A stretch of 30,427 nucleotides of DNA, taken from positions 1 to 30,427 of the IMG/VR virus record IMGVR_UViG_3300042945_000250; one strand, 5' to 3'. The notes beneath the pieces are model-generated. The model was given only the letters and a program-made list of their open reading frames with translations, was not told the DNA's origin and ran no database searches. Shown here one piece after another: positions 1-30,427 of this stretch. The stretch comes from a virus. Its lineage: Duplodnaviria; Caudoviricetes. The translations under genes and the position numbers were made by a program. How positions within the stretch are numbered: the first letter of the stretch is position 1; each line of letters starts with the position of its first letter.

Positions 1-51
1 ATAAGATACTGTTGGACTAAATTGGTTATCGCACCAACTACAATGTTTCAT
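1..51 (-). CDS. N-terminus of a CxxC (zinc-finger-like) hypothetical protein, truncated by the window edge
   Basis: Manual translation from the ATG at 51 gives MKHCSWCDNQFSPTVSY..., open to the window edge. It overlaps the end of the Cas4-like gene, as other genes in this operon overlap their neighbours. Confidence 0.6.
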   Translation of the reverse strand, partial: MKHCSWCDNQFSPTVSY

Positions 52-856
52 CTTCTAGAGGCTCCAAGGATTTAAGTTTTAACTCTCCTGCGCCTGCCTC
101 TGCACATGCTTTTTGAATTGGACATGATTTACAAATCTTAGAATTAGATCTATAATTTTTTGTAGGTAAGGTTTTATCAACCCACGCCTTACGAACTGCC
201 CTCATCCAATCAAATGCCTGGTCTACCCACCGACGGTAATGATCGTTTACTTCTACAGGAAGAACAAGGAGTTCGTGATTATTTTTATTTTCATAAATTA
301 GAACTCCCTTTGCCTTCTTGAGAATTTTCATATAAATAAGCAACTGGATAACGTGACCAGTCTTTGGCTTTTGCTTTGCTTTGCGATACTCAAAACCCTC
401 ATTCATCATGGTTTTGATTTCTCCAACAATCTCTTCGCCATTCCAGTCAAGCATGGCATCTCCATATCCAAAAATTGGAGGATCGTCGTGTCTAATCTTA
501 AACTCTGTGGTTGGTTGATTTTCATCATCTCTATAAATCTTAGCAATACCAGAGTTCATCATGGCATCTTGAATTCTTGCGTGAGACAAAGTTCCAGCAG
601 TCATATTTGCTGCACCATACGCATCTGTATTATCTTCAAATGTCTGACCTTCAAATGCAAGATACCAATATCTTGGGCACTCTCCATGACCATAAGCAAT
701 TGTAGATGGTGCAAAAGTTTTCTTTTGAGTATGCTTTGGACCTCTATTAATGATATATCCATGCTGGATTTTTTCAATCATCTCGTTCTTGCCGATTGTG
801 TCTACTGCATCTTTTTCTGCTTTAATCATAACGCCTTTTAGTAAATTTTTTGTCAT
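38..856 (-). CDS. Cas4-like / RecB-family PD-(D/E)XK exonuclease (phage solo Cas4)
   Basis: N-terminal PS..(G)ECPRYWY, then GTLSH, GYGD, EIKT and QLLIY motifs, and a C-terminal CxxCxxxxxC (CKSCPIQKAC). This is the 1+3 cysteine Fe-S staple typical of Cas4/AddB nucleases. Confidence 0.85.
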   Translation of the reverse strand: MTKNLLKGVMIKAEKDAVDTIGKNEMIEKIQHGYIINRGPKHTQKKTFAPSTIAYGHGECPRYWYLAFEGQTFEDNTDAYGAANMTAGTLSHARIQDAMMNSGIAKIYRDDENQPTTEFKIRHDDPPIFGYGDAMLDWNGEEIVGEIKTMMNEGFEYRKAKQKPKTGHVIQLLIYMKILKKAKGVLIYENKNNHELLVLPVEVNDHYRRWVDQAFDWMRAVRKAWVDKTLPTKNYRSNSKICKSCPIQKACAEAGAGELKLKSLEPLEDETL

Positions 857-880
857 AGCAATTCCGTTTCTGTTCTATTA

Positions 881-889
881 AGTATACCA
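881..889 (-). promoter_or_regulatory. Extended -10 promoter TGGTATACT upstream of the Cas4-like gene
   Basis: TGnTAnnnT match in the 35-nt intergenic gap. The same motif precedes several other gene starts. Confidence 0.65.
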
Positions 890-891
890 GA

Positions 892-1197
892 TTATCTGGT
901 TATATATTTCAAAGCAGATACAAGATTGTTAATTGACTCTGCAGCCGTATAGTAAATATTCTTCTTTCCCCTATCAGACTTATCAACATTAGCCATCCAG
1001 GTAGCCTTAAACGCCATCTTTGCAGCAATTGCCTGTAGCCTTACAATTTCTACAGTTGCCACATTCAGTGGGATGTCTGGCTTAATAATTATCTTAGCAA
1101 TGAAGGTAAGAGCAGTAGTTAACTCTTCATCATCCATATAGTCAGCGATTTCTGCCAATCCATTTATCATATCTATAGTTGTTTGTTGCTGTTCCAT
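892..1197 (-). CDS. Hypothetical helical protein (101 aa)
   Basis: ORF with a GGAGG RBS and a TAATG stop/start overlap at 1197. No recognisable motif. Confidence 0.8.
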   Translation of the reverse strand: MEQQQTTIDMINGLAEIADYMDDEELTTALTFIAKIIIKPDIPLNVATVEIVRLQAIAAKMAFKATWMANVDKSDRGKKNIYYTAAESINNLVSALKYITR

Positions 1198-1478
1198 TAT
1201 TCCTCCACTAGATCTTCTAATATACTCATCTCAATTATAGCAAGTCTTACCTTTGCGTTACCCTCGCCCATGACCACAACTATGGCTGGATCCTTACCAT
1301 TCTTCATGGCATCTGTGGTAGCCTTTGCCCAAACCTCTTTATTTAATGTAAAGGACTTGCCAACCTCTTTAAAGTCTACGACAAAGTTTTTCCAGGAGGC
1401 ATCTCCCTTTTGTGTATTACGACCAGAGTTCTTGTGCTGCTTAGCACCTATCCTCTTAGACTCACTCTTCTCTGTCAT
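1197..1478 (-). CDS. Holliday junction resolvase-like PD-(D/E)XK nuclease (Hjc-like)
   Basis: Small protein with E..(N)SGR..KGDA..VDFK, matching the Hjc-type E/SG/PD/(D/E)xK pattern, located next to recA. The ATG at 1478 (MTEKSE) is preferred over the track start at 1502. Confidence 0.7.
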   Translation of the reverse strand: MTEKSESKRIGAKQHKNSGRNTQKGDASWKNFVVDFKEVGKSFTLNKEVWAKATTDAMKNGKDPAIVVVMGEGNAKVRLAIIEMSILEDLVEE

Positions 1479-1638
1479 TACCCTTCCACTTCTGCTTTCC
1501 AAATTTAACAGAACTTAAATGCTTATCTTTACACATCCAGGTCATCTCTTTTGTTTCAGCATATAATCTTAAAGTTTTCACTTCTGTCTTGCATGTATGG
1601 CAAACAAACTGTCCTTGATAAACTGTATAACTAGGCAT
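1462..1638 (-). CDS. Small zinc-ribbon protein (58 aa), missing from the ORF track
   Basis: Manual translation: MPSYTVYQGQFVCHTCKTEVKTLRLYAETKEMTWMCKDKHLSSVKFGKQKWKGNDREE*. It has CxxC...CxxxH, fills the recA-resolvase gap, and its start overlaps the recA stop by 8 nt (ATGCCTAG). Confidence 0.75.
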   Translation of the reverse strand: MPSYTVYQGQFVCHTCKTEVKTLRLYAETKEMTWMCKDKHLSSVKFGKQKWKGNDREE

Positions 1639-2641
1639 TTAGTTTAGCCTTGATTGATTCTTGCAACTCAAGATCCTCTCTTACACGGTTTACAAACGCT
1701 TCTTTACCTTGAACCTTTGTGCCATCAGGTAGGATATACCACGCACCTGTTCGTTCTACAATACCATTTAGTTCTGCGGTAGTAACCAAATCACCAATGG
1801 TATCAAGACCAATATCGTCACCTCTAAAATAAAAATCATACTCACCAGATTGGAACCCTGGAGAGGTTTTGGAGAACTGGAGTTCCCACTTAATCGTTCT
1901 GCCAATCTTCTCTTCAATTAATTTATCTCCTACCTTAATCTTGCCCTTAATCGCTTGATTGTCTGACTCTGAAGAAAAGAGTTTAACAATACATGAGGAA
2001 TAAAACTTAGTAGCCTGACCACCAGAAGGCTGCTGGCTAGTATACATAGCATTGATATTGTTACGAGACTGAGAAATAAGAACAAGCAAAGTTGGCTTAA
2101 CTTTATTGTTTGCATAGTTAAGCATTTTCCATGCGTTACTAAAGTCACGGGATTCTGCTCCAATCTGTTTGGTGTTTTCTAATGCCTTCATTTCATCTGT
2201 ATCTTTTTCAAAATAGATAGCAGGAAGCATAGATGTAATAGAGTCTACTACAATTAGGTCAACACCAGCGTTCATAAGACCAACCCCAACATCTACCATA
2301 TCGCTAATAGTTCTTGCTTGTGAGTAGATAAGTTTTTCTGGATCTACACCAAGTTGTCTAGCCCAATCTTCAGAGTATGACATTTCAGAGTCAATCCATG
2401 CACACAACTTACCCTCTGCTTGTGCTAGAGCAATCATTTGAAGGCACATAGAAGACTTTGCAGATGACTTTGAACCCCAGATAAGAACCTGTCTACCATA
2501 TGGAAGTCCACCCCCTAATGCACGATTTAAGCCGTAACTAGGTGTAGGCTGATACTCATAGTTAACACCAACTCCAGTCCCCAACTTCTTTCGCAATTTT
2601 GGATCTAGTTGTGCCATTGCCTCTTCTACTGTTACTGTCAT
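1631..2641 (-). CDS. recA: RecA/UvsX-like recombinase
   Basis: LNRALGGGLPYGR, a Walker A-like GSKSSAKSS, WIDSE, Walker B IVVDSI, LISQSR, SGGQATKFYSS and the C-terminal GAWY..QGKE are all RecA-family motifs. Confidence 0.95.
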   Translation of the reverse strand: MTVTVEEAMAQLDPKLRKKLGTGVGVNYEYQPTPSYGLNRALGGGLPYGRQVLIWGSKSSAKSSMCLQMIALAQAEGKLCAWIDSEMSYSEDWARQLGVDPEKLIYSQARTISDMVDVGVGLMNAGVDLIVVDSITSMLPAIYFEKDTDEMKALENTKQIGAESRDFSNAWKMLNYANNKVKPTLLVLISQSRNNINAMYTSQQPSGGQATKFYSSCIVKLFSSESDNQAIKGKIKVGDKLIEEKIGRTIKWELQFSKTSPGFQSGEYDFYFRGDDIGLDTIGDLVTTAELNGIVERTGAWYILPDGTKVQGKEAFVNRVREDLELQESIKAKLNA

Positions 2642-2964
2642 TAGAATCTTACCCCATGCTTCTCTGGTCTAGTCTGATTGAATTCTGATTTTTCTTTCAA
2701 TACATGATCTAGTGATAATCTAGTATACCCTGCCTCAACAAGTCCTGCATAGAGATCTAGAGTTCTAATAAAAATATCAGCAAACTCCTTTGTAATCTCT
2801 TCTTCACCCTTGTCTTTGCGAATTGCTTCCATTGCCTCAACAACCTCTGATACGATCATCATCATTTGTTTTGCAACAAAGATATCATCTACATCTTCAG
2901 TCTTTGGCCAAAAGCCTTTTTCAACTGCAACCTTATGTAAATCAACTGCTAAACTGTCAAGCAT
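2641..2964 (-). CDS. MazG-like nucleotide pyrophosphohydrolase
   Basis: SEVVEAMEA...KEFADIFIR (ExxE...ExxD), followed by K...N..RP..HG, typical of single-domain all-alpha NTP pyrophosphatases. Confidence 0.85.
   Translation of the reverse strand: MLDSLAVDLHKVAVEKGFWPKTEDVDDIFVAKQMMMIVSEVVEAMEAIRKDKGEEEITKEFADIFIRTLDLYAGLVEAGYTRLSLDHVLKEKSEFNQTRPEKHGVRF
2722..2730 (-). promoter_or_regulatory. Candidate internal promoter GGGTATACT, 80 nt upstream of recA
   Basis: Matches the recurrent GGTATA(A/C)T motif but lies inside the MazG-like CDS. Confidence 0.4.
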
Positions 2965-5900
2965 TTATATCCTCCAATATAACTGTTCCATCTTTAGTCT
3001 TTCCAAAACTAAACTTATAAGACTTTCCTTCTTCTAATTTCATATACGCTTTTGCAAAAGTGGTAGGGAATACTGTAATAGAATGAAGATCTCTAGAAGT
3101 ATCTGCTAGTGTTAAAGATGCCATCTTTTTACCAGCCTTTGTAATTCTTGGTTTAAACGAAATAACAAACATCTCATCATCTGAAAATGGCAACTGCTTG
3201 TAATTTAAAAACTTAACCAATGCATTTGACGAACCATTTATTTCATCAGACGGTATTGCAGATACAATCCTATTATCGTTTGCAAGAATAAGGTAACTAC
3301 GACCAGTCTCAATAGTGGTTGCTTCATCGTCAAATATACCAATACTACCAGTCTTGTCCAAAATCTCAACTCGTGACCATCCTGTTCCTCTTTTAATAGA
3401 TTTTACCATACCAAGTAAAATGTAAGATCCCTTTTCCTCAAACTCCTCTACATCTTGAATAAATGCGTAGTAGTGTGAAGGAACAACTAGATTAAACTCT
3501 GGTAAGTTTAAATACTCGTATAAATTTTCTTTGATCTCATTATCATTTCTTGGATTATCTGTAAAGGTTGCTGCCCCAATAACCCTTAGTGCCTGTAGTG
3601 CACGACTATTTACTCCGTTACCCTTAGTAAAGGTAAACTCTTCTAACTGCTTATAGGATGTAAATGGTCTTCCTGCAATATATTTACTAGCAATATTATC
3701 TGAGATATATTTAATTCCAGTTAACCCAAAACGAATACCCTTACCTTCAATCTTAAAATCTGCATCAGAGTCGTTAATGTGTGGAAGTTTAATTGAGATA
3801 CCCATTCGCTTTGCTTCAATTAGATACTCCGTTCTTCCATCCTTGTCTTTCTCATTCTTAAGAAGTGCAAACATAAACTCTAGAGGGTAGTGATACTTTA
3901 GCCATGCTGTCCAATAGGATAGCGTTGAGTATGCTACAGCGTGAGACTTATTAAATGAATACCCTGCATGTGCCTCGAAGTCATGCCATAGATCACGAGC
4001 AGTATTAGGAGAAACAAAGCGAGAAGCGCCTTCGACAAACTTGTCTTTAAACTGATCAAACTCTTTAGCATCTTTTTTCTTTCCAATGATCTTTCTAACT
4101 TTATCTGCTTCCGACATGGACATACCGCCAAGCGATACGCATGCTTGCATAACTTGTTCCTGGTAAAGAATACAGCCATATGTTTCCTCCGTAAATTCTT
4201 TTAAAACTTTATGTGTATATCCAATATTTTGACGACCATGCTTACGCTCAATGTAGTCTTTTCCAATGGTGTTCATTGCACCTGGACGAACTAGAGCGTT
4301 TGATGCAGCAAGTTCGTTAAAGTTCTTTACGCCCATCTTAACAAGAAGGTTTGTGTATGGTGTTGCTTCACACTGAAACACCCCCTTTGTATAACCACTA
4401 GATAGCATCTCATAAACATTCGCATCTGACATATCAATCTCTAACAGGTTGATATCTTTATAATGATTTGTTTTAATCATATCTACTGTATCCTTAAGAA
4501 CTGAGAGTGTCTTAAGTCCAAGAGCATCGATCTTAATTAGACCAATACGTTCTGCCTCTTCCATATCTACAGCAACTACTGGGATACGTTCATCGCTTCC
4601 AGTGGAAGATCTTGTTTCCATTGGTGCAAAGCGAAAGATTGGGTCCTTAGATGTCACAACTCCTGCTGCGTGAATGCCTGTTCCACGAATACGACCACGA
4701 AGTTGTTCTCCATAAATCTCTACTTCTGGATACTTCTCACGAAACTCACGAGTTGATTTTGATGTGCAGAAATCATCCCACGTATCTACTAACTTCAAAA
4801 CCTTATTAACATCTGTTAATGGAATATTTAATACTCGTGCAACATCTCGAACAACACCCTTATCTTTAAATGAAAGGAAGGTAGCAATAGATGCAACATG
4901 TCTATATTGTCTAACTAGATAATCTTTTACTTCTTCACGACGAGAGTCTTGAATATCTGTATCGATATCAGGAAAGTCATTACGCTCTGGATTAATAAAG
5001 CGGAAGAACAGCAGGCCATGCTTGATTGGATCAATATCTGTGATACTTAGTGCATAACAAAGTAAAGATCCTGCTGCTGATCCACGACCAGGGCCAACCA
5101 TAATGCCTTCCTTCTTGGCCCAAGCAATCATGTTTCTAACTACAAGAAAGTAAGGCGCAAACTTCTTATCCTTAATGACTGAAAGTTCTTCATCTAGTCT
5201 GTCAAGATACTCCTGCTTGTCTACAATTCCTCTTTGAATCAATCCCTCTAAAGCAATTTCTTTTAACTCTTTATCTGGATTCTTGTATTGAACTGGAAGA
5301 AGATTAAGCCCTTCCTGAATTCCATAATCCTCAACCTTTTCAGCAATTGCAATAGTGTTTGAGTATATATCTGGACGATCAATCCCTTGCGCTTCCATTG
5401 CAGACTTCATCTCTTCATAAGAAAGAAGATGAATATCAAACTTATTAAATGTTATTTGACGGTCTTCTCCATACAAATAGTCAAGGCGCTTCATCATGTC
5501 AGGCTGCTTCTTAGACTTTTCAAAAGTATGCTCTTTGTCAATCTTAACGTGTGTGTTTAGTAGAAGTTTAAACTCTTGAATTTCTTTTTGATCTGTTGTG
5601 CTATGGTGGCAGTCAGGTGTTACAACAACCTGAACATTAAATTCGTCAGCCAAAGAAATAAGTTGCTTGTTTATTTCTGCTGGATTATGTGGCATTACCT
5701 CAATGTAGTAGTCGTCATTAAATACTCGCTTAAACCATTCGATATGCTTCTTAGCAATAGCAAACTCATTATTTTCAAGCGCCTTCACTAGAACGCTACT
5801 TGGACAAGCAGAAGTAACAATAATACCCTCTGCATACTTTTCAAGTATTTCAAAGTCAAACCTTGGCTTTTTAAAATAGCCTTCAGTCCATGCAATTTCA

Positions 5901-6229
5901 TTAATCTTATTAAGATTTTCTAAACCAATTTGGTTCTTGGCGAGAAGGACTATATGGTTGTAGACTAGATCTAGATCTCCGTCTCTTTCAGACTTATCTC
6001 TAGTATCAAATCTATCTTGACACATATAGCCTTCTACACCAAGTATAGGCTTAATACCCTTCGCTTTTGCAATACGGTGCAGTTCCCTATGCCCAGATAA
6101 AGTTCCGTGGTCAGTGATGGCAATTGCTGGCATCCCTAACTCAACTGCACGGTCAATGTATTCTTCTGGAGTAGCGACACCATCAAATAATGAATAGTGT
6201 GTATGGACATGTAAGCCTACATAGTTCAT
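2957..6229 (-). CDS. dnaE: DNA polymerase III alpha subunit (C-family, DnaE-like)
   Basis: PHP domain (HVHTHYS..D, TDHG, GVEGY), GPGRGSAAGS, FPDIDTD, GIHAAGVV, KIDALGL, GVFQCE, YQEQVM, YSFNKSHAVAY and a C-terminal OB-fold-like region. At 1090 aa it has no intein. Confidence 0.98.
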   Translation of the reverse strand: MNYVGLHVHTHYSLFDGVATPEEYIDRAVELGMPAIAITDHGTLSGHRELHRIAKAKGIKPILGVEGYMCQDRFDTRDKSERDGDLDLVYNHIVLLAKNQIGLENLNKINEIAWTEGYFKKPRFDFEILEKYAEGIIVTSACPSSVLVKALENNEFAIAKKHIEWFKRVFNDDYYIEVMPHNPAEINKQLISLADEFNVQVVVTPDCHHSTTDQKEIQEFKLLLNTHVKIDKEHTFEKSKKQPDMMKRLDYLYGEDRQITFNKFDIHLLSYEEMKSAMEAQGIDRPDIYSNTIAIAEKVEDYGIQEGLNLLPVQYKNPDKELKEIALEGLIQRGIVDKQEYLDRLDEELSVIKDKKFAPYFLVVRNMIAWAKKEGIMVGPGRGSAAGSLLCYALSITDIDPIKHGLLFFRFINPERNDFPDIDTDIQDSRREEVKDYLVRQYRHVASIATFLSFKDKGVVRDVARVLNIPLTDVNKVLKLVDTWDDFCTSKSTREFREKYPEVEIYGEQLRGRIRGTGIHAAGVVTSKDPIFRFAPMETRSSTGSDERIPVVAVDMEEAERIGLIKIDALGLKTLSVLKDTVDMIKTNHYKDINLLEIDMSDANVYEMLSSGYTKGVFQCEATPYTNLLVKMGVKNFNELAASNALVRPGAMNTIGKDYIERKHGRQNIGYTHKVLKEFTEETYGCILYQEQVMQACVSLGGMSMSEADKVRKIIGKKKDAKEFDQFKDKFVEGASRFVSPNTARDLWHDFEAHAGYSFNKSHAVAYSTLSYWTAWLKYHYPLEFMFALLKNEKDKDGRTEYLIEAKRMGISIKLPHINDSDADFKIEGKGIRFGLTGIKYISDNIASKYIAGRPFTSYKQLEEFTFTKGNGVNSRALQALRVIGAATFTDNPRNDNEIKENLYEYLNLPEFNLVVPSHYYAFIQDVEEFEEKGSYILLGMVKSIKRGTGWSRVEILDKTGSIGIFDDEATTIETGRSYLILANDNRIVSAIPSDEINGSSNALVKFLNYKQLPFSDDEMFVISFKPRITKAGKKMASLTLADTSRDLHSITVFPTTFAKAYMKLEEGKSYKFSFGKTKDGTVILEDINA

Positions 6230-6232
6230 TGA

Positions 6233-6889
6233 TTACCAGTCAGCATTCGTTGACGAAGTGATTGATGGTGAATCAAATCCAAGATAGAACGCTTCTTGTT
6301 CAGCATATGGAACCTTACGCAAAGCAAGTTCTAGAGGGTAAGGCTTAATCTCACCCCAGTTAAAAGGCTCCTTGTCTGGAGCAGATGGAATTAGTGTGTA
6401 ATTTGTTTCAGTTCCCTGACCATTACGCTTCAACTTCCATTGAACGTTTGAGATGCTTCCTGTTTCAAGTGCATACTCACGAATTGTGTTAAATGATGAT
6501 TGCTTGCTGATACCCATTGACCAGATTGCAACATATGGTGCTTCGATACCGTCGTCGACTAGGACGTTGCAATAGAAACGAAGACGTGCTCTCCAGCCAG
6601 CCTTTGGATCCTTGCGGTGCATCTCTTCAGCCCAGTCACGGCCTTCTGTATCCATAGTGTCTACAGCCTTACGCTTATAGTCCTTTGGATTTGTGTGTTC
6701 CTTTACAACAAGTGCAAGTCCACGCTCTTCGTTATAATTTGCAGAGTCTTCATCCAACTCTTCAATGAATCGGATCTTTACTGATTGACCGTCGGCAAGT
6801 TTGAGCCACTTAACCTTTGGTGAGTTTTCGTCATACTTTGGCTTGTCGAGCAGGGCGTTGATTGCTTTTAATCCCTTTACTACGCTCAT
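6233..6889 (-). CDS. Single-stranded DNA-binding protein (phage gp32-like)
   Basis: WLKLADGQSVKIRF, KLKRNGQGTETNYTL and an acidic/aromatic tail (NADW). It lies between primase and polymerase and has a strong AAGGAG RBS. Confidence 0.75.
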   Translation of the reverse strand: MSVVKGLKAINALLDKPKYDENSPKVKWLKLADGQSVKIRFIEELDEDSANYNEERGLALVVKEHTNPKDYKRKAVDTMDTEGRDWAEEMHRKDPKAGWRARLRFYCNVLVDDGIEAPYVAIWSMGISKQSSFNTIREYALETGSISNVQWKLKRNGQGTETNYTLIPSAPDKEPFNWGEIKPYPLELALRKVPYAEQEAFYLGFDSPSITSSTNADW

Positions 6890-6913
6890 ATATTTCTCCT
6901 TTGTGTTGTTATA

Positions 6914-7858
6914 TTAGTTTAGCATAAACGATATAGATTTGTCAAACTGGAACTCAAGTCCCTTGATTGCTTCATCATCCATATCGCCAATGTCTTTATA
7001 TTGTTTTTGTAATTCAATAACAGAAACACGAGATCCAAGTCTTTCAATAAGCCTGTCTTTCATGTTACTGCCTGCAACATCGTTATCTGCAATGACAATG
7101 ATATCATTGAAATACTTTTGAAGCAAGTCTATTTGTGCATTTGAAATTGTTGCACCCAATGTTGCTACAGCAGGAAAGCCAACCTGGTCAAGTCTTATAG
7201 CGTCAAAAGATGACTCTACAACATATACTCTGCTTGATGCCTTTACCCTATTTAGATTAAATAAAGTTTTACTTTTTGGAAGACCTGGAGTATTTTTAAA
7301 TTCTTTACCTTCAATAGACCTTCCAACAAATCCAATTGGCAAACCATCTGGGCTATGAACTGGAATAGTAACCATATCTTGTTTTTCTGAATACCCCAAA
7401 GAAAACTTTGACCAGGAATGTGAGTTAATCTTTCTATACTTAAGATACTCTTTTGCTCTGTCAAGGTTTAGTAAGTTATTATGAAGTCGTTTTAATACCA
7501 ACTCATCGAACAAAGTGAATTCTGGTTTAGCGACTAGTTGCTGGCTAATTTGTCTTTCTAGATCTTGCTCTTGCTCTTTACTCTTAATAAATCTAACAGA
7601 CTCAAAATATGTTCTGCCAGAAGTGTGCATAACAAACTCTACTAAATCTGCAATCTTTCTACATGAAAAACAGAAAAATGTTCCTTTTGTTTTATCTATT
7701 TCACCTGCTGGTGTATGGTGGTTATTATGATAGGGGCAAAAAATTATATAGTCTGAATCTACCTCAGAGGCTACATCTATACCTGTTCCTGCGAGAATTC
7801 GTTTGACTTGCTCTTTTGTATATATATCGCCTTGTTTCCGTCTATTCCTGCTATCCAT
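6914..7858 (-). CDS. dnaG: DNA primase (CHC2 zinc finger + TOPRIM)
   Basis: CPYH...CFSC zinc finger, IPV..GFVGR, TOPRIM motifs VVESSFDA and ADND..G, and KDIGD. Confidence 0.93.
   Translation of the reverse strand: MDSRNRRKQGDIYTKEQVKRILAGTGIDVASEVDSDYIIFCPYHNNHHTPAGEIDKTKGTFFCFSCRKIADLVEFVMHTSGRTYFESVRFIKSKEQEQDLERQISQQLVAKPEFTLFDELVLKRLHNNLLNLDRAKEYLKYRKINSHSWSKFSLGYSEKQDMVTIPVHSPDGLPIGFVGRSIEGKEFKNTPGLPKSKTLFNLNRVKASSRVYVVESSFDAIRLDQVGFPAVATLGATISNAQIDLLQKYFNDIIVIADNDVAGSNMKDRLIERLGSRVSVIELQKQYKDIGDMDDEAIKGLEFQFDKSISFMLN
6916..6924 (-). promoter_or_regulatory. Candidate extended -10 promoter TGCTAAACT for the SSB-dnaE unit
   Basis: TGnTAnnnT match followed by an A/C-rich unstructured leader, AAGGAG and the ATG at 6889. 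Confidence 0.55.
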
Positions 7859-8103
7859 TCGCTTTTCCTTTTCCCTACATATATTCCGTATAGTGTTATT
7901 TCAAATTCAAAATATTTTTTTGTTTCGTTAAAGTCTATAGTAAAATCTGGATCAATTTCAAATTTTGGAACATACCCAGAAAGTCTCATTTCTGAGACTA
8001 GTAGTCTGATGTATTCTCCTTTAAGTCTACCAATAGCAGAGTCATCGTGAATGACCCCGTTGAGGTTAAACTTTTTAATTGGTCTATGATGAAATTTTTC
8101 CAC
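7777..8103 (-). CDS. Hypothetical protein (108 aa) between helicase and primase
   Basis: GTG start 5 nt downstream of a GGTATAAT motif. Its 3' end overlaps the primase gene by 82 nt. Confidence 0.75.
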   Translation of the reverse strand: MEKFHHRPIKKFNLNGVIHDDSAIGRLKGEYIRLLVSEMRLSGYVPKFEIDPDFTIDFNETKKYFEFEITLYGIYVGKRKSEWIAGIDGNKAIYIQKSKSNEFSQEQV

Positions 8104-8108
8104 ATTAT

Positions 8109-8117
8109 ATTATACCG
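8109..8117 (-). promoter_or_regulatory. Promoter CGGTATAAT, leaderless geometry
   Basis: Perfect TATAAT that contains the dnaB stop codon, then 5 nt (ATAAT), then the GTG start. No SD sequence. Confidence 0.6.
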
Positions 8118-9336
8118 TCTTATCTTCAAAGTCCTTGTATCGATAGTATCCCTTGTCAAAATCGCACTGAACTAGGAAATCTCCCATAAACCCATTGCGG
8201 TTCTTTCTAAAGGCGCACTCAATAACATCGCTATTAGTTCCACGGCCAAGTGCAAGAACCCAGTCGGCATCGTATGCAATCTGTCTTGACCAAGCAGTTT
8301 GTCCAAGCGTAGGGACCGTAGAGAGATCATTGACATCGTCAGGGGTAGCAGAGGAGATAGCAATAATTGGAACCTCGTCGCCGATAGCCATAAGTTTAAG
8401 TTCTCGTGAAAGATTCTTCATTCTAACAGTTTCATTATCTGACTTTTGATTTGGACTCATCAACTGAAGATAGTCGACAATCACAAAGTCTGGCTTATAC
8501 TGATCAATCTTTCCACGAAGAACAGATGGGTTGATTTCTCCACCATTATCATTTGATATGATATGAAACTCTGGCTTACCTACAAGATTTTTAGCATGCC
8601 AAGACTTTAACATATCTAGTTCGATCTCTCCATTTGAAATTTTTCTATGTGACCATAGACCTTCACCCATAATTGTAAATACACGGTTACGAACTTCTGT
8701 CTCAGACATTTCAAGAGAAATTACCATTGGAGACTTTCCTTGCTTCCAGGCCTGAACAGCAAAGTAAAGTGCAAGCCAAGACTTTCCAATTCCTGGATAG
8801 GCAAGGAATACACCTAATTGTCCTGGCATAATTCCAGAAGGAAGATAGTTATCAAATCCTGGAAGACCAGTTTTAATTCCTCTATGGCCAAGCGCTTGCT
8901 GCTCCTTAATATTTTCAAAGTATGCAACTGCTGACTCAAGATCTGTTACGTCAATGTCACGTATGTTTGATGTATTCTTTTTTAACTCTGACGTTCTTGT
9001 AATAAGTTCGTCTAATGCCTTTGGTCCTTGGCCCTGCTGAACCTCTGATGCTGCACCTCTAAGGATATCCTTTAGACTATCATTCAGATATTCTGTCTGT
9101 AACTCTGCAAGGTGATGCTTTGTGGATCCTATACCCTTTACTGGTTCAAAGTCTCTAAACTTTTCTACAACTAGTGATGCTGGTGGAACTGCACCATTAT
9201 TTTCAGCATAAAGACGAATAAAATTCCAGATATCACTATGAGTTCTTAGCAAAGAATCTATGTTTGCCTGCAAAAGCACATGCAATTGCTTGTCTTCTAG
9301 TAGCGCTGAAATTAGTTTTGACTCTGTATTATTCAT
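8110..9336 (-). CDS. dnaB: DnaB-like replicative helicase
   Basis: GIKTG, Walker A AYPGIGKS, SLEM, Walker B IVDYLQLM, LSRELKLMA, IAYDAD and KNRNG. Confidence 0.95.
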   Translation of the reverse strand: MNNTESKLISALLEDKQLHVLLQANIDSLLRTHSDIWNFIRLYAENNGAVPPASLVVEKFRDFEPVKGIGSTKHHLAELQTEYLNDSLKDILRGAASEVQQGQGPKALDELITRTSELKKNTSNIRDIDVTDLESAVAYFENIKEQQALGHRGIKTGLPGFDNYLPSGIMPGQLGVFLAYPGIGKSWLALYFAVQAWKQGKSPMVISLEMSETEVRNRVFTIMGEGLWSHRKISNGEIELDMLKSWHAKNLVGKPEFHIISNDNGGEINPSVLRGKIDQYKPDFVIVDYLQLMSPNQKSDNETVRMKNLSRELKLMAIGDEVPIIAISSATPDDVNDLSTVPTLGQTAWSRQIAYDADWVLALGRGTNSDVIECAFRKNRNGFMGDFLVQCDFDKGYYRYKDFEDKTV

Positions 9337-10027
9337 CTTCTCCCCAATAATAATTAATTGTGTTCATACTATTTTTTCCTGTATGTTCTGATTGCGGTTC
9401 ATCATCTATATTACCATAGAATCCAAAGGTTCTACGAGGAAAATAACTTAAAAGTTTTTTCCCAAATCTCATTTCTGATGTTGCTGTGTCAAGATCTGCT
9501 GGATACTCTACTTCCAGAATGCTGTTCATAAAAATATTTGGATGATTTGCCCACATTGCAGAATGCATAACAAACTTATCTCTTTGCTCAATAGGCCATC
9601 CAGTATTAACTAAAAAGTCTACGACATTCTTATATCCCAACTCATTATGAAAGAAAGGCTTTCTTATTGTAGATAATTGCAACAAGTTGTTTTTTGTTAA
9701 AACATCTACCATATCTTCCACATCAATAGTTCTTAACAACTTTTGATCATCTTCAATCCACAGAGTATAATCAAAACCTGAGTTCTTTAAATACTTAAAT
9801 GCAAAATTATAAGCATAGTTTAGTCCAAGATTCTTATCAGATACCCCCACAATTTTATATTGTGGATATTTTTTAGATAACATATCCCTATAGTCTTCAC
9901 TACCAGAATCATCAAATATGACCCTAGAGGAGTTTCCTATGTTAGACAAAGACTCCCAAGACAAAATAGTTTCATCTAGATACTCTTCTCTGCCACATGT
10001 AAGAACTGCAACTACAAGTTTATCCAT
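9329..10027 (-). CDS. Glycosyltransferase, GT-A fold (family 2-like)
   Basis: VVAVLTCGR.EYL.ETI.S, VIFDDSG, NLGL..AYN.AF, DYTLWIEDD (DxD-like) and a C-terminal EHTG. Confidence 0.85.
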   Translation of the reverse strand: MDKLVVAVLTCGREEYLDETILSWESLSNIGNSSRVIFDDSGSEDYRDMLSKKYPQYKIVGVSDKNLGLNYAYNFAFKYLKNSGFDYTLWIEDDQKLLRTIDVEDMVDVLTKNNLLQLSTIRKPFFHNELGYKNVVDFLVNTGWPIEQRDKFVMHSAMWANHPNIFMNSILEVEYPADLDTATSEMRFGKKLLSYFPRRTFGFYGNIDDEPQSEHTGKNSMNTINYYWGEDE

Positions 10028-10328
10028 TCAACCATTCCTTAGCCTTCTTACGTCTCTCTGACCTATCCTTGTCATCCTGCTCTTTATCTAATCTAGCCTG
10101 CAATATTTTTTCTGCATTGTATGCAAAATAATTCCAGGATGGAGACTGAGCAACAGAAAAATAATACTCTAGCAGATCATAGCACTTACTTATTCCATAA
10201 GACTCAATTAGGGCATCCGAAGCCCACTGCTCTACATTTAAATTTAGTGATGGCTTTTGCTCATACTTTGCAGTATGGAACTTGCTGTAGCGTGAAAGCA
10301 AAGCCATTCGGTCTTTGCGTTCTGCCAT
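10020..10328 (-). CDS. Hypothetical protein (102 aa) upstream of the helicase, possibly a replication accessory factor
   Basis: ORF coupled to its neighbours by TAATG and ATGGATAA overlaps. Function is suggested by position only. Confidence 0.75.
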   Translation of the reverse strand: MAERKDRMALLSRYSKFHTAKYEQKPSLNLNVEQWASDALIESYGISKCYDLLEYYFSVAQSPSWNYFAYNAEKILQARLDKEQDDKDRSERRKKAKEWLNG

Positions 10329-10537
10329 TACTTTTCTTCAGCCTCCGCTTGGGCTTCTACAATTTTAGCAGTCAGTTTGTCTTCAACAAACTTGTAAACA
10401 CGCTCAAATGCCTGATCTGTATTCTCTCCATCACGCTTTGAATCTACAACCCCAAGATCAAGCCTTAGTGACTGAAAGTTACCTAGATTAAGCGTATATC
10501 CCAGAGTTACTGAGACCTTTGTATTATCGTTTTCCAT
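10328..10537 (-). CDS. Small hypothetical protein (69 aa)
   Basis: GGAGG RBS. The sequence VSVTLGYTLNLGNFQSLRLD suggests a beta-hairpin followed by a helix. Confidence 0.8.
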   Translation of the reverse strand: MENDNTKVSVTLGYTLNLGNFQSLRLDLGVVDSKRDGENTDQAFERVYKFVEDKLTAKIVEAQAEAEEK

Positions 10538-10552
10538 TTACCCTCCAAGGGA

Positions 10553-11098
10553 CTATTTGATCGATTCACTCCACACTGGAATAAATCTACCATCTTCTGT
10601 TCTCGTATATGTAAGTATACCGTCTCCCATACGCCTTGTCAACTCTTGGCGTGATGGGGTTATATCGTTTGTTATTAAATTATCTTTTCTTGGTCTACCA
10701 ATGTGGTATGTAGCAAGTATATCACGAATCTGATGAACCTGAGATTCTGAGTAATATGATCTTACCTGAAATCCTCTTGCCCCGCCTTTTTGTGAGCCTG
10801 TTGGAAATGGAATGACTCCTCGTTTCATTAATGATGGCATATATTTCTTATGACGATTAACTAGTTCGGCAGTCTGACCAACTGTATAGGCTCTCTCTCT
10901 TTTATTTTTAAAATCAGAAATTAAACAACTTTCAATCTGATCTTTTGTGATATTGTAAACTGACATAATCCCATTAGACTTATTGAGATGATGCAAACGA
11001 ACTAGATCCCCATTTAAAAACCAGACCTTTTTATTGCCAGGAATTATAGGGGCGAGATTGTAACCTTCGCTCTCAATTGTTCCTTTTTTAGTAGCCAT
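10553..11098 (-). CDS. Helix-turn-helix (MerR/excisionase-like) DNA-binding protein
   Basis: AYTVGQTAELVNRHKKYMPSLMKRGVIP...RSYYSESQV resembles a winged HTH. A GRPR AT-hook-like motif follows. Confidence 0.7.
   Translation of the reverse strand: MATKKGTIESEGYNLAPIIPGNKKVWFLNGDLVRLHHLNKSNGIMSVYNITKDQIESCLISDFKNKRERAYTVGQTAELVNRHKKYMPSLMKRGVIPFPTGSQKGGARGFQVRSYYSESQVHQIRDILATYHIGRPRKDNLITNDITPSRQELTRRMGDGILTYTRTEDGRFIPVWSESIK
10614..10622 (-). promoter_or_regulatory. Candidate internal promoter CGGTATACT, 76 nt upstream of the 69-aa gene
   Basis: AGACGGTATACT matches AGACGGTATAAT at 8109-8120 at 11 of 12 positions. It lies inside the HTH CDS. Confidence 0.45.
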
Positions 11099-11235
11099 CT
11101 TCCCTCTTCAGAATCTACAGGTGGATTAAAAAATTTCCTATACCCACAAGACATACAGTATGTCTCTAGGTGCATAACAGAACTGTGAGTTCTATCAATG
11201 AACATTCTTCCACGACACTTTATACATTTTAGCAT
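11044..11235 (-). CDS. Small zinc-ribbon protein (63 aa)
   Basis: CIKC...CMSCG motifs and a TAATG coupling at 11235. Confidence 0.75.
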   Translation of the reverse strand: MLKCIKCRGRMFIDRTHSSVMHLETYCMSCGYRKFFNPPVDSEEGRWLLKKEQLRAKVTISPL

Positions 11236-11678
11236 TAGTTAGGTATACCAACTACGATTATGTTTAATCCAACAGACATCTTGCCAGTCTTGTTAAATCT
11301 TACAATGCCTTCGACCTTACTTGTTGTAACTCTTTTGATTACAACTGAAACATCATTTCCCTGATCAGAATCTCCATTGTTGACTACTGTTGCTGTAACA
11401 ATTGGGGCATACTTAAAGTCTACCTTAAAGTCATAAGAGAATGGTTTTTCTTCACTAGCAGTAATGTTTGTGTTATTATAAATATCTATATAGCCACCAA
11501 TGATTCTAGACTCTGATACCTTGACATATTGAGGCCCCAAGTCCTTAGTATCTACCGTAACATATTTATATGTAGATGATGATGATTGAGATGCTAAGTC
11601 ATTAATAGCATTTGCTAACTGATAAATATAGGCAACATCTAGTGGTTGCCCTCTTTCTGGTAGTGGAATTTTAGCCAT
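11235..11678 (-). CDS. Hypothetical protein, possibly a minor tail protein with a small C-terminal beta-sandwich (H-type lectin/gp53-like)
   Basis: N-terminal helix followed by FSYDF..DFKYAPIVTATV...NIIVVG, a pattern seen in small tail-tip beta domains (inference). Confidence 0.55.
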   Translation of the reverse strand: MAKIPLPERGQPLDVAYIYQLANAINDLASQSSSSTYKYVTVDTKDLGPQYVKVSESRIIGGYIDIYNNTNITASEEKPFSYDFKVDFKYAPIVTATVVNNGDSDQGNDVSVVIKRVTTSKVEGIVRFNKTGKMSVGLNIIVVGIPN

Positions 11679-11683
11679 AATAT

Positions 11684-11692
11684 ATTATACCA
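11684..11692 (-). promoter_or_regulatory. Extended -10 promoter TGGTATAAT, leaderless geometry
   Basis: Perfect TGnTATAAT fills the 14-nt intergenic gap and lies 5 nt before the ATG at 11678. No SD sequence. Confidence 0.7.
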
Positions 11693-12124
11693 TTACAGCG
11701 TCTGTATTTCAGACACGTATAATCTTGCCCTTTCTGACTCTAGTTTTGGATAGGTAGTTTTTTGGACCCATACCGCAAAATTTGTTTCTGTGGGTTTTAT
11801 TATTCCAGAATAATATGGAGCATAGGTAGTATTTACATATTGCCAAGTCTGCTTATTATCATAACTTATATAAACATCAAATGAAATATCAGACTCTTCT
11901 GGCTGCCAAACTAAGTTAAATACATTTGTGGACGGATCAAATGACAATACTGCGTCTACAATATTTTCTTTAGGTATGTAGATATTATATATTGGAGACC
12001 AATGACTACTCTTATTTCCCTCTTCTTCAACAATCCTATATCTAATGTTATAAGAGTTTGTTGTTGAATTTCTAAAAGGAAGGTCCTTTTTTAATATCTT
12101 AACTCTTTTAATAACCTCAGCCAT
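11693..12124 (-). CDS. Putative minor tail protein (Fn3/Ig-like beta-rich)
   Basis: YNIRYRIV..GNKSSHWS and LVWQP..FDVYISYD resemble Fn3 strands. The ATG at 12124 overlaps the upstream stop (TGATG). Confidence 0.6.
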   Translation of the reverse strand: MAEVIKRVKILKKDLPFRNSTTNSYNIRYRIVEEEGNKSSHWSPIYNIYIPKENIVDAVLSFDPSTNVFNLVWQPEESDISFDVYISYDNKQTWQYVNTTYAPYYSGIIKPTETNFAVWVQKTTYPKLESERARLYVSEIQTL

Positions 12125-13359
12125 CAAACAACATCCACAGCAAATCTAAATTCTAGATATGAAGTGGTTCCCTTTTCTTTTGTTATTGGCTGAGACCCAA
12201 TGTTACTAATAACTGAATATCCACTGAGTCCATATAGTGGGTTAAAACTTGTAACATTTTCTAATCTCATTGCATCCAAAGATATATAGAAGTTATCCGA
12301 TAGTAGGCCATTCTTTTTTGTGCATCCATATATCTTTACAATAGAAACGTCTCCCCAGTTTGCACCAATGCTAGAGTGCAACTCGCTTAACTTTTTAGAA
12401 ATTGAAAAATATCTGTTTTGTGTAAAATCATACTCTCCTGGATCTGTGCCATTATTCATAATGATTTCCATTCTAGACCATTCTCCTTGATCTTGAGTAT
12501 CGGAATTAGAGAATTCAACCATAAGAATAACTTGGTCTGGAAACTCATCATTTGTTGGATTTTTATTAACAACTGAAAATGCTAACTTAACCTCATCTAG
12601 TGGAGAGTTTTTAGTTAGATTAAATGATGGATCTATATTATGAATATGTCCACCAGGACTAGTTTCATTCACAACAATCCTTCCATCGCTACCAATACTT
12701 AGATTTGACAAGTTGCCAACAATCATCATTGCATCATTTAAAAATCTTGGCCTTTCATATCTGGCAAGTCTTTCTTCATCATTAAATACTCTATCGTCAG
12801 CATACGCTCTAAACACTGGACAGAACTGAGGAACAGTTTCACTTAAAATATTGTATTCTCCAAGGATTACATTGTCCTTATTGTCAGTATCTGAGTTATA
12901 GTCTAGTGGAGTCTCAATCAGCGGGATATCTTCTTTACCCTCAGAGTTGTGATACTCCCATGTTTCTGATGTTGTAAATGAATAAAGCATTTTACTATCG
13001 AATGCGCCTGCTGCTGGGTTTGCCCCTGCTGAAAATACCCCAACCTCTGTGATTTCATATCTTGGATCTGAAGGTATTTCTGTAGTAAAAACTATCTTCG
13101 ATACTGGAACAACTACCTCGACACCGTCTACAGTAATTATTTGATTTTCTGTAATATAACCACGAGAGGTAATTTGCCACCTGTCCATCTCAAACTCTAA
13201 GGATGTTCTGTTCTGGTAGTCTTCCCTCTCTGAAGGGCTAAAAACGTGGTCTGAGGCCTTTGGTTGGGGTCCACAGCCGATGGCTATATAAGAAGCATAA
13301 GAGGGAGCCTGCCCAATTAGGTATTTACCTAAAATATTTTTACCAGTATTAGTTATCAT
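12124..13359 (-). CDS. Putative minor tail / baseplate protein (411 aa)
   Basis: MITNTGKNILGKYL...YIAIGCG and YEITEVGVFS resemble tail-collar/baseplate-attachment domains. It lies in the tail-tip cluster. Confidence 0.7.
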   Translation of the reverse strand: MITNTGKNILGKYLIGQAPSYASYIAIGCGPQPKASDHVFSPSEREDYQNRTSLEFEMDRWQITSRGYITENQIITVDGVEVVVPVSKIVFTTEIPSDPRYEITEVGVFSAGANPAAGAFDSKMLYSFTTSETWEYHNSEGKEDIPLIETPLDYNSDTDNKDNVILGEYNILSETVPQFCPVFRAYADDRVFNDEERLARYERPRFLNDAMMIVGNLSNLSIGSDGRIVVNETSPGGHIHNIDPSFNLTKNSPLDEVKLAFSVVNKNPTNDEFPDQVILMVEFSNSDTQDQGEWSRMEIIMNNGTDPGEYDFTQNRYFSISKKLSELHSSIGANWGDVSIVKIYGCTKKNGLLSDNFYISLDAMRLENVTSFNPLYGLSGYSVISNIGSQPITKEKGTTSYLEFRFAVDVV

Positions 13360-13850
13360 TATTCATTCACCTCATATATTGTATCACTAAACTTAGATCC
13401 ATTTACCTGAATCTGAACCTCTACAGACTCTGACTCTTTAATATTAACTAACTCTATGATTAAGTTTCCATCTTCATCTAAATATACAATAGACTGGTTA
13501 GGACCTGTTCCTGTTGATGGAACCCTAGACCCAAAATTAATTGCAAACTGACTAAAGTATGCCTCAGAAATTCCCTGTAGTGCTAAAATATTATTTGGGT
13601 TATACTGCAAATATAGGCTTGAGATATTTTTAATTGGATTATAAAGAATGTCTATTCCATTTAAGATATCGTTTCTTGCTATATTGATTAACTCTTGTCC
13701 ACCAATATCTTCAAAAATTAAATCTGTCATTATTTCAATAGGGATGACTTCATCTCTAAATATCAGTAGGTCTGGTGTTGCAACCTTTACTGGCATTTCT
13801 GGAGGTGTAGTAAGAGATGGAACTGGTAAGTTAGGGGTTGCTTCAACCAT
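13359..13850 (-). CDS. Putative minor tail protein (163 aa)
   Basis: Acidic protein, TAATG-coupled on both sides within the tail-tip cluster. Confidence 0.65.
   Translation of the reverse strand: MVEATPNLPVPSLTTPPEMPVKVATPDLLIFRDEVIPIEIMTDLIFEDIGGQELINIARNDILNGIDILYNPIKNISSLYLQYNPNNILALQGISEAYFSQFAINFGSRVPSTGTGPNQSIVYLDEDGNLIIELVNIKESESVEVQIQVNGSKFSDTIYEVNE
13378..13386 (-). promoter_or_regulatory. Candidate extended -10 promoter TGATACAAT
   Basis: TGnTAnnnT match followed by a GAGGTG RBS and the ATG at 13359. Confidence 0.4.
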
Positions 13851-16800
13851 TATAATACCTCACTAACATATAGGGACATTGCTGGACCAGATTCGTCTTT
13901 GCTATACTCAATATTGTATACAACAAATCTTTTGTTAAGTGATCCCAATATATCTACATTATCCTTAACATATGATACTTCAACAATATCGCCTAGTTGA
14001 ATCATAGGATTTGCAAAAATTTGTAAACCAATAGACTGTCTAGGCTTCATAATTTTCTTAATCATCCATCCCATCAAACTGTTAGCATCATCCTGTGTCT
14101 GAACATATGGAACATTTAAAGAAAATTCCTTTTTGCCGTGAGTCATTCTGCTTATTTTAATATCTTGGTATTCTTGTTTTGTTTTTTCTGGAGAAACAAG
14201 AACTGTTGTTCCAGAAAGTTCTGGATTTGAGAAATCACTATTTTTTGAAAAATAAGAATCTACGGTTAAATCGTTTTGAGAATTTTGTGTAAATGTAATT
14301 CCTTGAATTCTAAGGTAGTTTCCAGTTGTTTCATCTAGGCTAAGAGCAGTGTCTGTAGCATTAAAGATCATAAACTCTGCACCATAAGATCCTGCACGGA
14401 ATCCAGATACTGTATAACCCTTTAGTCTATTAAATGTTGGTGACATTTTTGCAAATAGTGCTGGCCATGCCTTATCATATTTTACATCAAACAAGGATGC
14501 CTCTCTCATAATAGTTCCAAACTCATCAAAATATAGTCTGTGCTCTGGTGGCTGGTATGGACTTATGCCTGACAGGTATGTTCCTTGAACAACTCCAGAC
14601 ATAGCATACTTAGAGAATGCAGCATTTGTATCTATCTCTTTGTCTGCATAAATCTTATTTACTGGTGTATCAATAGAGTAAGCAGTATTTTGTGTATAGT
14701 TATTGGTAATAGCATAAATGTGCTCAAACATACACTTTGCAGATCCCCTGACAAAAAGTGCCATATTCGAGTATACTGGGAGTGGGCTTGCATCATCAAC
14801 TACTGCAACCTGGTTTCCATTTATAAATAGATAAAACCTTAGCCCACTAGAAGTTTTTTCATATTCAACATTTAAGTCATAGACTGTAGGGGTTTGCTCT
14901 GCAACCATTCTATATTGACCAGTAAACCTTCCATCATCAACAACGATGTTGGTTAGGCCCTCCCACAACTTAATTGGAATTGCCTTATCTGAATCTGAAG
15001 ATCCTACCTCTTTTGCAATTTTATAAAAGAATATATTGTTTACATTTGTATTTTTTGAGTCAACCTTGTAAGTGCTGAGTGCTGCAATTTCAAAATAATA
15101 TCCGTTGTTAGTCTCTGGATTTAGCAATACGGCAATTCCACCAGAACCACCTGTAACGTAAATGTCAGTATCTGGGGTCAAACCAGTAACAGTATAGTAT
15201 TGGCTTCCTCCAACCATGCTTTGAGTCTTATCTTTGTTTGACTCAATCTTTCCAACAATTCTCATTCTTGTTCCAAAACTCTTATAACTGTCTGTTAGTT
15301 TTTTGTAAACATATGAAATATAGTTTGAAGATGTTTCTGCAGTATTAAAGGTTGGCCCATTAAATACAAGTGCAGAAGACTGAATTGTTCCACTTTGTGT
15401 TGATAGCAAAGACTTTACATCATTTTCATTTTTATAAGAAGATGATAAGAAGTTTTTAATAATACCATTTCGTGAAGACTTCTTTGCAGTATCTAGACTT
15501 ATTCCAGCAGGTCCATCTTCTAGGTCAAAGGTGAATTCTTTTAATGTGGTCAGTCCACTTGTTTTTGTTGTCTGGTAGTCTTTGCCATCAGCAGTTACCT
15601 TTACAGAATTAAACAATAGATCTGAGTCCATAACACAACCTCTAACATTGTTATCGTTAGTCCAGTATTCGTTTATACCAGCATCGTGTGATACTATCTT
15701 TGTGTTAAATTGACCACGACCATGCTTTGCTACAGGCCCATTAGCAAGTCGTGTAACTCCATTAATAATTTCATAATTTGGCTCTGAGTAAATTCTTACT
15801 AGGCCTGTTGGGTAAATTTTTCCATTAAATGGTAGTTTTGAGAAGTAGTTTTGATATTCTTCTACACTATTAATCCATACGTTGCCAACACCAGCAACGC
15901 TATACTCTACTGCATCAAACTTAATTATTTCTCCATTAGCATAAAAGTATCCATTGTATCTTGGAATCCAATAAACACCCTCGCCTAGATCGATAACATT
16001 GTTTACAACAACATGATTTGATACTGTTGGAACAACATTGGATAGGGATGAGTTCATTGGTATTGCGCTTAGGACATAACTTGACTGAGCGCCCACCTCT
16101 TGGTTGATTGACTTTGTATTTTCGCTACCACTAACTTCCCAGAGCAGAACTGGCTTATATACCCAAACCTTGTCATTATCTATCATACTTGCCTGTTTAA
16201 TTGACCCAACAGATCTCTGTATATATCTTACGTCATATGTAATGGTTCCACCATTATACACAGAGTTATCCTGTGAGGATACACCAATAATATTTGATAA
16301 CGCATTCCTAGTATTTGCATTTTCTAATATACCAGTATCTGCTTGATCATCTACACCATATACACCAATGTCTGTTGGTCTATCGGTTAGTGATGGCATA
16401 ATGTAATTTCTACTCATCATAACAAAGTTATTGTATTCGTCAAAAAACATTGCTGTTTGCGTTGATACAGCAATGTCTTGTAATATCTCAGCAACTGTTT
16501 TATTTGGTGGAATAAAGAAATAAGGAATAATTAGTTCTGGTTCATTTGGTAATCTCTTGAATGCATAATTTGAAAATCCAACAGAATCTAGAAGAAGAGA
16601 TACGGCGGAACTAACCGATGTATTGGTTGTTAGCATTTGTGGAGCAGTCATTGATTCAAACCTAAAAAACATATCTCGAAGTTCTAAAGATACCTTTTTG
16701 CTATTATGATCTATCTTTGGAAATCCCTCTGAGTATAAAGTTTTAATTGGTATATAGTAATCGTATCCATCTACATCCACAATGACCTCATAAAACTTAA

Positions 16801-18199
16801 ATTGAATATTTCTCGTTAGATAATTGTGGATAATACTATTAGTGTTGTTTAAATTAAAAGCATCATCAATGTCAAAGATTGTGAGTGATCCAGTAGATGC
16901 TAAAAGTTGTCCAACTGGCATTCCACTAATTCCAAGATCAGATGCGCTCTTTGTAATAGAAAAAGACTTTGTTTGATTAGAAAGATTCACTGCAAGTCTT
17001 GGAGAAAGTTCTATAAGATCAAATGAAGCATTTGCAACATTCATCTTTTCAGCAACAACTCTTAGGCCCTGAATATACTCAAACTCTCTATATTTAATAT
17101 TTGAATCTGCATTATCCTTAAACATTACTGGACTAGTTAGGTCTGTAACAAAGTTTGTAAGTCTGTCCACAGTTTCTTCTTGTAACTGCCAACCATATGA
17201 AGGAGCAAAAGTTTCCCATTGACCGTTATACCAAATGTGGAATGTTCCAACATCCTCTTTATTTTCTTTAATTAAATAAGCGTATCCAGTAACAGCCTCA
17301 TCTGGTAAAAACAGTTCTGAGCCATACTCTTCTGCATAAATAAAAATCTCTGAATACTTACTAGGAATCTTAAGGCCATATGAAATTTCAACATATCCAT
17401 CTGGTCCAATAATAGGAGATCCATCTTTTCTTCTGGAATTAGAGTCAAACGATATGACATCTGACCAGTTATTGTTTATCATTTTTTGAATTTTCCACTT
17501 TGTCGGAATCTTTGCATTTGCCTGTCCGTATAGTGGATCTGAAAATGTAGATGATGAATTAGAGAATGGACCAAGATCAATAGTTCCAATATGGGTTTGC
17601 ATTTTTACAACAATTCTATTGGTTGGAACAAGTTCTTTGTAAACAATAAATGGTGCAGCATCTTCTATAAAGTATGAGCCATTTGATTGTGCAGATGAGA
17701 TACCATACTCTTTACCATTTTCAGTTCTATATGAAGTCCAGTATTTAAATCCATCATCCTTGTCTGGCATATAATACCTTGGGCGCTTAGCCATATTTAA
17801 GTTTGCGTGATGTAAATATGAACCAGAAAAGAATGAGGCTTTATTAATTCCAGATCTTGGTCTTAAAGGGCCAAAGCAATCCTCAAGAGAATAAAGCATT
17901 TTAATCTTATCTTTTGTTTCTTTTAATACTATAGGAACCATATCTTCGTTTTCAAAGCCACCGTCAATAACAACGTCTGCATCTGTTGCTTTTGTATATG
18001 CATTTGCTGCATCATTTTTATCATATGAATTTATCAATGTTTTAAATGGTGAGTCTGAAGTTGCTGGTCTATATCTATAATTACCAATCTTTTGAATGTT
18101 ATTTGGTATGTTCATATTCCACTCAGCAATGATTGCGGACTGAGTTCTTACAGCAGAAGAAGTCTCTAGGTAGTTCTTTAGTTCCTCGCTATTAAACAT
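13850..18199 (-). CDS. Large minor tail protein (tail-tip hub / central fibre) with a ConA/LamG-like insertion
   Basis: About 1449 aa, the second gene after the TMP. It has hub-like motifs (AEILQDIA..AMFFDEYN, ANPMIQLGDIVEV) and a lectin-like segment (NNGYYFEI...FYLFINGNQVAVVDD). The ATG at 18199 (TAATG overlap) is preferred over 18232. Confidence 0.8.
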   Translation of the reverse strand: MFNSEELKNYLETSSAVRTQSAIIAEWNMNIPNNIQKIGNYRYRPATSDSPFKTLINSYDKNDAANAYTKATDADVVIDGGFENEDMVPIVLKETKDKIKMLYSLEDCFGPLRPRSGINKASFFSGSYLHHANLNMAKRPRYYMPDKDDGFKYWTSYRTENGKEYGISSAQSNGSYFIEDAAPFIVYKELVPTNRIVVKMQTHIGTIDLGPFSNSSSTFSDPLYGQANAKIPTKWKIQKMINNNWSDVISFDSNSRRKDGSPIIGPDGYVEISYGLKIPSKYSEIFIYAEEYGSELFLPDEAVTGYAYLIKENKEDVGTFHIWYNGQWETFAPSYGWQLQEETVDRLTNFVTDLTSPVMFKDNADSNIKYREFEYIQGLRVVAEKMNVANASFDLIELSPRLAVNLSNQTKSFSITKSASDLGISGMPVGQLLASTGSLTIFDIDDAFNLNNTNSIIHNYLTRNIQFKFYEVIVDVDGYDYYIPIKTLYSEGFPKIDHNSKKVSLELRDMFFRFESMTAPQMLTTNTSVSSAVSLLLDSVGFSNYAFKRLPNEPELIIPYFFIPPNKTVAEILQDIAVSTQTAMFFDEYNNFVMMSRNYIMPSLTDRPTDIGVYGVDDQADTGILENANTRNALSNIIGVSSQDNSVYNGGTITYDVRYIQRSVGSIKQASMIDNDKVWVYKPVLLWEVSGSENTKSINQEVGAQSSYVLSAIPMNSSLSNVVPTVSNHVVVNNVIDLGEGVYWIPRYNGYFYANGEIIKFDAVEYSVAGVGNVWINSVEEYQNYFSKLPFNGKIYPTGLVRIYSEPNYEIINGVTRLANGPVAKHGRGQFNTKIVSHDAGINEYWTNDNNVRGCVMDSDLLFNSVKVTADGKDYQTTKTSGLTTLKEFTFDLEDGPAGISLDTAKKSSRNGIIKNFLSSSYKNENDVKSLLSTQSGTIQSSALVFNGPTFNTAETSSNYISYVYKKLTDSYKSFGTRMRIVGKIESNKDKTQSMVGGSQYYTVTGLTPDTDIYVTGGSGGIAVLLNPETNNGYYFEIAALSTYKVDSKNTNVNNIFFYKIAKEVGSSDSDKAIPIKLWEGLTNIVVDDGRFTGQYRMVAEQTPTVYDLNVEYEKTSSGLRFYLFINGNQVAVVDDASPLPVYSNMALFVRGSAKCMFEHIYAITNNYTQNTAYSIDTPVNKIYADKEIDTNAAFSKYAMSGVVQGTYLSGISPYQPPEHRLYFDEFGTIMREASLFDVKYDKAWPALFAKMSPTFNRLKGYTVSGFRAGSYGAEFMIFNATDTALSLDETTGNYLRIQGITFTQNSQNDLTVDSYFSKNSDFSNPELSGTTVLVSPEKTKQEYQDIKISRMTHGKKEFSLNVPYVQTQDDANSLMGWMIKKIMKPRQSIGLQIFANPMIQLGDIVEVSYVKDNVDILGSLNKRFVVYNIEYSKDESGPAMSLYVSEVL

Positions 18200-18864
18200 T
18201 ACACTTCTTCCAGAGTTATATTTATATTCCAAAAGTCATGATTGCTTGCTCCACGCTTTACAACAGTGTATTTGAAATCTGAAATAAACATCTCGACTAC
18301 CTGATTGTATTGATTTAAATGTGCGTAGGCATTATCATCCTTGCCAAAATTAGAATACTTATCGTAAGCAAGATATACCCAGAACGATCCTATGTGGTTT
18401 TCATACCAGTCTAAAAGTTCAACTCCTCCTGCGCCACCATCAGTTGTATATTGTAGGGATGGGGTAATTATTTCTTTTGGCTTTCCATCACTGCCGAACT
18501 CAGGATTTAAATAGTGCGATCTAGATGGAAGCATTTCCCATGATGTTGATATTGTTAACTTATCTGCAATATGGTATGATCTCATACGGCCATTGATCAT
18601 TCTCTCCCGCTTTTCAATTCTGGTTGTAGAAATATCAATTGGCGATCTATTGTCGTCTGAAAGAATAAGAAATTGGTCTAGCATGGATGGACTAGTTTCA
18701 GAGCCAGGATCAGCATTTACCTCGTAGCCATTTGGAATATAAACCTTATAGTCTGGATTAGACTGTGTTGGGGCTGCTACAAGTGTTCCTGAGTTTTCAG
18801 AAAATAGTATAGCCTGTGGTCTTGTATACTTCTTACGACCTGCCATATAGTTTGCTGTAGCCAT
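18199..18864 (-). CDS. Putative distal tail (Dit-like) minor tail protein
   Basis: First gene after the TMP. It has RMINGRMRSY and ends in WNINITLEEV, a typical Dit/tube-fold terminus. Confidence 0.7.
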   Translation of the reverse strand: MATANYMAGRKKYTRPQAILFSENSGTLVAAPTQSNPDYKVYIPNGYEVNADPGSETSPSMLDQFLILSDDNRSPIDISTTRIEKRERMINGRMRSYHIADKLTISTSWEMLPSRSHYLNPEFGSDGKPKEIITPSLQYTTDGGAGGVELLDWYENHIGSFWVYLAYDKYSNFGKDDNAYAHLNQYNQVVEMFISDFKYTVVKRGASNHDFWNINITLEEV

Positions 18865-21800
18865 TATAGTCTATTCCCCCTAACTCTTTGTGAGTCAATA
18901 CCCCTGATTTGTGCCATAACAACTCTTGCAATGTCGTCAGGATTTGCATCAGATTTTACATTAACGCTTAGGTTATAATTATACACTGATTCGCCAATCG
19001 CTGTGCCATTATTGATTGCTCTCATATTTTCTGCCCCGTGAGCATTCACAGCATATCTACTCATTACAAATTCTCCTGGGCTCAAAAGTGCTGGAACTGT
19101 GTCAGTTCCAAATGAAGGAATCTTTTGAGTAACCATTCCTCCAGATGCAAGTTTGTTTAGTCTTCCCCCCATAAGTTTATAGATATAGTTTCCATATCTA
19201 ACATGTGTTCCATCATCCTTTTTATCATAGGAGATATTCATTTCCATGCCAATTCTTGCCAAGCCAAGTTTATTTAAAACTCCATTGGTTACATAGTCAT
19301 TTGGATCTTTTAGACTATCTTCTTTATCAATAACCAGCATTGCTGTTTTTCTCTCTTCTTTAGATAGAGTTTTGTTGGGTATTAGTTTCCATGGATTTTG
19401 ATATGAACCAAGAGGCTTTTTCATATTATAATTTTTGCTATCTTCTCCTGCATTTGCTGGAGGCTTTGCTGCAGTGATTTGTTGCCCAGGCTTAGTAGGC
19501 ATACTTGCTGCCTTCCAATTTGCATAGTCAGTATTATAATTTGATAATGCCTCTGTCCCATACTTTGCGTAATCCTGAATTACTGGAAAGTTCTGAGCAC
19601 CTGGTGCATAGGTCTTTGGTGTAAACGCTACATTAGATTTTGTTCCAGTTGCCTTACCCCATGCCTGCATATCGTTAGCATAATAACTAGCACCATATGT
19701 TATGCCATACTTTTTATTATAATCGGCTAGAACTGGTGCCTTTGAATTTTTATTATACGTTGCAGCCTTCCATACTGGGAAATTGCTTGCTACTGTTGGA
19801 TCTAATACTGTCTTGTCATCCTTCTTGTCTCCACCACCACCTGATCCACCACCTGAGCCACCACCTGAAGTGTTAACTCCAGATCCATCTGACTTAGATG
19901 GCTTGACACTCTTAAGATTATCCTTAATGTATTGATCTGCACTATTTTTAGAGGGATCATTATAAGAAACATTTGGATTATCTGCTGCAGTAGTTGGCTC
20001 TGTTACTGGAGCGACTGGGGCACCCTTTGACCACTTCTTATTAAATGCTGCTTGAGTATATGCTGCAACAGTGTATCCACCATTTTGATTAATTTTAAGT
20101 TGTGCGAGATCTGCATCATACTCTGCTTTTTCTTTTTCATATGCTTTTAGGGCCTCTGCACGTGCTTTATCTGCAGCATCCTTTTTCTCTTGTGCAAACT
20201 TTTCATTTTCAGCAGCCTGCTTGATCATTGTATCTTTTACTGATTTGGCTCCATCTGTAACCGTTGATGCATTAAGACCAATCGTCTTATTTATCTTATC
20301 CCATCCATCTTCAATCTTCTGAACTGATGCAAGCATTGACCCCATAAGATTATCAAAGTCTTGTGCTGCAACTGAAGAAGCCTCAATTTTTGCTGCAACA
20401 GCATCCCAGTGATCTCTAGTCTGACCCTGAACCTTTATGCTATCAACCAACTGCTGCATGGCATATTCGTCATTTGCAATTTGATTATTTCTTGCATCTA
20501 TTCCATCTTGTAGAGGCTCAATTTGCTTTTTGTTTATATTATAAATCTCATCTTCTTTTGCACGAATAGCAATTTGTGCTGCTTCTCTTTTTTCTTCTAA
20601 GTTATAAATAGCGTCCTGCTTGGCTTGAATTCTGTCAAGGAGTTGTAGCCTTGTGAGCATTTCATTGCCAACCTTGGTAGTTGCTGTGTTTTCAAGTTCG
20701 TATATCTTTTGAGCATTCTGATATTGTTTTTCTAAGATCTCATCTCTTGTTAGGCCAGACTTCTCTCCTCTAAGACTATTTAGTTCGTTTTGTCTAGATT
20801 GTTCTAAAGCCTTTGATGCATTCTCTGCATTTGTATCTGCCTGAGATGCTCTCATTTCTTGCGCTGCACGGGCTGCTGCTGCAATGTCACCTTGTGACAG
20901 AGCATCTGCAAGACCTAACTGCTGCTTTTGCTGATTAACAATTTGAGCATTAACTTCTGCTACCTTAGAAAGTGCTGTAGCCTGATCATCATAACTCTTA
21001 TTTATCTGCTCTGCAGCATGATTCATTACATCAAGGTCATGAGTTAATTGTGCATTTTGTTCATTAATCTTTTGAATAGGTCTTTCGAATGCAAGTTCAA
21101 TAACTCTTTGCATGTCGCTGATTTCTTCTTGATATGCTTCAATAACACGAATAATCTCAAGTTCCATCTTTCGCTGCATGTCTTCAATTGTTTTTTGAAT
21201 TGGTCTAATCTGATTAAATGTTATGTTCTGAATATCCAACTGAGCCTTTTCGTTGGCTGCTTTATTATCCTTTAATCTCTTAACCATTGCTGTAGATCTA
21301 GCATCTACACCAGTTCTGATAAGTTGTTCTTGAACAGCAAACATTCTGTTAACAAGTTCCATGCCAGGTGCTGCTGCTGCAGCAAAGTCGCCAGCATTGA
21401 ACTTACCCTTAATCTCAACAATCTTTTGACCCTTGATATTATTTAAGTAATCTGAAATTGCCTTTGAGTCAATCTTTCCATCTGCAAGATCATCCATTAA
21501 TTCTTTTGCAAGATTTGGATCTTCTAACACTGTTGCAATTTGTTCAACAGAGTATCCAGCAACCTTTAGTGCAGAAGCAAGTTTTGGCATAGTGCCTGCA
21601 GCAAACTCCATCGCTGCATTCTTTGCTAGTAGGTCATTAATTACTGCTTGCTTCTGTAATGCATCATTTGCTGTTTTTAGGTCTGCAATATATTTTTTAA
21701 GATCTGTCTTTGCGATTAGGCCAGATGAAAAAGCAGCAGCAAGTGCTGTATTAGATACTAAGTCAAGTGCTTTGGATGTATCCACACCCTGTGCTTTAAG

Positions 21801-24800
21801 CATAGCAAAGGCTTTATACTGATTATTTGTATTTTGAATTGCTTCTGCTTGTGCAATATTAAAGTCATCTAGCGGAGCCTCGTTGTAGGCTGCCATAAAT
21901 GCTTTTCCTGCTTCAGAGAAACCAGCAATCCTACTTTTATCTACAACGGTCTTACCCTTAACCTTTTTAGTTTCATAGGTAAACATTGACTGATTACCCT
22001 TTTTAGTAGGGTCAGCATCTGCGCTTTTTAGTTTTTCAAGGTCTTCCGCTGATAGTCCAGCGATCATATCTCTAAATTCTTTTGGAGCCTTTAGTGCAAT
22101 GAGTCTTTGTTGCAAACCGCCAAATAACTTAAACATATTTGCAACGTCTTTTTGTGCATCCTTACTTCTAAATGCTGCAAGCATTGATTCAATTGGCTTT
22201 TTTGCATTGAATGCTTGATCTCTTACCATCTTGATACGCATTGCAAGTGAGTCTAAGAAAGCAAATGGATTGTCCTTTTCTCCCTTTCCAGGACCATCAT
22301 TAAATGGTTTTGTCTTAGAGTCAATAACTGGAGTTGTTCCAATTGCAATCTGAGTCTTTGCAGACGCTACAGCAGTAGGATCTACCTTTACCTTTGTAAT
22401 TAACGCATCGATCTCAAGTTCAGTCTGTTGCTTGATATATGTGTTAATGTCTTTTGGTGCATTTCCTGCTTTTCTAAGTGCATTAAGTTTATCAACTGCT
22501 AGTGATTCTGCCTGAGATCTAAAGTAGTCTCTTGCTTCTGGGCTTGTATAATCCATAGACATAATTTGGTTATATACCATTGTGTATGTTCTTATGGCAT
22601 CCGATTGCTTTTTAGCATCTCCCTTAAACTCTTTATTTATATAGTCTAAGAATCCTTGATCAACCTTTACGTTTGTATCATTTGTAAATTGAGTTACAAC
22701 ATCTAGAGTTACCTCTCCACCCTTAAGACCTTTAATCTTACCTTCAAGTTCATCCAATCTATCAATATAGTATTGCATTCCAGAAACGCCGCCCATTTCC
22801 TTAACGACAACTTCCATATTGATTTCTTTGCCATCAAGCCAAGAGGCTAGACCAAACAAATCTGATAGTTTTTTAAATGATTCATTGTCTTGCGTTGTTA
22901 CTTCAAGGGCTATCTCTTGTGCATATTCTTTGTCTTGGAAATTTGTTAAAAGCATCATAAACTCAGCAGTTGCTCCTGCACCGTGCATTCTTGTTCCGAT
23001 GTTTAATACTGTCTCTAGTGCTGGAAGTTTTCCTTCAAATAGATCAAGCATCGCTGTTTCTTGGTTTGGAGTTAGAGTTCCATTTGCCATAAGAAGTTTC
23101 ATCTTAACTTCAAATGACTGTGCTTCTTTACCGCTCTTAAATCCAGCCTCAGTGTAGTTATCTTTTCCAAGACCTAGGAATGCTCCACCATCGCTATACT
23201 TTGCAAGTCTGTCTTGAACTGTCTGCGCCTGTGTTGCTTGCTCTGTATTTGCATACTTATCAGTTACTGCTCCTGAAAGGCTTTGCATATATGCTGCTTC
23301 TCTTTGGTTTCCTCCACCAAAAAGTTTGTATGCTCCGAGAGTAAGTCCATCCATCCATGTATTTTGATATTGAATGTTTTCATTAAATCTCTTCATTGCA
23401 TTATCTGTTGCATTTGCAACAAGATTATTCATCTGAAATTCTGAGTCAAGTGCTTTTTCTTTAAGTGTAGTAAGTTGTCCTTCTAACTTAATCTGTTCTT
23501 TTTTATTTGTAGTTTGAGCAATTTGTGCCTGTAGAGTTCTGATCTCATCATCATACTTTCTAGCAATTGCGTCTGCCTGCATTTGTGCTGTTTGAACTGC
23601 TACGGCATCGGCTGCAGCAAGACCTGCTGCTTCTACTGCTCCAGACAAACCATTGTATTTTGCATTTTCCATATCTGCTAAATACTTTTCTGACTTTGCC
23701 TGTGCTGATGTGTTTAGTCTCATTGCAACAATAAGAGGATCTTTGGTAAGATCTTCACCATTGGGACCAATAAGGGCTGCAAGTGATGCATCAACTTTTA
23801 TACCAAGTGATGTATCTTTAAAGTTAACTCCAATTTGATAAGCAATGCTTTGTGCCTGTTCTGCACTTAAAACTCCGTCTTGAACATAGGCTGCAAGTTC
23901 TGTTGCAAATACTTGTGCTGCTTCTTTTGCCCCAGACTTTTTGATATTATCTTGAAGGGTTTTCCCCATCTTCTTTCCAATATCAGATTGCATAAAGGTA
24001 TCGCCAAAGTCTGAACCCTTTCTTTCTCTTACAATATAATCTCTTGTAGTTCCTTCTGCTCTCTTACGAGCCATTAATTCAGATGATCCAACCTTGCCAG
24101 TGATCATTCCAATTTCTTTCATCTTTTGCGTTGAAGCAGATGTCTCACGAACAAACTTTGCTTGTGCTGCATATGATGCCTGTAGTTTTTTATTTAATGC
24201 ATATAGACCAACTCCAACTGCTGTGATTGCAGCAACTGCCCAACCAATTGGCCCCATACCAGCAAGCATGGGTGCCATCTGTGCTACACCTGCTGCAGTT
24301 CCTAAAGCACCAGTTACTGCTGGTGGTGCGCCAACTGCTCCAGCAACCATAGTCGCCATACCAAGAGCACCTGCTGCTTTACCAGAAAACTTACTTGCTT
24401 TTTCTCTACGCATTCCACGCTTCTTTTTAAGAATCTGCTTTTCACTAAGAGTTGTTGGCTGTCCAGTTTCTGGATCAAGAACAATCTGTCCCTTTTTGTT
24501 TTGAGTAAATCCTTGTGTTGTATCTGTTCCATATGCTTCTGCAAGCGCTGTGTCAAGATCGACATAGGTGGAAGGAACTTTATTTCCAGCCTGACTTCCT
24601 GGTGGAACTGGTCCGTTTAGTGGTGGCTGACCAAGTTCTGCTCTCTTCTTTCTGTTGGCTTCTTCTTCAAGTCTAAGTGCTTCTCTTTTTTCTTTTGAAA
24701 TCTTATCATTGGTTGCAGAAATTTCTTCTGATGAATTTGCTATCTCTTCTTGAGAAATTCCAGTCTGCTGTGTTGCATTGACTACATTTTCTAAATTGCT

Positions 24801-27800
24801 GGATGTTGCATTTGCTAGTTCACTACTGGTAACAACATTATCTGCATGAGTTGTTTGTGCATCTACAGTCTCAGATGTGGCATCGACTAGTTCATCAGTC
24901 TTATCAGCAACAAGTGTTGTAGAGTCTGCAGTATCGTTTGTTCCCTCAACAATACGTCGAAGTCCATCGCCTTGCTCTTGTGTTCCATTAGAAACAAGTT
25001 CTTGCTCTTTCTTAACATCTGTTGCTGCCTTAACTGGATCCTGTGAAGACTCTTGTTCTGCATTAGCAATTTCTGCCTCTGCCCACTTTTGTCTTGCTTC
25101 TGCATATCTTAGTTCTGCTTCATTTGCCTTTTCTCTCGCTGCCTTAACTTGTTCGTCAGTAATTGTAGTTGGAGAATTTTCTCTTTTTTGCTTTGCCTGC
25201 TCTTTTTCAATTGCTGCTGCTCGTGCACGAGTTATTGCTGCTTCATTTTCAGCCTTATCTGCATCTTCACGGGCTTTTCCAATATTAATTGTATTGCCCT
25301 TAATCTTAATACGTGATTTACTTTCATCTTTTATCTGTGTAACAACTTGAGATTGTGCCGTTACTGCTTCTTCTGTTTTAACTGCTAACTGGTCAGCAGC
25401 GTCTGCTGTTCTTGTTGAGGATGAAATAATTAGTGATGTCGCCTGTGACGCTGCTGGAGTATCCGACATTGAGTCTACTGTTGCGGTTGCTCCACGCTTT
25501 CTTCTTTGTCTATCTTGTGACTTAAGTATTTGTCTTTGTTCAAGAAATTCTGGAGTATTTAGGTCATCATAAAAAGCCTTATTTGGAAGATCCATCTTAT
25601 CAACTTTTGCCTGTGTTTCTGCTGCTGTAGGAACTGCTGCATCTCCAAGTCTTGATGATTGAGCCCTTACTCCTGCTTCCCCATCTCTCATACCCTCTAC
25701 AATGCCATCTGCAACCTCTTTGCCAGCCTTACGACCCTTTTCAGAAGGTGATGATGCATCTGTTCCATCTGGCCCTCTGAGACCATCAATGACTGCTGCA
25801 CCAAGTGCTGCTCCGTCTGCTCTTGCTTGATCTATAGTAGATCCAACTGTTAGGTTTGCCATATTTTGTTTTTGATATGTCCCCTGTAATGACTTTACCG
25901 ACTTGCCATCTACCTGAACCTCGTCCTGCAAACCAAGTTCTTGTCTTAAAGGAACGTCAGACTTTTTAGGAACTGCAATTCGATTACCTTGACCATTTCT
26001 TCCATCATTAGGAGAGAACACAGCATAGGTTGTTGTCTTTAATAGATTGTCTACTGCCTGCCTTAATGTTGCATCAGCAGCATCTATTCTTTCATTTGCT
26101 CTGGCTACTGCGCCATAAAATTCTTCTTCTCCAAAGTTTTCTGGAAGATTGCTAATTTCTTCAGCAAGTATTCCGCCATAACTATCCATGCTTTGCTGTA
26201 GTCTTGCAAATGCCTCTGGATCTTTTAATGCTTCTTCTAGAGTTGTTCCCTGAATTCTTGCCCACTCTTGATAGATTGGAGCCAATGTCTTTCCTGCATC
26301 TGGACCATTAAATAATGCAGCCATCTCATCTCTTGGCATTTCAAAGTTGCCGTCTGTATCTCTTTTATTTGCTCTTTCAGGAGTCATGAAACCAAAACTA
26401 CTTAGTCCATACGCACGTCCACCATGTTCTGCAGCATCAGCGAATGCTGTTGATAAACTTGTATCTTTTCTAGTTCCATCTGGAGCAACTCTTTGTGATT
26501 GGCGACCTAGTCTGCCGAGTTCTGCTGGATCACTAATCTGCTCATGTGGTGCTGCTCCGTGAGCAAATACATAATTCTCATCCTCAAACCTTGTTGCAGA
26601 AGCAGCGTGATACTGCTCTCTAAATGGTCTTTGAGTTACTGAGTCTGTCTGCTTAGTTAAATTTTCAATTGCTTTTGCTGTAACTGTTTCTAGTTCTGCT
26701 AATCCCTCAGCGATTGCTGCTTTGAGTCTGTCAGCAAACTCTGGTCCAACTCTTTCTGCTGCCTTTGTTAACTCCTCTGTTAATTCTTTTGCAATTGCTG
26801 CCTGCGACTTAGGGTTTGGACCCATCGCTGAAACTGCTGCAACAAAGTCTTCTCTGTTTAGTCTAACTAACTCTGCTGCAGTTTGTTTTGTATTTACACC
26901 AAGGGTTCCTTCGTTATACTTTCTTACGTTATCCCCCATAAGTGCAGAAAGCATAGCCTTACCTTCTGGACTCTGTGCAATGCCTGCTGGAACAACTGCC
27001 TCGCCTGGAGTAAGCATTGCTGGAACTGTGTCTTTATTACCAGTTCCTGGAACACTAACAATTCCTTCTGCATACTTCTTTACCTTTGGTAATCCAGATA
27101 CGGCACCTGCTGGACCTGGGACTGTATTAAATAATCCTGGTGCAGATGATGCAAGTGTTCTTGCTTGGCTTGCTGCATTAGTGTATGCTGCTGCCAAAGA
27201 GTTAACTGCTGCAGATTCAACGTTAAAGGTATCAATAAGATCTTTATGAGTTAAATGCAAGGCATTTGACTGTGCTAGGTTTTCAGTTTCTTGCTGAGTT
27301 AAATAATCAAATCCACCACCAAGAATATTGTTTTGCCCATTTAACTTTGCAATACCATTTCTCATCATTGCAAATAACTTTATGAGGTTTGCGACTCCGT
27401 TAGCAACAAGACCAAATGTCATCAGTGCTGCTGGGGCAACTAGTCCAAGAACTCCAACAATAGTTGTAATTACCTTCTTTGTTCCATCACCAAGATTGTT
27501 AAACTTCTCAAGGATTGTAGAGGCAAACTTTACAATTGGTGTAACTGCCTGCAAGAATGCCTTTCCTACTGGAACAAGTTGTAGTTTTAAATCTTCTAAT
27601 GACTTCTTAAACTTTGTTCCGACTGCATCTTCTACCTTGCCAAGTTCTCGCTCAGATAGGATTGCAAGTTCTTCAACAGATGCACTAGCAAGTCCGAGTG
27701 CTCTGGCAGCCTGAGAAGAGTCTTTTGTAATGTTCTGGAATAATGTTGATAGACGAGCGAACTGGAACTTACCGAACATCTGTTCAATTGCTCTTGCACG

Positions 27801-29126
27801 GTTAAGTGGATCAAGTGTGTCTAGGGCTCTTGCAAAACCGATAACTGTTGACTTTAAGTTTCCAGCATTTGCATCTACAATTCCCTTAATGTTAATGCCA
27901 AACCCTGCAAGCATTTCACTTACTTTTTTAGATGGATTAATTAAGGAAGCAAGACCAGACTTAAGTGCGTTAGCACCTTCTGATGCGTTGATTCCACCTT
28001 CCTTCATTGCAGTCATAAAGAATGCAAGGTCTTCTACAGATCCACCAAGTTGCTTTACAACTGGACCAGCCTTTGGAATTGCTGTAGTTAAATCTTCAAT
28101 GGATAATACTGTTTGGTTTTCTACTGCGTTAAGAAAGTTGATCTTTTGTGCAAGTTGCTCTGAAGATATTCCAAATGCATTCTGTAGAGAGATGGTAGTT
28201 TCAAGTGCCTGTTGCTGTTCTACTTGTCCAAGAACCGCTAGTTTTGTTGCTGCTGTTACCTGTGCAGTTAATGCATTTCCTGTAAGACCCATTGCTGCTG
28301 CATCTGCAGCCATAGTCATTGTATCTACAACAGCAATACCATACTTTGTAAATTCTTTTGCTAATGTCTGAATTTGTTTTACTGCTTCATCAGTTTGCCC
28401 CATACTAGTAGACATGTCGCCATAAACTCTAGTAAACTTAATTACAGCCTTTTCCATTTCCATAAATGCCTTGGATGCATAAGATCCAAGCATTGTTAGA
28501 GGAACTGTCAAACCAACCATCAACTGACGGCCAGCCCACTGAGTATTCTTACCAAAGTTTAGAAGTTGTGTTGAGCCCTGCTTAAGTAACTGATTCAGGA
28601 ACTGCTGTCTTTGTGCAGCCATCTGCACTCTTGTTGCGTAGTCGGTATACTGACCATTTACCATTTGAAGGTGTTTTGGAACTACCTGCAAAACCTTTAC
28701 TAAATCTCCATTGGCATTGGTTAATTGAACATACTGCGTTTGTAAAGCCTTTACTCTGTCTTTACGAGCACGATTGATAATGTCTCTTTCTTGTGCAAAG
28801 ACACCCTTTAGAGTTTTTGTATTTGCAGTGGCTGCTGCTGCTGTGAACCTGAAATACTCTCGCATTGAGAGTTTATTCTTCTCAAGCGCTTCTGTAAATG
28901 CTCCAGTGCTGGAAGAAACAGTTCTTTGGCTTGCAACAAACTTTCCAGTAGCATTGATAGACTGGATCAGTTGTTGGTTTAGGCCCTTTTGGGCCTCCAT
29001 AGCAGCAACATTGCCCTGCGTTAAGGCTTGATTAAATCGGCTAAGGCCTGCCTGTAAATTGCGTAGATTTGCTAACGCTTCTTGCGTATTTAAATTTACG
29101 TCAATATTTGCATTTACATCAGCCAA
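18864..29126 (-). CDS. Tape measure protein (TP901-family core), 3420 aa
   Basis: Ala/Gln/Lys-rich helical sequence with a TP901-like core (AAMG...ATKLAVLG...GINASEGANALKS...MFG), two hydrophobic segments, an SPS..G..GIVEG motif and a C-terminal ASGG..DTVPALLSPGEFV motif. It lies directly after the chaperones, with a TTG start and a GAGGG RBS. Confidence 0.95.
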   Translation of the reverse strand: MADVNANIDVNLNTQEALANLRNLQAGLSRFNQALTQGNVAAMEAQKGLNQQLIQSINATGKFVASQRTVSSSTGAFTEALEKNKLSMREYFRFTAAAATANTKTLKGVFAQERDIINRARKDRVKALQTQYVQLTNANGDLVKVLQVVPKHLQMVNGQYTDYATRVQMAAQRQQFLNQLLKQGSTQLLNFGKNTQWAGRQLMVGLTVPLTMLGSYASKAFMEMEKAVIKFTRVYGDMSTSMGQTDEAVKQIQTLAKEFTKYGIAVVDTMTMAADAAAMGLTGNALTAQVTAATKLAVLGQVEQQQALETTISLQNAFGISSEQLAQKINFLNAVENQTVLSIEDLTTAIPKAGPVVKQLGGSVEDLAFFMTAMKEGGINASEGANALKSGLASLINPSKKVSEMLAGFGINIKGIVDANAGNLKSTVIGFARALDTLDPLNRARAIEQMFGKFQFARLSTLFQNITKDSSQAARALGLASASVEELAILSERELGKVEDAVGTKFKKSLEDLKLQLVPVGKAFLQAVTPIVKFASTILEKFNNLGDGTKKVITTIVGVLGLVAPAALMTFGLVANGVANLIKLFAMMRNGIAKLNGQNNILGGGFDYLTQQETENLAQSNALHLTHKDLIDTFNVESAAVNSLAAAYTNAASQARTLASSAPGLFNTVPGPAGAVSGLPKVKKYAEGIVSVPGTGNKDTVPAMLTPGEAVVPAGIAQSPEGKAMLSALMGDNVRKYNEGTLGVNTKQTAAELVRLNREDFVAAVSAMGPNPKSQAAIAKELTEELTKAAERVGPEFADRLKAAIAEGLAELETVTAKAIENLTKQTDSVTQRPFREQYHAASATRFEDENYVFAHGAAPHEQISDPAELGRLGRQSQRVAPDGTRKDTSLSTAFADAAEHGGRAYGLSSFGFMTPERANKRDTDGNFEMPRDEMAALFNGPDAGKTLAPIYQEWARIQGTTLEEALKDPEAFARLQQSMDSYGGILAEEISNLPENFGEEEFYGAVARANERIDAADATLRQAVDNLLKTTTYAVFSPNDGRNGQGNRIAVPKKSDVPLRQELGLQDEVQVDGKSVKSLQGTYQKQNMANLTVGSTIDQARADGAALGAAVIDGLRGPDGTDASSPSEKGRKAGKEVADGIVEGMRDGEAGVRAQSSRLGDAAVPTAAETQAKVDKMDLPNKAFYDDLNTPEFLEQRQILKSQDRQRRKRGATATVDSMSDTPAASQATSLIISSSTRTADAADQLAVKTEEAVTAQSQVVTQIKDESKSRIKIKGNTINIGKAREDADKAENEAAITRARAAAIEKEQAKQKRENSPTTITDEQVKAAREKANEAELRYAEARQKWAEAEIANAEQESSQDPVKAATDVKKEQELVSNGTQEQGDGLRRIVEGTNDTADSTTLVADKTDELVDATSETVDAQTTHADNVVTSSELANATSSNLENVVNATQQTGISQEEIANSSEEISATNDKISKEKREALRLEEEANRKKRAELGQPPLNGPVPPGSQAGNKVPSTYVDLDTALAEAYGTDTTQGFTQNKKGQIVLDPETGQPTTLSEKQILKKKRGMRREKASKFSGKAAGALGMATMVAGAVGAPPAVTGALGTAAGVAQMAPMLAGMGPIGWAVAAITAVGVGLYALNKKLQASYAAQAKFVRETSASTQKMKEIGMITGKVGSSELMARKRAEGTTRDYIVRERKGSDFGDTFMQSDIGKKMGKTLQDNIKKSGAKEAAQVFATELAAYVQDGVLSAEQAQSIAYQIGVNFKDTSLGIKVDASLAALIGPNGEDLTKDPLIVAMRLNTSAQAKSEKYLADMENAKYNGLSGAVEAAGLAAADAVAVQTAQMQADAIARKYDDEIRTLQAQIAQTTNKKEQIKLEGQLTTLKEKALDSEFQMNNLVANATDNAMKRFNENIQYQNTWMDGLTLGAYKLFGGGNQREAAYMQSLSGAVTDKYANTEQATQAQTVQDRLAKYSDGGAFLGLGKDNYTEAGFKSGKEAQSFEVKMKLLMANGTLTPNQETAMLDLFEGKLPALETVLNIGTRMHGAGATAEFMMLLTNFQDKEYAQEIALEVTTQDNESFKKLSDLFGLASWLDGKEINMEVVVKEMGGVSGMQYYIDRLDELEGKIKGLKGGEVTLDVVTQFTNDTNVKVDQGFLDYINKEFKGDAKKQSDAIRTYTMVYNQIMSMDYTSPEARDYFRSQAESLAVDKLNALRKAGNAPKDINTYIKQQTELEIDALITKVKVDPTAVASAKTQIAIGTTPVIDSKTKPFNDGPGKGEKDNPFAFLDSLAMRIKMVRDQAFNAKKPIESMLAAFRSKDAQKDVANMFKLFGGLQQRLIALKAPKEFRDMIAGLSAEDLEKLKSADADPTKKGNQSMFTYETKKVKGKTVVDKSRIAGFSEAGKAFMAAYNEAPLDDFNIAQAEAIQNTNNQYKAFAMLKAQGVDTSKALDLVSNTALAAAFSSGLIAKTDLKKYIADLKTANDALQKQAVINDLLAKNAAMEFAAGTMPKLASALKVAGYSVEQIATVLEDPNLAKELMDDLADGKIDSKAISDYLNNIKGQKIVEIKGKFNAGDFAAAAAPGMELVNRMFAVQEQLIRTGVDARSTAMVKRLKDNKAANEKAQLDIQNITFNQIRPIQKTIEDMQRKMELEIIRVIEAYQEEISDMQRVIELAFERPIQKINEQNAQLTHDLDVMNHAAEQINKSYDDQATALSKVAEVNAQIVNQQKQQLGLADALSQGDIAAAARAAQEMRASQADTNAENASKALEQSRQNELNSLRGEKSGLTRDEILEKQYQNAQKIYELENTATTKVGNEMLTRLQLLDRIQAKQDAIYNLEEKREAAQIAIRAKEDEIYNINKKQIEPLQDGIDARNNQIANDEYAMQQLVDSIKVQGQTRDHWDAVAAKIEASSVAAQDFDNLMGSMLASVQKIEDGWDKINKTIGLNASTVTDGAKSVKDTMIKQAAENEKFAQEKKDAADKARAEALKAYEKEKAEYDADLAQLKINQNGGYTVAAYTQAAFNKKWSKGAPVAPVTEPTTAADNPNVSYNDPSKNSADQYIKDNLKSVKPSKSDGSGVNTSGGGSGGGSGGGGDKKDDKTVLDPTVASNFPVWKAATYNKNSKAPVLADYNKKYGITYGASYYANDMQAWGKATGTKSNVAFTPKTYAPGAQNFPVIQDYAKYGTEALSNYNTDYANWKAASMPTKPGQQITAAKPPANAGEDSKNYNMKKPLGSYQNPWKLIPNKTLSKEERKTAMLVIDKEDSLKDPNDYVTNGVLNKLGLARIGMEMNISYDKKDDGTHVRYGNYIYKLMGGRLNKLASGGMVTQKIPSFGTDTVPALLSPGEFVMSRYAVNAHGAENMRAINNGTAIGESVYNYNLSVNVKSDANPDDIARVVMAQIRGIDSQRVRGNRL
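19831..19866 (-). repeat. Coding low-complexity repeat GGGSGGGSGGGG (flexible linker in the TMP)
   Basis: ccaccaccacctgatccaccacctgagccaccacct on the + strand. Confidence 0.8.
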
Positions 29127-29153
29127 TCATCACACCCTCTTTACTTTTTATTT

Positions 29154-29471
29154 TTAAATATTTAACAAAGATGTTGTTTCGCCAAGTTGGATTCCTGACG
29201 CTGCATCAATGATTTCATAGACCGTTGGAAGGTCGATGTTGTCTTCAATCTTTTCTCTGTCTTCTGCAAGTTCTGGACTATACTGCTTAAGTGCAATCTG
29301 CACACAGTCTAAAAGAACATCCATAGACTTCTCATTATCTTCTGCTACACCTGTCAACTCTGAGAACTTCTTCATAAATGGTTTTAGAAGTGAGATCTTC
29401 AGTGGTTGAACTGTTAGTTCTGTTCCGTCAATTAAGGCGACCTTTTTCTTGTCTTTTGCCTTTTCTGCCAT
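29154..29471 (-). CDS. Tail assembly chaperone, short (gpG-like) form
   Basis: 105-aa acidic helical protein between the major tail gene and the TMP, with a perfect AGGAGG RBS (29479-29484). It is paralogous to the N-terminal half of 29523..30206. Confidence 0.8.
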   Translation of the reverse strand: MAEKAKDKKKVALIDGTELTVQPLKISLLKPFMKKFSELTGVAEDNEKSMDVLLDCVQIALKQYSPELAEDREKIEDNIDLPTVYEIIDAASGIQLGETTSLLNI

Positions 29472-29498
29472 TGTAATGCCTCCTATGTTAGTAAAATA

Positions 29499-29507
29499 AT
29501 TATACCA
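29499..29507 (-). promoter_or_regulatory. Extended -10 promoter TGGTATAAT for the short chaperone and TMP
   Basis: Perfect TGnTATAAT in the 51-nt intergenic gap, followed by a short AT-rich leader and AGGAGG. Confidence 0.7.
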
Positions 29508-29522
29508 TAATCAGGCCTATTT

Positions 29523-30206
29523 TTAATCAACTCTTTCGTATTGTAGGCCCATACCAATACCAAAACCAGCCTTTTGAGCATTAGTTCCTTGATATGCAAG
29601 TATATCATTTGGATCGCCAGATGCGCCACCACTAAATACCCTTGCTTTCATTTCTTCCCAAGCATTGCTCTTCTTTGTATTTTTATCTAAATCAACGCCT
29701 TGCATTGCTGCTAAGAATTTCTTATTTGAGTAGTCTGCTTCACGGCTTACCTCTAGAGTTTTCATTAGTTCTGCCATAGATAAAGATCTCTCTAGTTCTT
29801 CATAGTCTTTCCATATTCCCAGCAAAAATACTTCTGCCTCTAACTGTGCAAGATCTAGGTCTTCCCAGGCGTTTCCACCTTTAACCGCTTGCTTCTTAAC
29901 TGTATCATCTGATTGCTCATTTATCTTAATACCTGCAGCAATATCTAATATTTCATAGACCATATGTATGTCTACATAGTTTTCAAAAACTTCTGGACTT
30001 ACTGCGATTTCTGGACAAAACTGCTTCATTGCAAATCTAGCACATTCTGTCAGGTGAGTAATTGCCTCAATGTCATCTTGAGAGTTTCTAACATTATCAA
30101 AATAATTCATAATCATTCTAAGATATTTAATTTTTGATGGCGACAACTCTAGTTCTCTATCATCAACTAGGATCATATTTTTTGTTTTATAAACTTCTGT
30201 GGCCAT
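29523..30206 (-). CDS. Tail assembly chaperone, long (gpGT-like) form encoded as one continuous ORF
   Basis: The N-terminal ~97 aa align with the 105-aa neighbour. The C-terminal WEDLDLAQLEAEVFLLGIWKDYEELERSLSMAEL resembles the gpT extension. It lies directly after the major tail gene. Confidence 0.8.
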   Translation of the reverse strand: MATEVYKTKNMILVDDRELELSPSKIKYLRMIMNYFDNVRNSQDDIEAITHLTECARFAMKQFCPEIAVSPEVFENYVDIHMVYEILDIAAGIKINEQSDDTVKKQAVKGGNAWEDLDLAQLEAEVFLLGIWKDYEELERSLSMAELMKTLEVSREADYSNKKFLAAMQGVDLDKNTKKSNAWEEMKARVFSGGASGDPNDILAYQGTNAQKAGFGIGMGLQYERVD

Positions 30207-30212
30207 TATATA

Positions 30213-30221
30213 AGTATACCA
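30213..30221 (-). promoter_or_regulatory. Extended -10 promoter TGGTATACT, leaderless geometry
   Basis: Abuts the terminator U-tract and lies 6 nt (TATATA) before the ATG at 30206. No SD sequence. Confidence 0.7.
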
Positions 30222-30250
30222 AAAGAAAAACCCAACCCCGAAGGGTTGGG
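30221..30250 (-). terminator. Rho-independent terminator after the major tail gene
   Basis: The minus strand reads CCCAACCC-TTCG-GGGTTGGG-TTTTTCTTTT: a perfect 8-bp stem, a C(UUCG)G tetraloop and a U-tract. Confidence 0.92.
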
Positions 30251-30269
30251 CTTCTCATATTAAGTTGTA

Positions 30270-30425
30270 TTATGCTGGGATAGTGCGGTCTACGATCTTG
30301 CCGTATGACGCATCATCATTTGGAAGAAGACGGAATGATACTTCGAACATTGTCGCTTCGTCACGCTTTGCTGATACTGAAACATTCTCGATTGAGAGTG
30401 CACGGTATGCAACATAAATGCGTTC
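30270..30425 (-). CDS. Major tail (tube) protein, C-terminal fragment truncated by the window edge
   Basis: Manual translation: ...ERIYVAYRALSIENVSVSAKRDEATMFEVSFRLLPNDDASYGKIVDRTIPA*. The sequence is beta-rich like a tube-protein end and is followed by the terminator, chaperones and TMP. Confidence 0.8.
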   Translation of the reverse strand, partial: ERIYVAYRALSIENVSVSAKRDEATMFEVSFRLLPNDDASYGKIVDRTIPA

Positions 30426-30427
30426 CA

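Follow-up and report, generated by a model that had tools for sequence, protein, structure and literature searches.

In phage lambda the short and long tail assembly chaperones, gpG and gpGT, are made at a ratio of about 30:1 that has been described as crucial, and the account in PMC5009743 presents the -1 frameshift as conserved across long-tailed phages. Some T4-like phages, by contrast, are described as having one short gene for a tail assembly chaperone (TAC), plus one fused long gene, with no frameshifting (PMC10274946, citing Vladimirov, Gautam, Davidson 2022, Virology 566:9), and going by that description the principle of using two genes is therefore already known. For actinophages or siphoviruses we found no report of a two-gene arrangement in the open-access literature, a body of work that leaves the subscription journals mostly uncovered.

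The DNA that we analysed, referred to here as the window, is the whole 30,427-nt stretch of IMGVR_UViG_3300042945_000250, a genome fragment of an uncultured freshwater phage, bearing replication genes as well as a tail module on the minus strand. The sequencing runs in which the window is contained were from lake, freshwater, and aquaculture metagenomes. Along the minus strand the major tail gene is followed by a terminator, a 227-aa ORF, a 105-aa ORF, and the tape measure gene, so that the two ORFs lie where G/GT chaperone genes usually do, after the gene for the major tail protein and before the one for the tape measure protein. The major tail protein gene is cut by the window edge and only its 3' end is present (30270..30427; this and all tail-module coordinates below are on the minus strand). 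It matched phrog_2175 (E-value 1.6e-8) and had 50-60% identity to the gene at the same position in six Streptomyces phages, where it is annotated as major tail protein in five of the six. On its 3' side lies a hairpin with a U-tract that resembles an intrinsic terminator (30225..30256, -24.3 kcal/mol, z -5.6). The tape measure gene (18864..29126) encodes a protein of 3420 residues, the likely client of the chaperones, with matches to PHROG tape-measure families at E-values as low as 8.5e-92 and to PF10145. We noted that this protein has the motif D-T-V-P-A-x-L-x-P-G-E twice, near residue 700 and near the C-terminus, and that long stretches of it have no Pfam match.

An initial annotation of the window, made from the sequence alone, had aligned the N-terminal ~97 residues of the 227-aa ORF (29523..30206) by hand with the 105-aa ORF (29154..29471) and counted about 34 identities in 98 columns with one gap. 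Our local alignment gave the same counts (34 identities over 98 columns, score 163), the maximum score in 5000 shuffles being 59. By BlastP the 105-aa ORF matched residues 1-99 of the 227-aa ORF with 34 of 100 positions identical, one gap, and an E-value of 7e-19, and a profile-profile comparison of the two families returned a probability of 99.7%. Both the short ORF (3.6e-19) and the N-domain of the long ORF (residues 1-97, 29916..30206; 5.6e-15) matched phrog_10504, and in AlphaFold models the order of strands and helices was identical in the short protein and this N-domain. The long ORF had also been described as continuing in frame into a C-terminal extension, and residues 114-227 (29526..29867) indeed matched a separate family, phrog_10474 (5.8e-16). 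As had likewise been stated, 27 nt separate the stop of the short ORF from the tape measure start with no open extension, all three frames closing within ~17 codons. We refer to the long gene as GT (TAC-NC), with a G-like N-domain and a T domain, and to the short gene as stand-alone G (TAC-N).

Homology to phage proteins bears on the identity of the two genes as tail assembly chaperones. Among GenBank phages the long protein matched 127 Streptomyces and three Rhodococcus records, typically as two pieces, and a tblastn search with it against 50,697 phage records, carried up to an E-value of 1, returned Streptomyces and Rhodococcus phages only. The short ORF had up to 43% identity to annotated tail assembly chaperones of Streptomyces phages, a label that represents the names given by SEA-PHAGES depositors and not experiments, and it was 57% identical to the G of an uncultured frameshifting relative, L216. 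The C-terminal half of GT was 51% identical to T of Streptomyces phage Sham (over residues 111-189 of the long ORF) and 62% identical to T of L216. Two expectations of the initial annotation were thus borne out, namely that the single G of frameshifting relatives should match both paralogues, which we found in Streptomyces phages as well as in uncultured relatives, and that their -1 frame should match the C-terminal extension. Since this half of the protein is homologous to a T encoded in the -1 frame, the long ORF can be regarded as a permanently fused counterpart of the protein that frameshifting yields. No TAC family came up when both proteins and 37 G homologs were scanned against Pfam, and a sequence search of the PDB found nothing significant. 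In a fold search (model pLDDT 81) the top BFVD match was named tail assembly chaperone (E-value 8.8e-7) and was accompanied by many weaker TAC rows; the PDB fold matches were weak, both to YqbN (Z 5.4, rmsd 4.5, 85 aligned), which was tied with unrelated helical proteins, and to HK97 gp13 (E-value 1.7). Matches in the ESM Atlas bore the automatic name "tail assembly chaperone family"; TAC or T families of Pfam came up there only at 0.86-0.87, and these matches are leads only. Fold comparison is compatible with TAC membership, but weakly so where solved structures are concerned.

To compare architectures we used four scans of viral contigs, taking the best 80 matches of each; many of the resulting 320 loci are redundant, so the counts are not frequencies. 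Together with six Streptomyces loci and the window these made a set of 327, among which 189 loci had a fused GT with G downstream, 131 had G with T in the -1 frame, and seven were truncated or broken. Distinct at the protein level were at least 114 two-gene loci and at least 94 frameshifting loci, and the two-gene order that had been noticed in the window is accordingly a conserved one among its relatives. Apart from one indel case (L162), no complete locus among the 327 had a fused GT without G, or G placed before GT. The short gene was present in 78 of the 80 loci that were the best matches, the other two being a contig end and a likely chimera. In L036 (3733-4100) the G gene starts normally and then passes into unrelated sequence, probably at a chimeric contig end, and in L162 (1-647) the frame is broken within the G domain of GT, probably by a sequencing or assembly indel. 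All five of the related near-complete genomes (100-118 kb; three two-gene, two frameshifting) had WhiB, which suggests an actinobacterial host. Over 27 disjoint pairs, dN/dS was 0.05-0.08 for the GT N-domain, linker, and T, and 0.074 for stand-alone G, values by which both genes and the linker are under purifying selection.

The frameshifting loci, found in Streptomyces BE/BK phages and many uncultured relatives, have one G gene with a -1-frame ORF overlapping its end. All six Streptomyces records have T in the overlapping -1 frame and a G annotated as tail assembly chaperone, and a joined frameshift CDS is annotated in Yaboi and Sham. In the frameshifting loci the conserved start of T (W-x-x-L-x-L-A-x-L-E) precedes both the G stop and any T start codon, as a frameshift requires. 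Of 37 frameshifting representatives, 35 had an in-frame X_XXY_YYZ heptamer (G_GGA_AAC, C_CCA_AAC/T) where G ends, whereas 500 synonymous randomizations averaged 6.0 and never exceeded 12; among 43 representatives of stand-alone G only one had a heptamer. Following G, the -1 frame is open for 92-134 codons in frameshifters and for at most 20 in two-gene loci. Any stimulatory structure 3' of the slippery site in these relatives was weak and variable (mean z -1.3, n=35). The two representatives without a heptamer belong to the BE-cluster Streptomyces phages (L081, L082, L085, L177-L183), which have no canonical heptamer and carry C_CCG_GAA in the place of C_CCA_AAC/T, with T still in the -1 frame; C_CCG_GAA is a candidate non-canonical slip site. 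T is annotated as a separate hypothetical gene in several GenBank records. In the window the features of a programmed -1 frameshift are absent, with T in frame with G and the short gene having neither a heptamer nor an open extension. We considered an in-frame A_AAA_AAT at GT codons 8-10 as a source of G and rejected it, as a stop follows within ~5 codons and the site cannot give G.

The two genes also have different start signals. Six nt 5' of the GT start codon is an extended -10 element (TG-n-TATACT, 30213..30221), from which a leaderless mRNA is predicted. Of 43 representatives, 40 had an extended -10 before GT, 34 of them with a spacing of exactly 6 nt to the start codon, and one had an SD-like motif. 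This element fits the leaderless-gene criterion of TANNNT at about -12 given in PMC3160421, which describes leaderless genes as common in Actinobacteria. Elsewhere in the window another gene (11235-11692, 147 aa, no PHROG or Pfam match) has an extended -10 five bases before its ATG, a leaderless-like layout. Stand-alone G is preceded by an extended -10 element (TG-n-TATAAT, 29499..29507) and a Shine-Dalgarno sequence (AGGAGG, 29479..29484); all 43 representatives had the former, 24-38 nt before the start in 42, and 42 had an SD-like motif. The G of frameshifters is laid out in the same way, 36 of the 37 representatives having an SD and 28 an extended -10. Codon adaptation to the major tail genes was 0.59 for stand-alone G versus 0.47 for the GT N-domain, with G the higher in 40 of 43, and in frameshifters it was 0.60 for G versus 0.48 for T; the G domain of GT has thus fallen to the level of the rarely translated T. 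Judged by these features, stand-alone G is the gene that retains the ancestral promoter-leader-Shine-Dalgarno signals and codon bias. Given the differing start signals and codon bias, we infer that an excess of G is likely set by initiation signals, not recoding. The codon pattern would fit many copies of G for each GT, as lambda has; a leaderless start need not mean a low output, however, as leaderless translation is described in PMC8485053 as potentially robust in Actinobacteria, namely mycobacteria. The one RNA run compared, X20, contained only a small part of the sequence words and does not extend over the GT gene.

A tree of 111 G domains placed 42 GT N-domains in one clade (100/99) and 42 stand-alone G in another (100/94), which dates the split to before the two-gene group radiated. 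The two-gene phages fell on one side of a branch with SH-aLRT values of 85 for the major tail protein (MTP), 72 for T, and 86 for MTP+T, the last from a quick tree with the long-branch rows L200, L275, L226, L239, and L186 left out. When rooted on the Streptomyces phages, the two-gene phages were nested in the frameshifters, next to the G_GGA_AAC group and L302. With moderate strength, the trees favor a single origin of the two-gene phages from frameshifting ancestors. We rejected the idea that a further duplication arose independently in L235-L243, as L243 falls within the same clades. The tape measure tree paired the frameshifting L302 with the two-gene L075 and rejected two-gene monophyly (AU p 0.035). 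The MTP of L075 (MTP 2203-2811, GT 2885-3568, G 3616-3936) is 98% identical to that of the two-gene L039 and its tape measure N-terminus groups with L302, so L075 is likely mosaic, and this locus suggests that a two-gene cassette can serve a tape measure protein from a frameshifting sister lineage. As to a reversion to frameshifting in L302, the MTP and T trees put that phage outside the two-gene clade, and mosaicism in L075 explains the conflict better.

The initial annotation had inferred that two diverged paralogues replace recoding, a reading that the paralogy, the frameshifting relatives, the conserved two-gene order, and the loss of the slippery site all support at the sequence level. 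We consider it highly probable that a fused G-T gene and a paralogous stand-alone G replace the single G with its -1-frame T, and that they supply the long and short chaperones without frameshifting. Under the mechanism we propose, transcription from the major tail gene would largely end at the terminator. Little GT would be produced, from a leaderless mRNA of its own whose codons are poorly adapted, and much G, from its own promoter, leader, and strong Shine-Dalgarno sequence with better-adapted codons; any read-through from the GT promoter would add to the G. As in lambda, the tape measure protein (3420 aa) would be coated by G, and GT would bring in the tail tube protein via T; chaperones of this kind would both be missing from virions. 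The arrangement may have arisen when the promoter-G/T unit of a frameshifting ancestor was duplicated once in tandem, with fusion of G and T and loss of the leader in the first copy and loss of T in the second, after which the G domain inside GT would have diverged faster; duplication in situ is the best fit, although unproven. We lean somewhat toward a fuller account for this large freshwater actinophage clade, in which a single duplication replaced a recoding event that is among the best conserved in phages, the leaderless/SD promoter pair rebuilt the ratio, and the G domain of GT specialized. On that account, a G domain in GT that is only 37% identical to G and yet has a dN/dS of 0.08 would imply different optimal surfaces, which frameshifters cannot evolve separately.

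The same two functions could have had another origin, the fused GT or its G domain having been imported by recombination from another lineage. In the best trees a long branch leads to the GT N-domain, which falls outside the group of stand-alone G and the nearest frameshifting G, these two being 56% identical to each other whereas the GT N-domain has 39% identity to the latter and 37% to the former, and the tail module does recombine, as in L075. However, the T domain of GT clusters with that of the nearest frameshifters (SH-aLRT 99), the GT N-domain has 29-36% identity to distant groups, none of them closer than the near group, and monophyly of the GT N-domain with stand-alone G was not rejected (AU p 0.33, on thinned sets with L305 and L200 left out). 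We therefore regard an import as unlikely, and less in keeping with the data than a duplication in place.

Explanations in which the two genes do not divide the work in this way fared worse. Were the short chaperone derived in part from the 227-aa ORF, whether recoding led to a stop or the linker was cleaved, with the second gene a supplement, the in-frame A_AAA_AAN near the junction in eight of 43 GT genes would be of interest; but it is absent from the other 35 and from the window's own junction, an A run is often expected by chance from the conserved V-K-K peptide, and at the protein level purifying selection acts on the linker (dN/dS 0.05), which makes such a contribution very improbable. 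Equally hard to sustain is the proposal that GT alone is the chaperone and the short paralogue has some other role, for which one could point to the paralogues being only 34-37% identical. It is the short gene that is the conservative copy, by its identity to frameshifting G (57%) and its ancestral start signals and codon bias, and it immediately precedes the tape measure gene and was found in 78 of the 80 loci among the best matches. It is scarcely credible that assembly errors created the fusion or the second copy: a frame break does occur in the GT of L162, yet the layout is common to at least 114 distinct relatives. The initial annotation had raised an assembly indel as a way in which it could be wrong. 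In a public sequencing run (X1, record 4), the contig over 28543-30427 differed from the window by two substitutions and no gaps, although this run may be the window's own source sample; G and T lay within one stop-free ORF in all of the 80 best matches to the long protein. Replacement of the frameshift by a fused GT and a stand-alone G remains the reading that we prefer.

Like lambda gpG/gpGT, the window locus has a short G form and a long G+T form encoded between the major tail and tape measure genes, and its relatives have the overlapping -1 frame with X_XXY_YYZ heptamers. Unlike lambda, the window locus has no frameshift and has two genes, GT then G, each with its own start signals, and its two G domains are 34% identical rather than identical. 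The Streptomyces BE/BK phages (Stanwilliamsviridae; Evy, Yaboi, Sham, Circinus, JimJam, Belfort) resemble it in having homologous G (30-43%) and T (41-56%) in the same neighbourhood, and several of them have TG-n-TATAAT, a leader, and an SD before G; they differ in that G occurs only once, with T overlapping it in the -1 frame. Taken together, the frameshifting sister lineages, the two-gene descendants, and one mosaic genome form a natural before-and-after series, with which it can be asked whether the frameshift matters solely for setting the ratio, whether one and the same sequence is required in G and in the G domain of GT, and whether there is an advantage in escaping dependence on host tRNA modification, which is described as shifting the lambda ratio (PMC3296357). 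The comparison also corrects the annotation of two "hypothetical" genes in thousands of metagenomic protein clusters (6272 and 2368 matches, which may include fragments and frameshifting forms).

The T4-like phages, whose short and fused long TAC genes we take to be those numbered 26 and 51, are alike, on the T4 side by description only, in having a separate short gene and a fused long gene with no frameshift. They differ in having contractile tails, and the window lineage, which lies beside the Stanwilliamsviridae actinophages, is probably unrelated to them; in the window the two genes are adjacent and clearly alignable, and frameshifting sister lineages survive. The nesting of the two-gene phages inside frameshifting actinophages implies, as far as the trees go, an origin independent of the T4 genes, and on this reading the window lineage would offer an independent and traceable replacement of a textbook recoding event, with cis-signals that can be tested.
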